Of a DNA stretch of 64,000 nucleotides, positions 1-64,000 are shown piece after piece. How positions within the stretch are numbered: the stretch's first letter is position 1; the number at the start of each line of letters is the position of its first letter. The stretch covers positions 256,001 to 320,000 of the forward strand of contig OY760935.1 of assembly GCA_963664295.1 (NCBI GenBank). The letters run 5' to 3'. Made by a program: the position numbers and the translations under genes. Below the pieces are notes generated by a model that worked only from the letters and a program-made list of their open reading frames with translations, was not told the origin of the DNA and made no database searches. Source of the stretch: Candidatus Altimarinota bacterium (GTDB lineage: Bacteria; Patescibacteriota; Gracilibacteria; CAIRYL01; GCA-016699755).

Positions 1-472
1 ATGCAGTCATGTTATGTAGACCAGCTTTGGAAGCGGAATAAGCTGGAGTTGTTGCCTGTGAGCGCAAGCCACGCATAGAACCAACATTAACAATAGCACT
101 TGCACCAAGATGATGAGCTTCCCGTGCGCAAAAGAAAGGCGCAGTAAGATTTACCATAAATAAATCCTGAAAATCCTCAATAGTAAGTTCATCATCAGGC
201 TTGCGATTAACCATGCCTGCATTATTTACTAAAACATCAATTTTTCCCCATTTTTCTTTTATTTCTGTAAACATTTTTTCGGTTTCTTCTGGGTTTATAA
301 AATCAGCTTGTAGATATTCTGCTTTTCCACCTTGATATTGAATTTTTTCTACAACTTCAGTGTTGTTTGGTCTTCTGCCATGAACAAGAACAAAATAATT
401 TTCTTGGGCAAATTTAAGAGCACAAGCTTCGCCAATACCGCTAGTTGCGCCTGTAATTAAAGCAATTTTCAT
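1..472 (-). CDS. SDR family oxidoreductase (3' end runs off the window)
   Basis: Manual translation from ATG at 472: MKIALITGATSGIGEACA (TGxxxGIG), IDVLVNNAG, AYSASK (YxxxK). Absent from the ORF track because it is truncated. Confidence 0.9.
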   Translation of the reverse strand, partial: MKIALITGATSGIGEACALKFAQENYFVLVHGRRPNNTEVVEKIQYQGGKAEYLQADFINPEETEKMFTEIKEKWGKIDVLVNNAGMVNRKPDDELTIEDFQDLFMVNLTAPFFCAREAHHLGASAIVNVGSMRGLRSQATTPAYSASKAGLHNMTA

Positions 473-555
473 AAATAAACAAAAAACTAGACAAAATGAT
501 TATACCATAATAGGATTTAACCTTGTATTAAATATTTTTAATATTAAAAATTGTT

Positions 556-972
556 ATGAAAAAATTTCCTCTTAAGGTTTTGGGTGAAAATTTTCCTGTT
601 GATCTTGAGAATCATTGCAAGGATCATATATTTGATGGTGGCAACACAGTTTTATTTAATAATATGGGACAAGCTTGTCCTAATTTTGCTGGTATGCAAC
701 AGAAAATTGTGGCCAACAAAGGAAAAAAAGGATTAGAACAAACAGAGCTTGTTTTGCGTTGTCACCTTAAAGAATTGATCGAAAGCATGCGCCTAAAAGG
801 TCAGCCAATAAAAAATTTACAAGAATTAAAGCAGGTTGTAGAGGAAACATCTTTGTATAGAACAAGAATTGCACCAATTTTAAAAAATGCTGACCCTGCT
901 TGTCCGCTTGCGCAGAGAGTAAAAGGTGAAATTTTGGAAATTCTTGAGCAAGCCCAATCCCTTGCCAGTTAA
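556..972 (+). CDS. hypothetical protein
   Basis: 138-aa ORF filling the gap before purA; no motif recognised. Confidence 0.6.
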   Translation: MKKFPLKVLGENFPVDLENHCKDHIFDGGNTVLFNNMGQACPNFAGMQQKIVANKGKKGLEQTELVLRCHLKELIESMRLKGQPIKNLQELKQVVEETSLYRTRIAPILKNADPACPLAQRVKGEILEILEQAQSLAS

Positions 973-982
973 GATTTTTTAA

Positions 983-2257
<1,275 letters not shown>

Positions 2258-2258
2258 C

Positions 2259-3506
2259 TTACGCACTCTCAATTCTGCGCAATACATCTTTTTTTGTGAC
2301 TAAACTTCTTCCTTGTGAAAAAGCTGGATTTTGTCTTGCAACGAGTGATTGATAATAGCCACCTTTTTCTGAGCCAATTACATAATCATCGCCTTTATCA
2401 AGAGCATAAGGATAAAAAACAGCAAGATATAAATCGCCATAAGAATTTAATTTACCTTTATAAGGTCGAAAATATTTATAAACATAGTCTAATTGTTTTA
2501 CTCCAGACATTTTTCTAAGCTCAAATGTGCTTGTGCCAAGATTTTTCGCAGTTTCTGGCATAAATTGAATTAAACCAGTTGCTCCACTCATTGTGTTTAC
2601 TGATTTTGGATTTATTCCTGATTCAAATTGAAAAACTTTTTTTAAATCATCTGAATTAATATTTAGTTGAGCACAAAGAGAAGAGATTTTGTCTTGAAAT
2701 TCAGAGTTATTCCAAAGTGCCTCGCCTTTTAAGTTTTCTCCATTGTCTATTTCTTCATCAGCAATAAAGAATTTTTCTCTATCTTGAGCAAAATTTATCC
2801 ATGAATTATCAACCTCTTCCTTTGCTTCTGCTAAGCCCTCAAAATAAGTAGCAACTAATTCGGGGCTCATTTCTTCTTCGTTTTGTTCTTTGTTTATTTT
2901 TGCTCCTTTTGCTGTTAGATAGTCTGTTTTGGAAATTGTTTGAAACTTAAAACCGCTAAATATAGGGATATAAGGAGGGTTTTTGTCTGGGTCGACAAAT
3001 CCTGCTCTTTTTTGTCCTGAAAAATTGATGTCATTTTTACGATAACCATAAAAAACATCTCCTTCAGGGGATTCGACTTTTATAAATTGTGTTTTAAGGT
3101 TTAAAAAATCTCCAAGACCAATTAAAGCCTCTGCTTTTGGACAACCACTAAAATCAATTGTTCCCTCTTGAATATTTTTTTCTTCTGAATTTGTATTGAT
3201 AAATAAACGACTTAAGCTTCCTGGAAAAATATTTTCCAACATATAAAGCTTTGAAGGATTTTCTTTTCTTAGAGCTTCTCTGTGTTTATCAATAATTTCT
3301 GTTGCTTTTTTGTTGTAATTTTCTTTTTCTTTACCTGCAAGGCTTTGGTTTACTCTTTCGCGTAGATTTTGTCGCAGACTTTTTAGTTCTTCAATAATTT
3401 GGTCAATATTCAAACCAGCTTCTTTTGTTTCTGGGTTATTTAGAGCTTTTTTTGCGCTTAATACCTGTGGTAATTTAGGGCCTTCTCTGTATGGTTTAAT
3501 GGCCAT
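2259..3506 (-). CDS. protein with C-terminal lysozyme-like/transglycosylase (SLT-type) domain
   Basis: FESGINPKSVN..SGATGLIQFMPETA..LG..QLDYV..Y..DLYLAVFYP is typical of SLT/lysozyme-like domains; the N-terminal two-thirds are not recognised. Confidence 0.8.
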   Translation of the reverse strand: MAIKPYREGPKLPQVLSAKKALNNPETKEAGLNIDQIIEELKSLRQNLRERVNQSLAGKEKENYNKKATEIIDKHREALRKENPSKLYMLENIFPGSLSRLFINTNSEEKNIQEGTIDFSGCPKAEALIGLGDFLNLKTQFIKVESPEGDVFYGYRKNDINFSGQKRAGFVDPDKNPPYIPIFSGFKFQTISKTDYLTAKGAKINKEQNEEEMSPELVATYFEGLAEAKEEVDNSWINFAQDREKFFIADEEIDNGENLKGEALWNNSEFQDKISSLCAQLNINSDDLKKVFQFESGINPKSVNTMSGATGLIQFMPETAKNLGTSTFELRKMSGVKQLDYVYKYFRPYKGKLNSYGDLYLAVFYPYALDKGDDYVIGSEKGGYYQSLVARQNPAFSQGRSLVTKKDVLRRIESA

Positions 3507-3509
3507 TTA

Positions 3510-4181
3510 TTATTGTGTTAGATTTCTTGCAAACTCACGAACAAGTATTGCAGCTTCTTTTGCATCTGCTTTTCTTGATCCAAAACTAATATTTTCGAAA
3601 ATATTAGTTAATGTGTTGATAACAATATCTTTGTTACTATCACTAGTAAAAACTGTATACATTAAGTCATTTTTTTTGATGGTATTTGTTGCAGAAATAA
3701 TTATGTTGTTTATAGTGCGAGCAATGTTTTTTTGTGGATTATTTTCTGCTTTAGTAAGCATGTCTTTTACTAAAATAGTGAGAGCATCTTTAATGAATGG
3801 TTCTGCAATTGCGGGCTCATTTATTAGCTCATCCTGGGCAACATTTTGTTCCATTTTAACAAGTTTTGCTTCGGTTTCAGGATCAAAAAGATCTTCTTGT
3901 GAGTCCTTAGGGTCTATTGCCTCAGCTTTAGGTGCTTCATATCCTTGTGTTGTTTGATTAAGCATTTTTTGGACATCAGCAAGGTTTGGTTGATCAGGGT
4001 CAAGCCTAATTTCTTTAAGACTAGCCTCTTTAGCAATTTCACCACCATCTTTTTGAATTTCTTTAAGCCATGTTTGCAGGTCTGTAGCTGGCTCTTCTGC
4101 GCCAGGCAGTCCTTTTAGCATATCTGGTGGCATTTTTGCCTGTTCCGACCTGTTGTCTGGTTTTTCGTTTAAGTTGTTCAT
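3510..4181 (-). CDS. hypothetical protein
   Basis: 223-aa ORF tightly packed between co-oriented neighbours. Confidence 0.7.
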   Translation of the reverse strand: MNNLNEKPDNRSEQAKMPPDMLKGLPGAEEPATDLQTWLKEIQKDGGEIAKEASLKEIRLDPDQPNLADVQKMLNQTTQGYEAPKAEAIDPKDSQEDLFDPETEAKLVKMEQNVAQDELINEPAIAEPFIKDALTILVKDMLTKAENNPQKNIARTINNIIISATNTIKKNDLMYTVFTSDSNKDIVINTLTNIFENISFGSRKADAKEAAILVREFARNLTQ

Positions 4182-4204
4182 GATTTTTTGAAAAATTTTA
4201 ATTT

Positions 4205-6643
4205 TTATTTTTGTGTTAGGCGATAAAGTGCTTCTGCAACTTCACCTCTGCTGATTTCTTTTGCTGGTTCAAATTTACCTTGTTCAAAGTCCAATAAATC
4301 ATTATCTCGAGCATATTTTGCATAAGGCGCATACCAATCATCTACACTAACATCATCAAATGGACTGTATCTTATATCGTCTGCATCAACATCGGCAGTT
4401 AAGAGAAGAATTTTGAAAAATTCTGCACGATTTATATTATTAGCTGGGCGAAATGTGTTGTCTGGAAATCCATTCACAATGCCGTCTGTCATTGCAGTAT
4501 AGAGAAAATCAATAAACCAAACTCCATCTTCAACATCAGTAAAATCAACGTTGCCAGATGATACAGGTTTACTCAGGCCAAGCAAGAGCATTTTAGTTGC
4601 CTCTGCACGATTTATGTTGTTATATGGTTTAAATGTTCCGTCAGAAAAGCCGTTAATAACCCCATCATTATACAAACTATTAATAGCTACATAGTATGTA
4701 TTAGTTTCTTTGACATCAGTAAATTCTTTTGCCATATCGACACTAATTCGATCAGAAACACCAAGAATAACTCCTGATTTTATTTTGATTTTTACCGCAT
4801 CTTGAGAGGTGGCAGTAAAATATATTTCTGCTTTGCCATCATAGAAATCATCTCTTGTTAATTCATCTTTTGAAAAATAGCCCTGACCTTCAGTAAGACT
4901 AATTTCTGCTGTGCCATTAAAAGTGCTTGGAGTTTTTGCTCCATCTTCATCTAAAGTATAGATTGTGATTTTTTTTGATTGATTGATTGTAAATTCATCT
5001 GGTCCTTCTACTTCAAACATAGAAACAGGCATTGCGTCTTCGATTACTGTTATCTCTAACTCAGAAGAGCCTATTTTAATTACATTTTCTCCAATAGTAC
5101 TAGATGTGAAAGATATAATAGCAGTACCATTTTGATCAAAATCATTTGTGCTTAATTGACTAGGTGAGATTTGTCCTTCTCCATCAACTTCAATTTCAAC
5201 GTTTTTATCAAGAGAGAAACCAATCATTTTATCGCCATTTTCATCAAAAGCAGTGATTTTAATTGGAGTGCTGTCATTTATTTTTGTAAAGCTTTCTCCG
5301 TTTAGTTCAAAGCTAGCAGGTTGCTCGCTTTGTTCGTCATTATCGTTTGAATCATTACTATTTGAATTGTCGTTATCGTTTGAGCTATTGTTATCATCGT
5401 TGTTGTCTTCATCTGTTTTTTCCTCGCCATTTACTGTCACTTTTGTGCTACCGGTTTTTGTGCCTGCGCGAACAATAAAAGTGACGCCACCTGGATTATC
5501 AAGTTGAATTACTGTGTTTGCTACACCTGATTTAAAATTAAGTTCAGGTAGATCAATTGTTTTGTCAGTGGCTAAAAATTCAGCTTCGCTACTATCAAAA
5601 TTTTCAATTATTTCATTGTGCTCATCTTTTGCTGTGACTGTAATTTCTACTTTTTCCCCAGCTTCAATTTCAGCCTGATCTGCTTCAACTATAATTGTTT
5701 CCACTGATACTACCTCTGTATTATCTGTATGATTTTCATCATTTGTGTCGTCTGAGCTTGCATTGCTACCTCCGCTATAATTTAGGTGTTCTTGCACCCA
5801 AAGCATTGGATTGATTGTGTTTTTAAATGCTTCCGATTGACCAAGTCCAACATTTATAGCTTCAAAAAAACTAAGTCCAGCCGCGGTTGCTTCTGTGGAT
5901 GAAAAAGGCCACCAAGGATGCCAAGGGGCTTCATCTGTATCAATTTGAAAATGCAAATGAGGGGTTGTGGCAGTGCCAGTGTCTCCGGAAAGACCTATTT
6001 TATCGCCTTTGCTAACTTTTTGTCCCTCTTCCACCAAAACTTGGTTCAAATGGGCATAACAAGAATAAATTGTTTCAGTAGAGCCATTTACAGGAACATT
6101 AGAATGTTGTACACAAATATGTTTTCCAAAACCAGTATTTTGATTTATTGCTTTGGTGACAACACCATTTGCAATGGAGTAAACAGGGGTGTTTTTTGGC
6201 ACAACAATATCAACTGCCAAATGAGAACCAGCATTTTCTGTGTAATCTAATTGATAATTGCCCATATAAACAACTGTGTAAGTCATTTTTGCATTGATTG
6301 TGTCATTGTCTGTTTTGTCGCTTTGTAGTTGATTGGCATCATACTCAGGAATATTAACAAGTTGACCACTTGAATAAGAAGTAAAAAGCTGGTTGTTTGT
6401 ACCACCAACTTTAGCCCAGTTTGGAATTTGTTGAATTGGCATAACAGTGCCATCAAATACAGGTACATCAAGTATGCTGGCCTTAAACCATTCTGCTCCT
6501 TGTTCGAGCATAAAAACTCCGACCATAAGCACAATAGTCAAAGCAGAGAATGAAAAAACAGGTCTTTTTTCAAGAAATTTAGAAACTATGTCTACATATT
6601 TTTTAAATCCTGTATTTTGTTTTTTTCTTGTTTTTTTAGGCAT
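4205..6643 (-). CDS. M23 family metallopeptidase with Ig-like region and C-terminal S-layer homology (SLH) domains
   Basis: N-terminal TM; HLAVDI and PHLHFQI M23 zinc motifs, YAHL; three SLH repeats (FTDV..GVINGFSDGTFKPYNNINRAE). Confidence 0.9.
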   Translation of the reverse strand: MPKKTRKKQNTGFKKYVDIVSKFLEKRPVFSFSALTIVLMVGVFMLEQGAEWFKASILDVPVFDGTVMPIQQIPNWAKVGGTNNQLFTSYSSGQLVNIPEYDANQLQSDKTDNDTINAKMTYTVVYMGNYQLDYTENAGSHLAVDIVVPKNTPVYSIANGVVTKAINQNTGFGKHICVQHSNVPVNGSTETIYSCYAHLNQVLVEEGQKVSKGDKIGLSGDTGTATTPHLHFQIDTDEAPWHPWWPFSSTEATAAGLSFFEAINVGLGQSEAFKNTINPMLWVQEHLNYSGGSNASSDDTNDENHTDNTEVVSVETIIVEADQAEIEAGEKVEITVTAKDEHNEIIENFDSSEAEFLATDKTIDLPELNFKSGVANTVIQLDNPGGVTFIVRAGTKTGSTKVTVNGEEKTDEDNNDDNNSSNDNDNSNSNDSNDNDEQSEQPASFELNGESFTKINDSTPIKITAFDENGDKMIGFSLDKNVEIEVDGEGQISPSQLSTNDFDQNGTAIISFTSSTIGENVIKIGSSELEITVIEDAMPVSMFEVEGPDEFTINQSKKITIYTLDEDGAKTPSTFNGTAEISLTEGQGYFSKDELTRDDFYDGKAEIYFTATSQDAVKIKIKSGVILGVSDRISVDMAKEFTDVKETNTYYVAINSLYNDGVINGFSDGTFKPYNNINRAEATKMLLLGLSKPVSSGNVDFTDVEDGVWFIDFLYTAMTDGIVNGFPDNTFRPANNINRAEFFKILLLTADVDADDIRYSPFDDVSVDDWYAPYAKYARDNDLLDFEQGKFEPAKEISRGEVAEALYRLTQK

Positions 6644-6709
6644 TTTGTGTGAAAAGTATTATTTGGTTTTTGTTTTATTCTTTAAATCTATCTATTATCT
6701 CATTTTTTT

Positions 6710-7798
6710 GTGAAAAATTCAAGTCATTTCGTGGCTCAAAATCAAGAAAAAACCACCAAAGCAGGTGTTTTTTTGGCAAAAAGAATTTTAGGACGACCAG
6801 AATGGGCAAAAACAGTGTTATTAAAAGGGGATTTAGGAGCAGGAAAAACAACTTTTGTTCGTGGTTTTGCTGAAGGTCTTTCAAAAAAAATAACAGCAAA
6901 AAGTCCCAGTTTTACAATAATCGCAGAACATAATTTTACATTCGAAGCAGAGGAGTGGACTTTAGTCCATGTTGACCTTTATCGCTTGGGTAATAATTAT
7001 GATTCGGAAATATATAATTATCTTGAAGAAAAAATAAAAGAAAAAAATAAAATTGTAGTTATTGAATGGGCAGAAAACTTAATCAAAGAATTTGAATTAC
7101 CAAAAAATAGGATTGAAATTAGCTTTGAGCACGGAAAAAATGAAAATGAGCGCATAATAAAGCCAATATTTTTTGACCCAGGCGTACCAAGCTTGGAGCA
7201 AGTGGAGCAACTTTCCAATGAATTTCACACTCCTTTTCATGTGCGCAATCACGAAAAAGGAGTAGAAAAAGTAGCCAGCCAGTTTGCCAAAAATTTTCTA
7301 AAAAATGGAGTTATTGTGGATTTAAATTTAATAAAAACAGCCTCTTTGTTGCACGATTTGGTAAGAATTGTGAATTTTAAAGAAATTATTTTTGATGATT
7401 TTTGCGAGGAAGAGAAAATAACAGATGAAAAAATTTGTTTTTGGAATAATATTCGAGAAAGCCACGGGCACATGCATCATGGTGAAGCCGCAAGTGAGAT
7501 TTTGCGTGAACGAGGTTTTATTTCCTGTGCTGATGTAGTTGAAAGGCATAAGTCCAGGGCTATTTTTGAAGAACTTCGCACATTTGAGGAAAAAATTGTT
7601 TATTTAGCAGACAAAAAAGTGCTTCATGACAAAATTGTCACCATAGCCCAAAGGCTGGAAGACGGCAGAGTGCGCCACAATCTCAAAAACGAGGAATTGC
7701 AAAAAAAATTGGAAAAAGGGATTACTAATCTTCGTGATGAACTTTTGGCTCTTGCAGGTTTTGCGAATGAAGAGGACTTTGATAAAGAATTGATTTAA
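6710..7798 (+). CDS. tsaE: t6A biosynthesis ATPase TsaE fused to a C-terminal HD domain
   Basis: GDLGAGKTTFVRG, KSPSFTI, HVDLYRL, VIEWAE (TsaE); then HVRNH..LLHDL..HH..H..LADK (HD). Confidence 0.88.
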   Translation: MKNSSHFVAQNQEKTTKAGVFLAKRILGRPEWAKTVLLKGDLGAGKTTFVRGFAEGLSKKITAKSPSFTIIAEHNFTFEAEEWTLVHVDLYRLGNNYDSEIYNYLEEKIKEKNKIVVIEWAENLIKEFELPKNRIEISFEHGKNENERIIKPIFFDPGVPSLEQVEQLSNEFHTPFHVRNHEKGVEKVASQFAKNFLKNGVIVDLNLIKTASLLHDLVRIVNFKEIIFDDFCEEEKITDEKICFWNNIRESHGHMHHGEAASEILRERGFISCADVVERHKSRAIFEELRTFEEKIVYLADKKVLHDKIVTIAQRLEDGRVRHNLKNEELQKKLEKGITNLRDELLALAGFANEEDFDKELI

Positions 7799-7811
7799 TC
7801 ACACAAAAACT

Positions 7812-8213
7812 AGATTTGCAGTCCGATAATGACAAGTTTTTTCGTCATTCCAAGGAGTTCGTCAAAGGTGAACGACGCAATCTATTTTCTGTCATCCTGA
7901 GCGAGCCTTTAGGCGAAGCGAAGGATCTCCCGTAGTCATTGTTGTTTAAATTACCGAGGCAGTATCCCTAGTTCAGTCATTCTGAACTCGATTCAGAATC
8001 TCCCAGTGCCATTACTACACAATTACCCAAGTTATAATTTGAGCAAATGTCCAAGGAGATTCTTTGCTTCTTCTTCTTTTCTTTTTCTTCGCTAAAGTTA
8101 CGAAGGATTCGCTCAGAATGACAGGAGGGAAATACTTAAGGTAGGACTTGAGCAAATGGCAAAGGAGATTGCGGATCAAGTCCGCAATGACAGATAAAAA
8201 AGCTCAGAATGAC
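7812..8213. repeat. array of GTCAT/ATGAC-tagged palindromic (REP-like) repeats
   Basis: gtcatcctgagcgagcctttaggcgaagcgaaggatctc, gtcattctgaactcgattcagaatctc and gagattgcggatcaagtccgcaatgac; the same family of units recurs at five other loci. Confidence 0.9.
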
Positions 8214-8303
8214 AGCGAGTAATCGACTAACTTTCTTAGGAGTGATAGAGTGAAATTTACTTATTTACCTTAAATTAAGATAAAAACACAAAAAATACAT
8301 AAG

Positions 8304-8337
8304 AAAAAAACCCAGATTCACGTTATGTGTCTCTGGG
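8304..8337 (-). terminator. intrinsic terminator
   Basis: Minus strand cccaga-gacacataacgtgaa-tctggg followed by a T7 tract. Confidence 0.65.
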
Positions 8338-8452
8338 CCAATTGTGGATCGATCGAGTCTATTACCTTGCAGGTATATTCTCTTTATCGTTCAATGCCTT
8401 TTCAGGCGTTGAAGATTTGCAAGTTGATAAACCAAGCAATCCACAATTGGCC
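8336..8452 (-). ncRNA. candidate structured RNA (unclassified)
   Basis: 16-bp closing stem ggccaattgtggattg/cgatccacaattggcc enclosing hairpins ttcaacgcct-GAAA-aggcattgaa and tacc-tgcaa-ggta; lies between the orphan stop codon and a terminator. Confidence 0.5.
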
Positions 8453-8484
8453 TGAGTTAGGCGGTCGGTTGTCAAAGAAAAAAA

Positions 8485-8958
8485 TTAGTTCTTGAATGCG
8501 ACGGTTCTTTTGAAAACAATTCCGCCGCACTTTTTTGTATTGTTGTGTACGATGGACATGGACATGGTCATATCCGTATCATTCCTGAGCAGTATAATGA
8601 AATATTCTGCGATTTTGTAGCCTCCGTCATCAAATCTGATGTGGTAGGTAGACGGCACTGTTATCTCCTCTCCGGGCGGAGCAAAAACCTTTATCTTTTT
8701 CATGTCGTTGTCCAAGATTCCTTTTTCAATCTTGCGACATTCCTGCCCAACGCCTTTTTTGTTCGTTACGTGGGGCATTACTGACACGGTTGTGCCTTCC
8801 GGCAGAAATTCCACAGCCCTCTTAGATAAGAGAGCAAGCGCTTCTTCCGCATTCAGCGTTGTGTTGGCGGCGCTGGTGGTGGTGGTGGTGACGGCGCTGA
8901 TGCCGATGATAACGACAAAAAAGATTGCCTTGAGAATTGCGATTGTGTTGTGTTTCAT
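8485..8958 (-). CDS. secreted hypothetical protein (GC-richer orphan)
   Basis: 157 aa with a signal-peptide-like N-terminus; strong SD AAGGAGGAG before the ATG; visibly higher GC than the flanks. Confidence 0.8.
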   Translation of the reverse strand: MKHNTIAILKAIFFVVIIGISAVTTTTTSAANTTLNAEEALALLSKRAVEFLPEGTTVSVMPHVTNKKGVGQECRKIEKGILDNDMKKIKVFAPPGEEITVPSTYHIRFDDGGYKIAEYFIILLRNDTDMTMSMSIVHNNTKKCGGIVFKRTVAFKN

Positions 8959-9089
8959 AGTGCTCCTCCTTGGTGAGTTGGGTTGTTGCGCGTAATTGCG
9001 CGGGTTGTGTTGTAAAGATGTTGTTTTTTCCTTTGACCACCAATTGAAACTCTAATTTTAAAATTCCAATTTGGTGATCAAAACCGATG

Positions 9090-9143
9090 TTGTCAAAGAA
9101 CAGGTTGATGCAATTTAACATCTTTTTTTATATTTGTCAAGAG
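9090..9143 (-). promoter_or_regulatory. sigma70 promoter plus boxA-like site
   Basis: TTGACA (9140-9135), 17 nt, TAAATT with extended-10 TG, then TGTTCTTTGACA (9102-9091); near-identical to 13677-13729. Confidence 0.75.
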
Positions 9144-9153
9144 AAAAAAACTT

Positions 9154-9757
9154 CGTTATCCTGAGCGAGCCTTTAGGCGAAACGAAGGATCTCCCGTTGT
9201 CATTACTGTTGAATTACCTAAGGCAGGATTTGAGCGCATGGACAAGGAGATTGCGGGTCGTAGCCCGCAATGACAGCCCAAAAAGTCCGCAATGACAAAT
9301 ATGATGTCATCCTGAGTTTAATTCAGGATCTCCCGTTGTCATTACTACACAATCACCCATGGCAGGACTTGAGCACATGGACAGGGAGATTGCGGATCAA
9401 GTCCGCAATGACAAATATGATGTCATCCTGAATTTAATTCAGGATCTCCCGCAGTCATTGTTGTTGAATTACTTAAGACAGGACTTGAGCAAATGGACAA
9501 GGAGATTGCGGATCAAGTCCGCAATGACAAGACAGGACTTGAGCAAATGGACAAGGAGATTCTTCGCTCCATTTCATTCCGCTTAGAATGACAGCAAGGG
9601 TGTATTTACGCTCAGAATGACACCTCTTGCCTCCCGAGATTGCGGGTCAAGCCCACAATGATACCCCAAAAAGCCCACAATGACACCTCCCTAAAAAGCC
9701 CGCAATGACAAAATGGATTGCCACGCCCTTCGCCCTTGGCGTTGTCCTCAGAGTGAC
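9154..9757. repeat. array of REP-like palindromic repeats
   Basis: Multiple gtcatcctg...ggatctc and gagattgcgg...ccgcaatgac units with a conserved linker. Confidence 0.9.
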
Positions 9758-9784
9758 GAATATTCTTAGATATAAAACAACAAT

Positions 9785-10468
9785 TTAATCACCATTTTGT
9801 TTTACCTCTTTGCTGATTTCTTTTTGAAAACTGTAAACGCCTAGTATTAAAAAGGCAAAAACAGCACCAAAAAGAATAAAAAACAAATTAAAAAGAAAAT
9901 TAAGATAAATTTTACCAATTTCAGCATAGGACCCTTTTCCTAAGAGAATTCCAAAAAAACTAACAAAAGGCACAAGAGAAACAGCAATAGCAACACCAAC
10001 AAGATGTCCAACTCCAGTATCTTTTAACCATGAATACACACTAGCAAAGCCAGAAACAAAAGCAGTAATAAAAAACAAATCGTAATAAGAAGCGAATTTT
10101 TCGAAAAAATAATCTGTATTAATTTCAAAGCCTGCAAAAATCAAGGCTTTAATCAATAAAGCAGAGACCAAAATAACAAAAAAAATACTTCCAAAAAGAC
10201 TTTTGCTCGAATAAATCATTAAATCTTTGTTGCGAGCAGAAATGCCCGCCGCAAAAGCAAGAACAGGATTAAGCAAAGGAGCAAGCACCATTGCGGCGAT
10301 CAAAATAGCAGTATCATTTAAAATAATTCCCAAAGTAGCCAATATTGCAGACAATCCACACATTACAAAGAAATTAAGCTTTAATTTTGACTCTTCTATT
10401 AAGTTAGCAATAGCATTTTCCATTGTTTTTGCCTCGTGAAAATGTTTTATGATCCTTTTAATAATCAT
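9785..10468 (-). CDS. DUF389 (TIGR00341-type) membrane protein
   Basis: LSAILATLGIILNDTAILIAAMVLAPLLNP and LVGVAIAVSLVP motifs; multi-TM. Confidence 0.85.
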   Translation of the reverse strand: MIIKRIIKHFHEAKTMENAIANLIEESKLKLNFFVMCGLSAILATLGIILNDTAILIAAMVLAPLLNPVLAFAAGISARNKDLMIYSSKSLFGSIFFVILVSALLIKALIFAGFEINTDYFFEKFASYYDLFFITAFVSGFASVYSWLKDTGVGHLVGVAIAVSLVPFVSFFGILLGKGSYAEIGKIYLNFLFNLFFILFGAVFAFLILGVYSFQKEISKEVKQNGD

Positions 10469-10722
10469 TATTTTTTATAAATCATATAATTATAATATAA
10501 AACAGACTTAATCACAAGGTCGTCATGCTTATAAATTTAACAACTTTATTTTTTTCAAAAAAATCAAGTCCGACCCATTCGAGCTTCTTTTTGGCTACAA
10601 AAAAAAATATAAAAATTCTAAATGTTGATTAAAATATATTGCATATATGAAAAACAGATCAGCAAAAGCTTATATTGCAACTTGGCAAAAGTATGCTTTT
10701 GTGTATAATAAATAAGCTAAAA

Positions 10723-12339
10723 ATGAAAAAATTTGAAAAACACCTAAAAAAGGCCTTACCAATAATAAAAAAAGTAATAAAAAATACAGCTTTACCGCTA
10801 TTATTGCTCATTTTTGTATGGTTTTTTTATATCAATAATTCACAAATAAAAATAAATCTAAAAAAAATTGACAATTTAACAGGCTCAGTTAATGCATTAG
10901 TGGAAGAAAATCATCAATTGCGTTTATTTGCCTTTGAGTTATGCACTAGTAGTAATATGCTGGGAGATTATTTGTTTTCAGAAGAATATAATTGCGCGCA
11001 GTTTTTTCCACAAATTGCAGAAGAGCAAGAGGTAAATGTCTCTTTGGAAAGCCAGTTTATATCATTTGTGAACACTTTTTTTGTTCAAGGGCAGGTTGAA
11101 GAACAAGCAGAAAATCCAGAAGAAATAGACGTAGAAACCAACGAAGAAAATGAAGTTTTAATCAATAATATAATTAGCGTAAGCAAAAGTGCTGATTTTT
11201 CCTCTAGCTTAAGCGCAAATCTTGCAGAACAAAGAAAAGCAGATATGCAAGCCATTGTGCAAAATGACAAAATAGCCCTTTATCTTGCTGATTTTGGTCT
11301 TCATCTTGAGCAGGAAAATGAAAACTTACTTAAATTAAAAAAAGAGGAAGAGATTTTAGCTGATATTTATTGGGATCAAGATTCTCTTGATGTAAAAGTT
11401 AATGACCTGACCAGACAGGCAATAATTTCTCTTGGTACTTTTAATTTGGTAAACAAAAAAGCCCAATATATTACAGAAAAATACAGCACATTTGATTTGG
11501 AAGCATTTTTGCAAAGTGTTGATAAGCTTGAAAAACACAATGCTTCTCTGGAGAATTATCTTATCTTAGGTCGTCATGGGGCTAATTTAGATACTATGAT
11601 TTTAGCTTCTGTTGATTTTAAAAAACAAAGAATTACCTTAGTTTCTATTCCTCGTGATTTATGGCTTAATTCACGCAAATTAAATTCATATCATGCTATT
11701 TATGGCATGCCGGTATTTAAACAAAAAATTGAAGAAATTACAGGGCAAAAAATAAAACATTATGTTCTTATTGATATGATGGCTTTTGTTGAGGTTGTTG
11801 ATATTTTGGGCGGTATTGATTATGAGTTTACAGAGCCTTTAATAGATCCATCTTATAGAACAGTGGATAATGGCATTGAAGGCACTCTTTATTTTGCAAA
11901 AGGTGAACATCATTTAAACGGCACTCAAGCCTTAAGAGTTGCAAGAACTCGCCATACTTCTAGTGATTTTGCTAGGGCAGGGAGACAGCAAGAAATATTA
12001 AAAGCAATAAAAAGCAAAATAGACGAAGAGGGGAAAGCAAAGTCTTTTATCAATATGCTTCCGATTTTGATGGAAAAAGTAGAAACAGATTTTGCGCTTC
12101 ATGAGTTAATTCCTTTAGTTATGAAGTCTAAAGATTTTGAGCTTAGAACAGGAAAAGTAATGTCCACTTCAAATATTTTGGTTTCGGAAATGATTGAGGT
12201 GACTCCTGTGACTGTTAGTGTTGAGCCTGTTGCTGAGGGCGAGGAACAGCCTGTTATGAAAGCTTATGCTCTTAAACCTCGTGATGACGATTGGGCATTG
12301 ATTGCTAAGTTTATTTTGAGTGCGATTTATTCTGACTAG
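10723..12339 (+). CDS. LCP (LytR-CpsA-Psr) family protein
   Basis: DTMILA..LVSIPRDLW..KLNS..GGID..LNGTQAL..ARTRH.SDFARAGRQQ; N-terminal TM; start placed at ATG 10723, after a TATAAT. Confidence 0.92.
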   Translation: MKKFEKHLKKALPIIKKVIKNTALPLLLLIFVWFFYINNSQIKINLKKIDNLTGSVNALVEENHQLRLFAFELCTSSNMLGDYLFSEEYNCAQFFPQIAEEQEVNVSLESQFISFVNTFFVQGQVEEQAENPEEIDVETNEENEVLINNIISVSKSADFSSSLSANLAEQRKADMQAIVQNDKIALYLADFGLHLEQENENLLKLKKEEEILADIYWDQDSLDVKVNDLTRQAIISLGTFNLVNKKAQYITEKYSTFDLEAFLQSVDKLEKHNASLENYLILGRHGANLDTMILASVDFKKQRITLVSIPRDLWLNSRKLNSYHAIYGMPVFKQKIEEITGQKIKHYVLIDMMAFVEVVDILGGIDYEFTEPLIDPSYRTVDNGIEGTLYFAKGEHHLNGTQALRVARTRHTSSDFARAGRQQEILKAIKSKIDEEGKAKSFINMLPILMEKVETDFALHELIPLVMKSKDFELRTGKVMSTSNILVSEMIEVTPVTVSVEPVAEGEEQPVMKAYALKPRDDDWALIAKFILSAIYSD

Positions 12340-12365
12340 GTATAGGTAGTTGGTAAGAAATAGTG

Positions 12366-13590
12366 TGTCATCCTGAGCGAGCCTGTGCTCTGTCATCCTG
12401 AGCGAGCCTTTAGGCGAAGCGAAGGATCTCCCGTTGTCATTACTGCACAATTACCTAAGGCAGGATTTGAGCACATGGACAAGGAGATTCTTCACTCCAT
12501 TTCACTCCGCTCAGAATGACAGCAAGGGTGTGTTTTTCGCTCAGAATGACACCTCTCGAGATTGCGGGTCAAGCCCGCAATGACAATCCAAAAAGTCCGC
12601 AATGACACCTCTCGAGATTGCGGGTCAAGCCCGCAATGACAATCCAAAAAGTCCGCAATGACATGATTCTCTGGATTATCGGATCAAGTCCGATAATGAC
12701 AAAAAAAGAGGCAGGTTCCTCGCAATGACAAATATGATGTCATCCTGAGTGAGCCTTTAGGCGAAGCGAAGGATCTCCCGTTGTCATTACTGCACAATTA
12801 CCTAAGGCAGGATTTGAGCAAATGGACAAGGAGATTGCGGGTCAAGCCCGCAATGACAATCCAAAAAGTCCGCAATGACATGATTCTCTGGATTATCGGA
12901 TCAAGTCCGATAATGACAAAAAAAGAGGCAGGTTCCTCGCAATGACAAATATGATGTCATCCTGAGTGAGCCTTTAGGCGAAGCGAAGGATCTCCCGTTG
13001 TCATTACTGCACAATTACCTAAGGCAGGATTTGAGCAAATGGACAAGGAGATTGCGGGTCAAGCCCGCAATGACAATCCAAAAAGTCCGCAATGACATGA
13101 TTCTCTGGATTATCGGATCAAGTCCGATAATGACAAAAAAAGAGGCAGGTTCCTCGCAATGACAAATATGATGTCATCCTGAGTGAGCCTTTAGGCGAAG
13201 CGAAGGATCTCCCGTTGTCATTACTGCACAATTACCTAAGGCAGGATTTGAGCAAATGGACAAGGAGATTGCGGGTCAAGCCCGCAATGACAATCCAAAA
13301 AGTCCGCAATGACATGATTCTCTGGATTATCGGATCAAGTCCGATAATGACAAAAAAAGAGGCAGGTTCCTCGCAATGACAAATATGATGTCATCCTGAG
13401 CGAGCCTTTAGGCGAAGCGAAGGATCTCCCGTAGTCATTACTGCACAATTACCTAAGGCAGGATTTGAGCAAATGGACAAGGAGATTCTTCGCTCCATTT
13501 CACTCCGCTCAGAATGACAGCAAGGCTGTTTTTTCTGCTCAGAATGACACCTCCTGCCTCCCGAGATTGCGGGTCAAGCCCGCAATGATA
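12366..13590. repeat. large REP-like array containing four tandem 217-bp units
   Basis: gagatt anchor at 12614, 12831, 13048, 13265 and 13482 (period 217); also a 56-bp duplication at 12558/12614. Confidence 0.95.
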
Positions 13591-13676
13591 ACCTTAGCGT
13601 AAAGCCTTTTTCTCTGTACAAAAAATTTGTTCATAAATCCATAAAACAATATGAAGACCTGATTTTTATAAATTAA

Positions 13677-13729
13677 CTCTTGACAAATATAAAAAAAGAT
13701 GTATAATAAATCAACCTGTTCTTTAACAA
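13677..13729 (+). promoter_or_regulatory. sigma70 promoter plus boxA-like site
   Basis: TTGACA (13680-85), 16 nt, TATAAT (13702-07), then TGTTCTTTAACA (13717-28), one mismatch from the rrn boxA TGCTCTTTAACA. Confidence 0.8.
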
Positions 13730-13731
13730 TT

Positions 13732-13829
13732 CGTTTAAACAAAGAGTGGATTGCCTGCTTTCAAAAAAAACACCACGCTCTAGCGTGAGTGCTTTCACGC
13801 AAAGTAAGCAATCCATCTCTTTGCAAACG
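13732..13829 (+). ncRNA. candidate structured 5' leader RNA
   Basis: Stem cgttt..caaagag-tggattgc / gcaatcca-t-ctctttg..aaacg; internal alternative hairpins cacgc/gcgtg and gcgtga/tcacgc. Confidence 0.5.
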
Positions 13830-13990
13830 CGGTTTTCATTTTTTTACTAACTGGATTTAGTCAGCTTTCCCGCCATTATTCTGCGTTTTTTTCCTCGTTG
13901 TATTTTACCCATTTCCCCATTGACGGAACCACACATTAACTTAGATTGCACGACCCACAGAGGCGTGCGCATCCAAAAAGGAGATTTACC

Positions 13991-15001
13991 ATGAGCAAAT
14001 TCACCAAGTTTTTCGTTTTTATCGTTTTGTTGCTTGCTACATGCAACCTTGCGCAAGCGCACTTTCCCTACAAAAGGTTCGATGGCTTTAGGCTTCAAGC
14101 CTTTGGTTATTGGGAGGCCCGGAAAATCCCTAAAAGGATTGAAAGGCTGTCGCTGGTGTCCTTGGCGGACAGGCCCGCCATAGAAATGACTTTTCTGTCA
14201 TTTCATGACAAAGTGGCCATGTTGGCATATGACCCAAACGCCAACCTTTCCACAAAGAACGCAAGGGCGTTGGCCTCTTTCCATGGCCACACATTAACCC
14301 TTGATTTGCATGATCCGGCAACTGAGGTTGCTAGGAAAATTGCGAAGTTCAAGGGCGATTGTTTGGAGTTGGACTTTTATGACAACCCGAGCGTTGAGGC
14401 TGCCAAGGCATTCGCAACTTTTAAGGGCGAGATGTTGGAGGCGAAGTTTAGGGAGAAGCCGACCATTGAGGTTCTTAAGGCACTGTTCAGCTTTGGCGGC
14501 AAGACGCTGAAAGTTAGGATCCCTAATAATCTGCAGTCTGACATTGCATCTGCCATTGCTGCTTTTGGCGGCAATGAGCTGAAGGTTGTCTGCGGTAAAC
14601 TGACCGTTGAGGCCCTTAAGGCGTTGTCCGGCTTTGGCGGCAGTTCACTTTCTGTCACGGAGCACAGTGCGGAGCATCAGCTTACAGCCCTGCACGGAGA
14701 AGAGATTGCTGCTTTCAATGGCGATCATCTGAAGCTCAGGTTGCGCAAACAGCCTGACGAAGACTTTTTTAAGGCTTTGACCAAGAGTTTTTGCGGGCTT
14801 ACAATTGACGCCGAAATCTTGGATTGTAATCGGCCGATTGACCTCAATAACTTTGTTGTCAACGGAGGACCAGCAGTGAGTCTCAAGCTTTATCAGACCA
14901 CTGAGGAGCCTTTGGAAATCATTCCGCCGACAGAATTGTATGATAGGAATAAAATTTCAGTTACGATCAACTACGCCTACCAGGGCGTTCCGTTTCCGTA
15001 G
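13991..15001 (+). CDS. secreted protein with ~24-aa LRR-like solenoid repeats (GC-richer orphan)
   Basis: SD AAAGGAGA before ATG 13991; signal peptide ending AQA; repeats A.ALA.F.G..L.L....P..E. One counted 60-nt line is 52% GC, versus 27% in a counted purA line. Confidence 0.8.
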   Translation: MSKFTKFFVFIVLLLATCNLAQAHFPYKRFDGFRLQAFGYWEARKIPKRIERLSLVSLADRPAIEMTFLSFHDKVAMLAYDPNANLSTKNARALASFHGHTLTLDLHDPATEVARKIAKFKGDCLELDFYDNPSVEAAKAFATFKGEMLEAKFREKPTIEVLKALFSFGGKTLKVRIPNNLQSDIASAIAAFGGNELKVVCGKLTVEALKALSGFGGSSLSVTEHSAEHQLTALHGEEIAAFNGDHLKLRLRKQPDEDFFKALTKSFCGLTIDAEILDCNRPIDLNNFVVNGGPAVSLKLYQTTEEPLEIIPPTELYDRNKISVTINYAYQGVPFP

Positions 15002-15030
15002 GTATACATTTGCAAAGAGATGGAATTACG

Positions 15031-15067
15031 GCACGGGGCGGTTTATCCGCCCCTGCTAGTTTTTTTA
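15031..15067 (+). terminator. intrinsic terminator
   Basis: ggggcgg-tttat-ccgcccc stem followed by a T tract. Confidence 0.75.
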
Positions 15068-15074
15068 TTGTGTT

Positions 15075-16412
15075 TTAATAAATTCCCAAATACTCATCAA
15101 CTTCCCAATCTGAAACATGCAAACGATATTTGTCTGCTTCGGCTTGTTTGGCTTGTAAATATTTTGCATGAGTTTGTTCACCAAAAACATCCAGAGCTAT
15201 TTTGCTACCTTCAAATTTTTTCAAAGCCTCTGGCAAAGAATCAGGCAAGGTGCGCACACGCATTCTTTGAGCTTTTTTATCTGTAAATTCATAAATATTT
15301 TCTTCAATAGACTCAGGTGGAGTCATTTTTTTCTCTATACCATCAAGTCCAATTGCAAGCATGGTTGCAAAAGCAAGATAAGGATTAGAAGAAGAATCAG
15401 GACAGCGAAGTTCGCAACGAGTGGCCTGAGATTGACCTTTTAAGAAAATAGGCACACGAATAAGTGCAGAGCGATTTGTTTGTCCCCAAGCTACATAAAC
15501 AGGCGCTTCATATCCTGGCACCAATCTTTTATATGAATTTATTAGAGGATTTGTCACAGCTACAATTTCATGAATATTGCTCAATTGACCAGCAATAAAT
15601 TGTAGTGCTGTTTTTGATAATTTATATTTTGTATTTTTTTCATCATAAAAAGCATTTTTATTATTTTTAAATAAAGATTGATGGACATGCATGCCAGAGC
15701 CATTAATTCCTGCAATTGGCTTAGGCATAAAAGTTGCATGCAAGCCCCATTGACGAGCAACAGCCTTGAGAGCGGTTTTAACAGTAATCACAGCATCGGC
15801 TTGAGTAATTGCATCAGAATATTTAAAAGCAATTTCATGTTGAGATTCAGCTACTTCATGGTGAATAGATTCAACATCAATGCCCATCTGAGAAACAACT
15901 TCGCTCATTGCTTGGCGAATTGGTCCTGCTTTATCCATTGCGTAATCAAAATAACTAGCACGATCATGGGTAATTAAAGCTGGAGCACCATCTTCGTCGG
16001 TTTTAAAAAGAAAAAATTCTAACTCAGGTCCAACAAAATAATTATCAAAGCCCATTTTTTGTGCTCTTTTTATTTGTTTTTTGAGAATTTGCCGAGGATC
16101 GCCATCAAAAGGATTGCCATCTGGCAGAAAAACATCACAAATAATGCGAGCAACAGCAGAGTCGCCATTGCTTTCCCAAGGAACAAGAGCAAATGTGTCT
16201 AAATCTGGTTTAAGATACATATCAGACTCATAAATACGAGCAAAACCTTCAATAGAAGAGCCATCAAACCAGATGTTGTTTTCAAGAGATTCTTTAAGCT
16301 TGCTAACAGGCGTTGTCACGCTTTTGACTGTTCCTAAAAGATCACAAAATTGGAAATTAACAAAGCGAACATTGTGTTCTTTACAGAATTTTAAAATTTG
16401 CTCTTTGGTCAT
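15075..16412 (-). CDS. glnA: glutamine synthetase type I
   Basis: FDGSSIEGF, GPELEFFLF, HHEVA, ATFMPKP, NGSGMHVHQSL, SYKRLVPGYEAP, NRSALIRVP. Confidence 0.98.
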   Translation of the reverse strand: MTKEQILKFCKEHNVRFVNFQFCDLLGTVKSVTTPVSKLKESLENNIWFDGSSIEGFARIYESDMYLKPDLDTFALVPWESNGDSAVARIICDVFLPDGNPFDGDPRQILKKQIKRAQKMGFDNYFVGPELEFFLFKTDEDGAPALITHDRASYFDYAMDKAGPIRQAMSEVVSQMGIDVESIHHEVAESQHEIAFKYSDAITQADAVITVKTALKAVARQWGLHATFMPKPIAGINGSGMHVHQSLFKNNKNAFYDEKNTKYKLSKTALQFIAGQLSNIHEIVAVTNPLINSYKRLVPGYEAPVYVAWGQTNRSALIRVPIFLKGQSQATRCELRCPDSSSNPYLAFATMLAIGLDGIEKKMTPPESIEENIYEFTDKKAQRMRVRTLPDSLPEALKKFEGSKIALDVFGEQTHAKYLQAKQAEADKYRLHVSDWEVDEYLGIY

Positions 16413-16414
16413 TT

Positions 16415-16499
16415 TGTACAGAAAAATTGTAAATTATGTACGAAATTTATGCTCATTTCATACATAAATCAAGTACATTTTGTACATTTTTTATGTACA
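16415..16499. promoter_or_regulatory. candidate operator repeats TGTACA-N7-TGTACA in the divergent glnA/purQ intergenic region
   Basis: TGTACA-gaaaaat-TGTAAA (16415), TGTACG-aaattta-TGCTCA (16437), TGTACA-tttttta-TGTACA (16481). Confidence 0.4.
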
Positions 16500-16575
16500 T
16501 TTTGTGCAAATAGTTTAAAAATTATATTTTTTAAAAACTCTTTTCAAAAAAATAAATTGCAGGCACAATATCTCC

Positions 16576-17865
16576 ATGAAAAAAATTGCATTAGTTGTTT
16601 TTCCGGGAATGAATTGCGAGGTGGAAAGCTATCGCACGCTCAAGAGAGCTGGTTTTGCTCCACAAATTATTCTTTGGAATGAAGATAAAAGTATTTTGAG
16701 AAATTTTGACGGAATTATGCTTCCCGGCGGATTTTCTTTTGAAGATCGTGGTCGCAGTGGGGTTGTTTCTGCAAAAGAGCCTATTTTAGAGGGAGTTAGA
16801 GAGCTTGCAGAAGCTGGCAAGCCTGTTCTTGGTGTTTGTAATGGAGCACAAGTATTGGTTGAAGCCGGACTTGCTCCTGGTTTTAAAACAGAAACAGAAA
16901 TGGCTTTAGCTCGCAACAAAAGAATATCTGAAGAAGGCGAGATATTAGGCACTGGTTTTTATCATACTTGGGTTTACATGAAGTCAATTGCTCCAAAAGG
17001 CAGATGTGCATTTAATAATTTTGAACAGGATTTAATTTTTCATGTACCAATAGCACACGGAGAAGGCAGATTTACAGGTAGCAAAGAATACATTGAAGCA
17101 ATTGAAGAAAATCAAATGAATGTGTTTACATATTGCGATCAAGAGGGAAATGTGATTGAAAATTTTCCAATAAATCCAAATGGTAGTGCAATGAATATAG
17201 CAGGATTGTGCAATACAAACGGCAATGTGCTTGCTCTTATGCCTCATCCAGAGCGAACTTTCACTTCTGATGCAATCTTTAATTCCATGCACAAATGGTT
17301 TGAAGGCGAAAAAAACATCCCAAGCATCAAAATACCTGAAGAAAAAGAGCAAAAACCAGCAGAAACACCAGATAATCAAATTGAATTTTTTGTAAACTTA
17401 AAAATTACAGACAACACAGAAAAAACAATTGAAAAAGCCTTACAAAAGCTTATTAACGATCAATCTGTAGAGCTTTCTCGTTGGCAATATTGGGGCATAA
17501 AAACAAAAAGTGACAATTTAGTTAATTTAGCAGAAGAGCTAATAAAATCAGGAGAAATATTTAATGAAAACAAAGAAAATGCCTTAGTTAAAATAGGCAC
17601 AGATTTTTATTCTTATCAAAACGGAGAATTAAAAATATCAGCAGAAAAATTGCCAGAAAATAGCTATTTAGCAAGAGAAAATGAAGATTTTATCGGTCAG
17701 GCAAAATTTGAAAAAATCAATCATCATTTAGAAGAAAAAAATATTACCAATATAGAAAGTGGCATACTTTGGGCAATAAAAGCAGAAAAAAATTATTCTC
17801 TTGAAGATTTGCAAAAAACTTATATTTTTCAAAATCCAGTAGCAGGCAGTTTGATCCAAGTTTAA
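16576..17865 (+). CDS. purQ: FGAM synthase glutaminase subunit PurQ with C-terminal PurS-like extension
   Basis: VFPGMNCE, LPGGFSFED, GVCNGAQVL, IAHGEG, NPNGS, MPHPER; about 190 extra residues ending FQNPV. Confidence 0.9.
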   Translation: MKKIALVVFPGMNCEVESYRTLKRAGFAPQIILWNEDKSILRNFDGIMLPGGFSFEDRGRSGVVSAKEPILEGVRELAEAGKPVLGVCNGAQVLVEAGLAPGFKTETEMALARNKRISEEGEILGTGFYHTWVYMKSIAPKGRCAFNNFEQDLIFHVPIAHGEGRFTGSKEYIEAIEENQMNVFTYCDQEGNVIENFPINPNGSAMNIAGLCNTNGNVLALMPHPERTFTSDAIFNSMHKWFEGEKNIPSIKIPEEKEQKPAETPDNQIEFFVNLKITDNTEKTIEKALQKLINDQSVELSRWQYWGIKTKSDNLVNLAEELIKSGEIFNENKENALVKIGTDFYSYQNGELKISAEKLPENSYLARENEDFIGQAKFEKINHHLEEKNITNIESGILWAIKAEKNYSLEDLQKTYIFQNPVAGSLIQV

Positions 17866-18324
17866 ATGAAAAAATTTTATTTACTTTTACCAAATATAAG
17901 AAGCGGATTTAATGTCGGTGCTTTTTTTCGCACAGCCGACGCACTGGGAGTAGATAAAATTTTTTTAGCAGGTTATACACCCTATCCACCACATACAGAA
18001 ATAGCAAAAACAGCACTAGGTGCAGAGGATTTTGTTGATTGGCAATATTTTTTAGATCCATTTGAGCTTGTAAAAAAACTAAAAAAACAAGGAGTGGAAA
18101 TAATAGCACTAGAAAACACTAAAACAGCAAAATTACTCACAAAATATAAACCAAAAAAAGAAAAAGTTTGCCTTGTAGTAGGCAATGAGGTCGAAGGAAT
18201 AAGTGAAGAAATTTTAGAATTAGCAGACACAACACTTAAAATAGAAATGAAAGGAAAAAAAGAGTCATTAAATGTCTCAATAGCTGGAGGGATAGCCATT
18301 TCTGAAATTAGTAAGAATTTTTGA
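17866..18324 (+). CDS. TrmH/SpoU family RNA methyltransferase
   Basis: NVGAFFRTADALG, VVGNEVEGIS and ESLNVSIA SPOUT motifs. Confidence 0.92.
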   Translation: MKKFYLLLPNIRSGFNVGAFFRTADALGVDKIFLAGYTPYPPHTEIAKTALGAEDFVDWQYFLDPFELVKKLKKQGVEIIALENTKTAKLLTKYKPKKEKVCLVVGNEVEGISEEILELADTTLKIEMKGKKESLNVSIAGGIAISEISKNF

Positions 18325-18425
18325 TTAAAAATCTTGATTAAAAATAAGTTTTCATAGAAAATATAGTTCGTGATTTTAATGATTTTGATTAGCCGTTGCA
18401 CCTAATCAGAAAGAAAACAAAGTGC

Positions 18426-18726
18426 AACAGACCACGGAGAGATGGCAGAGTGGTCGCCAATATAAACAGAGGGCTTGAAAACTAGTAAAAAAATTGGATA
18501 AAAAATTACCTAATTTTATCATAAATGTATCGTTGCATACGCAATGATACAAATAACACAAACAGACCACGGAGAGATGGCAGAGTGGTCGCCAATATAA
18601 ACAGAGGGCTTGAAAACTAGTAAAAAAATTGGATAAAAAATTACCTAATTTTATCATAAATGTATCGTTGCATACGCAATGATACAAATAACACAAACAG
18701 ACCACGGAGAGATGGCAGAGTGGTCG
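18426..18726 (+). repeat. 135-bp tandem repeat (2.2 copies) carrying the tRNA-Ser 5' end
   Basis: aacagaccacggagagatggcagagtggtcg at 18426, 18561 and 18696; the two full units are identical. Confidence 0.95.
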
Positions 18727-18795
18727 AATGCAACGGTCTTGAAAACCGTCGTGGCAGCAATGTCACCGTGGGTTCGAATCCCACTCTCTCCGCCA
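18706..18795 (+). tRNA. tRNA-Ser(UGA)
   Basis: Acceptor stem GGAGAGA/TCTCTCC, anticodon arm acggt-cTTGAaa-accgt, long variable arm, GGTTCGAATCC, encoded G-CCA. Confidence 0.97.
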
Positions 18796-18838
18796 TTAAA
18801 AAATATTACCCCAAAGGGGTAAGATTTTTTAATAATGG
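18793..18838 (+). terminator. hairpin/terminator after the tRNA
   Basis: ttacccc-aaa-ggggtaa core extended by AT-rich arms, followed by a T run. Confidence 0.55.
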
Positions 18839-18946
18839 TGAAGAAGTGGCTTGATGCGAAGCCATAGGTTCGACACTCAAGCGAGCGAGAGAATTTGTGC
18901 TTGCGCAAAATTCCGAACGAGCGCAGAAGGCCTTATTTAGCTTAAT

Positions 18947-19942
18947 TTAAGACAAAAAAGGTACCTTAAACTTAGCTTTATTAGGTTTGCTTAATGTTTT
19001 TTGTGTTGCTGTTGTTGCACATTTTCTGGCGTCAACCATTGCACTTTGTATATTTTCAGGCACTAGTGTTTGTATTATGGCTCTTTTGATATAGCCTATA
19101 TTATATAATAGTTCAAAATGAACCTCTTTTAAGTCAGCTCTTTGCTGAAGAGTTAGAATGTCTAGTTTATCGTCTATTTCATTTCTTAGTAGTTCATAAA
19201 ATCTTTCTCCAGCTATCCTGGCAATAGGTAAAACAAAATTATGCGAATCTATTAGAGTTCTTGCATTGAAGTCTTCTGCGCTTTCGCCGTTTTTTTTGGT
19301 TCCATCTACAGGCAAGCTTCTTAGATTTTGAATTCTGTCTGCTGTTTTTACGCGTGTAGCTTGTATGCGGATTTCAGGAAATTGATTTAGAAGATCATTG
19401 CAATATTGATATAAAAAATCTTGATACTCTTTTGTTGTGCCATTTCTTGGTTTTTTCCCTTTTTTCCTGAGTGCAAGTAATATTTTTGCTATTTTTTCAT
19501 TGTATCTTTGAGCTAGGGCATCAAATGTTGTTATTTCGTTTTGCACAAGGGTAATATCTTTTCTTTCGTGATTTTGGTTTCCTCTTACTAATAATGAATC
19601 TTCGGGACTGTCATGGTGTAAGGCAGATATTAAGGTTTCTGGATTTTTTATTCCTAATTCCAATAAAAGAATTAGCATTACTGCTTTTGGGTGTTGGTAA
19701 TATGGTTCTCCACTATGTCTTAATTTTGGGCCATTATTGCCACAAAAAATTGCCTTTAAGTCATTGTATGCATTCCACAGTCTAACTAAATCATTATTTT
19801 TTAATCCTGCTTTTTGTTCAAGTAGTGCTTGTATTTCTAGTCCACCAAAACAACTGGCTTCAACCATTTCGCCTTCATATATAACAGATTTTGGTTCATC
19901 AATATATACTGGCTTTCTTAGTTTTATCGACGATGGTGGCAT
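18947..19942 (-). CDS. stand-alone RelA/SpoT-type HD hydrolase domain protein
   Basis: RHSGEPYYQHP, SALHHDSPED and VKTADRIQNLRSL match the (p)ppGpp-hydrolase HD domain; no synthetase domain seen. Confidence 0.82.
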   Translation of the reverse strand: MPPSSIKLRKPVYIDEPKSVIYEGEMVEASCFGGLEIQALLEQKAGLKNNDLVRLWNAYNDLKAIFCGNNGPKLRHSGEPYYQHPKAVMLILLLELGIKNPETLISALHHDSPEDSLLVRGNQNHERKDITLVQNEITTFDALAQRYNEKIAKILLALRKKGKKPRNGTTKEYQDFLYQYCNDLLNQFPEIRIQATRVKTADRIQNLRSLPVDGTKKNGESAEDFNARTLIDSHNFVLPIARIAGERFYELLRNEIDDKLDILTLQQRADLKEVHFELLYNIGYIKRAIIQTLVPENIQSAMVDARKCATTATQKTLSKPNKAKFKVPFLS

Positions 19943-20037
19943 TTTTTAGCAAAAGAAAGTGTATAATTATAATTATTTTTAGATAAAAGTCAAGGGTTTT
20001 GCCTATGATACAATATTTTTGATGATATTTAGATGAA

Positions 20038-21099
20038 TTGTTGAAAATTATTGTTGCTGATGTTGTTCCACGGGATTTACCCAAGCCTTCTGCAAAAGAG
20101 CATTTTGCAGAGCTTGTTCGTTTGATCGAGACCCTTGGCGGAATGACTGTTGTGAAAATTATTCAAAAAAGAGGACGACCAAGCGGAAAAACTTATTTAG
20201 GAACCGGAAAAGCAGAGGAAATTGGTAAAATGGCAAAAGAGCTCAAAGCAGATGCAGTAGTGATAAATGCAATCTTGAAAGGAAGTCAGCTTTTTGAGCT
20301 TACTCAGCGAATTCCAATTGTAATTTGGGATCGAGTTGATTTGATTTTGCGTATTTTTGATCGTCATGCCAGCACATCAGAGGCAAAATTGCAGATAAAA
20401 AGAGCACAACTTGAATATGATATTCCAAAAATTTACGGACGAGCATCAACTACTCTCTTTGAAAGAGAGAGGGGAGGGGGAGTGACTCAGCGTGGTGCGG
20501 GTGAGCGGGGAATTGAAATTGAAAAACGTCATATTCGCAGGCAGATTAAAATGATTGATAAAAAACTAGATACAATTAAAAAAAGCAGAGCGAGCCAAAG
20601 AAAACACAGAAAAAGAAATAATTTGCCCACCATTGCCCTTGTTGGTTATACAAATTCAGGTAAATCTACTTTACTTCGAGCTTTGACTGGCAAAAAAGTT
20701 TTGGTTGAGGATAAGCTTTTTTCTACTTTGGACACTCGTTTAGGTGCTTTGTATCTTCAAAAAAGTCAGAGAAAAACTCTTTTAGCTGATACTATTGGTT
20801 TTATTGAAAATTTACCGCCTATGCTAATTGCTTCTTTTATGGCTACTTTAGAGGAAGCGAAATATGCAGATCTTCTTTTGCATATTTATGATGCAAGTGA
20901 CAAAAAAGCAAGCAAAAAGAGACAAGTTGTGCGAAAAATACTCAAAGACATGGGAATTGCCGACAAGCCCACTTTATTGGTGGCAAATAAAATAGATTTA
21001 TTAAAAAAAGATGAACAAGTAGAAAAAGGCTTGCCTATATCCGCAGAGAAGAAATTAGGTTTGGAAAATTTAATCACAGAAATTGAGAAGAAAATTTAG
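20038..21099 (+). CDS. hflX: GTPase HflX
   Basis: YLGTGKAEE, DRVDLILRIF, EAKLQ, VGYTNSGKST, LFSTLDT, DTIGFI, NKID. Confidence 0.97.
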   Translation: MLKIIVADVVPRDLPKPSAKEHFAELVRLIETLGGMTVVKIIQKRGRPSGKTYLGTGKAEEIGKMAKELKADAVVINAILKGSQLFELTQRIPIVIWDRVDLILRIFDRHASTSEAKLQIKRAQLEYDIPKIYGRASTTLFERERGGGVTQRGAGERGIEIEKRHIRRQIKMIDKKLDTIKKSRASQRKHRKRNNLPTIALVGYTNSGKSTLLRALTGKKVLVEDKLFSTLDTRLGALYLQKSQRKTLLADTIGFIENLPPMLIASFMATLEEAKYADLLLHIYDASDKKASKKRQVVRKILKDMGIADKPTLLVANKIDLLKKDEQVEKGLPISAEKKLGLENLITEIEKKI

Positions 21100-21117
21100 T
21101 TGTGCCATAATCTTTTT

Positions 21118-23166
21118 GTGAAAAAAATTAAATTATCCGAAAAACTTGAGCAGGTCTTATCAACTACAAAAAACCGAATTGAACTTTTGCATGAAATTGG
21201 TGTTTTTGCTGTAAAAGATTTTCTTGGTCTTTATCCGCGTACACATGAAATGCAAAATACTGCAGAAATATCCTCAGATATTAGATTAGATCAAAAAAAT
21301 ATTCTCAAGGGTGAATTTAGTAATGTCACAAGTTCACGAGGAAAAAGCAGAATACTAGTGACAAAAGCTATTTTTACTACACCAAAAGGGGAGAGTTTTG
21401 AGTGTGTTTGGTTTAATCAGCCACATATAAAAAAAATGCTCCCTGTTGGGCGTATGCTTGTTGTTTCTACTAAAGCAAAATCAGCATATGGAAAAATAAC
21501 TCTTCAAAATCCCAGTTTTACGGATCAGGAAATAAACTCAGGCGAGATAACTCCTGTTTATCGTGAGCATGGCAAGCTTTCTGCGGATTGGTTTCGCAAA
21601 AAAATGTTTCATTTGATTGATATTGTTGAAGATTTTCCTGAAATTATTCCAGAAAAAATTCGTAAAGAAGAAAATTTAATACCTAAAAATGAGGCAATTC
21701 AGATAATTCATTTTCCAAAAAACGAAGAAGAGCTAAAAAAAGCCAAAAAAGCACTAGCATTTGAGGAATTATTTGTTTTGCAGTTGGCTGGTATTTTGCG
21801 TAAAAAAAAGTGGCAATCAGAAACAAGTGGAAAATCAAAAAAAATTCCTCTTGATCCGGATTTGCAAAAACAATTTTTTAAAACACTGCCTTTTGAGCTT
21901 ACTGGTGGGCAAAAAGTTGCATTATTTGAAATATTAAAAGATTTTGAGGGTGATTATCCTGCTCTCCGCCTTTTGGAGGGTGATGTTGGTTCTGGTAAAA
22001 CTGTAGTTGCTGTTGGTGCCAGCTTGCCTATTTTAAAGCAAAAAATGCAAGTAGCCTTTCTTGCGCCAACGGAAGTTTTGGCAAATCAGCACTACAAAAG
22101 TATTTCTAAACTTTTGGAAAAATTTAATCCTGAAATCAAAACAGAATTATTAACAGGAGCAATAAAAGGCAAAAAAAGAGAAGAAATTTTAGAAGGCATT
22201 AGAAAAGGTAGTATTCAAGCGCTTGTTGGCACGCATGCTTTAATTCAGGAGTCAGTTATTTGGCACAATCTTGGCTTTTGTGTAATTGATGAACAGCATC
22301 GTTTTGGTGTGGAGCAAAGGTCTCATTTGCTTAAGCAGGGTTATCCCCATGTTTTGCAAATGACAGCAACGCCAATTCCTCGTACTTTGGCTATTGTTGC
22401 TTTTGGTGATCAGGATTTATCTGTTATTTCCGAGCTTCCTTCTGGAAGAAAGCCAATAATCACCAAAGTTGTTGCTAATTCTGCACGCAGTCAGACAGAA
22501 CTTTTTATTGAAAGTGAGATTAAAAAAGGCAGACAAGGTTTTGTGATTTGCCCTTTAGTTGAAGGTTCGGATAATATTCAAGCAAAGGCTGTCACAGAAG
22601 AATTTGAAAGATTAAAAAAAGATGTTTTTCCGAATTTGAGATTAGCTCTTTTGCATGGACGCATGAAATCTAAAGAAAAAAAAGAAATAATGGAGGCATT
22701 TTCTGCTGGTGAATATGATATTTTAGTTTCCACTGCTGTGGTTGAAGTTGGAGTTGATGTGCCTAATGCTACTTTGATGCTTATTGAGGGCGCAGAAAGA
22801 TTTGGATTAGCACAGTTGCATCAGTTTCGAGGTCGTGTTGGGAGAGGGGAGTATCAGAGTTATTGTTTTTTGTTTCCAACAGATGATATGGGCATAACAC
22901 AGCGCTTGCGAGCAATGGAGCAATATGATGATGGATTTCGTTTAGCAGAAATTGATTTGCATTTGCGTGGGCCAGGGGAGGTTTTTGGTATTCGACAAAG
23001 TGGTATTCCAGATTTAAAAATGGCTTCTTTGTTTGATGCTAGGATTATTTCTTCGGCCAGGAAACAAGCTGAAGAATATGCCAATAATGTTGCTTATGAT
23101 GATTTTTCTTTTGCTTTACAAAAAGAATTAAAAAATAAAGAAAAAGATGATATTGAAAGGGCTTAG
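21118..23166 (+). CDS. recG: ATP-dependent DNA helicase RecG
   Basis: GDVGSGKT, APTEVLA, DEQHRFGVEQR, MTATPIPRTL, QLHQFRGRVGRG, RGPGE; GTG 21118 chosen as start (track starts at 21100). Confidence 0.97.
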   Translation: MKKIKLSEKLEQVLSTTKNRIELLHEIGVFAVKDFLGLYPRTHEMQNTAEISSDIRLDQKNILKGEFSNVTSSRGKSRILVTKAIFTTPKGESFECVWFNQPHIKKMLPVGRMLVVSTKAKSAYGKITLQNPSFTDQEINSGEITPVYREHGKLSADWFRKKMFHLIDIVEDFPEIIPEKIRKEENLIPKNEAIQIIHFPKNEEELKKAKKALAFEELFVLQLAGILRKKKWQSETSGKSKKIPLDPDLQKQFFKTLPFELTGGQKVALFEILKDFEGDYPALRLLEGDVGSGKTVVAVGASLPILKQKMQVAFLAPTEVLANQHYKSISKLLEKFNPEIKTELLTGAIKGKKREEILEGIRKGSIQALVGTHALIQESVIWHNLGFCVIDEQHRFGVEQRSHLLKQGYPHVLQMTATPIPRTLAIVAFGDQDLSVISELPSGRKPIITKVVANSARSQTELFIESEIKKGRQGFVICPLVEGSDNIQAKAVTEEFERLKKDVFPNLRLALLHGRMKSKEKKEIMEAFSAGEYDILVSTAVVEVGVDVPNATLMLIEGAERFGLAQLHQFRGRVGRGEYQSYCFLFPTDDMGITQRLRAMEQYDDGFRLAEIDLHLRGPGEVFGIRQSGIPDLKMASLFDARIISSARKQAEEYANNVAYDDFSFALQKELKNKEKDDIERA

Positions 23167-23327
23167 GTTGTATAAAAAATTTGTACAATAATTTTTGTTA
23201 TAAAAATAATTATTTTGTGTCTTTTTGTTGCTTTTTCCTTATTTTAAGATTTTTTTGTTTTATATTTCTTTGTTTGTCATAAATATCCGGATATCCGAAG
23301 AGAGCTTGCTCCTCAGGGGTGCCTTTT

Positions 23328-23582
23328 TCTGAACGAGCGTAGCGAAGTGAAGGATCTCCCGCAAGCATTATTACTTGATTACCAAGGCAGGACTTGCACG
23401 AGTGGACAAGGAGATTCTTCGCTCCATTTCATTACGCTCAGAATGACAGCAAGGGTGTGTTTTTTGCTCACAATGACACCTCTTGCCTCCCGAGATTGCG
23501 GATCAAGTCCGCAATGACAAGATAGGACCTGAGCGCATGGACAAGGAGATTCTTCGCTCCATTTCATTACGCTCAGAATGAC
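23328..23582. repeat. array of REP-like palindromic repeats
   Basis: gagattcttcgctccatttcattacgctcagaatgac twice; gagattgcggatcaagtccgcaatgac. Confidence 0.9.
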
Positions 23583-23598
23583 AGAAAAAAGGGTGCCT

Positions 23599-24324
23599 TT
23601 ATTTTTTCTTTAGCAAATATCCCTTAATAAAAATTCCAATCAATATCACGAAAAAAGAAACAATAAGTCCATAAAAAATAGTATTATTTTTTTGTGTACT
23701 ACTTTCTGTTTCTATGGGCGTAGTTTCTTCTTCTTGTTTTATTGTTGGTGGACTATTTTCATCAAGTTCTAAGTCAATTATTAAAAATTCATCTCCCTGA
23801 ACTTCTATTTCTTTTTTTTCTATACCCTCGCCAGAAATTATTATCTTTGCAGATTTTGGCACGCTATTAAAAGAAAAGTAGCCACTTTGGTCGGTGTAAG
23901 TTTTTTCTAATATTCTTTCGTCTTTGTCGATTAACTTAAGCAAAGCATTTTTTATTGGTATTTTTTTTGCCAGTACTTGACCTTTTGTTTGTGTTCCAGG
24001 GTTTATTGTTAAATTTCCTGCATCAATTTTTTCATTAAAATAATTATAAACTTCTATTTTTAGTTCATGGCTTTGTTTAGGTGAAAGAGAATTAACACTA
24101 AAGATAAAATAGCCTTTTTCATCAGTATTTACGCTTGAGAGTAGGTTTTTTTCCTGAAAAAGTTTCATTTTTGCGTATGGCTGATGAAAACCTTGTATTT
24201 TTAGTTCTTCATTTTGCCAAAAATAAAACAAATCCCGCCTTTCTTCTTGTTGAGAATAGTGCTCATAAGCCTGTGTTAAAGGTAAAAAAATCAATAAGCC
24301 GATTATGAGAAATAATTTTTTCAT
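23599..24324 (-). CDS. exported beta-sandwich (carboxypeptidase-regulatory-like) protein with C-terminal membrane anchor
   Basis: Signal peptide, TDEKGYF and TDQSGYFSF motifs, C-terminal TM followed by KKK. Confidence 0.65.
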   Translation of the reverse strand: MKKLFLIIGLLIFLPLTQAYEHYSQQEERRDLFYFWQNEELKIQGFHQPYAKMKLFQEKNLLSSVNTDEKGYFIFSVNSLSPKQSHELKIEVYNYFNEKIDAGNLTINPGTQTKGQVLAKKIPIKNALLKLIDKDERILEKTYTDQSGYFSFNSVPKSAKIIISGEGIEKKEIEVQGDEFLIIDLELDENSPPTIKQEEETTPIETESSTQKNNTIFYGLIVSFFVILIGIFIKGYLLKKK

Positions 24325-26138
24325 TGCAGATTTATTGCTTCTAATATTGGTGCGGAAACTGGTTGATTGTTTACAAGGTAATCACCATTTTCTACAAAAA
24401 AGTAAAATTTGCCTTGTTGATTAGCTTTTGTTGTTTTGATGACTTTTTCTTCTGTGTTTTTGAGGGTTATTGTGCTGTTTACTTCTGCGTAGCCAAATAT
24501 TGAAGGCATAATAGCAATATCTTTGTGCACATTATCTCCTCTTATTTTTAATTGTTCTGATTGATAAAGATGGGTGTATGGACCTGTTTCTGTTGGTTTG
24601 TTTAATATGCCTCCTGTTATTTCTGGTTCTAAGATGTAAATTCCTTGAGGTACAGAAAATGAATAAAATCCATCTTGATTTGTGCTTTGTTGATAAATTA
24701 TTTCTTCATTGCTATTTGATTTACCAATGCAGTTAATCACTGCTTTTTTGATTGGCATTAGCGTCCAAGCATTAAAAATAGTGCCAAATGGCTCACTTTC
24801 ACTTCTGTAAAAACTTCCTTTTGTATATATGAGTGGATTTATATTGTTTTCTTCTGCTTTTTTATTGCTTATTAAATAAAATCCAGTGCTTGATTTTTGG
24901 TTAATTTTATTTTCATAAACAGCAACAATAGAATGAATATAAGAGAGAGGATTTAGTTTTAATATATTTATTGCTGGCAGAGTGAATTCACCATTTTTAT
25001 CGCTTATCACTATTGTTTCTTTGATTTCTTTTTCTATTTTTATTTGTGAAAACCCTGGATAGATCACTTCTTGATTTTTGATAAAAATTTCATTTCCACC
25101 TTGGGGATTTTTTGACCCTATTATGTAGCCATTTTCGTCTATTAGTTTTTTTTCTGTATCTATTCTTTGAATTTCAAAAAGAGAAATATGAAGATTTTCT
25201 GTGCTAGAAAATGGCTTTTTTGTGCCATTTTCATCAATCCAGAAAAAATCTTGAAAAGACAAAGTTATTTTATTGTTATGTGGATCATTTATGTTTATGT
25301 CAATTTTTCGAGATATATTTTCATCTCTTTGCACACCTATGTTGTATAAATAAGGTAGTTCACTATCTTTTTCTATGTTGTACCAAATTTCATAGTGCTC
25401 AAAATCATCAAGTAATACTTCTTGGTCAAAATTTAAAGGCTCTACTGTTGTTTTTGGAGCAAAGTCTGCACAAGAGGGTGGTTGGCAAGGGAGTTGACCT
25501 TGTTCAGTTTCGCTTAAAATTGGTTCTTTTTTAAAAAATAGTTTGTATTTATATATTCCTTTTATGCTTCCAGGGCTTATTGATGGCTTGCTTGTGGTGT
25601 TTGGTGCCGATCCTGAGTTGTATTCTGCTTTGATAATCTCAGTTTCTTGGTTATTGTTATATCCTTGCCAATAAAGAGTGCAATTATAATTAATTTTGCA
25701 TTCACGATAAAATTTTTCATTTTCTTCCGTAGTGCATTCTGTTTTATAAGAAAGCTCATCAGGGCAAAATGATGCTGTTATATCTGGTAGAGTAAAATAC
25801 TCATGTCTTTCTATTACTTGCAAATTATCTTGAAATATTTCTCTTTTTTGCCAGTTTAAGTTTATTTGTTTTGTTTCTTTGTTTATTTCTGCGGAAAAGT
25901 TTTTAATTAACTCAGGAATAATTGTATAAACAGATATTTTATTTGTTGTTTGTGGTTTTGATATGCCCTTTATTTCAAAAATAACATCATTTTCTAATAA
26001 ATGATTGTCTGCCAGCTTGCTTTTGGAGATTATTTCTCCGTAATCAGGTTCTATTATTTGGGCATAAAAATTTTCAGCCAAGACCAAAGAAGCTCCTAGA
26101 AATAAACAAAAACTAAAAATTATGATTTTTATTTTCAT
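24321..26138 (-). CDS. exported protein with carboxypeptidase-regulatory-like domains
   Basis: Signal peptide; SDKNGEF, TNQDGFYSFSVPQGIY and ANQQGKFYF motifs. Confidence 0.65.
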   Translation of the reverse strand: MKIKIIIFSFCLFLGASLVLAENFYAQIIEPDYGEIISKSKLADNHLLENDVIFEIKGISKPQTTNKISVYTIIPELIKNFSAEINKETKQINLNWQKREIFQDNLQVIERHEYFTLPDITASFCPDELSYKTECTTEENEKFYRECKINYNCTLYWQGYNNNQETEIIKAEYNSGSAPNTTSKPSISPGSIKGIYKYKLFFKKEPILSETEQGQLPCQPPSCADFAPKTTVEPLNFDQEVLLDDFEHYEIWYNIEKDSELPYLYNIGVQRDENISRKIDININDPHNNKITLSFQDFFWIDENGTKKPFSSTENLHISLFEIQRIDTEKKLIDENGYIIGSKNPQGGNEIFIKNQEVIYPGFSQIKIEKEIKETIVISDKNGEFTLPAINILKLNPLSYIHSIVAVYENKINQKSSTGFYLISNKKAEENNINPLIYTKGSFYRSESEPFGTIFNAWTLMPIKKAVINCIGKSNSNEEIIYQQSTNQDGFYSFSVPQGIYILEPEITGGILNKPTETGPYTHLYQSEQLKIRGDNVHKDIAIMPSIFGYAEVNSTITLKNTEEKVIKTTKANQQGKFYFFVENGDYLVNNQPVSAPILEAINLQ

Positions 26139-26698
26139 TAAGACAGAGGATTGATAACAAAGCGGAAAATAGCAAAAGCACTAATGGTAGTTATTAAGCC
26201 AATAATTGCAAAAAAAGCACCTTTTTTTGCTTTATCAAGCTTATCTGTGTCATCACCAGAAAACATCATAATATAGCCATTATATACAAGTGCCAATACT
26301 GCTATTGCACCAACAGAGCCTAATAAAAGAGAGATGATATTATCTATTACCAATGTTGTATCGTTTATTGTTGGGCTTTCTATTTGATCAGTTGGTTTTT
26401 TGAGAAATCGGATCAAAACAGCAGACACAGAAACTAAGATAGATGCTATTAATGAGCCTTTAATAACACTTTTTCCTATGTTTATGTTTTTTTCATCGTT
26501 ACCACCAAACATCATAATAATACCGCCAATTATTATCATTAAAACTGATATGCCAAAGATAATCTGGGAGCCAATTTCCCAAATATTAGATACATATTCG
26601 CCAAAATTATCCACATTACCAACTTCAGTGTCATCTGCATAAGCAGGTAATGCAGAAAATATAAAAAGAAAAATACTTATTAAGAGTTTCATGTTCAT
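26138..26698 (-). CDS. TrbC/VirB2-like pilin with two tandem pilin units
   Basis: Signal peptide AYA, then two copies of TM-(IIGGI/VYNGY)-M..G.D.....K/AK...-TM, as in CPR pilins. Confidence 0.75.
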   Translation of the reverse strand: MNMKLLISIFLFIFSALPAYADDTEVGNVDNFGEYVSNIWEIGSQIIFGISVLMIIIGGIIMMFGGNDEKNINIGKSVIKGSLIASILVSVSAVLIRFLKKPTDQIESPTINDTTLVIDNIISLLLGSVGAIAVLALVYNGYIMMFSGDDTDKLDKAKKGAFFAIIGLITTISAFAIFRFVINPLS

Positions 26699-26850
26699 TT
26701 TAATTTAATTTTATTTTGCCATAATTTACAATACTGCAAAAGGGAAAAACAGGCTTAAAAACAATAATATTTTTTTGAAATATTTTTACAAAAAAGTCAA
26801 AATATGATACTTAAAAACTGTTAATTTTAAAGTTTTTTCAAAAATTTCTC

Positions 26851-26878
26851 TTGACAAATATTTTGTTTTTTGTAAAAT
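26851..26878 (+). promoter_or_regulatory. sigma70 promoter
   Basis: TTGACA, 16 nt, TAAAAT; shares ctcttgacaaata with the promoters at 9143 and 13677. Confidence 0.65.
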
Positions 26879-27063
26879 AATCTCCTAAATTGCCAGAAAA
26901 GACCTTTAATAAAACAATTTTAATAAAAAGTTATTTGTGTTTATTTACTATTGATATTCTTGCAAAAAGAATAAGTAAAGCGCATAAATAAACATGGATT
27001 AAAGTCCTTTATAACAATTAATTACTATATTATTTATATTTTTTTCACCTTTTTTCATTTCTT

Positions 27064-30000
27064 ATGAAAAATTTCTTCAAAAGACTTGCCTACAAAAAAT
27101 CTCCTAATACGGCAACCTTACCTCGTGAGCTTGATCTCACAAATCTTAGAAAAAATAATCCTGTCTATAACACTATGGACAAGATGCGTAATTCTAAGTT
27201 GATGCGTAAGCTTTTCGGCCTTACAACAGCCACAGTTGCTCTTATGGGAGTTTCTGGTTGTAATTGGGGTGAAAAGGATGACGTTCCAGCACCAGGTAAT
27301 AGTGGTGATGTGCCAAATCCAGGTGGTGACACGCCAGATCAAGTGGTCAAAGGTGCTATTCAACAAGAATTTGTTAATCCTGATGGAGTTGAGCTTCATC
27401 CAGATGGATTGAATTTAAAAAATATTGTTTATCAATCTAATGATGTAGTAGATGGAGGTGAAGAGGAGCAAAGAAGGTCAGAAGAGGCAAAAGCAGATGA
27501 TATTCATCCTGGTTATAATGGCCCTTTGACTGTTCAAAATAATGAATGTGTTGATGTTTTGATCTTAGGTGAAGAAGTAGCAGGATTAGAATCAGGTGAA
27601 TTCCTTGTAGAAATGCAAGATGGCACTATGCATCAAGTTTCTGTTGATATCAATTATAATGAACAAACAGGTCAAGCCCGCTTGGAAGTTCAGGATTTTA
27701 TTGATGAATATAATCTTGATAACCCAGGAAATGAAATTGATGCTAATCAGATAGAAACCTTAACAACAAATATTGAAGGAACTTTAGACATTATCCTTTC
27801 TTCTTCTGCAGGTGTTAGCTATAACGAAGCAACAGGTAATGTTGAATTTGGTGAAAAAAGTGCAGAATTTGATGAAGGTAAAATTACACAAGAATGCACA
27901 TTTACTAATGGCATGACAGTTAAAGTTAAATTAACTCAATTAGACACTGATGGAGATGGTGTGGGTAATCTTGGAGATTCATTACCAGAAGGCGTTGCTG
28001 TTTTAGGCAGTGTTGTAGATGGTCAAGACTCAACAATGCAATTTGCTGTTGGTAGTCGTAATGGTGAAAATCTTCTTCCTGCGCAAGTTGATGCCAAAAT
28101 AGTTTGGTATGATGCTGATGGCAATGAAACAGGTGAAGATTTAATTCCTTATCAATTACAAACAAGCGCAATTCATAATATTGATTTCCAAGGTCCTAAT
28201 ACAGGATTTGTAGCTGGCAAGCTTGTGCTTTTAGACAATGGCGCAGAAGTTGGCTCAGAAGAATTTAATATTTGGGTTGATGGTGATATTGATGGTGATG
28301 GTATAGGTGATGCAGAAGACTATGCAAACACTGCACCAACAGTGCCTGCTGGCTCAGTTGGTTTAAATGAAAATTTCAATGTCAATCACACAATCAACAC
28401 TCCAGAAGGTTCAGCGCCAGCAAGTTATGTGATTATTAGTGATTCTCTTACTGGTGAAACATGGCAATTTGCTGTTCAAGAGGGTGCAAATCAGTTCCCA
28501 ATTAGCCTAGATACTCCAGGAAGCCATACATTAACAGTAAATACCTATGACGAAGATGGAAACTTACTAGATAGCGTAAATGCAAATAGCCAAGTTAATG
28601 CCTTTAATGATAATGATGCAGACGGAGTACCTGATCATCTTGATTACAACACCACACCATTAACAGTAAATGGTCCTGTTGTGCAGGGTGTAGGGTTTGA
28701 TCTTCCTTTAGATCTCGATCTTACCGCTGGTGGATCGCCTGTAGATAGCGGTGTTATCACAGTTCTCAAAAATGGCGTGCCAACAGGAGAAATATACAAC
28801 ATTGCAGGACTAATAGACGGGCCAGATACATTGCAAGATTTAATCTTACAAACAACAGGTGATGATATCAGCTTGCAACTAGAATTATTTGCTGGTGGTG
28901 TTAATGTTGATACAAAAGTTTCAAACACATTCACAGTCCTCGAAGACGCAGACGGTGATGGCAATCCAAATACTACAGATATTCTCACAGGAGACATCAC
29001 AGTGACAGGTAATGGACTAGAAGATCAACCATTTACAGTCTCTCTTGATGTAAATACTACCAATTTCCCACAAGCAAAATTTGTTCAATTTGATTTCTCA
29101 AATGGATCAGATTCAATAATACTACCTGTCACAGACGGACCTGATTTTTCAGTTGTTGCCAATATGCCAGGTATGACAAACATCACAGTGAGCTATCTTG
29201 ATGAAAATGGTTTTGCTATCAAAGACGGAGACGATCAGATTATCACTCACCAAGTTGATAATGTAGATATTGGTGCTGAATATTTCCCAAATGGCATTCC
29301 TGCTCCGCAAAATGCTGTTCAGGGTCAAGAAGTTGACATGACAGGATTGTTTGAAATATCACATTCAGCTGATGTTAGCTACTTAAAAGTCACTTTCTCA
29401 AACGGTGCATCAGAAGTTACTATCAACAACCTTGCTGACTTGAAATTTGTTATTGATAAATTTGGCACAGGTATAACAATGACTATTACTGCTTATGATG
29501 CTAGTGATAATGCTTTGGATAGCGCAACAACTCCAGCATTTGATGTTTCTGAGCAAGACACTGACGGAGATGGAGTTGTGGATTCTGCTGATTTGGTGAA
29601 AGATGGTGCGACTACTAGTCCGGATATGGTTCAGCCTGGAAGTTTTGCAACCACAACATTTACCTATACAGGTGATCAAGAGATGATTGCAGTAATGAGG
29701 CAAAATGTATCTTTCCGCAATAATACCATTAGTCCTGATTTACACCCTTTGCAGTGGCAAGCTGCTTTAGCTCAAGGAGATGGTTTATATTATGAAACAT
29801 TAGGTAATATACAACCAGGTGAGACAATGAATGTTTATCATTTTGGTGATGCAAATTGGCATAATGTTGAGATACTTTTTTATCCTGCAAGTAGCCCTGT
29901 TGATGCCAATGGTGTGCCAACTGGAGATCCTTCATTTATAGAAGATGCAGGAGCTTATTTTGAAATAGAAACTGGTGTAAATGATACAGACACTGACGGA

Positions 30001-30423
30001 GATGGAGTTGTGGATTCTGCTGATTTGGTGAAAGATGGTGCGACAACAACGCCAGATTCAGTTGATGTTACTAATGGTGAAGCTACAACAACAACGTTTA
30101 CTTATACTGGCACTGAGCCAATGATGGCTGTAATGAGTCAAAATGGGGCATTTTATTGTAATATGGTTAGTGCAAATGCTATTCCTCCACTATGGAACAA
30201 TGCAGAAACCACAATTGGTGATCGTAAATATTATACATTAGGCACAATTCAGCCAAATGAAACAATAAATGTTTATGGTCGACCTAGGGAAAATGGTATA
30301 AATAATCTTAATGTTAAAGTTCATTTTTATCCTTTAGGTAGTCCTGTTGATGCCAATGGTGTGCCAACTGTTGATCCTACATTTACAGAAGACGCAGGTG
30401 AATATCTTGATGCTGCAGGTTAA
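27064..30423 (+). CDS. large acidic surface (lipo)protein with DxDGDG Ca-binding repeats and a duplicated C-terminal domain
   Basis: Hydrophobic stretch ending VSGC (lipobox-like); DTDGDG, DIDGDG, DNDADG and DADGDG motifs; C-terminal ~140-aa duplication. Confidence 0.8.
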   Translation: MKNFFKRLAYKKSPNTATLPRELDLTNLRKNNPVYNTMDKMRNSKLMRKLFGLTTATVALMGVSGCNWGEKDDVPAPGNSGDVPNPGGDTPDQVVKGAIQQEFVNPDGVELHPDGLNLKNIVYQSNDVVDGGEEEQRRSEEAKADDIHPGYNGPLTVQNNECVDVLILGEEVAGLESGEFLVEMQDGTMHQVSVDINYNEQTGQARLEVQDFIDEYNLDNPGNEIDANQIETLTTNIEGTLDIILSSSAGVSYNEATGNVEFGEKSAEFDEGKITQECTFTNGMTVKVKLTQLDTDGDGVGNLGDSLPEGVAVLGSVVDGQDSTMQFAVGSRNGENLLPAQVDAKIVWYDADGNETGEDLIPYQLQTSAIHNIDFQGPNTGFVAGKLVLLDNGAEVGSEEFNIWVDGDIDGDGIGDAEDYANTAPTVPAGSVGLNENFNVNHTINTPEGSAPASYVIISDSLTGETWQFAVQEGANQFPISLDTPGSHTLTVNTYDEDGNLLDSVNANSQVNAFNDNDADGVPDHLDYNTTPLTVNGPVVQGVGFDLPLDLDLTAGGSPVDSGVITVLKNGVPTGEIYNIAGLIDGPDTLQDLILQTTGDDISLQLELFAGGVNVDTKVSNTFTVLEDADGDGNPNTTDILTGDITVTGNGLEDQPFTVSLDVNTTNFPQAKFVQFDFSNGSDSIILPVTDGPDFSVVANMPGMTNITVSYLDENGFAIKDGDDQIITHQVDNVDIGAEYFPNGIPAPQNAVQGQEVDMTGLFEISHSADVSYLKVTFSNGASEVTINNLADLKFVIDKFGTGITMTITAYDASDNALDSATTPAFDVSEQDTDGDGVVDSADLVKDGATTSPDMVQPGSFATTTFTYTGDQEMIAVMRQNVSFRNNTISPDLHPLQWQAALAQGDGLYYETLGNIQPGETMNVYHFGDANWHNVEILFYPASSPVDANGVPTGDPSFIEDAGAYFEIETGVNDTDTDGDGVVDSADLVKDGATTTPDSVDVTNGEATTTTFTYTGTEPMMAVMSQNGAFYCNMVSANAIPPLWNNAETTIGDRKYYTLGTIQPNETINVYGRPRENGINNLNVKVHFYPLGSPVDANGVPTVDPTFTEDAGEYLDAAG

Positions 30424-30447
30424 AGAATATTAAGTTTTATAGCATTG

Positions 30448-30478
30448 AAACACCTCCGGTAAAACGGGGGTGTTTTTT
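30448..30478 (+). terminator. intrinsic terminator
   Basis: aaacacctccg-gtaaaa-cgggggtgttt followed by T residues. Confidence 0.8.
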
Positions 30479-30546
30479 ATTGTTAAACACTTTTAATTTA
30501 TGGATTTTTATGTTAAAATAATATAGATTTGTAAATAAAAATAAAA

Positions 30547-33500
30547 ATGAAATTCAGAAAAATTACTAAATTTTTACTAATTTTCCCTCTTGCCTTAGTT
30601 TTTGGCGTGTTTTTTGCAAATGATTTTGCATTAGCAGAGGATTGTTTAATTATTGATGAAACAACTGTTAATGGTAGTGTTTATAACACTGGCAACCAAA
30701 TTACAGTTGAGCCAGGAGATAATATTGTTATCAAAGCTGTTATTAAGAATAATAGTGTTAATAGTTATACATATGCATCAAAAGTGTTTTTAGATAATTT
30801 GTCTAATACTTTTAGTCAAATAAGTCCATTAAGCCTATTGATCAATTTGCAGTCATCTGCAGGCACAGATGGTTGTGCAAGTGATGTCACACAAGCTATT
30901 CAATTTAAGTCCGCAGGTGGTGAAATGGTGTTTGATTACAAAAAAGCATATTTGCAATATGAGTCTAGCGGACAATGTTTGTTGAGTGAAAACGAAATTT
31001 TAAGCAATGGTGCTTTGATAAGTAATGCTGAAGATTATTATAAAAATGGCGCCTGTAATCTTGATGGTTTAATTTATAATTTTTTTAGTTCATATAATTA
31101 TCACCAAAACAACCTCTACATCGAGCTAACAGCCCAGTGTGCTGACGGCTACGAAAACATAAACGGCTCTTGTATTTATCAATGTGCTAATCCCTTAACT
31201 GAACCAAACGCAGAAAACAATGGCTGTCAATGTATAGACGGCTACGAAAACATAAACGGCTCTTGTGTTTATCAATGTGCTAATCCCTTAACTGAACCAA
31301 ACGCAGAAAACAATGGCTGTCAATGTATAGACGGCTACGAAAACATAGATGGTGTTTGTATGGCAAAATGTCGTGCAGATCAAGTTAGAAACCCTACAAC
31401 AGATGAATGTGAATGCCCAAGCGGAGAAGAAGAAGTAAGTGGCTCTTGTGTAGCAAAATGTGGCACTAACGAAGAAAGAGATGTGTATGGCGATTGTCAG
31501 TGTATAGATGGCACTATGATATATAATAATGCTTGTCAGACTTGTAGTGTAGTTCCATATTACATGGCAAATCCAAGTAATCCTGCTCAGTGTGTGCCTT
31601 GTTCAAGTGTATATGGTTATACTAACTCTTGTGTTCAGTGTGATACTGCTAATCATTTTGTAGTTAGTGCTGACAAAAATTCTTGTGTTTGTGCCAGTGG
31701 CTATGATTCATGGAATGGCTCTTGTTTGCTTGAATGTGACACAAACGAAGTGAGAAATGGTAGTGGTGTTTGTGTTTGTGATTACGGTTATGAGCTGGTA
31801 AACGGCTCTTGTGTATCTGTATGTGGAGCTAATAAAGTAAGAAATGCGACTACTGGTTTTTGTGAATGTGATGCGGACAATGGTTATGTTGCTGATGGCA
31901 GTGGTGGTTGTGAACTTGATGAATATAACGCTATATTTACCTTGACGTCATCTCAAGAAATGCCTGGAGCAGAAGTTTTGGTTTGCAGTAGCTCAAATTA
32001 TACTGATTGTATAACAGGTACAACTAATAGCTCAGGCTACACTGTATTTGATACTGTGCCAATTAGCTCTGTTTTTTCTAATTGCTATCTTGCCAGTTAT
32101 AATAAGGCTTTGAATTGCCCTGTGACACACGGAGATAGTTTTGCTATTTATTATAAAGTAAGTAAAGATGGCTATGGTGATGCAGAGGGGTTTAAAACAG
32201 CAAGCAATGTGCAAGCTGATTTAAATTTTACTGGTACAGTAGCTACGTTAGGAAATTGTTTAACTGGCTATCAGGATTTTGATGATGGCAATGGCTGTGT
32301 GGCTTGTGAAAATGTTCCAGGATATGATGCCAATTGTAATTGTGATAATAGTAATAATTATGTTGATGATGGCGCTGGTTCTTGTAAATTGTGTAATATT
32401 AATGAACACAAAATACCAAATGCGGACTTTACTGATTGTATTTGTAATGCGGAAAATGGCTATGTTGATAGCAATAATGACGGCGTTTGTGAGCTTGATA
32501 CTTATAATGTGAGTTTTAAGTTTAATGTAAAAACATCTTCAAGTGCGCCTATTGAAAATGCAAAATTTTCAACTTGTCTTAGCGCAGATCATGCTAGTTG
32601 CACAGAAATAGGCACAACAAATGCTAGTGGTCAAATGGAGTTTAGCAGTGCAATAGCTGGTTGTTCTCTTGCTGATGAAAACACAAGTTTAAATTGCCCT
32701 GTGACACACGGAGAAAATTTAAATATTTATTACAAGGTTAGTAAAACAGGTTATCAGGAAGTTAAAGAATCTTCTTTAAATTCTGTTGTGGTAAACAATA
32801 TAGACTTAACTAGCAAGGTAGTCACCTTGGGAACTTGTGCTACTAATTATAAAAAAGATGCTGATGAATATTGTGTTATTTGTGGTGCTGGCGATGGGCC
32901 TACGGAAGGCTGTTGTCTTGATCAACAAATATTTTATGGTGGCTCTTGTCAGACTTGTACAGATTTAACTGGTTATATTTTGGAAGCTGGTGCTTGTGCT
33001 TGTAATTCTGTTGAACATTTTATTAGCGATGGTGCTGGTGCTTGTACATGTGATGCTGATAATCATTTTATTAGCGATGGTAGCACAGGCTGTGTTTGTG
33101 ATTCTGCTAATTATTTTGTTAATGATGGCACTGGTAATTGTATTTGTGATAGTACTCATAAAGACCCAGACAATTCTGGCGCTTGTGTAGTTTGTGATGA
33201 AGGTGATGGTCCTGAGCAGGGTTGTTGTTCTGAAGGACAAATTTTTTCTGCTGGAGAATGTTTTTCAGCAAAAAATGACTTTAAGCTTTATATTAAAGTT
33301 GCTGAACATGATGGAACAGCTTATACAGACAAAGTGGCTGATATAGAAGTTCAAGCTTGTAAATCTGATGCAAATGGTGTTTGTGCTAGCGAATATTATT
33401 CACTTGGAACAAGTACTGCAGATGATGTGAATTCAAATTTTAATTTTATTGATAGTAATTTTACTGCCCTTTTTGATCCTGATTGGAATTGCACAATTAT

Positions 33501-35412
33501 AACAAGTCACCCTGCGCATATTGCTTGCACTATGCCAAGAGGGGAGACATTGAATTTGACTTTCAAAGCTCTTCCAAGTGCAATCTATACTCCTTATGAA
33601 ATTAAAATGCCTATAATTAGCTGGCAAAGTGGGCTTGATATAGGTGATTCTTGGCAGGCTGTAAAAGTGAAAAAAATGGAAGTTTGTCCTATTGAAATAC
33701 TTGATCCAGTTGTTGACAGGGAAAATAGTCTCATAAAATGGTATTGGGGCTATACAACAACAAATGATTGTATTGAGGCAAATGAATTTGAGTTTTCTTT
33801 AGATAGCTCAGAATATCAACCTTTTGATGGATCTGATTTATTGAAAATTGATTTTGATTGTAATGATCATGATTTGCAGATAAAAGGTATTTATGAGGAT
33901 AAATATGCAGAATCAAATGTTTCTAATTATGTGCCTAATTGTGGTTGTGGCAATGGTTTTATAGATGAATATGAGCAGTGTGATGATGGAGATATAGTTA
34001 GTGGTGATGGTTGTAGTTCTGCTTGTCAATTTGAGCCTGTGATGTGTGCAGACTTAATAGGCGACACTAGTTTGCCAACAACGAACTATATGCGAGTTAA
34101 TGATGTTGTAAGAACTTGTCAAGAATGGGACACAACAAATAATATTTGTTCTTCGTGGGACAATAGTCCAGATGATGATCCAGCTGAGTGGACTTATGAT
34201 GATTCTGATACTCCAAGACCTTGTTCTTTTGCTTGCAGTCTTGGCTTTACGCATGATTATGATGAAAACGATAATCATATTTGTACTTCAGCAGAGCCTG
34301 AATGTGGAAATGGCATAACAGAAGCAGGAGAGGTTTGTGATAAAGGTGAAAATGATGAATATATTGATCTTTGCGGAAATGATTGTACAGGTGGCTTAGA
34401 CAGCTTTGATTGTAATAATTATCAAACAGATGGTTTAAATATTGAACTTGTTTCTGATGATGTTGTTTCTGTTAAATGTTTAGCGGTTGATGATGTTAAT
34501 AATCCTACTTATTGTACTCAAAAAGCTGATCCAAGTGTTGTTTTTAGTGATTATGGTAGCTCATGTGCTCCAAATACATGTTGCTTTAACTGCACAAGTT
34601 CAGATTACCAAATTAACGGTGAAACTTGTGAATATGTTGCACCAGACGAAGAAGATGATGCTGAGGAAGAATTTTTTGTTTCCAATCCAAATGAAGGTGC
34701 AGTAGCAACCTGGAGTAATACAAAAGGTGGAACAGTAGCTTATCTCTGGACTGCAATTAATGACAAAATTAATGAAGTTGGCGAAAAAGCTTTCCAAAGT
34801 ATTTCCAGAATTGGCAATGGTGAAATGCAAGCCCTTGAAATGCGTTTTAGGATTTATGTTGGAGATGAAAACCTTGGTGGATATGAGCAAGATAAGTGTG
34901 ATGATAATGGTTTTTGTCAAAATCTTGTTCGCTGGAAATTAAGCGGACTTGATCCTAATACAGGTGAAAAAATTAGCCTATATTCAACAGAAGAATGTCT
35001 TTATCAAAGCGGAAGTACTGTTTGTTTACAAGACTTTATGAATGGTGTTGTTGAAGATGGTTATATTACAGTTTCAGTTCTTTCTCCAGAAGGAATTGAT
35101 AATGAAAACAATCGTCGTGCAATGATCAACTTTTTAACTGACAATGGAGGACTTGTGTATCCTCAGCTTGAGTTTGCTTTTGGCGAAACTCCAGAGTGGG
35201 CTGGTATTCATTTTCCAAAAATTATGTATCAATTAAGATTTGGTCTTCTTGGTGCAGTTTCTGACTATGATGAAGATATTGTCACAGTTCCAGATGAATA
35301 CATTACAATTACCTCAGAAGGAACTTCACAAGGCACAAAACAATCTGTTGAAGTAAAAATTGCGCCAAAGAAAATTTTACCAATCTTTGATTATGCAATT
35401 TTCCAAGATTAA
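30547..35412 (+). CDS. giant secreted Cys-rich protein (EGF-like and DUF4215/Myxococcus-type Cys repeats)
   Basis: Signal peptide ALA; many C.C..GY....G.C units; CGNGFIDEYEQCDDGDIVSGDGCSSAC. Confidence 0.85.
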   Translation: MKFRKITKFLLIFPLALVFGVFFANDFALAEDCLIIDETTVNGSVYNTGNQITVEPGDNIVIKAVIKNNSVNSYTYASKVFLDNLSNTFSQISPLSLLINLQSSAGTDGCASDVTQAIQFKSAGGEMVFDYKKAYLQYESSGQCLLSENEILSNGALISNAEDYYKNGACNLDGLIYNFFSSYNYHQNNLYIELTAQCADGYENINGSCIYQCANPLTEPNAENNGCQCIDGYENINGSCVYQCANPLTEPNAENNGCQCIDGYENIDGVCMAKCRADQVRNPTTDECECPSGEEEVSGSCVAKCGTNEERDVYGDCQCIDGTMIYNNACQTCSVVPYYMANPSNPAQCVPCSSVYGYTNSCVQCDTANHFVVSADKNSCVCASGYDSWNGSCLLECDTNEVRNGSGVCVCDYGYELVNGSCVSVCGANKVRNATTGFCECDADNGYVADGSGGCELDEYNAIFTLTSSQEMPGAEVLVCSSSNYTDCITGTTNSSGYTVFDTVPISSVFSNCYLASYNKALNCPVTHGDSFAIYYKVSKDGYGDAEGFKTASNVQADLNFTGTVATLGNCLTGYQDFDDGNGCVACENVPGYDANCNCDNSNNYVDDGAGSCKLCNINEHKIPNADFTDCICNAENGYVDSNNDGVCELDTYNVSFKFNVKTSSSAPIENAKFSTCLSADHASCTEIGTTNASGQMEFSSAIAGCSLADENTSLNCPVTHGENLNIYYKVSKTGYQEVKESSLNSVVVNNIDLTSKVVTLGTCATNYKKDADEYCVICGAGDGPTEGCCLDQQIFYGGSCQTCTDLTGYILEAGACACNSVEHFISDGAGACTCDADNHFISDGSTGCVCDSANYFVNDGTGNCICDSTHKDPDNSGACVVCDEGDGPEQGCCSEGQIFSAGECFSAKNDFKLYIKVAEHDGTAYTDKVADIEVQACKSDANGVCASEYYSLGTSTADDVNSNFNFIDSNFTALFDPDWNCTIITSHPAHIACTMPRGETLNLTFKALPSAIYTPYEIKMPIISWQSGLDIGDSWQAVKVKKMEVCPIEILDPVVDRENSLIKWYWGYTTTNDCIEANEFEFSLDSSEYQPFDGSDLLKIDFDCNDHDLQIKGIYEDKYAESNVSNYVPNCGCGNGFIDEYEQCDDGDIVSGDGCSSACQFEPVMCADLIGDTSLPTTNYMRVNDVVRTCQEWDTTNNICSSWDNSPDDDPAEWTYDDSDTPRPCSFACSLGFTHDYDENDNHICTSAEPECGNGITEAGEVCDKGENDEYIDLCGNDCTGGLDSFDCNNYQTDGLNIELVSDDVVSVKCLAVDDVNNPTYCTQKADPSVVFSDYGSSCAPNTCCFNCTSSDYQINGETCEYVAPDEEDDAEEEFFVSNPNEGAVATWSNTKGGTVAYLWTAINDKINEVGEKAFQSISRIGNGEMQALEMRFRIYVGDENLGGYEQDKCDDNGFCQNLVRWKLSGLDPNTGEKISLYSTEECLYQSGSTVCLQDFMNGVVEDGYITVSVLSPEGIDNENNRRAMINFLTDNGGLVYPQLEFAFGETPEWAGIHFPKIMYQLRFGLLGAVSDYDEDIVTVPDEYITITSEGTSQGTKQSVEVKIAPKKILPIFDYAIFQD
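31144..31347 (+). repeat. intragenic 93-bp tandem repeat (2.2 copies)
   Basis: gacggctacgaaaacata at 31144, 31237 and 31330; encodes a 31-aa EGF-like unit. Confidence 0.92.
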
Positions 35413-35436
35413 AATTAATTAATTTAGCTTTAGCTT

Positions 35437-35467
35437 AAAAAAAGCGCCGATTAAGGCGCTTTTTTTT
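35437..35467. terminator. bidirectional intrinsic terminator
   Basis: aaaaaaagcgcc-gattaa-ggcgctttttt between convergent genes. Confidence 0.85.
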
Positions 35468-35490
35468 GTTTTAATGAGTTAATAAAATTA

Positions 35491-38400
35491 TTAATATACC
35501 TCAAACCAATCTCCGTCTGTTCTACCAAATGTTTCTGGATGATACATTTCTTCTGCCACAGTTGGTATTAGTTGAAATTTACCTTCTGTAATTGCTCTAG
35601 CCAAGAATCTATACTCATAAACACCACTTGGAACATAATCAGCAAAAAGCAATATCCTATCATCCCTCATTTCTTTGTGATTGAAATACCAAAGATCGTC
35701 CCACCAACACCACCATCTGCCACAAGTCTGAGAAGTTTCGTCTAGTAATCCCATATCTTCTGTTTCTAGGTTGAAGTTAATTGCTTCTAGTCCTGCTGGA
35801 AGAGGGGAATCAACAACTAAGAAATTCCTTGTATCAGGGATCATGATGGTTATTTTTCCTCTGACTATTTCACCTTGTTTGATTTTAGTAATTGGGGTTT
35901 CCATGTCTTTGTCTTCGAAAGTAAAGAATTCTCTGGTCACACCTACTCCATTATTTTTTTCTGTCACTTTTTCACTAGGAAGATAGTAATTTGCAACAAT
36001 GTCGTAAAATAATTTACCCTCGCCATCTTTTTTAATATTAATTTCATTTTCCAATGGACTAATTCTTAAATTCTCTATATTTTCCATGAAAGTTTCATTT
36101 TCTAGCCTTGTTTCTGTTGTCCAAGCTTTTTCCGCAAATAGTTCATCATTTAAGTGCGCAGTAGCTGTGAAATTTGGATTTAATTGACCTGATTTTTCTA
36201 ACCATTCCATATATGAAATCAACACCCAAGCTGTGTTTTGGGTTGTGCCCCATGGACCTCCATAACGATAGCGTTGTTTTGATTGTTGTAAATAATCAGT
36301 TATTTTGGCGATCATTGGGTGATTTGCGTCTTCTCTGCTCAAAGCCAAAAGCGCCATTGCAGTATTGCGAATATCGCTTGACCAATAGTCATAATAATAA
36401 GAATTTTGATTGCTAGCGAATTGCACTCCGCGATCTGTTTGTTTGCCCAGTGCCTCAACTTCGCTAAGTAAAATGGCGTTTTTTTCAAAAGCTCCACTTA
36501 AATCATCATCAGAGAAATTTTGATAAGCAAGTAAAAGACAGATTTTATTGAAAACACTCAAGTTTTCCCTGTTGTCATAAAATAAATTAGCTAAAGCAAG
36601 TTCGTTTTTATCACCCTCAGAAAGCATGAAAATCATAAATATTTTATCACTATCTGATACAAACTTATCTGCTAGTTTTATTTTTAGGTAATTCTCCAAT
36701 CTTCTTCTGGTGTCTTCATCTATTGTGTAGCCGGCTTTTTTTGTTTCTAGTAAGCCAAAATAAACATAAGCAGAAAGTTGAGGATAGCTTTTTTCAGAAC
36801 TTTCCCAGAAACCAAAACCGCCATCAGAACGCTGAAGTTTATAAATTTTTTGCATGGTTTCTTCAACCATTTTTTTAAGTTCATCTTCGGTAAGTCCAGT
36901 TAATTGCTTGCCAATAGTGTCTTCTGTGCGTTTAATTACAACATTTGCTAAATGCCTACTCATTATTTGTTCTGTACAACCATATGGATAACGAACAAGC
37001 TTGTTTAACCCCTCTGTGAAGTCACCAGTTTTAAGGGCAGAAAGAGTAAGGTTAATATTGCCCATGTTTGGCAAAGCTACTTGAGGAATTTTTACAAATT
37101 CACTTGTTAAATCTTCTGTTATTCCGCTTGTGGCAAGGCTTTCGCCTACTGCAGGCGGATTAACAGGGATAAAAATCTCCACCTCATCAACATAAACTGT
37201 ACTTTCTGTTTTAAAGTTTAGTTTTATATCTTCAAAGTCACCATATTTATCAGAATTACTACTTACTACGCCCTCAAACTCAATTAGTTTTTGCTCACCA
37301 GGCTCAAGAAAATCAGATTGTGTTTCATTTTTCTTAAGCTCAAAGTTTTCTGTTTTTAATGAAGTTTTTATAGCTATACTTTTTTCAGTTTGATTATGAA
37401 CAAGAGCACCAACTTTAAATAAATCACCATTAACAGCAAAGCGAGGTAAACTTGGTGTGATCATTAGTTTTTTCTTGCTAATGAAATTTTTTGTACTCAT
37501 GCCAAACTCGGAGTCATTTGTGGAGGCAATAGCAAGAATTTGCCAGGTTGTAAGATTGTCTGGTAGATCAAAACTAACTTCAGCCTTTCCGTTTTCATCT
37601 GTCACTACTGTTGGCAACCAATAGGCGGTATCTCGGAATTCACCTCTTTTTTTGCGAGCAAGGTCAGCCGCACTAAGAAGCTCGCCACCTCCGCCACCTT
37701 TTTCTCCTTTTTGCGCTTCTACATTCAACCTTTCTGTAAAGAAAACCATACTAGAGATTGTTTGTACGCCAATATCACGCCTACCCCAGAAATATTGAAC
37801 AATGTCACCAATACTTCTGCTTTTTAAAGCAAGTACGGACTCATCAACAACAGCAATTGTTATTTCAGTGTTTGCTACTGGCTCTCTTTTATTATTTATT
37901 GCTTGAATTTCCAGTTTAACCTCTTCTGATGGTAAATAATTTTCTTTATCAGTTTTTAGGTTTATTTCTAGTTCTTTTTCTTCAATGTTCACTGGTATCT
38001 CTGCAATGCCCATTTTTATTTCTGGACTAAAGCTTTCTGAGTCATCGAAATCCATATCTATATCTTGTTTTTCATATTCTTCAATTTGTTTTTTAATTGC
38101 TACTTCTTCTGTTTCTAAAGATGATTCTTCGATTTTTTTATTTTTTAGTTCTTCTTTTGCTTTTTCCATTGCTTCACTAATTAGCTTTTCCCTGTTTTCT
38201 TTTAAGTCTTCTGCTTCCAATTCTTCTTCGAATTTCTCAATTTTATTTTCAATTTCTTTGATTTTTTCTTCTAATTCATCTAATTCTTTTTCGATTTTTT
38301 CACCTCTTTTTACAGTTTTATATACAGCGCTTTCTGCTCCTTTTCCTTTAAATAAAATCACAGAAACATAAGCATTTGGAAGCATGTCTTCTGTCACTTT

Positions 38401-41400
38401 GATTTTTAGGCCTCTTCCGCTGGAAACTTCTTCTGTAAAATAATCAAGAATATTTTTTCTTTCTATTGTCACCAATGCTTTTACGGGTTCATCAAAAGGG
38501 CTTTCTATTATTAAATTTGCAGTATCACCAACATTGTAAGAAGTTTTGTCTGTGCGAATGTTTATACGATCATTATTGCTTCTTGACCAACTTACAAAGT
38601 TGTTTGTGGATATGTATCCACTATCAGATGATTTATAGCTTCCTAGTTCTGCTATTGCCTTTATGCTTCCTGAATAATTTGGATTATCTTTATCAATTTT
38701 GAAAGTAGCAGTTGCTTTACCGTCTATATCTGTAATTACGCTTTTTTTGTCTAATTCTTTTAATTCTTCTTCTGTTTCCCAATAAAAAGCACCATCAACC
38801 CCTTGTTTTTTAATAGAATTCCACTTTCTTTGATAAAGAGTTATTTCCACATCTTGGTTATCAATACCTTTTCCATCTGGATCAACAGTGATCACAGAGA
38901 ATTCTGCCTTATCTTCACTGCCAGAAAGATAGTAATTATCATTGCGAATACCAACAAGTACATCATCAGGATAAGCTTCATAAGTTTCGCTTTTTGTCAC
39001 TGTTCTAGCAGTTGCATCTTCTGCTGTTATGCGCAGGGTAAGTAGGCGAGGGGATTTTTCTTCAATATTAATTGGAAAAGAAATTTTTGCCTTACCTTCT
39101 TCGTTTGTTTTGCTGTTGCCACTTGCAAGCACATTTTCCTCTGTTTCACAGTACCACCAGCAGTAATTTTCAAGATTGCTAAAGCTATACCAGCCATCTA
39201 CTTTAGAGAAAAAGTAAGGTTCTTCAACAACATACCAATCAAAGTCAGTGTCTGGCATTTTTGCGCCAAAATATCTACTTAATTCAATATCTGCTTCAAA
39301 TTTTTCACCAATTAAAAAGTAATTTTTTTCACTTGTTATATCTATTTTGAAATCTGGTTTTTTGTATTCCTCAACCCAAAATGTGTGAATAAACCAGTCA
39401 TCAGTATCAGCTTCTTCGTTTGCATATTTAACAATCAATGAATATTGTCCCACTTCCGCACTTTCATCAAGGTTTAATGTGCCATTAAAAGTGCCATTAG
39501 CAGAAAGAACAATGTTTTCATTAAATAATTCCTTGCTTGTTGGACTTTCTATTTTAACAGAAACAGCAGTGCCGTCCTCAGGCACAACAAGGTCAGCATC
39601 ATAATCAAGACGAACTATTCCTTTAAAATTAACCTCATGTCCAGGACGATAAATTGGTCTATCAGTAAAAACATAGCCAAGCCCATGACCAAGATATTGC
39701 CAATCATTATTAAGATTAAAATCCCAAACAGAAATACCACTATCCCAAGAAGAGCCAACATAAGATTTATATTCACTGTTTTCTGCTATTGCAAAAAAGC
39801 GGTCATAACGATTTTCTTTTTTAAACTCAAAAAATCCTTTTTCATCTGTTTCTCCGCGAGCGACAATAGAGCCATCTTCGCCATAAATAGCAATAGGAAT
39901 TTCTTTAATTGCTTTTCCTTCCAAGAAATCAGTCACAAAAAGTAAGACTTTTTCATCTGTTGTTTTTGCAGTTATAGAAGAATTAGCAGTAAAAAGACCT
40001 TCGTGAAAAACAACAGGCCTACTATTATCCCAACTATAAGTATACTCAGGAGAGTAAAATTCATAATAATAAGCACCTCTTTCAATGTCAATGCGTTCAT
40101 ATAAAGGAACTTCAGTAATTACCCACTCATTTTTTTGGTTTGCCAGTTTTTCTGTCCATTCTTGTGCTTCTTCAACACACTCAATTCTGTCCCACCAGCC
40201 CCAATCAGCTTCTATTTTTGCAACTTGAGAATTAGTTAATTTGCAAATTTTAAATTTAATCTCTTCTACATTACGAGAGCGAACAAATACGCCAATGTCG
40301 TCGTCGCTATCATAAAGCGATCTTCTGCCACCTTTACTCATAAGTTGCATACTTTGAGGGTAGTCTTTGGTTTTTAATATGCTTTTAAAACCTTTTTCAA
40401 GAGTTTGGTCTTTTTTGTCTTTTATGCCTTCCAAAAGACCCCACTTATATTCTGTTTGTGCTTTTAAAGGCACATTAATTTCATAAAGAACTTTGGTTTT
40501 TTCATTTTTATCGTTAGCACTTCTACCAGAATAACCTCTGCTAACTTTAATTTGTTCTTTATCTACTTCAGGTTCAAAAAATAGCTTTTCTTTTAACTTA
40601 TCAGTATCAACTGGAGAAGAAAGGGTAACACTCAAAGTATCATTAGGCATTATAGAGCTATTGTTTTGTGGGTAAAAATCTCTAACTTCAGGGTCAGCTA
40701 AGGTGACAAAATGAAGTTGATATTCTTCATTTAACTCTTTTTCTCCTTTTAAGCTTTTTACTCCTTTTTCAATCTGCACAGTAATTAGCTCATCTTTTGG
40801 AAAAGAAGGCTTAAAAGAAATTAAAGTTTTTGAATAATCTTGTTCGCCATTTTCTGTTTTACCAGGAGCAACTTCCAAAGTGCGTTTTACATCGTTTGGT
40901 AAATCCGGAGTGATTGTTAAGTGCTTAAATAAGCTTTCTGTGCTTATTTCTTGGTTCCAAGTGAGCGTAATTGCTTCTCCTGGATCAACAAATTCTTCCA
41001 TTTCCAAAGGATCTGATTTGATAATTGCTGGAGCCTCTGTTTCAAGGTGCCAAACAATCTCTTCCTCTGTTGTTCCTCCATCTGCAGATGGCATGCCTTT
41101 TTTAAGGGTCACTTCTAAGGTATTTCCCATTGGCAATTTATCTGGATTAGGAGTGAATTGTAGGCTCGATGTGCCAAGAAAACGATAATCACCCTCCATT
41201 GGAGGATCAAAAATTAAGTAATCTTCTATATTGTGTCTGCGATCATTTGCATCTTGTAAATCTTCTTCAGGAGTGAAAGCAGCTCGAATAGGCCTATCAA
41301 ACATAACAGTTATTGCCTGATTTCTTTTTAAAGTTGGATATTCATCCAAGTTTTCATCTTCAATTTTTTTAATAGCAGCAGATTTAATTTGTTTTTGTTT

Positions 41401-41886
41401 TTCCAAGGCAGAGATAGGAGCAATAAAAACAACTTGCGGAGGGCCAACTATAATAAATTCTTGAGAAAAAGTTGTTTCCATTTTTTTACCAAGCCAACTT
41501 TTGGCGTCAGTATTTACAGAAACTTTATAAGTTGTGCCTATTTCTAAATTTTTAGTAGGCTTAAAAACAAGCACCTTGTCATTTTCCCAACTAAATTCAC
41601 CGTCTATATTTGGGTTTATATTAAAAGCATTTTCTGTGCTTTCTTTGTTCATTTTAGAAGAAAACACAACGCGAAAATCCGCATTAAAAGATAATGTTTT
41701 TTCAATATTTACTTCATTATAGCCTGTCACTTTTGGTGGAGGAGATAAATACCAAAAAGCACTACCAGTAGCACCAACAAGCCCAATGGCAACAAGTAGT
41801 GTTAAAAAATATTTAGCAAATTTGTTTAAAAACTTATTCTCTGGTTTTTGAGAATTTTTTGCTTTAGTTTTCTTGTTATTTTTCAT
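35491..41886 (-). CDS. bacterial alpha-2-macroglobulin with N-terminal Ig-like (Big_5-type) domains
   Basis: FTDRPIYRPG, VEEYKKP, AVVDESVL, RGEFRDTAYW, LPDNLTTW, thioester YPYGCTEQ, AEEMYHPETFGR. Confidence 0.95.
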   Translation of the reverse strand: MKNNKKTKAKNSQKPENKFLNKFAKYFLTLLVAIGLVGATGSAFWYLSPPPKVTGYNEVNIEKTLSFNADFRVVFSSKMNKESTENAFNINPNIDGEFSWENDKVLVFKPTKNLEIGTTYKVSVNTDAKSWLGKKMETTFSQEFIIVGPPQVVFIAPISALEKQKQIKSAAIKKIEDENLDEYPTLKRNQAITVMFDRPIRAAFTPEEDLQDANDRRHNIEDYLIFDPPMEGDYRFLGTSSLQFTPNPDKLPMGNTLEVTLKKGMPSADGGTTEEEIVWHLETEAPAIIKSDPLEMEEFVDPGEAITLTWNQEISTESLFKHLTITPDLPNDVKRTLEVAPGKTENGEQDYSKTLISFKPSFPKDELITVQIEKGVKSLKGEKELNEEYQLHFVTLADPEVRDFYPQNNSSIMPNDTLSVTLSSPVDTDKLKEKLFFEPEVDKEQIKVSRGYSGRSANDKNEKTKVLYEINVPLKAQTEYKWGLLEGIKDKKDQTLEKGFKSILKTKDYPQSMQLMSKGGRRSLYDSDDDIGVFVRSRNVEEIKFKICKLTNSQVAKIEADWGWWDRIECVEEAQEWTEKLANQKNEWVITEVPLYERIDIERGAYYYEFYSPEYTYSWDNSRPVVFHEGLFTANSSITAKTTDEKVLLFVTDFLEGKAIKEIPIAIYGEDGSIVARGETDEKGFFEFKKENRYDRFFAIAENSEYKSYVGSSWDSGISVWDFNLNNDWQYLGHGLGYVFTDRPIYRPGHEVNFKGIVRLDYDADLVVPEDGTAVSVKIESPTSKELFNENIVLSANGTFNGTLNLDESAEVGQYSLIVKYANEEADTDDWFIHTFWVEEYKKPDFKIDITSEKNYFLIGEKFEADIELSRYFGAKMPDTDFDWYVVEEPYFFSKVDGWYSFSNLENYCWWYCETEENVLASGNSKTNEEGKAKISFPINIEEKSPRLLTLRITAEDATARTVTKSETYEAYPDDVLVGIRNDNYYLSGSEDKAEFSVITVDPDGKGIDNQDVEITLYQRKWNSIKKQGVDGAFYWETEEELKELDKKSVITDIDGKATATFKIDKDNPNYSGSIKAIAELGSYKSSDSGYISTNNFVSWSRSNNDRINIRTDKTSYNVGDTANLIIESPFDEPVKALVTIERKNILDYFTEEVSSGRGLKIKVTEDMLPNAYVSVILFKGKGAESAVYKTVKRGEKIEKELDELEEKIKEIENKIEKFEEELEAEDLKENREKLISEAMEKAKEELKNKKIEESSLETEEVAIKKQIEEYEKQDIDMDFDDSESFSPEIKMGIAEIPVNIEEKELEINLKTDKENYLPSEEVKLEIQAINNKREPVANTEITIAVVDESVLALKSRSIGDIVQYFWGRRDIGVQTISSMVFFTERLNVEAQKGEKGGGGGELLSAADLARKKRGEFRDTAYWLPTVVTDENGKAEVSFDLPDNLTTWQILAIASTNDSEFGMSTKNFISKKKLMITPSLPRFAVNGDLFKVGALVHNQTEKSIAIKTSLKTENFELKKNETQSDFLEPGEQKLIEFEGVVSSNSDKYGDFEDIKLNFKTESTVYVDEVEIFIPVNPPAVGESLATSGITEDLTSEFVKIPQVALPNMGNINLTLSALKTGDFTEGLNKLVRYPYGCTEQIMSRHLANVVIKRTEDTIGKQLTGLTEDELKKMVEETMQKIYKLQRSDGGFGFWESSEKSYPQLSAYVYFGLLETKKAGYTIDEDTRRRLENYLKIKLADKFVSDSDKIFMIFMLSEGDKNELALANLFYDNRENLSVFNKICLLLAYQNFSDDDLSGAFEKNAILLSEVEALGKQTDRGVQFASNQNSYYYDYWSSDIRNTAMALLALSREDANHPMIAKITDYLQQSKQRYRYGGPWGTTQNTAWVLISYMEWLEKSGQLNPNFTATAHLNDELFAEKAWTTETRLENETFMENIENLRISPLENEINIKKDGEGKLFYDIVANYYLPSEKVTEKNNGVGVTREFFTFEDKDMETPITKIKQGEIVRGKITIMIPDTRNFLVVDSPLPAGLEAINFNLETEDMGLLDETSQTCGRWWCWWDDLWYFNHKEMRDDRILLFADYVPSGVYEYRFLARAITEGKFQLIPTVAEEMYHPETFGRTDGDWFEVY

Positions 41887-41978
41887 GAAAAAAAGTTATA
41901 TTTATGCAAGCTTAAAAATCCTCTTTTTCCGCTTGAAAGTCAAGAATAAATAAGGTTTTTAGTGTTTATGAAAAAATA

Positions 41979-42371
41979 TTACCCAATCCTTGGTTCTTTT
42001 CCGAAAAAAGGTTTAATAAATTCTTTTTTTTCAGGCTTATTGCTAAAAAAGATTTTTTGTAGAGAATTTTCAGTATTAATCTTAGTATTTAATAAAGAAT
42101 AAACAGGTATATTCAAGCTATTTGCTAGGTTATTAGCCAATAAAACAGATATTCTCACAGGCGTAAAATCACCAGGACCATTAACAACAAAAACCCCATC
42201 TATATCATCAATGTTTTTGTCAGCTTTTTTGAGTGTATTTATAACATTGCTAAGTAAGTCACGATCTTTTTTTGGATCCCATTCTGTTTCAGCAAAAATA
42301 GTACTACGATCAAAAACAGCGCAACGAGCAGGGGGTAAACTAGTCTGAAAAGCTAATATTACTCTGTCCAT
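41979..42371 (-). CDS. tsaB: short TsaB (YeaZ)-like protein
   Basis: ILAFQTS, IDGVFVVNGPGDFTPVRISVLLANNLA resembles the TsaB GPGSFTG.R motif; only 130 aa. Confidence 0.75.
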   Translation of the reverse strand: MDRVILAFQTSLPPARCAVFDRSTIFAETEWDPKKDRDLLSNVINTLKKADKNIDDIDGVFVVNGPGDFTPVRISVLLANNLANSLNIPVYSLLNTKINTENSLQKIFFSNKPEKKEFIKPFFGKEPRIG

Positions 42372-44005
42372 AATTTAATAAGAATTTTATCTTCTAACAT
42401 AGGCACTTTTGTTAAGAAAAAAGGCCAAGGAGCAATTTTTACATCAGATATTTCTGCAAAATTAACTAAAATATTTTCTGCTTCATCAATTTTTTTGCCT
42501 TTTATGGCTTCTTTTACGCTGTTTACAAATCTAATTCCATCTGGATTTTCAGGTTCTATCAAATAAGCTTCTATTCCTTTTGCATTTACATTTATTTTTA
42601 AGCCTTTTGTTTCTTCAGGCACATCAAAAGGATTGATAATAACTGAGCTAGGATCAATTTTTTCTAAATACATACCATCGTCAACATTATCAGACAGCTC
42701 ATCTCTAAGAATAGAGACTAAATCAGAGGCATCATATGCCCAGCTATCAACCTCTATTTCTGCATAAGCTTTAAAGCTTTCCGTGTCTGTGTTTAATTTT
42801 TCTTTTTCTACTGAGATATCTGTGATTTTTTTATTTACAAATTTACTTTCAGGCACTAATACAAGGTTTGTTCCTTCTAGGGCATTTTTTTCTCTAATAA
42901 ATTTTTCAAGATTAGCCTGGGTTTCTTCTTCAATTTTTTCCTGAATATATTTTTTTGCCATTTCAAAATCTTCTTCTGTCACTTTTGGCTCCCAAGAGGT
43001 CACACCTCCGCCTAATGGTTCTCGAACTTCTGCCCACATTATTTCTTGTCCAGCTGGCGGTAAGCCGGGGATTATTAGCCTTTCTGGCTCAAGAATATTG
43101 CCACTCTCGCCAACAATATCGCCATATATATCTCTTTCGTCTGCTTTTACAGTGACAACTACTTCTCCATTGCCCTCTGCGCTTGCTCCTGGCACTGTTG
43201 CCCATTCGGAAATGCGATAAACAACACCTTTATCGCTTTGAAAACGGGTTTTTGGCTTTAAAGATCTTGGCTCTTGATAAGCATTTATTATTACTATTTG
43301 TCCTTCTGTGTGTTTGCCTGTAAAAACTTTAGTTATTGTTTTAAAATCAATTTCTTTATTAAAACTAGCTTCTATTTTATAACCAGAAATAATATGCCTT
43401 TTCTTATTAAAAGAGATGCTATCAATGCTTTCTTGGGGAGCAAGAGTGACATTAACAACAGTAGGAATTGTTTTTCTTTCAGGTTTTATATAAATAGTTG
43501 CACCAGGCAATGTCCACATAGAAACAAAGAAAAATAAAGCCAATGTAATTACAGAAAGAGTAATTAGCATTGCTTTTGATGGTCTGGAAAAAATTTCTCG
43601 CCAATTTATTTTTTCTGCTTCTTCGTCTTCTTTTTTTTCTTTTTCTATTATTTCATCAACTCTAAAAGTCTTTTGATTTATGCTTGATTTTTTTTTATTA
43701 CTATTTGCTTTAATTGGCACTTTTCCTAAAAGTGCTGTTTCTAGTTCTTCCAAGGTTTCAAATGTTGGCACTCCGGCATTTTCAGACATTTTTTGACCTT
43801 TTTTGTTTTTTGTCACTATATAAATAGTCTTATTTAGTTCTTCTGATTTATTGCGAAGTATTTTTATATTAATTATGCTTTGAAAAAAAGTGGCTTTTTG
43901 CGGAATTACAAAAACCACATTATCTTTTTTGGTTTTTTTTAGATAACTTATAGCTTCGCTTACTTCGTCCTGATTGTTTAAAAAAATAACTCTTTGGTTA
44001 ATCAT
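42359..44005 (-). CDS. membrane-anchored protein with a baseplate-J-like extracytoplasmic region (CPR-type)
   Basis: N-terminal cytoplasmic domain, one TM, then G.IVIIN..TRFQSDKGVVYR..VPGA..V.V.AD..G..GNI..GGG pattern; family assignment from recall. Confidence 0.55.
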   Translation of the reverse strand: MINQRVIFLNNQDEVSEAISYLKKTKKDNVVFVIPQKATFFQSIINIKILRNKSEELNKTIYIVTKNKKGQKMSENAGVPTFETLEELETALLGKVPIKANSNKKKSSINQKTFRVDEIIEKEKKEDEEAEKINWREIFSRPSKAMLITLSVITLALFFFVSMWTLPGATIYIKPERKTIPTVVNVTLAPQESIDSISFNKKRHIISGYKIEASFNKEIDFKTITKVFTGKHTEGQIVIINAYQEPRSLKPKTRFQSDKGVVYRISEWATVPGASAEGNGEVVVTVKADERDIYGDIVGESGNILEPERLIIPGLPPAGQEIMWAEVREPLGGGVTSWEPKVTEEDFEMAKKYIQEKIEEETQANLEKFIREKNALEGTNLVLVPESKFVNKKITDISVEKEKLNTDTESFKAYAEIEVDSWAYDASDLVSILRDELSDNVDDGMYLEKIDPSSVIINPFDVPEETKGLKINVNAKGIEAYLIEPENPDGIRFVNSVKEAIKGKKIDEAENILVNFAEISDVKIAPWPFFLTKVPMLEDKILIKLWTE

Positions 44006-44008
44006 TTT

Positions 44009-45199
44009 TTATTCTTTTAATACTGAGAGTCCTGGCAAAACTTTGCCTTCCAAAAATTCAATCATTGCACCTCCGCCAGTAGAAATATGAGAAAATTTAT
44101 CTTCAGGTATATTAAAGCGGTCAATTGCCTCTATTGTATCACCTCCGCCAATTATTGTTTTTGCTGATGAGTCTGCAATTGCTTTGCAAATTTCTTTTGT
44201 GCCACCAGCAAAAATATCATACTCAAATAAGCCCATTGGACCATTCCAAATAATCATTTTTGCTTTTTTAATAATTTCTATATACATTTTTTGGCTCATT
44301 TCGCCAATATCAAGAATTTTGTCACTTGTGGAGACATTTTCTACAGGCATATCAAAAAATTCCGCATCATGGGCTATTTCCTTAGAAACTATAACATCAA
44401 TTGGTAGTTTTAATTTTCCTCCTTGTTCTTCAGATTCAGCAAGCATTTCCTGTGCTTGTTCCATTCTGTCTTTTTCGCACAATGATTCGCCAACTTCATA
44501 CCCCTGAGCATACAAAAATGTATTAGCAATACCGCCACCAACAAGCACGCTGTCCGCAGTTTTTAAAAAGTGTCTAATTACACCAATTTTAGTTTCAATT
44601 TTTGCCCCGCCTGTCACCAAAACCATAGGATGTTCACGATTTTTAACAGCCTCAGAAAGCACTTTTACCTCTTTTTCAACCAATAAACCAGCACAAGAAG
44701 GCAAAAAATGAGCAACTCCTACAGTAGAGGCATGACCTCTGTGTACAGTGCCAAAGGCATCTTGCACAAAAAGATCACAAGCTTCTGCTAGTTGTTTAGA
44801 AAAATCACGAACATTTTCTTTTTCACCTGTATGAAAGCGAGTGTTTTCAAGAACTAATATTTCACCAGGTTTTAAATTGTTTTTTGCTTCCAAAATTTCT
44901 TTACCAATACAATCATCAACTTTTTTTACAGGTTTTTTAATTAAACCCTCAAGTTTTTTTGCAAGCGGAGTAGTGCGTAAGTCATCAACAATTCTACCGC
45001 TTGGTCTGCCAAGATGAGTAGCTATAATCACAGCAGAGCCATTATCAAGAAGATAGTCAATTGTTGGCAATGCCGCTCTTATTCGTTTGTCGTTAATTAT
45101 TTTCCCATTTTCAATGGGCACATTAAAATCAACTCTCAATAATACCTTTTTTCCTTGTAAATCTTCTTTTTTAAGGTCAGATAATTTTTTGAGGGGCAT
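44009..45199 (-). CDS. pgk: phosphoglycerate kinase
   Basis: RVDFNVP, THLGRP, LENTRF, DAFGTVHR, WNGPMG, GGGDT, STGGGA. Confidence 0.98.
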   Translation of the reverse strand: MPLKKLSDLKKEDLQGKKVLLRVDFNVPIENGKIINDKRIRAALPTIDYLLDNGSAVIIATHLGRPSGRIVDDLRTTPLAKKLEGLIKKPVKKVDDCIGKEILEAKNNLKPGEILVLENTRFHTGEKENVRDFSKQLAEACDLFVQDAFGTVHRGHASTVGVAHFLPSCAGLLVEKEVKVLSEAVKNREHPMVLVTGGAKIETKIGVIRHFLKTADSVLVGGGIANTFLYAQGYEVGESLCEKDRMEQAQEMLAESEEQGGKLKLPIDVIVSKEIAHDAEFFDMPVENVSTSDKILDIGEMSQKMYIEIIKKAKMIIWNGPMGLFEYDIFAGGTKEICKAIADSSAKTIIGGGDTIEAIDRFNIPEDKFSHISTGGGAMIEFLEGKVLPGLSVLKE

Positions 45200-45310
45200 T
45201 TTGTTTAAAAAAATCACTCTTATTTTTACAAAAATTTTTTTTAATTGCACGAAAAATATTTTTATTTTTTATTTTTTATGGGAAAATGCCATTTGCTTTT
45301 TAAAAATACT

Positions 45311-46990
45311 ATGAAAAAGAGATTATTATCATTATTATTAGGTTTTACTTTTTTATTTGCAGGAATTGGCAATGGTCTAGCTTATTCTGACACACAAGAT
45401 GAAGCAGTAAACTACCTCAGAACTCAAAATGTTCTAAATAAAGCTGATAAATTTTATCCAGAAAAAAGAGTCACCAAGGGCTTATTTACGATGTGGGCAG
45501 TAAAAAATAGAAGAATTTTCTTTGAAGAAAATGAAAGAGTGCTAGAGCCTTTTGCTGATATAGATGAGCAAGAGTTTGCGCCCTATGTTGCTACTGCTTG
45601 GAAGGCAGGTGCCGTAGAAACATCTAAGTATTTTTATCCAAACACACCAATACAAAAATTAGATGCTTTAAAAATGGTTTTTGCAATTGAAGGTATTCCT
45701 GCTCCCGTAATGGGATTTGAAGTTGACGATTTTGATGATTTACCAAAAAGCGCAAAAGACAAAGGAATAATCGCCAAAAGTATTGAATTGGGCATTGCTG
45801 AACCAGATAGTAAAAATCATTTTGGTGTTGATACTGAAATAACTCGTCTGGAAGCAGTAAATATTCTTTATGAAGCAAGAATTTATCAAAATAATAATCA
45901 TAAAGTTTATTTGCAAAGCATAAAAACCTCTCCAGAAAAAACAAATGAAGATATTTTTGATGAAGTTTGGACAATTGTTCATAAAAGATACTTAAGATCA
46001 GACGAGGTTTTAGATGATGAATTGATGGACGCCGCAATAGAAGGCATGATTGAATACCTTAATGATCCTTATGGAGTTTATTATCCACCAGAGGATTTGG
46101 GTAGTTTTCTTGACCCTTTAGAGGGTGAATTAGAAGGAATTGGTGCAGAGGTTTCAATAGAAGAATTAACAGGATATGTATTTATTTCAAATCCATTAAA
46201 AAATAGTCCAGCAGAAAAAGCAGGACTAGAAGCAGGGGACTTAGTCAAAGCAGTTGACGGAGTGAATGTAAAAGGAATGACTTTAGACAAAGCAGTTTCT
46301 TTAATTAAAGGTAAAGCAGGCACAGAAGTTGTTCTCACAATAATTCGTGATGGCAAAGAATTTGATGTCACATTAGTAAGAGAAAAAATAGACCTCAGTT
46401 CAGTTTATTTTGAAGTCAAAGATAATTATTTGATTTGTGAAGTTGATTACTTTACCTCAACCACAGTAAGTGAGTTTGGAAAAATAATCGAAGAAAATTA
46501 CAACAACAGCACAAAAGGAATAATTATTGACCTTCGTGGAAATCCAGGTGGCTTTTTAGATACTGCTGTTGATCTTTTAGGTTATTTTTTTGAAAAAGGC
46601 ACAGTTGCCTTAATCACAGAAGAGGCCAATGCTACCGACAAAGAAGAAACAAGAGGCTCAGGATTATTAAAAAACACACCACTTGCTGTAATAGTTGATG
46701 AATATTCTGCTTCTTCATCAGAAATTTTTACAGGCGCAATTAAAGACTATGAAAGAGGTATAATAATTGGTTCACAAACATACGGAAAAGGTACAGTGCA
46801 AGAGCTTTCTCAGTTTTATAATGATTCTGCCTTAAAAATCACAGTGGCAGAATGGAAAACACCATTAGGAAACAAGGTAGATGGAATAGGCATTACACCT
46901 GATATTGTTTATGAAGATACAGAAGGCGATCTTGTTATTACAAGAGCAATAAAAGAACTTAATGCAGGCAAGGGAAAGCCAAAAAAATAA
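45311..46990 (+). CDS. S41 C-terminal processing protease with SLH and PDZ domains
   Basis: Signal peptide, SLH-like repeats, GIGA..SPAEKAGL (PDZ), DLRGNPGG, SASSSE, YGKGTVQ, GITPD. Confidence 0.92.
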   Translation: MKKRLLSLLLGFTFLFAGIGNGLAYSDTQDEAVNYLRTQNVLNKADKFYPEKRVTKGLFTMWAVKNRRIFFEENERVLEPFADIDEQEFAPYVATAWKAGAVETSKYFYPNTPIQKLDALKMVFAIEGIPAPVMGFEVDDFDDLPKSAKDKGIIAKSIELGIAEPDSKNHFGVDTEITRLEAVNILYEARIYQNNNHKVYLQSIKTSPEKTNEDIFDEVWTIVHKRYLRSDEVLDDELMDAAIEGMIEYLNDPYGVYYPPEDLGSFLDPLEGELEGIGAEVSIEELTGYVFISNPLKNSPAEKAGLEAGDLVKAVDGVNVKGMTLDKAVSLIKGKAGTEVVLTIIRDGKEFDVTLVREKIDLSSVYFEVKDNYLICEVDYFTSTTVSEFGKIIEENYNNSTKGIIIDLRGNPGGFLDTAVDLLGYFFEKGTVALITEEANATDKEETRGSGLLKNTPLAVIVDEYSASSSEIFTGAIKDYERGIIIGSQTYGKGTVQELSQFYNDSALKITVAEWKTPLGNKVDGIGITPDIVYEDTEGDLVITRAIKELNAGKGKPKK

Positions 46991-46991
46991 T

Positions 46992-47582
46992 ATGAATATA
47001 CGAAATTTTTTTACTGCAAAAAATCCATTAATTCTTGCTTCAAAAAGCCCACAAAGAGCAGAAATTTTAGATCGTTTAAATATTGTTTTTGAAGCTTGCC
47101 CAAGTGATGAAGAAGAAATTTTTAATTCTAATGATCCACTGGAAAAAATAGCTCAGGATTTGGCTTTATTAAAGGCAAAATCAGTGCTCAAGAGGTATCC
47201 AAATAGCATTGTTTTGGGAGTCGATACTTTTGTGGTGTCGTCAAAAGGAAAGATAATCACTAAGCCAAAAAACAGAGAAGAAGCTAAAAAAATATTGATG
47301 GAAAAATCAAATAGCACAGAAAAAGTGCTGTCTGGCATTGTTCTTGTTAGTAAAGATAAACAATTAGTAAAAACAGAAGTTTCAAAAGTGTTTTTTGCAG
47401 ATATTAACCCTGAAGATGCAGAGATAATATTAAGTTTTAATGAATGGCAGGGGCGTAGTGGTGGTTTTTCTATTGAGGGAAAAACTAGTTTTTATGTTAA
47501 GGGAATAGAAGGGGATTTTTGGAACATTGTTGGCTTGCCTGTGTATTGTCTGAGGCAAGTGTTGAATGAATTTTTAAATTAA
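46992..47582 (+). CDS. maf: Maf family nucleoside triphosphate pyrophosphatase
   Basis: ILASKSPQR, LKAKSV, GVDT, KP, IEGDFWNIVGLP. Confidence 0.93.
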   Translation: MNIRNFFTAKNPLILASKSPQRAEILDRLNIVFEACPSDEEEIFNSNDPLEKIAQDLALLKAKSVLKRYPNSIVLGVDTFVVSSKGKIITKPKNREEAKKILMEKSNSTEKVLSGIVLVSKDKQLVKTEVSKVFFADINPEDAEIILSFNEWQGRSGGFSIEGKTSFYVKGIEGDFWNIVGLPVYCLRQVLNEFLN

Positions 47583-47677
47583 TTTTATTTTTGTATTACT
47601 GTATTAGTGTACTGGTACAGTAATACATTTTTAATGTTGAGTATTTGGCTTTATCTAGGGCAATTAATTTTTTTTAA
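47579..47677. repeat. ~98-bp dispersed repeat with a 12-bp perfect hairpin (copy 1)
   Basis: tgtattactgta-N12-tacagtaataca (47592-47627) ... ttggctttatctagggcaat; second copy at 54471-54568. Confidence 0.85.
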
Positions 47678-47733
47678 TTGTTTTTATTTTTTGTTATTAT
47701 GAGGAGTCAGCCGTGGCGGAAAGGATTTTTTTT

Positions 47734-48220
47734 GGTCATTACTGTTGAATTACCTAAGGCAGGACTTGAGCAAGTGGACAAGGAGATTCTTCGCTCCATT
47801 TCATTCCGCTCAGAATGACAGTAAGGGTGTGTTTTTCCGCTTAGAATGACAAAAAAAAGAGGCAGGCTCGCTCAGAATAACACCTCCTGCCTCCCGAGAT
47901 TGCGGGTCGTAGCCCACAATAACAACCCAAAAAGTTCACAATGACAAATATGATGTCATCCTGAATTTAATTCAGGATCTCCCGTAGTCATTACTGTTGA
48001 ATTACCTAAGGCAGGGCTTGAGCACATAAACAAGGAGATTTTTCGCTCCATTTCATTTCGCTCAGAATGACAGTAAGGGTGTGTTTTTTCGCTCAGAATG
48101 ACAAAAAAAAGAGGCAGGCTCGCTCAGGATGACACCTCCTGCCTCCCGAGATTGTGGGTCGTAGCCCACAATGACAACCCAAAAAGCCCACAATAACAAC
48201 CCAAAAAGTTCACAATAACA
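47734..48220. repeat. array of REP-like palindromic repeats
   Basis: Two diverged composite units carrying the same GTCAT/ATGAC-tagged palindromes. Confidence 0.9.
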
Positions 48221-48270
48221 CCCTAAAGCTCTTACAATGATATTTTAAACAATGCGTTACTATAAATAAT

Positions 48271-49461
48271 TTAGAAAAAATCAGGGTAGTCTTTTTCTGT
48301 AAAATTTACCGCTGAAATATCACGAATTTTTTTGATAATATTTGGCAAAATATTAAGAAATTTATTTACATTTTCCTGATTTGTTTCTTTGCCTAAAGTT
48401 ATTCGCAAGCTACCATGAGCAAGCTCTTTTGGTAAACCAATACCAGTAAGCACATGAGATGGCTCAAGAGAAGCTGATGTGCAAGCACTTCCAGTTGCCA
48501 CCTGAAAACCCTCTTTATCAAGATGTAAAAGCAAACTTTCTCCTTCGGTATTTAAGAAAGAGATGTTTATATTGTTTGGTAAACGCTCTTTTGGGTGACC
48601 ATTTAGGCGAGTAAGTGGAATGTTCTTTAATACAAAGTTAATAATTTGATCACGCATTTTTATTAAGCGTTCATTGTTTTGAATTTTTTCTTGTTCAGCC
48701 AGTTCAAGCGCTTTGGTAATGCCAATAATTCCTGGCACATTTTCTGTGCCTGCCCTGAGTCCAAACTCTTGGCTTCCTCCAAGGATTTGCGGAGCTATTT
48801 TTATGCCTTTGCGTACATATAAAACGCCTGTGCCTTTTGGACCGTTTATTTTTGATCCATTAAGAGTCATTAAATCTATTTCTAGGTTTTTGGTATCAAT
48901 ATCTAAGGCACCACCTGCTTGACAAGCATCTGTATGAAAAATTACTCCTTTTTCTTTGGCTATTTTTGCTAATTTGCTAATTTGGTTAATTGTGCCGATT
49001 TCGTTATTTGCGTAAATAAAGCTGGCAAATAATGTGTTTGATTTAATTGCTTTTTCAAAATCAGAAGGGCTTATTTGACCATATTTATCTGGTGATAAAA
49101 ATTCTACCTCTAATCCTTGTTTTTTGAGTTTTTCAAAAGGATAAGCAACAGCGTGATGTTCTATTGAGCTGGTTATTATGTGATTTTTTTCTTTTGTTTG
49201 ATTTGCTTCAATTGCACCAAAAATAGCCAAATTATCGCTTTCTGTTCCGCTTCCGGTGAATATTATTTCTTGAGGGGTGCAGTTTAATATTTTTGCTACT
49301 GTTTCACGAGCTTTTGTTAGTGCTTCTAGTGCCTTTAGTGATGTTTTGTGTAAACCTGATGGATTGCCATATATTTCTGAGAAATAAGGCAACATTGCTT
49401 CAACAACGCGAGGGTCTGTTTTTGTTGTTGCCGCATTATCTAAATAAATATTATTAGTCAT
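48271..49461 (-). CDS. iscS: cysteine desulfurase
   Basis: YLDNAATT, GNPS, FTGSGTES, NNEIGT, HTDACQ, RAGTEN, TGSACTS. Confidence 0.96.
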   Translation of the reverse strand: MTNNIYLDNAATTKTDPRVVEAMLPYFSEIYGNPSGLHKTSLKALEALTKARETVAKILNCTPQEIIFTGSGTESDNLAIFGAIEANQTKEKNHIITSSIEHHAVAYPFEKLKKQGLEVEFLSPDKYGQISPSDFEKAIKSNTLFASFIYANNEIGTINQISKLAKIAKEKGVIFHTDACQAGGALDIDTKNLEIDLMTLNGSKINGPKGTGVLYVRKGIKIAPQILGGSQEFGLRAGTENVPGIIGITKALELAEQEKIQNNERLIKMRDQIINFVLKNIPLTRLNGHPKERLPNNINISFLNTEGESLLLHLDKEGFQVATGSACTSASLEPSHVLTGIGLPKELAHGSLRITLGKETNQENVNKFLNILPNIIKKIRDISAVNFTEKDYPDFF

Positions 49462-50052
49462 TTAATGTTCAAATTTTTTTAAAAGATTTTTAATCTTATT
49501 TTCACATTTTCCGCAAACTGTTCCACAGCCTGTCTTTTTTTGTAATTTTTCATAAGTATTTGCGCCTTCTGCATAAGCTGCTTCCAGGTCACTTTTGAGC
49601 ACATCTTTGCAACCACATACTATTTCGTCATTTGGAATTTTGTTTTTTTGTCCTGCTTGTTTGTAGTAATTATATATTGATGCTCTGAGAGCTTGGTCTC
49701 CTAATACAGAACAGTGAATTTTTTGCTCTGGTAAGCCATGAAGCTTTTTTACAATATCATTTGGTTTTATTTTTAAGGCATCTTCAAGGCTCATATCAAT
49801 TACCATTTCTGATAAGACAGAAGTGGAAGCAATTGCGCTAGCGCAACCAAAAGTTTGCCATTTACATTTAGTAATTTTATTGTCTTTTATCCAGATCCAA
49901 ATACGCATAACATCACCGCAAGCAGGCGACCCTACTGTGCCTACGCCATCAGCATCTTTTGCTTCATCTTCGCTTGTTAGCGAATTGCGAGGGTTAAAAA
50001 AATGCTCACGTACTGTATTTGAATATGCCCATTTTTTATCTTGATTACTCAT
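49462..50052 (-). CDS. nifU: Fe-S scaffold IscU/NifU with C-terminal BFD-like [2Fe-2S] domain
   Basis: HFFNPRN, ACGD, FGCASAIAS, KIHCS; C-terminal VCGC..GCGTVCGKC. Confidence 0.9.
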   Translation of the reverse strand: MSNQDKKWAYSNTVREHFFNPRNSLTSEDEAKDADGVGTVGSPACGDVMRIWIWIKDNKITKCKWQTFGCASAIASTSVLSEMVIDMSLEDALKIKPNDIVKKLHGLPEQKIHCSVLGDQALRASIYNYYKQAGQKNKIPNDEIVCGCKDVLKSDLEAAYAEGANTYEKLQKKTGCGTVCGKCENKIKNLLKKFEH

Positions 50053-50327
50053 TGTGTTAATTGTTGATAAAGCAAATTAAGAAGTAATGTGAATAAATCT
50101 AAAATAATTATTGCTACAAGTGGAGAAAAATCAATCATACCTGTTCGCGGTGTAATTTTGCGAGCTATTATCAGCATTGGATAAACAATTTTTTTTGCCC
50201 AGATTGTGAAAAAATTGTCCTTTGGCCTAAACCAAGACATTATAATCACAATAAAAATTAAAAACTGCAAAGCTTTAATAGTGTTTGCTAGAAATAAAAA
50301 ACTAAATTGTATGATTTGTGATGACAT
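50049..50327 (-). CDS. YggT family membrane protein
   Basis: IIMSWF..P...R..P..GMIDFSPLVA signature. Confidence 0.88.
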   Translation of the reverse strand: MSSQIIQFSFLFLANTIKALQFLIFIVIIMSWFRPKDNFFTIWAKKIVYPMLIIARKITPRTGMIDFSPLVAIIILDLFTLLLNLLYQQLTQ

Positions 50328-50514
50328 TGTTTTATTTGATTTATTGCCAAAGCATTTTAACTTTTTAGATTATTATTGTCATTATAAAATAAAAATAGTA
50401 TCCTATATGCACAATTTTAGCTGATTAAGACAAAAAACAGCTTAGAATAGCTAAAATAAGCTTGCCAAAGCGCAAGAACTTATTAAACTAAATTTTCTAT
50501 ATTTAGTTAATCCT

Positions 50515-53133
50515 ATGCCAATCAAACATATTTATTCCTTTGAAGAAGGGAATGCAAACGAAAAAGATCTTCTTGGAGGTAAGGGAGCAAACCTTGCTGA
50601 AATGACCCGACTGGGCTTTCCAGTGCCACAAGGGTTTACTATTAGCACGAAAACCTGCCTTTTGTTTTATGAAGAAGGTAAAAAATTTCCTCATGGTTTA
50701 GCTGAAGAATTAACTGAAGCTGTAAAAAATCTTGAAGAAAAAACAGGTAAAAAATTTGGAGACCAAGAAAATCCATTATTAGTATCTGTGCGTTCTGGTG
50801 CAAAAATATCTATGCCTGGAATGATGGATACTGTTTTGAACTTAGGCCTCAATGATCGTACTGTTGAAGTTTTGGCTAAAAAATCAGGTAATCCTCGTTT
50901 TGCTTATGATGCTTATAGAAGATTTGTTCAAATGTTTGGCGATGTTGTGCTTGATATTGATCATCATAATTTTGAAAGTGTGATTACAGCTAAAAAAGCA
51001 GAAAAAGGAGTGCAAAATGACACAGATCTTACTGTTGAAGATTGGCAAGATGTTGTCAGTCAGTTCAAACTCATTGTCAAAAATGAAACAGGAGTAGATT
51101 TTCCAGAAGAACCGCGAGAACAGCTAGAAAAAGCAATTACCGCGGTTTTTAATTCTTGGCAAATTCCTCGTGCAGTAAAATATAGAGAAATTCACAATAT
51201 ACCACACGATCTTGGTACTGCTGTTAATGTGCAAACCATGGTTTTTGGTAATTTAGGTGACACTTCTGGTACTGGCGTTTGTTTCACTCGCAATCCAATG
51301 AATGGTAAAAAGAATATTTTTGGTGATTTTCTTATAAATGCACAAGGTGAAGATGTTGTTGCTGGCATTCGCACACCAAGAGAAATAACTGAATTAGAAG
51401 ATGAAATGCCAGAGATATATAAAACATTAGAAGAAACTTGTGAAAAATTAGAAAATCATTATCGAGAAATGCAGGATATTGAGTTTACTATTGAAGATGG
51501 TAATTTTTATATGCTTCAGACCAGATCTGGTAAACGCACAGCTCATGCGGCTGTAAAAATTGCTGTTGATATGATGCATGAAGGCCTTATTTCTAAAGAA
51601 GAAGCTGTTATGCGAGTTGAGCCTAAGTGTTTGGATCAGCTTTTGCACCCAACCTTAGACCCAAATGAAAAAAAAGATGTAATTGCCAAAGGTGTTCCTG
51701 CTAGTCCAGGTGCGGCCTGTGGTAAAGTTGTTTTTACTGCTGACGATGCTGTTAAGCACAATGAAGTTGGTCAAAAGGTTATTTTAGTTCGTCATGAAAC
51801 TAGCCCAGAAGATATTCACGGAATGCATGTTTCTGAAGGCATTTTGACTGCTTGTGGAGGAAAAGCTTCTCATGCAGCTGTTGTTGCTCGTGGCATGGGC
51901 ACTCCTTGTGTTTCTGGTGCTACTGAGATTGTTGTTAATCCAAAAGCAGGTAAGTTTACTGTTGGTGAAACAGTTATTAACGAAGGTGATGTAATTACTT
52001 TAGATGGATCTACTGGTGAAGTTATTCTTGGTACTTGTAGCACAATTGATGCAAAACTTTCTGATGAATTGCTTGAATTGCTTGAGTGGGCAGATGAATT
52101 TGGCGAATTAACAGTACGCACCAATGCAGACACTCCTCGTGATGCAAGTAAGGCTAGAGAGTTTGGCGCACAGGGGATTGGTCTTTGTCGTACTGAGCAT
52201 ATGTTTTTTGGTGATGATAGAATAAATATTGTGCGAGAAATGATACTTGCAAAAAGCACAGAAGAAAGAGAAAAAGCTCTAGAAAAATTATTACCAATGC
52301 AAAGACAAGATTTTGAAGAAATTTTTGAAGTCATGGATGGACTTCCTGTGACAATTCGCCTTCTTGATCCACCTTTGCATGAATTTTTGCCAGAAAAAAA
52401 TAGTGATATTGAAGAATTTGCTAATGTATTTAATCTCACTTTTGAACAAGCAAAAGATAGAGTAAAAAGCATGGAAGAAGTTAATCCAATGTTGGGTTAT
52501 AGAGGAGTGCGTATTTTGGTCACTTGTCCTGAAATCCTTAAAATGCAAGGCAGAGCCATTATTGAAGCTGCTCTTGCTGTGCAAAAAAAGGGAATTAAGG
52601 TTTTGCCTGAAATTATGATTCCTCTTGTTGGCAGAAAAAAAGAATTTGATATATCAAAAGAAGGATTAGAAGAAGTTATTGCAGAAGTTTTTGCAGAAAC
52701 AGGAGAAAAAGTTAATTATAAAATAGGCACAATGATTGAGCTTCCTCGTGCTTGCATGGTTGCGCATAAAATCGCAGAAAAAGCTGATTTCTTTTCTTTT
52801 GGAACCAACGACCTTACTCAAATGAGCTTTGGTTATTCTCGTGATGATGTTGCCAGGTTTTTACCTCAATATATAGAATTAGGAATATTAGAAAATGATC
52901 CCTTTGAGATATTGGATCAAGAAGGAGTTGGGCCTTTAATAGAAACTGCAGTAAAAAAAGGTCGTGGTGTTAAATCTGATTTAAAAATTAGTGTTTGCGG
53001 AGAGCATGGTGGTGATCCAAGTTCTGTGGAATTTTTTCAAAAAAATAATTTTGATGTTATTTCTTGTTCACCTTTTAGAGTGCCCCTTGCTCGTGTAGCT
53101 GCTGCTCAAGCCACAATAATGTTGAAAAAATAA
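50515..53133 (+). CDS. ppdK: pyruvate, phosphate dikinase
   Basis: LLGGKGANLAEM, SVRSGA, GEDVVAG, GIGLCRTEHMF, FSFGTNDLTQ, CGEHGGDP. Confidence 0.98.
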   Translation: MPIKHIYSFEEGNANEKDLLGGKGANLAEMTRLGFPVPQGFTISTKTCLLFYEEGKKFPHGLAEELTEAVKNLEEKTGKKFGDQENPLLVSVRSGAKISMPGMMDTVLNLGLNDRTVEVLAKKSGNPRFAYDAYRRFVQMFGDVVLDIDHHNFESVITAKKAEKGVQNDTDLTVEDWQDVVSQFKLIVKNETGVDFPEEPREQLEKAITAVFNSWQIPRAVKYREIHNIPHDLGTAVNVQTMVFGNLGDTSGTGVCFTRNPMNGKKNIFGDFLINAQGEDVVAGIRTPREITELEDEMPEIYKTLEETCEKLENHYREMQDIEFTIEDGNFYMLQTRSGKRTAHAAVKIAVDMMHEGLISKEEAVMRVEPKCLDQLLHPTLDPNEKKDVIAKGVPASPGAACGKVVFTADDAVKHNEVGQKVILVRHETSPEDIHGMHVSEGILTACGGKASHAAVVARGMGTPCVSGATEIVVNPKAGKFTVGETVINEGDVITLDGSTGEVILGTCSTIDAKLSDELLELLEWADEFGELTVRTNADTPRDASKAREFGAQGIGLCRTEHMFFGDDRINIVREMILAKSTEEREKALEKLLPMQRQDFEEIFEVMDGLPVTIRLLDPPLHEFLPEKNSDIEEFANVFNLTFEQAKDRVKSMEEVNPMLGYRGVRILVTCPEILKMQGRAIIEAALAVQKKGIKVLPEIMIPLVGRKKEFDISKEGLEEVIAEVFAETGEKVNYKIGTMIELPRACMVAHKIAEKADFFSFGTNDLTQMSFGYSRDDVARFLPQYIELGILENDPFEILDQEGVGPLIETAVKKGRGVKSDLKISVCGEHGGDPSSVEFFQKNNFDVISCSPFRVPLARVAAAQATIMLKK

Positions 53134-53171
53134 TCCTTATATTTAATTTTAAATAATTTTACCTAAAAATC

Positions 53172-54407
53172 ATGTCTTTATTTGAAAATACACTTGCACA
53201 AATAGAAAAAGCTGCAAGTGCAATGCGTCTTGATGAAGATGTAAAAAGTGTTGTTTCTGCTCCAGAAAGAATTATGGAAGTTGCTATTCCCGTCCGCATG
53301 GACGATGGTAGCCTGAAGGTTTTTACAGGCTACAGAATTCAACATTCTACTATTCGTGGTCCTGCAAAAGGTGGCATTCGTTATCACCATGAAACAGACC
53401 TGGAAGAAGTTAAAGCTCTTGCTGCTTGGATGAGTATCAAATGTGCTGTTGTTAATATTCCATTAGGTGGAGGAAAAGGTGGAATTACCTGTAGTCCAAA
53501 AGAAATGTCCCCAGCAGAACTAGAAAAGCTCACAAGAGGTTTTGTAGAAAAAATAGAACCTATTATTGGACCAGAAAAAGATGTTCCAGCTCCAGATGTA
53601 AACACAAATCCACAAATCATGGCTTGGTTTGTTGATGAATACTCAAAATTACAAGGAGAAAATAAATTGGGAGTAGTCACAGGAAAACCTCTTGAAGCTG
53701 GTGGTTCTCTTGGTCGTGATCAAGCTACTGCTCAAGGTGGTGCTTATGTTTTATTGAAATATTATGAATTAAATAATATTGATAAAACAGGTAAAAGTGT
53801 TGTTATTCAGGGTTTTGGTAATGCTGGTAAAAATGCAGCAATTCTTCTTGCTGAGCAAGGTATGAAGATTACTGGTGTTTCTGATTCAAAAGGCGGTGTA
53901 TATAACGCAGATGGTTTAAATGTTGAAGAGCTTATTAAAGTTAAAAATGAAACTGGTACAGTACAAAATATGCCAGGAGTTGACAAGGTGACTAATGAAG
54001 AGTTAATTGAAAAAGAATGTGATGTTTTAGTGCTTGCAGCGCTTGAAAACCAAGTTCATAAAGATAATGCTGGTAATTTAAAAACAGGTTTGATTTTAGA
54101 GCTTGCAAATGGACCTATTACCCCAGAGGGTGATGAGATTATTGAAAAAGCAGGAGTTGAAATTCTTCCTGATATTTTGGCTAATGCAGGTGGTGTGACT
54201 GTTTCTTATTTTGAAATGGTACAAAATAATATGAATTATTATTGGACTGCTGAAGAAGTGCAGGTGAAATTAAAAACAATAATGGAAAAAGCTCTTGCTG
54301 ATGTATTAAATGAAAGAAAAAGATGCAAGGTTGATATGCGTACTGCTGCTTTTGTCACTGCTTTAGGCAGAATTGCTAGCGCTTTGCAGGCTAGAGGAAA
54401 AGCTTAA
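53172..54407 (+). CDS. gdhA: Glu/Leu/Phe/Val dehydrogenase (glutamate dehydrogenase)
   Basis: GPAKGGIRY, GGGKGG, DVPAPDVNT, VTGKP, QGFGNAG, PDILANAGGVTVSYFE. Confidence 0.95.
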   Translation: MSLFENTLAQIEKAASAMRLDEDVKSVVSAPERIMEVAIPVRMDDGSLKVFTGYRIQHSTIRGPAKGGIRYHHETDLEEVKALAAWMSIKCAVVNIPLGGGKGGITCSPKEMSPAELEKLTRGFVEKIEPIIGPEKDVPAPDVNTNPQIMAWFVDEYSKLQGENKLGVVTGKPLEAGGSLGRDQATAQGGAYVLLKYYELNNIDKTGKSVVIQGFGNAGKNAAILLAEQGMKITGVSDSKGGVYNADGLNVEELIKVKNETGTVQNMPGVDKVTNEELIEKECDVLVLAALENQVHKDNAGNLKTGLILELANGPITPEGDEIIEKAGVEILPDILANAGGVTVSYFEMVQNNMNYYWTAEEVQVKLKTIMEKALADVLNERKRCKVDMRTAAFVTALGRIASALQARGKA

Positions 54408-54430
54408 TAAAATATTTATTTTTGTTATTT

Positions 54431-54458
54431 AAAAACCGCTTGTATGGGCGGTTTTTTT
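54431..54458 (+). terminator. intrinsic terminator
   Basis: aaaaaccgct-tgtat-gggcggttttttt after gdh. Confidence 0.8.
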
Positions 54459-54470
54459 GTTATTAAATAA

Positions 54471-54568
54471 TTAATTTTATTTTTGTATTACTGTATTAGT
54501 GTACTGGTACAGTAATACATTTTTAGTGTTGATTATTTGGCTTTATCTAGGGCAATGAATTTTTTTTA
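54471..54568. repeat. ~98-bp dispersed repeat with a 12-bp perfect hairpin (copy 2)
   Basis: Near-identical to 47579-47677; hairpin at 54484-54519. Confidence 0.85.
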
Positions 54569-54587
54569 AATAACAAAAAAAAGAGAT

Positions 54588-54850
54588 GGACTTGCTCAGA
54601 ATGACAGTAATAGTGTGTCATCCTGAGTGAGCGTAGCGAAGCGAAGGATCTCCCGTAGTCATTACTGTTGAATTACCTAAGGCAGGACTTGAGCGAATGG
54701 ACAAGGAGATTCTTCGCTCCATTTCACTCCGCTCAGAATGACAGTAAGGGTGTGTTTTACGCTCAGAATCAGCCTCCCGAGATTGCGTATCAAGTCCGCA
54801 ATGACACCTTCAAAAAAAGTCCGCAATGACAAAAAAGCTCAACAATAACG
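54588..54850. repeat. array of REP-like palindromic repeats
   Basis: gtcatcctgagtgagcgtagcgaagcgaaggatctc, linker, gagattcttcgctcc...cagaatgac. Confidence 0.9.
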
Positions 54851-54891
54851 GAGTATTTATTATTTTTTACGCAAAATGAACAGTTTTTTGT

Positions 54892-55533
54892 TTATTTTAG
54901 TACATAATCAGCAATTTCTTTAACACTAGGAAAAATATTATTAAAACCAGCTTTTTTAAAGCTTTCCGTATTAGTAGTGCCTGTTAATACAGCTAAAAAA
55001 TCCACATTAGCACCTTTTGCGCTATATGCATCATACAAAGAATCGCCAATATAATAAGCTTCTTCTGGTTTTGCCTGAAAATATTCTAATACTTTTATTA
55101 AACCCTCTGGGTCAGGTTTATAATTAAAAACATCTTCTGAACCTACAATTTCTTCAAAATAATTATCAATACTTGCAGATTTAAAAAGAGGAATAGTGTT
55201 TCTGCGACTTTTCATTGTGAATGCACCAATTTTTTTATTGTTTTGGTGTAATTTTTCCAACATTTTTTTTGTGCCTGGAACAAGGTCTATTCCTGCATTT
55301 TGTGCTTTTAAATATATTTCTCGATAAGTACTTAATGCTTTTTCTAGATTTTTTCCTTCAAAAAATTGTCCAAGAATATGGTCAAGTCCACTGCCAATTA
55401 AATTTTTAATTGCCTCATCGCCAGGAAAAGGTTCATTTAATCGATCAAAAGTTTGTCTAAAAGAAGCGATAATAGTGGGAATTGAGCTAAAAAGCGTGCC
55501 ATCTACATCAAAAATAATATATTTTTTAGTCAT
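54892..55533 (-). CDS. HAD family phosphatase (PGP/PpaX-like)
   Basis: FDVDGTL, KPDPEG and YIGDS motifs. Confidence 0.92.
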   Translation of the reverse strand: MTKKYIIFDVDGTLFSSIPTIIASFRQTFDRLNEPFPGDEAIKNLIGSGLDHILGQFFEGKNLEKALSTYREIYLKAQNAGIDLVPGTKKMLEKLHQNNKKIGAFTMKSRRNTIPLFKSASIDNYFEEIVGSEDVFNYKPDPEGLIKVLEYFQAKPEEAYYIGDSLYDAYSAKGANVDFLAVLTGTTNTESFKKAGFNNIFPSVKEIADYVLK

Positions 55534-58038
55534 TTAAGAAATTATTGCTTTAATTTTTTCTACAGATAATCCTTGTAGTCCACCGCCGGAAGCAAAATTA
55601 TCAGATCCACCTCCACCTCCGCCAAATTCTTTATTTAATTTTTGTAATAATTCTTTAGCGGATACTGATTTTGTACTTATTGCTACTGAGCCTTGTTTGC
55701 CAAACAGAATTACTATTTCTGCTTTGCCATTTAGTGCTTTTGCTAATTCCACAGGATTTTCTGATTCTCTGATAATTATTTTTTCTCCCTGGTTTTCTGT
55801 GAGTATATTTTCTGCTTCAAAGTTGATAATGGTTTTTTTGATTTCTTTGGTTTCTTCTTCAGCGCTTTTCTTTTCTTTTGCTAGTGTTTCTATTCTTTCT
55901 TCTATTTTATCAACTGGAGTTTTTAGCTTGTTCGCTAATTCTTCTAGTCTGAGGTATTGTTCTTGGAGTAATTTTTGTGCTTCAAGTGAGCAAACTGCTT
56001 CTATTCTGCGAATACCGCTTGCTACTGAGCTTTCTGAGATTATTTTTATTGCACCAATTTCTGCCGTGTTTTTTATATGAGTGCCTCCGCAAAGCTCTTT
56101 TGAAACTTCGCCAAAACTAATTACGCGAACTGTTTGACCTTTGTCAAATTTATCTGAAAAAAGCGCCATTGCACCTTTTTTTTGAGCCTCTTCGATTGGC
56201 AATTCTTCTCTTACTCCCTCTATTCCTTCTGCTACCCATGAAGAAATTAGGTCTTCAGTTTTTCTAATTTCTTCTTTACTGAGATTTTTTGGATGAGAAA
56301 AGTCAAAACGAGTGCGTGTTTCTGAGACTTCACTTCCTGCTTGCTCTACATGCTCGCCCAATACTTTTCTAAGACTAGCATGAAGAAGATGGGCCAATGA
56401 GTGATGTCTTCTGATTTGTGCTCTGCGAATTGCGTCAATTATCGCTTTTACAGTATCTCCTTGTTTAAACGGATTGTCTGCTTTGATTGTATGTATAAAA
56501 ACATTGTTTTTATTTTTTTGTACATCAAGAACTAAAAATCCATCAATTGAGCCAGTGTCAGCTACTTGCCCTCCGCTTTCTGCATAAAACGGGGTTTTGT
56601 CTAAAGCGACAAAATAAATATCTTCATTATTTGTGCTTTTTTGGATTGCTAATACTTTTGCTTCTGTTTCGCTTGTGTTGCGCAAAAAATCTGTTGCTGG
56701 AAGGTTTTCAAACTCAATTAAATCTTCTTTTCGTTCAAACATATTTGTACTTTTTGCTCTTGAGCGCTCTCTTTGTGCTTCTAATTCTTTTTGAAATTCT
56801 TCTTTGTTTACTTTCATGCTATTTTCTTCGGCGATTTCTTCGGTTAGCTCAAAAGGGAAGCCGTATGTGTCGTATAGTTCAAATGCTTTTTTGCCTGTGA
56901 TTTTATTTTCTTTTTCTAGGGCATCAGCAAGTATTTTTTCACCTCTTTCCATTGTTTGAAGAAAGTTTTCTTCTTCAATGTCCATGGTGTTAAAAATATG
57001 AGTATCCCTTTTTTCAAGTTCAGGATAATAATTTTTGTAGTAATTTATTACTACTTCGGCTATTTTTTTGGCAAAACCACCTTTGATACCCAATTTGCGA
57101 TTGCCATACATTACGGCTCTGCGAAATATTCTTCTAAGAACATAGTCCCTGCTTGTGTTTCCTGGGGAAACTCCATCTGCAATTAAAAAAGTAGAGCCTC
57201 TTAAATGGTCTGCAATAACGCGAAAGCTTTTTATATTATTTTGATATTTTTTGCCTGATAATTCTTCGATTTTATTTAAAATATCAGCGAAAAGATCAGT
57301 GTCATAGGCAGAATCTTTTTGATTTAAAATAGAAAGAAGACGCTCAAAGCCAACACCAGTATCAACATTTTTTTGACTTAATTTTTCATAAGTTCCATCT
57401 TCTTTTTTGTTGTATTCCATGAACACTAGGTTCCATATTTCCACATATCTTTGATTTTCATCAGAATTAGGCCCAACATCAGCTCCATATTGCTCACCAC
57501 GATCGTAATGAATTTCGGAACAAGGTCCACAAGGTCCTGTTTTGCCTGCTGGTCCCCAAAAATTATCCTTTTTATCAAATTCAAAAATTTGCTCTTTTGT
57601 TAATCCTTTGCTGAGCCAGATTTTCTCTGCTTCATCGTCACGTGGAGCATCTTCATCACCTGCAAAAATTGTAATAGCGAATTTTTTTGGATCTAAACCT
57701 AAAACATCAACAAAAAAATCATAAGCCAGCTCTATTGCTTCTTCTTTAAAATAATTACCCAAAGACCAATTACCTAACATTTCAAAAAAAGTGTGGTGAG
57801 TATCATCGCCAACATCTTCAATATCTGGAGTTCGAAAACATTTTTGGGTATCAAAAAGGCGATCTCCTTTTGGGTGAGGAGCACCCATTAAAAACGGAAC
57901 AAGAGGTTGCATACCCGCAGTAGTTAAAAGAACAGTAGGGTCGTTTTTGTCTGGAATAAGCGACTCTGATGGTAGTTCCATATGATTTCTGGAGACAAAA
58001 AATTCTCTAAATTTTTTTCTTAATTCTTCGGAATGCAT
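55534..58038 (-). CDS. alaS: alanine--tRNA ligase
   Basis: TTAGMQP, HHTFFEMLGNWS, GPCGPCSEI, VEIWNLVF, DTYGFP, FYAESGGQ, HSLAHLLH, ELCGGTH. Confidence 0.98.
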   Translation of the reverse strand: MHSEELRKKFREFFVSRNHMELPSESLIPDKNDPTVLLTTAGMQPLVPFLMGAPHPKGDRLFDTQKCFRTPDIEDVGDDTHHTFFEMLGNWSLGNYFKEEAIELAYDFFVDVLGLDPKKFAITIFAGDEDAPRDDEAEKIWLSKGLTKEQIFEFDKKDNFWGPAGKTGPCGPCSEIHYDRGEQYGADVGPNSDENQRYVEIWNLVFMEYNKKEDGTYEKLSQKNVDTGVGFERLLSILNQKDSAYDTDLFADILNKIEELSGKKYQNNIKSFRVIADHLRGSTFLIADGVSPGNTSRDYVLRRIFRRAVMYGNRKLGIKGGFAKKIAEVVINYYKNYYPELEKRDTHIFNTMDIEEENFLQTMERGEKILADALEKENKITGKKAFELYDTYGFPFELTEEIAEENSMKVNKEEFQKELEAQRERSRAKSTNMFERKEDLIEFENLPATDFLRNTSETEAKVLAIQKSTNNEDIYFVALDKTPFYAESGGQVADTGSIDGFLVLDVQKNKNNVFIHTIKADNPFKQGDTVKAIIDAIRRAQIRRHHSLAHLLHASLRKVLGEHVEQAGSEVSETRTRFDFSHPKNLSKEEIRKTEDLISSWVAEGIEGVREELPIEEAQKKGAMALFSDKFDKGQTVRVISFGEVSKELCGGTHIKNTAEIGAIKIISESSVASGIRRIEAVCSLEAQKLLQEQYLRLEELANKLKTPVDKIEERIETLAKEKKSAEEETKEIKKTIINFEAENILTENQGEKIIIRESENPVELAKALNGKAEIVILFGKQGSVAISTKSVSAKELLQKLNKEFGGGGGGSDNFASGGGLQGLSVEKIKAIIS

Positions 58039-58107
58039 TTTGCTTGAAAAAAAAGCTTAAACAGTGTAAAATAGTAAGATACAAAAATCAATCTATTAAA
58101 AATAAAA

Positions 58108-59241
58108 ATGCCTGAAGAAAGCAATAAAACAGAAATAAAATCAGGAGAGGAGCTGCAAGAAAAATCAGCTCCAAAACCTGTAGTAAACGACAATATTGCA
58201 GATCGAGTTGATCTTGATGATATTTTAGAGCTTTGTATTGATTCAGAGGCTTCTGATTTGCATTTTGGCGCAAAAGCAAGAATAGGCCTGAGAGTTAATG
58301 GAAAAATTTGTTTTGTGGAAAATGTTCCACCTTTAACAAAAGAACAGGCAGAAAAAATTATTTTTAAACTACTTGCTAGTGATGAACAAAAGGAAACATT
58401 ACTAAGAACACGCGAAATGGATACTTCTTATGAATATAAAGATGGAACAAGTTTTCGTGTGAATATTTATTTTAAAAGAGGAAATATTGCTGCTGCATTG
58501 CGCAGAATTCCAAGAGCAGCAATGACTTTGGAAAACTTAGGAATTCCTGAGTCAGTTCATAATCTTATAGAAATGAAGCAAGGGCTTATTTTAATAACAG
58601 GGCCAACAGGAAGTGGTAAGTCAACAACTTTGCAAGCAATGGTTGAATATGTAAATAAAAATAGAGTTGAACATATTATTACTATTGAAGATCCAGTTGA
58701 ATTTCTTTTTACTTCAAAAAAATCAATTATATCTCAAAGAGAAGTAGGTGACGACACGCTTTCTTTTTCTAATTCTTTGAGAGCAGCTCTGCGTGAAGAC
58801 CCTGATGTTGTGATGATTGGAGAGATGAGAGATGCAGAAACAATTATGGCGGCTATTAATCTTGCTGAAACAGGACATTTGGTTATGTCTACTTTGCATA
58901 CTGCTTCGGCAGCACAAACAGTTAACCGTTTGATTAACGCTTTTCCGCCAGAGCAACAATCTCAAGTGCAAAATCGTTTAGCAGACTCTTTGATTGGAGT
59001 TGTTTCTCAAAGGCTTGTACCAAGATGTGATAAACCTGGCAGAACTGCTATTTTTGAGATGATGATAGTTAACGCAGCTATTAGAAATATTATTCGTTCA
59101 GGTGATACGGGACAAATAATGAATGCTATCCAAGGAGGAAAAGCAGAAGGTATGATTAAAATGGAAACTTATGCCGAAGAGCTTAAAAACAAAGGAATTA
59201 TACTTGAGCAAGATTATATTCATTTTTTCCGTAAAGAATAA
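58108..59241 (+). CDS. pilT: type IV pilus retraction ATPase
   Basis: ASDLH, GPTGSGKSTT, TIEDPVE, ALREDPDV, ETGHLVMSTLHT, AIRNIIR. Confidence 0.93.
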   Translation: MPEESNKTEIKSGEELQEKSAPKPVVNDNIADRVDLDDILELCIDSEASDLHFGAKARIGLRVNGKICFVENVPPLTKEQAEKIIFKLLASDEQKETLLRTREMDTSYEYKDGTSFRVNIYFKRGNIAAALRRIPRAAMTLENLGIPESVHNLIEMKQGLILITGPTGSGKSTTLQAMVEYVNKNRVEHIITIEDPVEFLFTSKKSIISQREVGDDTLSFSNSLRAALREDPDVVMIGEMRDAETIMAAINLAETGHLVMSTLHTASAAQTVNRLINAFPPEQQSQVQNRLADSLIGVVSQRLVPRCDKPGRTAIFEMMIVNAAIRNIIRSGDTGQIMNAIQGGKAEGMIKMETYAEELKNKGIILEQDYIHFFRKE

Positions 59242-59322
59242 ATACTTGATAAAAATTGAAAATTATGTAAAAATAATTGGATAAAATAAAAAAAATTTAA
59301 AAATAATTTCAATAAAATTAAA

Positions 59323-62300
59323 ATGAACACAGAAATTAAAAAGTTAAAAACCATTTTCCTAACCTTTGTAGTAGGGGTTTTTATGACATTTGGCGGACTT
59401 GCTCACGCAACTCCCGAAGATGGCTTAGGTCCTGATGATCAGCCACCTTCTTGGCCAAGTATCTTTGAGGCTCTTTTGGTGGATTGGGATAGCGCAAAAA
59501 CAGTTGCGCAAAACCTTGTAGAATCCAGCGGAGTTGTGAAAGCTGCTCGCACATTGGTTGATGAAGATAATTCTACTGTTATTGTAAGAGTTTTAGGTGG
59601 AAAAGTTGGTATTGGTGGCAATCCTGAAGATGGATTTCTTCTTTATGTCCATGGTGATTTATGGGCAGAAAACTTAGAAGGTGATAGTGCTGTGTTCAAT
59701 TCTTTAGAAATAAAAACAGATAGTGTTGTTTTACAAGAAGGTTCAATAAGTGGATCAGCCTTGGAAAACGATTCAGTGACTTCTGATCACTTAACAGCAG
59801 ATAGTGTCACTGGTGATCAAATACAAGATGGAAGTGTAGAAAGTGCTGATTTAGCAGAAAATAGTGTTTCTACTAACAATATTATAGACGGTACTATTAA
59901 AGGTTATAATGAAGCAGAAAGTAAGGCAGGAGATATTGCAAAAGACGCAATTACTTCATATGAACTAGCAAGTGATGCTGTGAGCAGTGAGCATATCGAA
60001 AATCATTCAATTACAATTAATGATTTAGATGAAAATATTATTTTTGACTGGGATATGTTCCCAACAGCAAGTCTTGCTTTAAATATGTTTCCTTTGTGGG
60101 ACGGAGAAAACCTTGTTTCTTCTTCACTTTCAGAAACAGATAATTTTATAGCAACAAGCAAAGTATTTAAATTTTCTGCTTATACAGATGATGCTAGTAT
60201 GCCAGCTTGTTCAGCGGAGCTAATTGGCTCAGTTGCTTTTAATTCAGGAGAAGAAAAACTTCTACTTTGTACAAGCGCAGGTTGGCAAGAAATTGGCCAA
60301 GGAGCAGGTGGATCTGCTTTTGCTATCGAAAATCAAGGAGCTTGGTGTGGATACCACGGAATAAATAATGGGACATTAACATCAGTTAAAGAAGCTGTTT
60401 ATGAGTGTGCAGGTTATGATCCTCAAAATTCTTGCCCAGAAGGTTATACACAAGCTTATTTCAGAACTTTACAAGATGATGCTGACACAATTGCTGATGA
60501 AGTTTATACTTGTGTTTATAGTGATTTAAATAAAACTTTCCTTGGCACAGGAGCTCAAGGAGCTTGGTGTGGATATCAAGGAGTAAATGCAGGTTTTGGA
60601 AATTCTGTATATGCTAACAAGATTAGATGTGGATTAAATAATCCAAAAGACTCTTGTCCAGCTGGATACGCTCAAGTTGTATTTAATTTTACTGCTGTTG
60701 ATGGTGATCTTTTAGAGGACACAATTTATTCTTGTGTAAAAACAAGCACAGTAGCAGAGGATTATAATAATGGTTGGTATGGCTGGAGTGGTCAAAATGA
60801 AGAATATAATTCTGTTTATGACGGAATTATTGAAAATAATAACCTCGATCCAGAGGCTGCTTGTGCAGAGGGATATCTAAAAGCTTATTTCTCAACAACA
60901 GCTTATAAGGTTGATGAAAATCCTGACTTTGGCTATTTCTGTGTGAAAAAGCCAGTAGAACAAACTTGTGGAAATTCAATAATAGAAGGAACAGAAGTTT
61001 GTGATGACGGTAATACTACCTCGGGGGATGGATGTGCCTCGGACTGCCTGTCGATGGACCTGGGCTACACCTGCCCTCAACCAGGAGTAGCCTGCCAGCC
61101 CGTTGCCATTTGCGGCAATGGGCAATTTGAAAGTGGGGAGGCGTGTGATGATGGAAATACTGTAAGTGGCGATGGTTGTACTGCTGATTGTCGCTTTATT
61201 GAAACAGTAGGAGGTGACTGTGTTGATTGTCCTAATTGTTGTGGCGATGGTGTTTTGTCTGCCGAAGAAGTTTGTGATGACGGTAATACAGATGGCGGAG
61301 ATGGTTGTGTGGCAGATTGTTCAGAAATTATGCCAGGTTGGAGCTGTCCAGTTCCTGGTGAACCTTGTTATTTTAATTGTGGTAATGGAGATATAGATGC
61401 CGGTGAATATTGTGATGATTTTGATTTACAAAGTGGCGATGGTTGTAATGCAAATTGTCAGGTTGAGCCAGGCTGGGATTGTCCAGCAGATGGTGGTGAA
61501 TGTACTCCGCTTTGTGGAAATGGCGTAGAGGATGTAATGGATGGTTATGTAGAAGAATGTGATGATGGAAATCAAAGATCTGGTGATGGTTGTTCTTTTA
61601 GAGCTTGTCAAAAAGAGCCAGGTTATGAATGTACAGAAGAAGGAGAGCCATGTACTCCTCTTTGTGGAAACAGCACAATTGATATTACTGATGACTATGT
61701 TGAAACTTGTGACGATGGTCCAGACAATAAAGTCTCAAACGACGGCTGTTCTTATCCATATTGTCAATTGGAAGTTCCAGGTTGGGAATGCAATACTGTT
61801 GGCTCAGCTTGTACCCCTATTGTGAGTTGTGGTGATGGTGTTTTACATAATGGAATTATAGTTCCAGAAGAAGACAGAGAAGAATGTGATGACGGTAATG
61901 ATATAGATGGTGATGGTTGTAGCTCAGAGTGTAAAAAAGAAGCTGGCTTTGAGTGTATTGCTGCTGGTTTTCCTTGTGTGGACACATCAACAGAATTGCT
62001 TAACTCTTGTGAAGAATTGCAAAAAATAGGTGATTCAAATTATCCGGAATATCCTATTGATAAAGATTATGCACTTATTGCTGACATAGATTGTTCAATG
62101 ACAAATCCAGCCAATCAACCAGATGGCTACGATGGACCTTGGTCAGATGGCAATGGATTTGTGCCGCTTCCAGAATATGACAATATTTTTGATGGACAAG
62201 GCTATGAAATTAGCAACTTATATATCAATAATAATGCATATCGGATAGGTTTGTTTAGTGGCTTGGCTAGTAATTCAGAAATAAAAAACTTACAATTAAT

Positions 62301-64000
62301 TAATGTTGATATCACAGGAGAAGACAGTTATGTTGGCGCAATAGCAGGATATGGAACTTCAACAATTAACAATGTTTATGTTACTGGTGTTGTAACTGGA
62401 GATGATTATGTTGGTGGCTTAATGGGATCATTAATAGGCTCAGTTGCTGATGCATATTTTAGCGGTACAGTTAATGGTAATTATAGAACTGGTGGATTGG
62501 TAGGCAATTTGAGTGGTTCAATTATTAATTCTAGTGCCATAGTCTCTTTGCCTGCTGATATTTCAGGTTATGGTGACTATAAAGGTGGCATTGCGGGCTA
62601 CTTAGGTGGTTCAGCTCAAAATGTATCTGCTTATGTTGATTTGCTTGAAGGAGATGATTATCTTGGTGGTATAGTTGGCCATAATGGTCAAGTTTATGAT
62701 GCAGATGCTACTGTAAATATTTTAGGAAACAGTTCTCTTGGTGGCATATCAGGTGGAAGTAATGTTTATGATAGCAAGGCTGTTGCTAGTATTCTTGGTA
62801 ATCAATATATTGGCGGTATAATTGGTGGACTTAATAATTATTATTATACTTTAAATAATAATACTGCAACTGTTAGTATTATTGGTGGTAATAATCTTGG
62901 TGGTATATCAGGAAAAAATGGCGGAATAAGATCAAGTTATGCCAGAGGTAGTATTTTAGGTGCTGGTAATATTGGCGGTTTAATGGGTAATATCTACACC
63001 AGTAGTTATGCATCTTTTGTTAATAGTTATGCTGATGTTGATATTAAAGGTTTTTCTTATCTTGGTGGTTTAATTGGTGCTTCTGATAGCAACACAACTT
63101 ACCCAATAAATTGTTATTCATTGGGTAAAATTGAAGGAAAAACTGACAATGTTGGTGCTTTATCAGGTCATCACACTAGTTTCAACAATAATCAAACAAG
63201 TTTTTGGAGTAGTGAATTATCTGGTCAAGAATATCCATTTGTTGGCACTGGCACAGTAGGTGCACAGGATTTAAGCGCAGATGAATTAAAAGATATAAAT
63301 AAATATATAGATGCAGGTTGGAATTTTGATACAGGTGGTGATTGGAAACAAATTTCTGTTAATCATTATCCTTGTCTTGTTTGGCAAGATGATTCCACAT
63401 GCTTACCTGTTGCTTCTCAGTGTGGAAATGGTGTTATTGAAGGACTTGAAACTTGTGATGATTTTAATAACAATAGTGGCGATGGTTGTTCCGCTGATTG
63501 TTTAGCAATAGAGGCTAATTATTCTTGTCCTTATGCTGGATTTGCTTGTGTTTCTGATGACGGCATAGAGATTGACTCTTGTGAAGAATTACAATTAATC
63601 GGTAGAAATAAAAACTATCCTTTGTATGGTAATTATAAATTAAGTAAAAATATTGATTGTTCTGCAACAAATCCGTCAAATGGTGGGTCAGGATTTAATT
63701 CAATAGGTTCATCAACTCCTTTCTTGGGTAAATTTGATGGTAATAACTACAGTATTTCAAATGTTTATTATAGCCGTGGTAGTACTGATGGTTCTTATAC
63801 ATCTTCTGGTATTTTTTATAACACTCTCTTTGCAGAGATTAAAAATGTAAAAGTGGAAAATTTTTCTGCAGGAGGTACTTATGTTGCTGGAGTGGTGCAT
63901 AATGCTGTGGACACAGTTATTGATAATTGTTTTGTATCAACAACACAAACAGGAAATTATTTTGGAGGTATAGCTTATTCTGCTAATTATTCAACCATCA
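59323..64000 (+). CDS. giant secreted mosaic adhesin-like protein (Cys-rich DUF4215-type and GLUG-type repeats); runs off the window
   Basis: Manual translation from ATG 59323 ([21 protein letters not shown]); eight CG[N/D]...E.CDD repeats; [17 protein letters not shown]-like repeats. Absent from the track because there is no stop within the window. Confidence 0.88.

Follow-up and report, generated by a model that had tools for sequence, protein, structure and literature searches.

A window of 64,000 nucleotides from Candidatus Altimarinota bacterium (GCA_963664295.1, OY760935.1:256001-320000), which is the whole stretch of DNA analyzed here, contains two orphan genes enclosed by signals reminiscent of an rRNA operon. 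Why would a protein-coding gene be built in this manner, and whose ribosomes read it? The genome is a 1.2-Mb CPR genome with genetic code 11, and the source organism is an ultra-small and likely host-dependent bacterium. The two cassettes, A and B, had been described in an earlier note on this DNA, and both were found where that note had placed them. They belong to a set of eight in the genome (A to H). In each, a promoter and a boxA-like motif are followed by a long leader hairpin, a strong Shine-Dalgarno sequence (SD), an orphan ORF, a trailer, and a terminator.

Cassette A lies on the minus strand. Its sigma-70-type promoter (9112 to 9140; TTGACA-17-TAAATT, 9140-9112, with a TG extension) is followed by the boxA-like motif TGTTCTTTGACA (9091 to 9102) and by a leader hairpin (about 9024 to 9085) whose 3' arm (9046-9024) is the partner of the trailer. 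The SD, AAGGAGGAG (8963 to 8971), has a pairing energy of −11.4 kcal/mol against a canonical 16S tail and of −6.4 kcal/mol against the organism's own tail. The ORF (8485 to 8958) encodes 157 amino acids with an N-terminus that resembles a signal peptide by eye, and has a GC3 of 0.58. It is followed by the trailer (8465 to 8484), complementary to the leader 3' arm, and by a structured 3' region with an intrinsic-terminator-like hairpin and U-run (8304 to 8460; hairpin and U-run at about 8337-8304).

Cassette B lies on the plus strand. Its promoter (TTGACA-16-TATAAT, 13680 to 13707) agrees with the consensus at 12/12 positions and is 94% alike to that of cassette A over 31 nt. The boxA-like motif TGTTCTTTAACA (13717 to 13728) precedes a leader hairpin (about 13737 to 13830) that is homologous to the leaders of cassettes C, D, and E, with two-sided change at 9 of 29 pairs. 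An SD, AAAGGAG (13977 to 13983; −8.7 kcal/mol with the canonical tail, −4.2 kcal/mol with its own), leads an ORF of 336 amino acids (13991 to 15001; GC3 of 0.57) with a signal-peptide-like N-terminus and an LRR-like alpha/beta repeat solenoid. The trailer (15009 to 15024) is a perfect 16-nt complement of 13812-13827, and an intrinsic-terminator-like hairpin (15035-15053) with a U-run closes the unit (15029 to 15067).

Both leaders fold better than all 200 of their shuffles (z of −4.5 for A and −6.4 for B), and both ORFs are, as claimed in the earlier note, richer in GC (0.46 and 0.49) than the genome (0.335). Two further traits listed there were rejected as parts of the cassette. The small GC hairpin before the SD is present at both loci (8988 to 9001, minus strand; 13947 to 13971, plus strand), but it is not a defining part of A and does not rise above shuffles at B (z of −1.4). 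Likewise, a REP-like array is found no more than about 100 nt away from three of the eight cassettes, but the other five are 5 to 54 kb from the nearest of the genome's 30, and adjacency does not define the cassettes. Integrons and REP/RAYT-mobilised cassettes are not matched either: the units show neither a conserved recombination site nor obligatory REP flanks, and they bring their own promoters.

The trailers proved to be specific to their own leaders. At the base of the leader 3' arm, trailer B forms a perfect 16-nt Watson-Crick match and trailer A a match of 20 nt that includes G-U pairs and one mismatch (p = 0.001 for each, 1000 shuffles), and each ranks first among the 948 gene trailers of the genome. 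This corroborates the complementarity after the stop codon that had been reported for both loci. Swapped arm-trailer pairs do not fit, with scores of 12 and 15 versus 37 and 38 for the own pairs, so that the pairing sequences are indeed locus-specific while the architecture is kept. A looser duplex-energy test gave 0/1000 equally good shuffles for A and 7/1000 for B. Of two measures of complementarity, one or both reach significance (p < 0.05) in seven of the eight cassettes, cassette G being the exception (p = 0.5). Folding of the whole transcript places the trailer on the leader in 2/8 full-length RNAs; after removal of the first 55 nt, it does so over 12 or more nt in 5/8, and never in B and E.

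The company that the promoter and boxA keep elsewhere in the genome was explored in a separate scan. Nine intergenic matches were obtained, of which five belong to cassettes, two to RNase P RNA and tmRNA, and two precede nothing; an ordinary gene followed none of the nine. The 16S gene and one further RNA likewise have a promoter and boxA, and the 16S gene also has a matching trailer. The cassettes themselves enclose ORFs; a tRNA was all that Rfam found in the window, and six other cassette loci gave no credible match.

In the account of rRNA operons given in PMC10250234, the leader boxA is engaged with NusB, NusE, NusA, and NusG, and a leader-trailer helix is cut by RNase III. The cassettes share the promoter-proximal boxA-like motif, the leader helix, and the long-range pairing around the product, and the genome holds genes for NusB and RNase III as well as for a VirB4-like ATPase. 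They differ in that the product is an SD-led ORF, that the partner of the trailer is first locked in a local hairpin, and that the match spans 9 to 20 nt rather than over 30 bp. Moreover, Rho was found in none of the five genomes tested, leaving no Rho to guard against. The likeness to rrn operons drawn in the earlier note thus holds for the motif and the pairing but not for antitermination against Rho. Rho protection was therefore rejected as the role of boxA, and a role in RNA folding is more likely.

The cassette pattern was found in 81 of 301 genomes of the class. Among 51 relatives' loci with hairpin and SD, a perfect trailer match of at least 8 nt to the 3' arm occurs at 16, compared with 2/51 for the 5' arm, 3/427 for windows inside ORFs, and 52/2506 for cross-locus pairs. 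At the remaining 35, the surroundings of the first stop contain no such match; a trailer search over a wider range gave 3 versus 3 in its control. Outside the class, 1 of 14 loci has a match. Complementarity at other promoter-boxA loci is thus above background, and the dedicated class of rrn-styled cassettes that had been proposed is upheld by eight copies here, many more in the class, and the controls passed. The ORFs of the relatives exceed their neighbors in GC3 in 40 of 49 cases (up to 0.89 versus 0.25). A search with 45 proteins of relatives gave few families.

The start signals bear on which ribosomes read these messages. With the canonical tail, SD energies are −5.6 to −11.6 kcal/mol in all eight cassettes; a value of −4.5 kcal/mol is reached by 13 of 450 genes, cassette genes included, versus 39 in a control window. 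The single 16S of the genome ends GGACCACCCCTTAA, without CCUCC, its tail reading CCCC. This tail still pairs with the cassette SDs at −2.9 to −6.6 kcal/mol, which counts against translation by a host. As an argument for the whole class, loss of the anti-SD was rejected: the 16S end could be read in 19 of 51 class genomes (not in the other 32), and 14 of these 19 keep CCUCC.

Codon usage also sets the cassettes apart. Their ORFs span 104 to 382 amino acids, and the six of at least 150 codons have the six highest GC3 values among 822 ORFs (0.50 to 0.58; next, 0.39; mean, 0.22). The ORFs of B, D, and E are paralogues with 27 to 33% identity and GC3 of 0.50 to 0.57, whereas an ordinary 1071-amino-acid gene with the same repeat has 0.19. 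This paralogy, together with the homologous, compensated leaders, indicates that the family diversified inside cassettes. All eight cassette ORFs fold better than their synonymous shuffles (z of −2.0 to −5.5); among 30 ordinary genes, only 2 have a z of −2 or lower.

Since the source genome uses code 11, a test by genetic code rests on relatives that read UGA as glycine. In one such family (f13), 15 of 18 boxA-led first ORFs contain no TGA, versus 4 of 49 other ORFs, and TGA occupies 4 of 421 glycine positions versus 417 of 1240; most of these loci have short A-rich leaders with neither hairpin nor trailer, and their membership is assumed from promoter and boxA. Of the 15 ORFs without TGA, five come from a single genus, are closely homologous, and have neighbors also low in TGA. 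In a second family (f23), a loosened promoter pattern did not beat its control, and 20 promoter-like places were picked from it by hand. In f23, 13 of 15 boxA-led genes, S-layer-like or pilin-like and some behind long hairpins, use TGA freely. Consequently, boxA and hairpin also serve genes that the organism necessarily translates itself. The S-layer-like genes of this family have lowered TGA use (3/86 to 22/76), which indicates that strong expression alone cuts TGA use.

These observations speak for a rival explanation in which the cassettes are translated at home. Through boxA, hairpin, and trailer, the message would be folded and persist for long, and it would encode surface proteins that are abundant or tied to a certain stage. 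The SD would be read through a partial or conditional anti-SD, and high GC3 and the lack of UGA would reflect selection on RNA folding and efficient decoding. The over-folded ORFs, the anti-SD kept by many relatives, and the organism's own Lgt and LspA agree with it; the presence of these two genes also led us to reject lipoprotein signals as a marker of the host. However, the S-layer-like genes are the reverse of the cassettes, lacking an SD and having GC3 of 0.05 to 0.10, and the canonical AGGAG is left unexplained where the genome's tail has CCCC, so that we consider self-translation unlikely, if still worth weighing.

Two further findings are left unexplained by self-translation. The first concerns one protein family present in 7 of 401 class genomes, all from UGA=Gly families, plus one further such locus. 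It has no TGA among roughly 425 glycine codons, even at GC3 of 0.12, where the adjoining gene writes 29 of its 34 glycine codons as TGA. Three copies end at TGA, and the next TAA or TAG lies past the hairpin and U-run of the terminator, so that the organism's own code would leave the message without a stop; a proper protein would be possible only in a code-11 cell. A prfB match over the cut-off is absent in two of these three genomes, and one of the three (G516) has no release-factor match at all. Another member has TGA 19 codons before TAA; a homologue has Trp at this position, and both codes are compatible with that. In PMC10746230, phages compatible with code 11 are predicted for Gracilibacteria and Absconditabacteria, which similarly ties genes without in-frame TGA to UGA=Gly organisms, and the prophages of these hosts are reported as TGA-dense. 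Unlike the phages as described there, which have back-up stops, ours are single chromosomal genes behind host-lineage boxA promoters, three of them without a usable stop before the terminator. The second finding is that C-terminal tails for type IX secretion lie directly behind cassette-type promoters in three genomes (G187, G246, and G107); self-translation does not account for such tails in cells without an outer membrane, and BamA was found in none of five genomes tested.

The mismatches of SD and anti-SD, codon usage, and genetic code are, like the anatomy and the pairing potential, features of the sequences themselves. Together with the type IX tails, these mismatches make translation in another cell the leading reading, where the earlier note had named export as one option: judged from sequence, it is somewhat probable that the epibiont makes the cassette mRNAs and that its host translates them, as mRNA effectors. 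The wider proposal that Patescibacteria of this class deliver end-closed, rRNA-style mRNAs into hosts for protein making, probably via a relaxase-less type IV system, falls a little short of probable.

Could the foreign traits simply have come with foreign genes? Acquired accessory units, similar to phage morons, would keep the SD, GC, and genetic code of the donor; a CPR-type promoter and leader would be added or co-acquired, and the trailer match would be a by-product of assembly or a plain stabilizer. Most donors have a higher GC than CPR and employ both SD and code 11, and the GC3 shift, SD, missing TGA, TGA stops, and type IX tails would all follow from transfer. The TGA-free family occurs commonly in Bacteroidota. 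On its tree (FastTree, 47 of 126 rows), the entries into the class form about three groups, and since the tree is unrooted, we claim no direction of donation. As with morons, the units have their own promoter, their own terminator, and a foreign base composition; they are specific to their genome and occupy intergenic slots that vary, with three units beside REP arrays. Nevertheless, the neighbors are housekeeping genes and no phage context was found; PHROG matched none of eight proteins out of nine and gave a weak signal-peptide match for the ninth. Protein collections yielded no close relatives of A, B, and H, leaving no recent donor in view, and for A no relative at all. The lineage-type promoter, boxA, and leader-matched trailer are also unlike morons, and the trailers fit their own leader family only. 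Moreover, the cassettes have long diverged with no amelioration of SD or code: paralogues only 30% identical keep GC3 above 0.5, and the CPR copies of the TGA-free family, distant both from one another and from all named homologues, have gained no TGA even at GC3 of 0.12 to 0.21. They have instead an SD (6/8) and a boxA-like motif (6/8) that are mostly missing from 75 non-CPR homologue loci (SD in 3, promoter plus boxA in 1). Acquisition is thus, in our judgment, quite unlikely.

Under translation by the host, the epibiont polymerase would transcribe the unit with NusB and NusE on boxA, as for the 16S, RNase P, and tmRNA genes, and the leader hairpin would form first and shield the 5' end. Once the trailer is made, RNase III would probably open the hairpin and the 3' arm would re-pair with the trailer, giving a compact, well-folded mRNA closed like pre-rRNA by a leader-trailer helix. 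Metastable 5' hairpins that give way to 5'-3' long-distance pairing are known from the type I toxin mRNAs hok/sok and AapA1, and the exchange of partners proposed here is alike. There, however, the pairing hides the SD of a toxin of 30 to 50 amino acids under antisense RNA control, whereas the paired arm of the cassettes lies upstream of the SD in seven of eight (A to E, G, and H; that of F abuts it) and their ORFs are not under 60 amino acids. The epibiont's own ribosomes would mostly pass the message by. We know of no route by which mRNA passes between bacterial species. A candidate is a relaxase-less VirB4-type system, type IV systems without relaxase being described as widespread in Patescibacteria (PMC12102498). 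Host ribosomes would then read the SD and host-style codons, and the host's Sec, lipoprotein, or type IX pathways would sort the protein into the host envelope for attachment, nutrient release, or competitor exclusion.

The unit might also travel as DNA, to be transcribed and translated in the host, with hairpin and trailer acting there or serving as signals in single-strand DNA. Many hosts would be able to use consensus promoters and boxA, type IV systems are known DNA movers, and the evidence from SD, codons, and code applies equally. We nonetheless hold this to be very improbable: reading the loci revealed no border sequence shared by the eight units, the leader-trailer pairing uses G-U, relaxases are described as rare in Patescibacteria (PMC12102498), and contigs from two of three runs (one sample, probably the source sample) span cassette A unbroken, with no excision joint. 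Furthermore, TTGACA/TATAAT promoters, which the Bacteroidota polymerase is not known to use, are present even at loci that have Bacteroidota-type starts and type IX tails. Agrobacterium T-DNA and the cross-kingdom passage of mRNA between plants and parasites share with the cassettes the principle of one organism's genes written in another's expression grammar. The cassettes would act from bacterium to bacterium, probably as RNA and not as integrated DNA, and unlike T-DNA they are dispersed single genes, probably with neither borders nor relaxase.

If host translation holds, no earlier case of mRNA effectors between bacteria would precede these, and bacteria would interact in a way that is new. 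A single explanation would then cover a class of odd orphan genes, genes led by an SD where the genome otherwise has none, and genes in the standard code within UGA=Gly genomes. It would bear on the manipulation of hosts by Patescibacteria, which make up a large part of bacterial diversity, and on the cargo of relaxase-less type IV systems, as these are treated in PMC12102498, PMC11452946, and PMC8080830. A full-text literature search, covering few subscription papers and main texts rather than supplements, found no description of such cassettes or of host-translated CPR mRNA; even under the alternatives, a protein-coding use of boxA and leader-trailer design was not found there either.

The host might moreover be predicted from the parasite genome by SD style (SD or A-rich start), codon usage (GC3), genetic code, and sorting tails. 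No Pfam match over the cut-off was obtained for seven of the eight cassette proteins, H having FG-GAP repeats. A single-sequence structure model of B is an alpha/beta solenoid (pLDDT of 65) with no Foldseek match at E ≤ 0.001. In Atlas, B was linked at 0.90, but with low recognition, to repeat clusters of Planctomycetota, and A to nothing; we therefore claim no host taxon. The cassettes of the source genome would point to an SD-using host of roughly 48 to 50% GC. The 3' region of cassette A resembles that of cassette F in sequence, and the ORFs of the two are unrelated.

Cassettes A (minus strand) and B (plus strand) of the studied genome, G000, have the layout and positions first described: promoter, boxA-like motif, long leader hairpin, strong SD, orphan ORF, hairpin-complementary trailer and terminator. 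Both leader hairpins gave better folds than all 200 shuffles. The distal 30 nt of the hairpin 3' arm, with hairpin ends set by eye, were compared with the 50 nt around the stop codon. Trailer B showed a perfect 16-nt match to its own 3' arm and trailer A a 20-nt match including G-U pairs, each with p = 0.001 and rank 1 among 948 gene ends. The arms and trailers of A and B do not cross-fit, which bears out the claim of the earlier note that the pairing sequences are locus-specific.

The scan for further copies that the earlier note had proposed brought the number of cassettes in G000 to eight, drawn from a promoter-plus-boxA scan, a list based on boxA alone and a survey of SD and third-codon-position GC (GC3). 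Their ORFs start at genome positions 264958 (A), 269991 (B), 333044 (C), 618823 (D), 573876 (E), 364233 (F), 169828 (G) and 88779 (H). Trailer complementarity, for which that note had also proposed a shuffle-controlled test, reached p < 0.05 in seven of the eight under one or both of two measures, the trailer test having failed for cassette G. A looser energy test of the pairing was weaker, with four of the eight below 5%. Since the partner of the trailer is the arm that also forms the leader hairpin, the two helices are mutually exclusive; upon in silico deletion of the first 55 nt, the trailer moves onto the arm in 5/8 cassettes.

Cassettes B, C, D and E share one leader family, with two-sided changes in 9 of 29 pairs. 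A and F have a second leader in common and resemble each other in the 3' region, their ORFs being unrelated, which indicates that ORFs have been exchanged within a kept RNA frame. Adjacency to REP-like arrays did not hold up as a shared trait, given that only three of the eight cassettes adjoin one. The genome has 30 such arrays; those in the window lie at 7820-8230, 9150-9750 and 12360-13600 and include a near-perfect 217-nt tandem unit. Away from these, small ORFs at genome positions 622841, 482966 and 483287 presumably encode GIY-YIG-like nucleases. A 20,427-nt contig from the probable source sample, at 4-8x higher depth, has two short AT-rich stretches, 17 kb apart, in common with cassette A (window 8470-8487, in the trailer, and 9121-9147, in the promoter); this overlap is probably due to chance.

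G000 is a single contig (C1) of 1,215,430 bases with a GC content of 33.5% and single, unlinked 16S and 23S genes; the window covers C1:256001-320000. The genome follows code 11 and carries prfB, and its class includes families in which UGA encodes glycine. Together with genome size and the unlinked rRNA genes, this last trait suggests an affiliation with the Gracilibacteria/Peregrinibacteria-type Patescibacteria. NusB, RNase III and a VirB4-like ATPase were all found, and Rho was not found in the genome search. The nusB gene immediately precedes the one for RNase III (C1:206117-206904, minus strand).

The other boxA-like promoters of G000 precede 16S, RNase P RNA, tmRNA and one unknown conserved RNA, and our scans of this genome found none before an ordinary gene. 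One promoter-plus-boxA scan had a narrower promoter rule and did not pick up cassettes C, F and G, the 16S gene or the unknown RNA. This structured RNA of ~420 nt (C1:779149-778720, minus strand; locus L001, alignment A1) has no ORF and is closed by a terminal stem. Kept in 7/7 family and 4/12 order genomes, it has a core helix CTCCCTAC/GTAGGGAG and A-rich AAACAAAAAC spacers. Rfam gave no match, and RNase P and tmRNA were rejected as identities because both are located elsewhere in G000. It is a candidate new large noncoding RNA, and may belong to the system that includes the cassettes.

The cassette genes are written in another dialect than the rest of G000. The six cassette ORFs of at least 150 codons are the top six of 822 ORFs in GC3 (0.50-0.58; next 0.39; mean 0.22), and cassettes C and F have GC3 of 0.44 and 0.31. 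ORFs B, D and E encode repeat proteins that are 27-33% identical, with high GC3 in all three, versus 0.19 in an ordinary 1071-aa gene with the same repeat. Better folds than those of synonymous shuffles were seen in all eight cassette ORFs versus 2/30 ordinary genes. No close relatives of proteins A, B and H were found in protein collections.

All eight cassettes have an SD. Ordinary gene starts are A/T-rich, and an SD energy of -4.5 kcal/mol is reached by 13 of 450 clear-start genes, cassettes included, versus 39 in the control window. With every cassette SD, the 16S tail of G000, GGACCACCCCTTAA, pairs 1.4-5 kcal/mol worse than a canonical tail. The anti-SD (C1:568674-568660, minus strand) was compared with those of G002 and G005, and has changed differently across three genera of the family (CACCCCTT, CACTTCCT and CACTTCCA), which suggests that it is no longer under selection there. 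Each of the three readable family members has an altered anti-SD, and 14/19 class genomes have an intact one. Some of the Parcubacteria are reported to have lost the anti-SD (PMC9297842). In G000, otherwise without SD, a RiPP-like peptide ORF of 22 codons with a perfect SD (GAAAGGAGGTGA) lies just upstream of a radical-SAM-like gene (C1:47895-47830, minus strand).

The cassette pattern was detected in 81/301 genomes of the class. The class analysis, which left out three listed places, covered 111 hits in 80 genomes. Among the 108 hits other than rRNA and RNase P, a hairpin of at least 18 pairs was seen in 78; an SD-led ORF follows it in 52 loci, with the stop within reach in 51. A perfect trailer match of at least 8 nt was found in 16/51, against 2/51 for the 5' arm, 3/427 for in-ORF windows and 52/2506 for cross-locus pairs; the remaining 35 loci had no such match. 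GC3 exceeds that of the neighbours in 40/49 loci, and an SD precedes 16/131 neighbouring genes (6/29 in genomes with an intact anti-SD). The rest-of-phylum search, whose analysis took in 48 of the places listed, gave the promoter-boxA-SD-GC3 pattern in 53/251 genomes (50 from other classes), with raised GC3 in 13/14; the trailer match does not recur there (1/14). The cassette is real, class-wide and apparently undescribed, full-text literature searches having found no description of it. Acquisition of foreign genes without amelioration accounts for each dialect trait taken singly; it fails to explain their persistence through deep divergence and the leader-matched trailers, and we hold it to be quite unlikely.

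The cassette works like the rrn leader-trailer unit but lacks an rRNA product; its likeness to type I toxin mRNA switches, morons and T-DNA is only partial. BoxA and the rrn leader-trailer helix are described in PMC10250234, with support noted for a role of boxA tethering in helix formation. The leading explanation, towards which the sequence evidence inclines us slightly, is that cassette mRNAs are translated by the host. In the simplest single account, the epibiont would transcribe the units in the manner of its stable RNAs, and the mRNAs would be closed end to end and handed over; host ribosomes, together with the export pathways of the host, would then produce envelope proteins from them. 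A type IV secretion system without relaxase, widespread in Patescibacteria according to PMC12102498, is a candidate route of entry. Transfer of the cassettes to the host as DNA seems highly improbable.

The UGA=Gly relatives bear on whether the epibiont translates these mRNAs itself. In family f13, counting ORFs with at least 10 glycine positions, 15/18 boxA-led first ORFs have no TGA, with TGA at 4/421 glycine positions over the whole set, against 4/49 TGA-free ORFs among the others, with TGA at 417/1240. Most of the f13 boxA-led genes have short A-rich leaders of the Bacteroidota kind, without the long hairpin; Bacteroidota ribosomes ignore the SD (PMC7797042). In family f23, only 2/15 boxA-led genes are TGA-free; the others, S-layer-like and pilin-like, use TGA, have GC3 of 0.05-0.21 and lack an SD. 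These counter-examples favor self-translation, which we nonetheless consider unlikely. The f23 S-layer-like genes at L215-L220 and L231 (1100-1260 aa) have boxA and a conserved long hairpin leader; the S-layer-like leaders share the motif GGGTTAAGGCTTTAAC, and TGA use is low but non-zero. In G188, a genome of a UGA=Gly family, an ORF judged by eye to be chemoreceptor-like (L184) stands behind a boxA promoter with a perfect SD and has no TGA in 25 glycine positions.

A family of 570-640 aa proteins common in Bacteroidota was found in 7/401 class genomes, each from a UGA=Gly family, with an eighth copy at L294, a locus titled Ca. Gracilibacteria. The eight copies have no TGA in roughly 425 glycine codons, and their GC3 (0.12-0.73) is above that of pooled neighbours at most loci. 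They form three groups in the tree, far from named homologues, and carry SD and boxA-like motifs that are mostly absent in 75 non-CPR homologue loci. L242, L243 and L244 terminate in a TGA at the point where their homologues stop, the next TAA or TAG lying 52, 14 and 22 codons on, respectively, beyond a hairpin plus U-run. No prfB match over the cut-off was found in G147 and G140, and no release-factor match of any kind in G516. L239 is ambiguous, with a TGA at a Trp position 19 codons before its TAA. Type IX secretion tails occur behind the boxA-type promoter in G187 (with full hairpin and SD), G246 and G107; such tails are known to work only in Bacteroidota-related diderms. BamA was found in none of the five genomes searched.

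Elsewhere in the window, TsaE is fused to an HD domain (6710-7798), and a tRNA-Ser is preceded by a duplicated stretch of ~135 nt, seen as repeated translation (18406-18795).

Follow-up and report, generated by a model that had tools for sequence, protein, structure and literature searches.

Why do two different protein genes in one small genome stand behind an almost identical promoter and boxA? The window analysed here, 64,000 nucleotides of contig OY760935.1 from a Candidatus Altimarinota bacterium, contains both genes, in front of which an earlier note had described a common 54-bp block. We confirmed the match, which consists of 26 identical nucleotides, a differing -10 region and a further 19 of 20 identical positions (blastn 48/54, E about 1e-12). 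The block is real and dispersed, but it is just the head of a larger unit that continues downstream (Table 1). A promoter+boxA pattern gave seven matches in the genome versus one for the reversed control, and two further copies came from scans for Shine-Dalgarno (SD) sites and GC3, so that the complete 1.2-Mb Patescibacteria genome holds eight units with an ORF and a ninth without a clear ORF. As the copies are more than two and scattered genome-wide, simple local duplication is ruled out as their origin. The order within the unit is a sigma70 promoter, boxA, a covarying hairpin of 24-39 bp, an SD site, an orphan ORF, a trailer and a terminator, and the trailer in each unit is complementary to the 3' arm of its own leader hairpin. 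Judged from its sequence, this layout resembles pre-16S RNA with a protein gene replacing the rRNA, and it very probably represents a functional RNA unit.

Table 1. Features of copies a and b (window positions; SD pairing in kcal/mol)
Feature	Position	Strand	Details
Copy a shared block	9090..9143	-	-35 at 9140-9135, -10 at 9117-9112, 17-nt spacer, boxA at 9102-9091
Type-2 hairpin (24 bp) in copy a leader	9031..9083	-	z -5.0; related to copy at C1:364370
Copy a 3' arm with A-rich single-stranded extension, pairs with trailer	9024..9041	-	score 37; 0/56 swapped trailers as high
Canonical SD, ORF a	8965..8971	-	-11.4 with canonical tail, -6.4 with own 16S tail
ORF a, 157 aa	8485..8958	-	hydrophobic N-terminus; GC3 0.58, rank 2 of 942
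Copy a trailer, immediately after stop	8467..8484	-	about 17 bp complementary to leader arm
Second long hairpin in copy a 3' trailer	8336..8452	-	also behind the other type-2 copy
Copy a intrinsic-terminator-like hairpin and U-run	8304..8337	-	
Copy b shared block	13677..13729	+	-35 at 13680-13685, -10 at 13702-13707, 16-nt spacer, boxA at 13717-13728
Type-1 hairpin (37 bp) in copy b leader	13732..13829	+	z -4.9; covaries with three other copies
Copy b 3' arm, pairs with trailer	13812..13827	+	score 38; 0/56 swaps as high
Canonical SD, ORF b	13978..13983	+	-8.7 with canonical tail, -4.2 with own tail
ORF b, 336 aa	13991..15001	+	signal-peptide-like N-terminus; GC3 0.57, rank 4 of 942
Copy b trailer	15009..15024	+	16/16 complementary to 13812-13827
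Copy b intrinsic-terminator-like hairpin and U-run	15029..15066	+	

Among the promoter blocks, a and b form the best pair of the family (45/51), with b-d at 44/50 and a-e at 42/51, and pairwise identity throughout the family is 35-45 of about 50 positions. Copies a and b combine this one block with unrelated hairpins (48/100 identity) and unrelated ORFs, and to that extent the idea of a swappable module stands; a 54-bp module is too small, because three copies are diverged paralogues that keep the entire leader, and the trailer pairs with its own leader. No element-length match to copy b was found by blastn in 60 relatives, and a metagenome scan for the type-1 leader returned 34 matches, none with the promoter. 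Strain variation was not seen in contigs aligned over 13570-16450, on the copy b side. Rfam covariance models gave no credible match in window positions 7000-16000 or in five of the genome's own loci, and a looser pattern performed near chance in 37 genomes that read UGA as glycine (code 25), with two of 30 loci real and both previously known.

The boxA 12-mer, which the earlier note had likened to that of rrn leaders, matches the boxA of the genome's own 16S and 23S leaders. Cassette copies lie 0-3 nt from these, and the consensus boxA of E. coli and B. subtilis quoted in PMC13753749 is equally close (0-3 nt). The genome's single 16S and 23S-5S genes are located elsewhere, and the cassettes enclose ORFs. 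The own 16S leader carries boxA about 3 nt upstream of the processing stem; the cassettes leave no room for a boxB before boxA, with 9 nt between -10 and boxA in both window copies. The genome does contain nusB, beside the RNase III gene (rnc). Across the phylum, nusB occurs in 120/121 genomes and rho in 27/121, and rnc directly follows nusB in 29/30 loci. Searches of the complete genome found neither rho (control matched in 9/14) nor a SuhB-family gene (control matched in 14/14).

A hairpin follows boxA in all seven own copies tested, versus 0/56 shuffles and 3/189 promoters without boxA, and in 20/59 class matches with a good -10 versus 12/472 shuffles. The sense strand folds better than the antisense strand in 28/29 class hairpins, and in the type-1 set of copy b 9/29 pairs show double changes. 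Cognate leader-trailer pairing was at or above the 95th percentile of swaps in 27/57 units, where about 3 are expected; 25/43 units of this class and 6/7 own copies reached this level, and pairing at the first ORF was weak outside this class (2/14 units). When long windows were used, copies a and b alone clearly beat shuffled trailers. On co-folding, the local hairpin was not beaten by the full trailer helix in most copies, with a net gain of -1.7 to -9.4 kcal/mol. The paired leader arm ends upstream of the SD in the own copies. The stems are long enough for RNase III, whose gene is present, and the E. coli RNase III sequence motif was not enriched in the hairpins (26/60 above shuffle, p=0.11). 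We rejected a terminator role for the leader hairpin, which in copies a, e and f is not followed by a U-run, and also rejected circularisation by RtcB.

The translation signals of these units are at odds with the rest of the genome. CCTCC, the canonical anti-SD, is missing from the own 16S rRNA, and SDs are missing from ordinary genes: a canonical SD occurs at 6/870 first ATGs, against a background of 69/4684. Half of the genome's strong-SD ORFs (6/12) are boxA-led, and in each of the seven leaders tested the SD has a better pairing partner in the canonical tail than in the own one. A CsrA site was rejected since csrA was not found. The codon usage of the cassette genes is the most foreign in the genome, with a GC3 of 0.44-0.60 in 7/8 cassette ORFs versus a median of 0.22 and values of 0.13-0.29 in ribosomal-protein and EF regions. 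Paralogues retain high GC3 despite changes at 59-75% of four-fold sites; GC3 is not above that of the neighbours in 4/25 units. The canonical anti-SD is present in 10/20 class genomes, several of them with cassettes.

In the code-25 relatives, TGA makes up 1/58 glycine codons of boxA-led genes versus a baseline of 611/929, and further boxA-led genes gave 0/32, 0/75, 0/86, 1/96, 0/61, 0/51 and 0/47. The G610 gene has a single TGA at the position where its homologues stop, and in G495 the TGA is followed by trailer and terminator; on this sequence evidence, both boxA-led genes appear to stop at UGA. One of seven SD-flagged code-25 matches (L399) is TGA-rich, compared with 3/8 of those without an SD, where three more have one or two TGA codons. 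TGA is also avoided in highly expressed code-25 genes (EF-G).

The cassette ORFs encode orphan proteins of 104-382 aa, most of the approximately eight having a signal-peptide-like start. For ORF a, no match was found in Pfam or NCBIfam and no usable one in the ESM Atlas; ORF b fell into unnamed ESM Atlas clusters at 0.90, with low recognition. A beta-alpha repeat (LRR-like) solenoid is predicted for ORF b, and the genome holds two paralogues of it. The protein from G602 carries a T9SS sorting tail that scores above the Pfam cut-off; CPR bacteria are not known to have a T9SS. The G040 protein belongs to a family widespread in Bacteroidota at about 50% identity, and in a quick tree the CPR copies fell outside the named Bacteroidota clade without grouping clearly into a single clade of their own.

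How could such units work? The explanation we favour, although we give it slightly less than an even chance, is that they are dispersed, pre-rRNA-like single-gene cassettes, whose mRNAs are likely closed and translated by a standard-code, SD-reading ribosome, probably that of the host. Given the promoter layout, the cell's own RNA polymerase would start about 3 nt before boxA. By analogy with work on E. coli rrn, NusB-S10 bound to boxA would then keep the start of the transcript at the RNA exit channel during folding of the leader hairpin. Once made, the post-stop trailer, whose complement consists of the 3' arm together with the unpaired bases that follow, is predicted to switch the hairpin. 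This pairing would enclose the ORF in a closed loop, just as 16S is enclosed by its leader-trailer helix, and the helix so formed may be an RNase III substrate. The closed RNA would finally pass to the host, because the SD, the codon usage and, in the UGA=Gly relatives, the code are suited to a ribosome that is not the cell's own, and the host would make and export the protein. Slightly less probable is the further reading that a class of symbiont mRNAs in the format of rRNA maturation, NusB-loaded and closed by a leader-trailer helix, is delivered to the host, whose ribosomes would make the symbiont's secreted and membrane proteins from them. Such mRNA effectors between bacterial species could be told from sequence, the marks being boxA, an SD of host type and use of the standard genetic code.

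This account is weakened because foreign SD, GC3 and code are also expected from gene transfer. Rather unlikely in our judgement is the alternative that the units are mobile, self-contained gene cassettes from code-11, SD-using donors, possibly other CPR, which are expressed in the carrier cell; SD, GC3 and code would then be donor leftovers, and hairpin and trailer would merely stabilise the mRNA. Such mobility would fit the patchy distribution (4/96 and 3/141 genomes), the foreign GC3 in G183, G495 and G402 (0.40-0.45), the TGA-free multi-gene islands in G540, the many non-CPR homologues of the G040 protein, the units in lineages that retain the anti-SD, and the single promoter block before unrelated cargo. 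However, a donor was not seen, ORF b having one outside homologue (27% identity) among 7998 candidates scored, and the three paralogues, although close to saturation, have without exception retained high GC3, the SD and a trailer that fits the leader of the same unit. Cassettes are moreover syntenic in G119/G046, G087/G169 and G609/G610, and the copies in G602, G609 and G610, which are 32-44% identical, have genome-like GC3 yet lack Gly-TGA. In G119/G046 the four-fold divergence is 0.41-0.44 for cassette genes versus 0.63-0.68 for their neighbours, a lowering not seen in G087/G169. A reverse transcriptase was not found either; a retron or diversity-generating retroelement origin in this genome was rejected, PF00078 giving no match (control matched in 3/14).

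Less probable again is a dedicated route within the CPR cell, in which the mRNAs are under the control of Nus factors and RNase III, on the model of the lambda nutL-N leader. Either the 4-6 bp that can still form with the own 16S tail or a protein that recognises the purine motif would permit initiation behind the long structured leader, and the closed loop would help stability or ribosome recycling. The own 16S tail does pair with most cassette SD sites at -4.2 to -6.4 kcal/mol, the same promoter+boxA also stands upstream of native structured RNAs (tmRNA, tRNA and riboswitches), nusB and rnc are linked, and in suhB and lambda N a boxA further upstream lets Nus factors repress translation (PMC5725501). 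Against this, a motif matching the own tail occurs at 0/870 first ATGs, csrA was not found, low GC3 and lack of an SD characterise the cell's own highly expressed genes, and the TGA at the stop position (G610, G495) and the T9SS tail would be left unexplained. We regard as highly improbable the version of the earlier note, a short, strong promoter, reused before arbitrary genes, whose boxA brings in the antitermination complex. The rrn-like boxA, the presence of nusB and the common block before different cargo in a and b agree with it, but the usual antitermination by the Nus complex is undercut by the failure to find rho or suhB, and simple antitermination is insufficient as an explanation because rho was not found. 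Furthermore, the units are single genes with terminators, and their hairpin, trailer, SD and codon signature would have no explanation.

Host translation, if true, would bear on the way in which Patescibacteria influence their hosts, as an unrecorded delivery of mRNA from bacterium to bacterium. The leader would then serve as a sequence tag for candidate host-acting genes, with codon usage and secretion tails as clues to host identity. Even under the rival explanations, the units point to a second expression grammar in cells that lost the SD system and to a role for NusB in a phylum mostly without Rho. In the UGA=Gly lineages a single peptide could tell the readings apart, by showing whether the protein ends at TGA or not.

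Several known systems share parts of this design. The type I toxin mRNAs hok and H. pylori aapA3 use long-distance pairing of 5' and 3' ends, and as in these mRNAs a local leader hairpin in the cassettes could be exchanged for a 5'-3' helix upon completion of the transcript; in contrast to them, the cassettes have longer ORFs, an SD that in the own copies lies outside the paired region, and a boxA. Repression of lambda N is relieved by RNase III. Like the lambda pL-nutL-N leader and the E. coli suhB boxA as described in PMC5725501, the cassettes have a protein gene preceded by boxA and a structured leader, whereas their many dispersed copies, post-stop trailer and SD mismatched to the own 16S set them apart from those descriptions, and their hairpins are not lambda boxB-sized. 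Code-11-compatible phages are described for code-25 Gracilibacteria and Absconditabacteria, and integrated prophages are reported to be TGA-rich (PMC10746230). The cassettes resemble the former in being TGA-free genes associated with code-25 cells; unlike the phages portrayed there, each is a lone gene in the chromosome behind its own leader, and two have a TGA at the stop position. Bacterial rrn leaders are described as carrying boxB-boxA-boxC, the Nus complex and a helix of 16S leader and trailer that RNase III cleaves (PMC10250234; PMC8632103). Measured against that description, the cassettes differ in enclosing a protein ORF, in having boxA at the start site without room for boxB, in first holding the pairing arm in a local hairpin, and in a genome where rho and suhB were not found. 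They agree with it in that boxA is followed by a strand whose pairing partner is a trailer on the far side of the enclosed RNA, and in the adjacency of nusB and rnc.

The block of promoter and boxA found twice in the window heads a unit that recurs in the source genome G000 and among its relatives. G000 is a single contig, C1, of 1,215,430 bases (33.5% GC, 100% complete) and itself reads translation table 11. Its class includes orders that read UGA as glycine and, given also that the leader recurs in records labelled Patescibacteria, is probably Gracilibacteria. Re-reading the sequence bore out the earlier note, which had described near-identical blocks of about 54 bp; in copies a and b the gap from the -10 to the start of boxA is 9 nt. 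Genome-wide, the promoter and boxA pattern matched seven sites compared with one for the reversed control, and two further copies were found from the lists of Shine-Dalgarno (SD) sites and third-position GC (GC3). The ninth unit with promoter, boxA and hairpin (L059) precedes no ORF of at least 60 aa by our ORF caller; it may be a cassette in decay or a unit that yields RNA alone. The 16S and 23S-5S genes are unlinked and each has its own boxA and processing stem, these boxA elements differing from that of the cassettes by 0-3 changes. REP-like palindromic repeat clusters are abundant and adjoin both cassettes.

Positions of features on C1, in the window or on the named loci of G540, a genome with UGA=Gly
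Feature	Reference	Position	Remark
Pattern site	C1	265140	copy a (-)
Pattern site	C1	269680	copy b (+)
Pattern site	C1	619089	
Pattern site	C1	574210	
Pattern site	C1	332870	
Pattern site	C1	364370	
Pattern site	C1	779191	(-), L059
ORF behind further copy	C1	169400	
ORF behind further copy	C1	87631	
16S	C1	568657-570160	
23S-5S	C1	1134527-1137725	
nusB-rnc	C1	206075-206904	preceded by rpmF
REP-like cluster	window	7888-8214	
REP-like cluster	window	9144-9685	
REP-like cluster	window	12356-13605	
REP-like cluster	window	23318-23587	
REP-like cluster	window	47690-48242	
REP-like cluster	window	54606-54821	
217-bp tandem array	window	12614-13564	within a REP-like cluster
TsaE-HD domain fusion	window	6710-7798	
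Multi-gene island	L408	8925-16105	little or no in-frame TGA
Multi-gene island	L417	10357-14684	little or no in-frame TGA

Behind boxA, all seven own copies tested carry a hairpin of 24-39 bp, compared with 0/56 shuffles and 3/189 promoters lacking boxA, and the four type-1 hairpins covary at 9 of 29 pairs. There follow, in order, an SD, the ORF and a terminator-like end. Directly behind or across each stop sits the complement of the hairpin 3' arm and adjoining bases (16/16 in copy b, about 17 bp in copy a). Leader-trailer pairing reached the 95th percentile of swapped trailers in 27 of 57 units, where about 3 were expected. A locus counted as a unit if it had both the hairpin and a full-length ORF, so that the set contains a number of chance matches and miscalled ORFs. 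By group, the percentile was reached by 25/43 units in the same class and 2/14 elsewhere; of the own copies, 6/7 reached it. Co-folding of leader and trailer gave small net gains and mostly retained the local hairpin, thus a switch from the hairpin to a leader-trailer helix is only predicted. According to two papers (PMC8632103, PMC10250234), the rrn complex keeps the transcript's 5' end close to the exit channel, letting leader meet trailer. Scored against the RNase III table for E. coli (PMC6212723 Table S4), 60 hairpins showed no enrichment.

The 16S tail of G000 lacks CCTCC, the canonical anti-SD, and canonical SDs stand upstream of 6/870 first ATGs, under the internal background of 69/4684. 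Among 20 genomes of the class, the anti-SD is absent from 10 and present in 10, and its loss is published for part of Parcubacteria (PMC9297842). Half of the strong-SD ORFs (6/12) are boxA-led, and each of the seven leader SDs tested pairs more strongly with the canonical tail than with that of the own 16S. Cassette ORFs rank 1-4, 7-9 and, in one case, 18 for GC3 among 942 ORFs from our ATG-only caller, ranks 5-6 looking like shadow frames; the median is 0.22, with 0.13-0.29 in ribosomal-protein regions. Of 25 other units, 21 likewise have a higher GC3 than their neighbours.

ORF b and ORFs 617756 and 572932 are paralogues (26-33% identity) to which ORF a is unrelated, and one outside homologue of ORF b was found among 7998 candidates scored. 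A model of ORF b, built on a three-sequence alignment (pLDDT 76), weakly resembles LRR solenoids (E 4e-4). Pfam gave no match for 29 of the 32 ORFs scanned, from 40 behind hairpins. By a crude hydrophobicity rule, signal-like N-termini occur in 5/6 own ORFs vs 19/119 control ORFs, and in the class set in 10/19 with and 11/28 without a hairpin.

The pattern matches in 69 of 201 genomes of the class, and the same leader was found in records labelled Patescibacteria. Apart from G000, the hairpin is present in 20 of 59 class matches whose -10 is good (shuffles 12/472) and in 7/30 whose -10 is weak. Scanning all species gave at least 118 loci; among the matches listed, the hairpin was present in 24 of the 116 scored, including one 16S leader, and the 14 hairpin loci in named records comprise 12 labelled CPR and 2 labelled Gammaproteobacteria (genomes of 0.8-1.1 Mb). 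Records L143, L151 and L154 carry the latter label and genome size range, two with ORFs resembling those of Patescibacteria loci, and are probably mislabelled. Many remaining matches stand upstream of rRNA, tRNA, tmRNA or riboswitches, among them tmRNA or tRNA genes in Patescibacteria (L052, L091, L093, L146, L121) and SAM riboswitches directly behind boxA (L140, L153, L155, L200, L202; four in WOR-3); others lie at cobalamin riboswitches in Omnitrophota (L126, L149, L166, L182). Viral matches (IMG/VR) have the hairpin in 2 of 40 distinct cases, with tRNA genes downstream of most; in most of these distinct matches (L278-L336) the promoter, with boxA at the start site, lies 7-26 nt upstream of phage genes for tRNAs (Glu, Gln, Leu, Ile), an arrangement sometimes doubled inside 730 nt. 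In two genomes (G119, G046; L419/L420), three boxA-led cassettes are interspersed with housekeeping genes in 5 kb, syntenically.

If the ribosome of a foreign cell reads the cassette genes, those copies that lie in UGA=Gly genomes would be expected to keep the standard code. Few such genomes match the pattern (9/204 and 8/141, with 5 and 2 control matches). Of seven matches with an SD-like site, six have at most one TGA and L399 has 20; the eight without comprise three TGA-rich, three with one or two TGA and two with none. In the G040 gene, TGA encodes 1 of 58 Gly vs a baseline of 611/929 (39 sampled ORFs), and lies 19 codons before the end. Its homologues in G183, G495 and G402 have boxA and TGA-free bodies, and a fourth, in G486, lies at a contig end, shows no leader and is TGA-free. 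The G495 locus has a TGA with the matching trailer and a terminator behind it, so that read-through under code 25 would overrun the transcript end. Genus g310 supplies three homologues (G602, G609, G610) at 32-44% identity, in which boxA is accompanied by an SD-like site but not by a long hairpin, and GC3 is genome-like; their products are lipase-like, with a signal peptide and a T9SS-type tail that scores above the cut-off in G602 and below it in G609. Their TGA/Gly counts are 0/75, 0/86 and 1/96, the lone TGA, in G610, sitting at the stop position of the others, with the baselines of G609/G610, as of G183 and G495, taken from few neighbouring genes and related genomes not independent.

We lean tentatively, at somewhat less than even probability, towards translation of the cassette mRNAs by the host; we know of no route of RNA export. 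A related lineage is reported to have type IV pili and ComEC (bioRxiv 2024.03.08.584096). Mobile cassettes or gene transfer from standard-code donors would yield the same foreign signature, TGA-free islands and non-CPR homologues exist, and code-11-compatible phages of these bacteria have been published (PMC10746230). Transfer, however, poorly explains how SD, codon usage and matched trailers persisted while paralogues and syntenic orthologues diverged deeply, and we regard it as rather unlikely. A route through the own ribosomes inside the CPR cell appears improbable.

Plain antitermination, which the earlier note had proposed, we consider very improbable. The nusB gene is present in G000 with rnc next downstream, and the same order holds at 29 of the 30 best-scoring loci of the phylum (L241-L270; 27 within 400 nt), which may be inherited gene order. 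Phylum-wide, nusB was found in 120/121 genomes and rho in 27/121; searching G000 for rho, suhB, reverse transcriptase, csrA and rtcB returned none.

A literature search, with most subscription papers outside its reach, found no description of the cassette layout in Patescibacteria. In gammaproteobacteria, boxA is known upstream of protein genes, with 0-7 per genome at most 50 bp from the start (PMC5725501).

Follow-up and report, generated by a model that had tools for sequence, protein, structure and literature searches.

The window analysed here is a stretch of 64,000 nt (contig OY760935.1, positions 256,001 to 320,000) from the complete genome of a Candidatus Altimarinota bacterium, treated here as a Patescibacteria (CPR) genome of the Peregrinibacteria/Gracilibacteria class (G000; 1,215,430 nt, 33.5% GC). 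On its forward strand lies a transcription unit, locus W, in which a promoter, a long leader, an orphan gene, a trailer strand and an intrinsic terminator follow one another (Table 1). The sequence-only reading of this DNA had described a perfect 16-bp inverted repeat around an LRR-like ORF, and the arms are indeed exact: 13812–13827 is the reverse complement of 15009–15024, and each 16-mer occurs once in the genome. The placement of the second arm is likewise borne out, as it begins at the 8th base past the stop codon; it ends 10 nt 5′ of the terminator stem. When the leader (277 nt) and the 3′ UTR (33 nt) were shuffled 5,000 times, the longest perfect inverted repeat reached 12 bp, and 0/5,000 shuffles gave 13 bp or more. 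The length of the repeat is by itself not unique, because the genome holds four perfect 16-mer inverted repeats with arms 0.5–2 kb apart, the three besides W all being A/T-rich. The decisive evidence is instead the recurrence of the layout at paralogous loci. Rfam models scanned over 12000–16000 of the window gave nothing of note (one chance-level match, E 0.086).

The W leader (13710–14000) is predicted to fold into a structure of −70.6 kcal/mol (z −4.15, with 0/200 shuffles as good). The whole segment 13812–13827 had been proposed to serve also as the 3′ arm of a leader hairpin. The hairpin itself is predicted, with firm pairing of 13812–13823, and the last four positions, 13824–13827, are predicted to be free or weakly paired (pair probability ≤0.5).

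Table 1. Coordinates of the elements of locus W in the window and of its sister cassettes in G000.
Feature	Position	Strand	Remark
Locus W	13680–15067 of window	+	this locus
Sigma-70 promoter, 12/12 consensus, A/T-rich spacer	13680–13707	+	start inferred at about 13714
boxA-like motif opening the transcript	13716–13729	+	sequence motif
Leader hairpin, 5′ arm (A)	13740–13761 (core 13740–13754)	+	predicted fold
Leader hairpin, inner part, variable, A-rich loop and small stem	13762–13800	+	predicted fold
Leader hairpin, 3′ arm (A′)	13801–13827	+	13812–13827, long-range helix strand; 13824–13827, possible toehold
Canonical Shine-Dalgarno (SD) site, 7 nt 5′ of ATG	13978–13983	+	sequence
Orphan ORF, 336 aa, GC 0.48, GC3 0.57	13991–15001	+	ORF call
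Trailer strand (copy of A)	15009–15024	+	sequence; perfect complement of 13812–13827
Intrinsic terminator, stem 15035–15053 (extendable), then U tract	15030–15067	+	sequence/fold
REP-like palindromic array, 217-bp tandem units	12500–13590	.	ends about 90 nt 5′ of W promoter; context only
Cassette A	619089	−	G000 coordinate
Cassette B	574210	−	G000 coordinate
Cassette C	265140 (G000); 8465–9140 in window	−	promoter 9140, boxA-like motif 9103–9090
Cassette C, parts	leader strand 9043–9024, 157-aa ORF 8958–8485, trailer 8484–8465	−	17 Watson-Crick pairs, 2 G-U, 1 mismatch
Cassette D	332870	+	G000 coordinate
Cassette F	89020	−	G000 coordinate
Cassette G	170182	−	G000 coordinate
Cassette H	364370	−	G000 coordinate

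An expression cassette and the predicted pairing of its ends

The W repeat is part of an expression cassette present at eight loci of G000 and also in relatives. Each cassette runs from a consensus promoter through a boxA-like motif (at most about 45 nt from the −10 box), a long leader hairpin, an SD site and an orphan gene to a trailer matching the 3′ arm of the hairpin and a terminator. The cassettes are stand-alone promoter-gene-terminator units amid housekeeping genes; four of the eight lie within 131 nt of a REP-like cluster, of which G000 has 34, and the sister cassettes and the rRNA genes are preceded by the same promoter style as W. Cassettes A, B, C and D were found by BLAST of the leader or protein together with a pattern scan, F and G through high GC3 and a relaxed scan, and H through its SD site. 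The relaxed promoter-boxA scan of G000 gave 15 sites against 5 in a reversed control; these comprise seven cassettes, tmRNA, one unknown RNA and six sites judged to be chance. Three scaffold types can be distinguished, W/A/B/D/G, C/H and F, with 76% identity between the A and B leaders, 80% over 49 nt between D and W, and 74% between the C and H 3′ UTRs. Among the cargo proteins, relatedness is confined to W, A and B (24–33% identity), so the same scaffolds carry unrelated cargo. Rfam models over the sister loci scanned gave nothing of note and no antitoxin family. Absent from the sequence-only reading were the boxA-like motif, all seven sister cassettes and the anomaly of SD sites and codons described below.

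Several comparisons bear on whether leader and trailer are matched to one another. For the first five leader arms (W, A, B, C and D; picked by script), the cassette's own trailer beats every non-family window among 838 post-stop windows. Under a fixed arm rule, the null windows that pair as well out of 984 number 0 for W, B, C and D, 3 for H, 12 for A, 46 for G and 166 for F; this rule picked an inner stem for F, and hand-set arms ranked F 19/992 and G 36/992. W, C and D prefer their own trailer over trailers of other scaffold families. When whole leaders were set against 60 shuffled trailers, W, A, B, C and H scored 0/60, and D (9/60), F (10/60) and G (15/60) did not rise beyond the shuffles. 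As such, three of the eight trailers (D, F and G) are weak under the stricter test. Duplex energies of the 3′ arm against whole 1.5-kb targets were unremarkable at the five G000 loci compared (z 0.0 to −2.0), and an automated arm picker applied to 1.5-kb targets failed to separate true from null loci. An ungapped score misses bulged or distant trailers, as for B (p 0.62) and for the relative G034.

The leader hairpin shared by the four homologous leaders W, A, B and D has 29 consensus pairs, 9 of which are changed on both sides. Seven of the eight cassette leaders fold better on the transcribed strand, W being the exception. In the long-range helix, W, A and D can be placed in register, where four positions differ by changes on both strands, as read by eye from the printed pairs. 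The six bulge-free helices together contain 87 Watson-Crick pairs, 4 G-U, 1 A-C and 6 other pairs. The cassettes thus have leader and trailer strands that are complementary in the rrn manner, with covariation, though weakly for D, F and G. At the homologous loci, where the sequence-only reading had suggested looking for compensatory change and had named loss of complementarity as refuting, the complementarity is kept through changes on both strands.

Outside G000, a strict promoter-boxA pattern matched 14/301 genomes of the class (G000 included), against 4 matches in a reversed control. Four of the 13 non-G000 loci are cassette-like (G005, G034, G144 and G174); the others comprise genes with short leaders, two tRNAs following a 16S gene, a possible non-coding RNA and chance matches. 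G006 came in with a relaxed pattern, and by eye its arms look like those of F. In the shuffled-trailer test, G144 and G174 gave 0/60 and G006 1/60; G005 (18/60) and the near-stop window of G034 (29/60) were not beyond shuffles. The G144 cassette has a 14-bp perfect helix and encloses a two-gene operon. In G034 the 5′ arm pairs with a trailer about 77 nt past the stop codon (−35 kcal/mol), as rRNA does. Cassettes are seen in two of seven family relatives and in none of the other five. Across GTDB, among 80 of 97 stretches carrying the promoter-boxA pattern, a script places it before rRNA in 13 and before tRNA in 4, and inspection by eye adds tmRNA in 9, which supports reading the motif as boxA; the same pattern also precedes many Patescibacteria genes. 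Most boxA-led genes elsewhere have a short leader and no trailer pairing, with about 8/47 loci at p ≤0.02 in the ungapped test, and the full bracket is a subset of boxA-led genes. Scans for the W/A/B/D leader gave 5 matches in metagenomes, all judged to be chance, and 0 in viral sequences; phage BLAST of the leader matched the promoter alone.

boxA, ribonucleases and a probable maturation of the message

The boxA-like motif of W matches the boxA consensus at all but one position, the consensus being gamma-proteobacterial (bioRxiv 10.1101/091223). Similar motifs precede the 16S, 23S, tmRNA and a tRNA-Lys gene of G000. Its 16S and 23S genes are unlinked, and each has a boxA-like motif and its own leader-trailer helix (−37.6 and −51.6, respectively). 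The 16S trailer pairs with boxA and the bases just after it; the cassette trailers pair with the 3′ arm of the leader hairpin. The gene for NusB lies directly upstream of that for RNase III, and RNase J and RNase Y are encoded. Rho, SuhB and RNase E/G were not found in the complete genome, and Rho was above the cut-off in 0/20 genomes of the order. With SuhB and Rho not found, the complex known from E. coli would be incomplete and antitermination would be without an obvious target.

The rrn system combines boxB-boxA-boxC, an antitermination complex of NusA, B, E, G, SuhB and S4, and a 16S/23S leader-trailer helix cut by RNase III (PMC10250234; PMC8632103). In that system Nus factors sitting on boxA can bring the 5′ strand to the 3′ strand with which it forms the RNase III site (PMC8632103), and the leader-trailer helix is described as essential for 30S formation, with boxA contributing 2- to 3-fold (PMC10250234). 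NusB of B. subtilis is described as binding boxA-like RNA though Rho is dispensable there (PMC13753749). The cassettes resemble a bacterial rrn leader in their strong promoter, a boxA near the 5′ end and complementary flanks, in a genome where the NusB and RNase III genes are adjacent. Unlike rrn leaders, they enclose protein genes and hold the leader strand first in a local hairpin, their helix is 14–20 bp against about 30 bp or more for the G000 rRNAs, SuhB and Rho were not found, and boxB and boxC were not identified at the cassettes.

Two further systems offer close parallels. In the B. subtilis hbs mRNA, a 14-bp helix between the structured 5′ UTR and a site just 5′ of the terminator controls or restricts cleavage by RNase Y (PMC5737220). 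The cassettes share this arrangement and a strong SD, and RNase Y and J are encoded here. The hbs case concerns a single housekeeping gene; in the part of that account considered, its leader strand is placed downstream of hairpins rather than inside one, and boxA does not come up, whereas the cassette scaffold is reused for unrelated orphan genes. Similarly, the gamma-proteobacterial suhB and parE-like gene mRNAs carry a boxA in the 5′ UTR of a protein gene; there the motif sits near the start codon, translation is repressed and Rho termination follows (bioRxiv 10.1101/091223). In contrast, the cassette boxA lies 100–300 nt upstream and is joined by a trailer helix, in a genome in which no Rho was found. 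The cassette helix would work like the rRNA leader-trailer and hbs UTR helices and is a member of neither group.

Predicted folding bears on when this helix could form. The sequence-only reading had proposed an RNA switch in which the full-length transcript refolds into an end-to-end stem. The competition between an end-to-end RNA helix and the leader hairpin is supported; spontaneous refolding of the full-length transcript is not supported as proposed. At predicted equilibrium the intact W transcript keeps the local hairpin with a long-range pair probability of about 0, and the helix can be imposed only at a cost of +8.2 kcal/mol (+2.3 when the ORF is kept single-stranded). For W, where refolding alone is not predicted, the helix would require either that the 5′ arm be lost or that ribosomes or Nus tethering assist. 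With the 5′ end shortened by 26–38 nt, the helix is predicted to be dominant in W, A, C and D, less steady in B and hardly seen in G174, in a test that is partly circular, since truncation removes the competitor, and in which a linker stands in for the ORF. In the intact models of G144 and G034 the helix is predicted to form already. Processing is likely to come first, because the intact transcript is predicted to keep its hairpin and the helix to form once the 5′ arm is shortened.

Taken with the recurrence of the layout, this suggests that the cassette repeat probably forms an RNA leader-trailer helix that closes the message once the 5′ arm has been cut or trimmed, and so sets mRNA maturation and lifetime much as in an rRNA precursor. 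Beyond the sequence and the predicted folding, we infer each step of the following scheme. By analogy with E. coli, NusB-S10 would bind boxA and keep the 5′ end on the polymerase. The leader hairpin is predicted to fold at once, shielding A′ during transcription of the gene. RNase III might then cut the 25–30-bp hairpin, or RNase J/Y might shorten its 5′ arm. The trailer, predicted to invade from the toehold at the base of the hairpin, would pair with A′. By analogy with hbs, the paired 5′ end beside the terminator would resist RNase J and Y. The closed form would remain translatable, because the SD site lies outside the helix. The W hairpin seemed to match an RNase III consensus, a match given no weight here; according to PMC1540722, no positive determinants emerged from alignment.

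Maturation of the cassette messages probably follows that of ribosomal RNA, and another cell may even translate them. boxA in mRNA leaders (bioRxiv 10.1101/091223) and loss of the anti-SD in Parcubacteria (PMC9297842) have been published as separate subjects. The literature searched, from which subscription journals were largely absent, gave no description of boxA/NusB-led, helix-bracketed mRNAs, in Patescibacteria/CPR or beyond, or of SD-led mRNAs read by a host for Patescibacteria/CPR. Here boxA and a leader-trailer helix, parts known from the building of rRNA, are put to repeated use as the scaffold of accessory mRNAs, and no Rho was found in this genome. Such a scaffold would show a role of Nus factors in mRNA folding and maturation apart from antitermination.

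Translation signals, codon usage and cargo

AGGAG or GGAGG precedes 6/7 cassette genes tested (the seventh has AAGGA), against 5/808 other ORFs and 10/808 in a shifted control, counting ORFs of at least 150 codons before the first ATG with uncurated starts. Cassette H, found later, also has an SD of the AGGAG/GGAGG type. The 16S tail of G000 is without the canonical anti-SD. The seven cassette SDs pair at −5.6 to −11.6 kcal/mol with a canonical anti-SD and at −2.9 to −6.6 kcal/mol with the cell's own 16S tail, and none followed the own tail; for W the values are −8.7 and −4.2 kcal/mol. GC3 is also unusual: it is 0.44–0.60 in seven cassettes against 0.22 ± 0.05 in the genome, placing them in the top 14 of 992 ORFs, the other seven of which were judged short spurious frames, and it is 0.31 in H. 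EF-Tu, GAPDH, L10, L12 and GlnA have a GC3 of 0.15–0.23 and no SD. From sequence alone, the scaffold singles out a small class of genes with SD sites and codons at odds with the cell's habits. The first 420 nt of the cassettes fold better than synonymous shuffles, the sole comparison made, in 6/8 (z below −2).

The cassettes also carry marks of the chromosome they lie in. Their promoter regions have a GC of 0.08–0.27. G+T at fourfold sites is 0.50–0.57 in the four leading-strand and 0.36–0.42 in the four lagging-strand cassettes (native 0.56 and 0.49), in a test of eight genes of which three are paralogs and one sits roughly 3 kb from the terminus; the exact p is 1/70, rising to 1/15 when the paralogs count once. 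GC at fourfold sites is 0.33–0.72 in cassettes against 0.20. Since the cassettes follow the replication strand bias and have A/T-rich promoters, yet keep a high fourfold GC, fresh import is argued against, within these small numbers.

In the stretches from G144, G174, G034 and G005, the SD-led genes are the boxA cassettes, the gene that immediately follows the G144 cassette and a single enzyme gene. Cassette GC3 in these four relatives departs from the neighbours in either direction, and that of G005 matches its neighbours. At Patescibacteria-titled loci (19 of 80), an SD precedes 14/18 boxA-led genes against 9/67 neighbours, the first figure being inflated by a start choice that favoured SD-bearing ATGs. 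Across 20 genomes of the order, counts of an SD-plus-ATG pattern were near the reversed control, boxA lay upstream in 0/30 sampled matches, and no further cassette emerged. The canonical anti-SD is intact in 9/13 16S tails found among these 20 genomes, including that of the family member G001, which makes its loss a recent and patchy one. A 16S 3′ end without CCTCCT is described for anti-SD-less Parcubacteria, also a CPR lineage (PMC9297842); unlike that case, the loss here concerns another CPR class and is scattered within a single family, and the part of that account considered does not mention a class of SD-led, boxA-led genes.

The cassette products are of 104–382 aa. The W protein has a signal-peptide-like N-terminus, by eye, and repeats of about 24 aa. 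It has one relative, at 27% identity, among 5.8 billion proteins, and Pfam has no family for W, A or B; a W/A/B profile matches 362 proteins through a repeat of 23–24 aa. A structure model of W (pLDDT 75.7) predicts an alpha/beta solenoid; LRR proteins match it best (E 4e-4 to 7e-4, 11–12% identity), and the label of LRR-like orphan given in the sequence-only reading is, on this predicted fold, a fair one. The F cargo is an FG-GAP-repeat, lipoprotein-like protein; the C and G cargo are small and secreted-looking, and those of D and H small and membrane-looking, with signal peptides judged by eye. An atlas gave unnamed, Planctomycetota-rich clusters at 0.89–0.90, which we take as a lead only. 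An idea that lipoprotein cargo would need host enzymes failed, as Lgt and LspA are encoded in the genome.

The foreign look of GC3 and SD sites would also suit imported morons from phages or mobile DNA, expressed or decaying in place, with the helix as inherited baggage. Stand-alone units set between housekeeping genes, half of them close to a REP-like cluster, and patchy presence within the family are consistent with such an origin. It is nonetheless unlikely, as no donor was found, the best relatives reaching 27% identity for W and 21–44% over part of the length for F, and no phage record or viral contig encodes relatives of W or G. Viral sequences gave 13 promoter-boxA matches, 9 of them without a downstream ORF (mostly tRNA arrays by eye), and no cassette was seen among them, as judged without trailers. 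The strand bias follows the G000 chromosome, the promoters are native in composition, and G has an 80%-identical relative elsewhere. The genome has no reverse transcriptase (RVT_1) match, and no integrase or transposase was seen among the ORFs beside the inspected loci.

Patescibacteria have a symbiotic lifestyle, and a second possibility adds a purpose to the leader-trailer maturation proposed above while keeping the same structure: the cassettes would be stable, end-sealed mRNAs for host ribosomes, the mRNAs or their DNA being passed to a host, where secreted or membrane products act on its envelope. We regard this as quite unlikely. The concentration of SDs in the cassettes of a cell whose 16S tail lacks the canonical anti-SD, to which tail the SDs are unadapted, would be explained, as would a raised GC3 in cassettes when native genes such as those for EF-Tu and GAPDH have low GC3 and no SD, and the persistence of high fourfold GC despite signs of long residence. 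The link between SD and boxA also recurs in the stretches of G144, G174, G034 and G005. On the other side, the patchiness of anti-SD loss means that the SDs may serve, or have served, the cell's own ribosome, whose 16S tail still pairs at up to −6.6 kcal/mol; the cell encodes Lgt and LspA itself, the strand-bias test rests on eight genes, the GC3 of H is lower, and the G005 cassette resembles its neighbours. In its full form, that the lineage makes dedicated export mRNAs, boxA-transcribed, helix-sealed, bearing the SD and codons of another bacterium and translated in the host as envelope effectors, the proposal seems from sequence similarly improbable. If true, it would amount to bacterium-to-bacterium mRNA delivery. 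The eight cassette genes are in any case a short candidate list for how Patescibacteria act on their hosts.

Unlikely readings of the repeat as a translational switch or a DNA site

In hok/sok and aapA type I toxin mRNAs, an early local hairpin gives way to later long-range pairing by the 3′ end, and W has a comparable layout of a local hairpin and possible 3′-end pairing. A switch of this kind, in which a metastable leader hairpin is refolded by the 3′ end and translation is blocked or allowed, could draw on the A..A′..ORF..A layout with its toehold. On naked RNA the W trailer is predicted to fold back on 14989–15002, over the stop codon, so that a terminating ribosome could free it, and in H the helix ends about 2 nt 5′ of the SD. 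However, the helix lies 100–200 nt from the SD in W, A, B and G, the hairpin is predicted to be the stable form and not a metastable one, the products are not short toxic peptides, and no Rfam antitoxin was found over the loci scanned. Unlike in hok/sok and aapA, the cassette SD is outside the helix, and the long products look secreted or membrane-bound. The analogy with type I toxin mRNAs drawn in the sequence-only reading is therefore a poor fit for W, where the helix lies about 150 nt 5′ of the SD and the encoded protein, LRR-like and 336 aa long, begins with a signal-peptide-like segment; a switch of this type is very unlikely.

The alternative offered at the outset, in which the arms serve as DNA recombination sites where the gene is inverted or excised, would accord with the perfect 16-bp repeat of W, with cargo evidently swapped between homologous scaffolds and with the REP-like arrays that adjoin half of the cassettes. 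It is nevertheless extremely unlikely: the paralog arms are imperfect, with bulges, mismatches and G-U wobble pairs, and are not alike from one scaffold family to another; an inverted gene would face away from its promoter, and the covarying hairpin would be disrupted; and no recombinase lies among the nearby ORFs. Among contigs from three sequencing runs of one sample, none covers 13764–15600. The compensatory changes and those to G-U speak for an RNA helix between leader and trailer and not for a DNA switch.

Structured RNAs associated with boxA-like motifs

The 3′ untranslated regions (UTRs) of cassettes C and H, both long and structured, are 74% identical over 90 nt beyond the trailer. At locus L151, a promoter and a boxA-like motif precede a structured transcript of about 410 nt whose two ends are complementary to each other. 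No long open reading frame (ORF) was found on its own strand and no Rfam match was obtained, and the transcript is a candidate stable RNA, either undescribed or very divergent. In genome G165 (locus L032), a boxA-like motif is followed by about 330 nt of highly structured sequence that ends in a terminator and contains no ORF; it is possibly a non-coding RNA.

In the genome carrying the window (G000), a boxA-like motif lies immediately before tmRNA. The same order is seen in several delta-proteobacterial genomes, where tmRNA-like sequence directly follows the motif on its 3′ side (L034, L038, L042, L054, L069, L072, L093, L095 and L108). Among 13 matches to the promoter-boxA pattern in viral contigs (L136–L148), nine have no ORF downstream, and most of these run, by eye, into tRNA-like sequence.

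Coordinates of the features described in this part
Feature	Position	Strand
Cassette C 3′ UTR	window 8300-8484	(-)
Cassette H 3′ UTR	G000:C1:363670-363852	(-)
L151 transcript	G000:C1:779140-778730	(-)
L032 stretch (G165)	1-330 after boxA	
16S gene	G000:C1:568657-570160	
23S gene	G000:C1:1134527-1137523	
nusB and RNase III gene (L009)	G000:C1:206117-206904	(-)
A/T-rich LRR-like gene (L004)	G000:C1:384391-385437	(+)
REP-like palindromic array	window 12500-13590	
REP-like palindromic array	window ~9134-9710	

An LRR-like gene and REP-like arrays

The A/T-rich LRR-like gene at L004 carries repeats of the same type as those of W, and inspection by eye revealed no cassette features around it. This gene is possibly the family's native source. 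One of the two REP-like arrays in the window is built of perfect 217-bp tandem units. Across the genome there are 34 REP-like clusters, all of them outside the 762–1036 kb interval, and four of the eight cassettes have one at most 131 nt away.

Genomic setting

The RNase III gene lies directly downstream of nusB, whose stop touches the RNase III start. The 16S and 23S genes are not linked to each other. The canonical anti-Shine-Dalgarno segment is absent from the 16S 3′ end here and in G004, while G002 and G003 have a different variant. Judged by cumulative GC skew, which is lowest near 982 kb and highest near 330 kb, the replichores are unequal. ARAGORN gives just one tRNA-Pro. Near 557 kb it overlooks at least one tRNA-Lys-like gene, of which the repeats at 135–136 kb hold copies.
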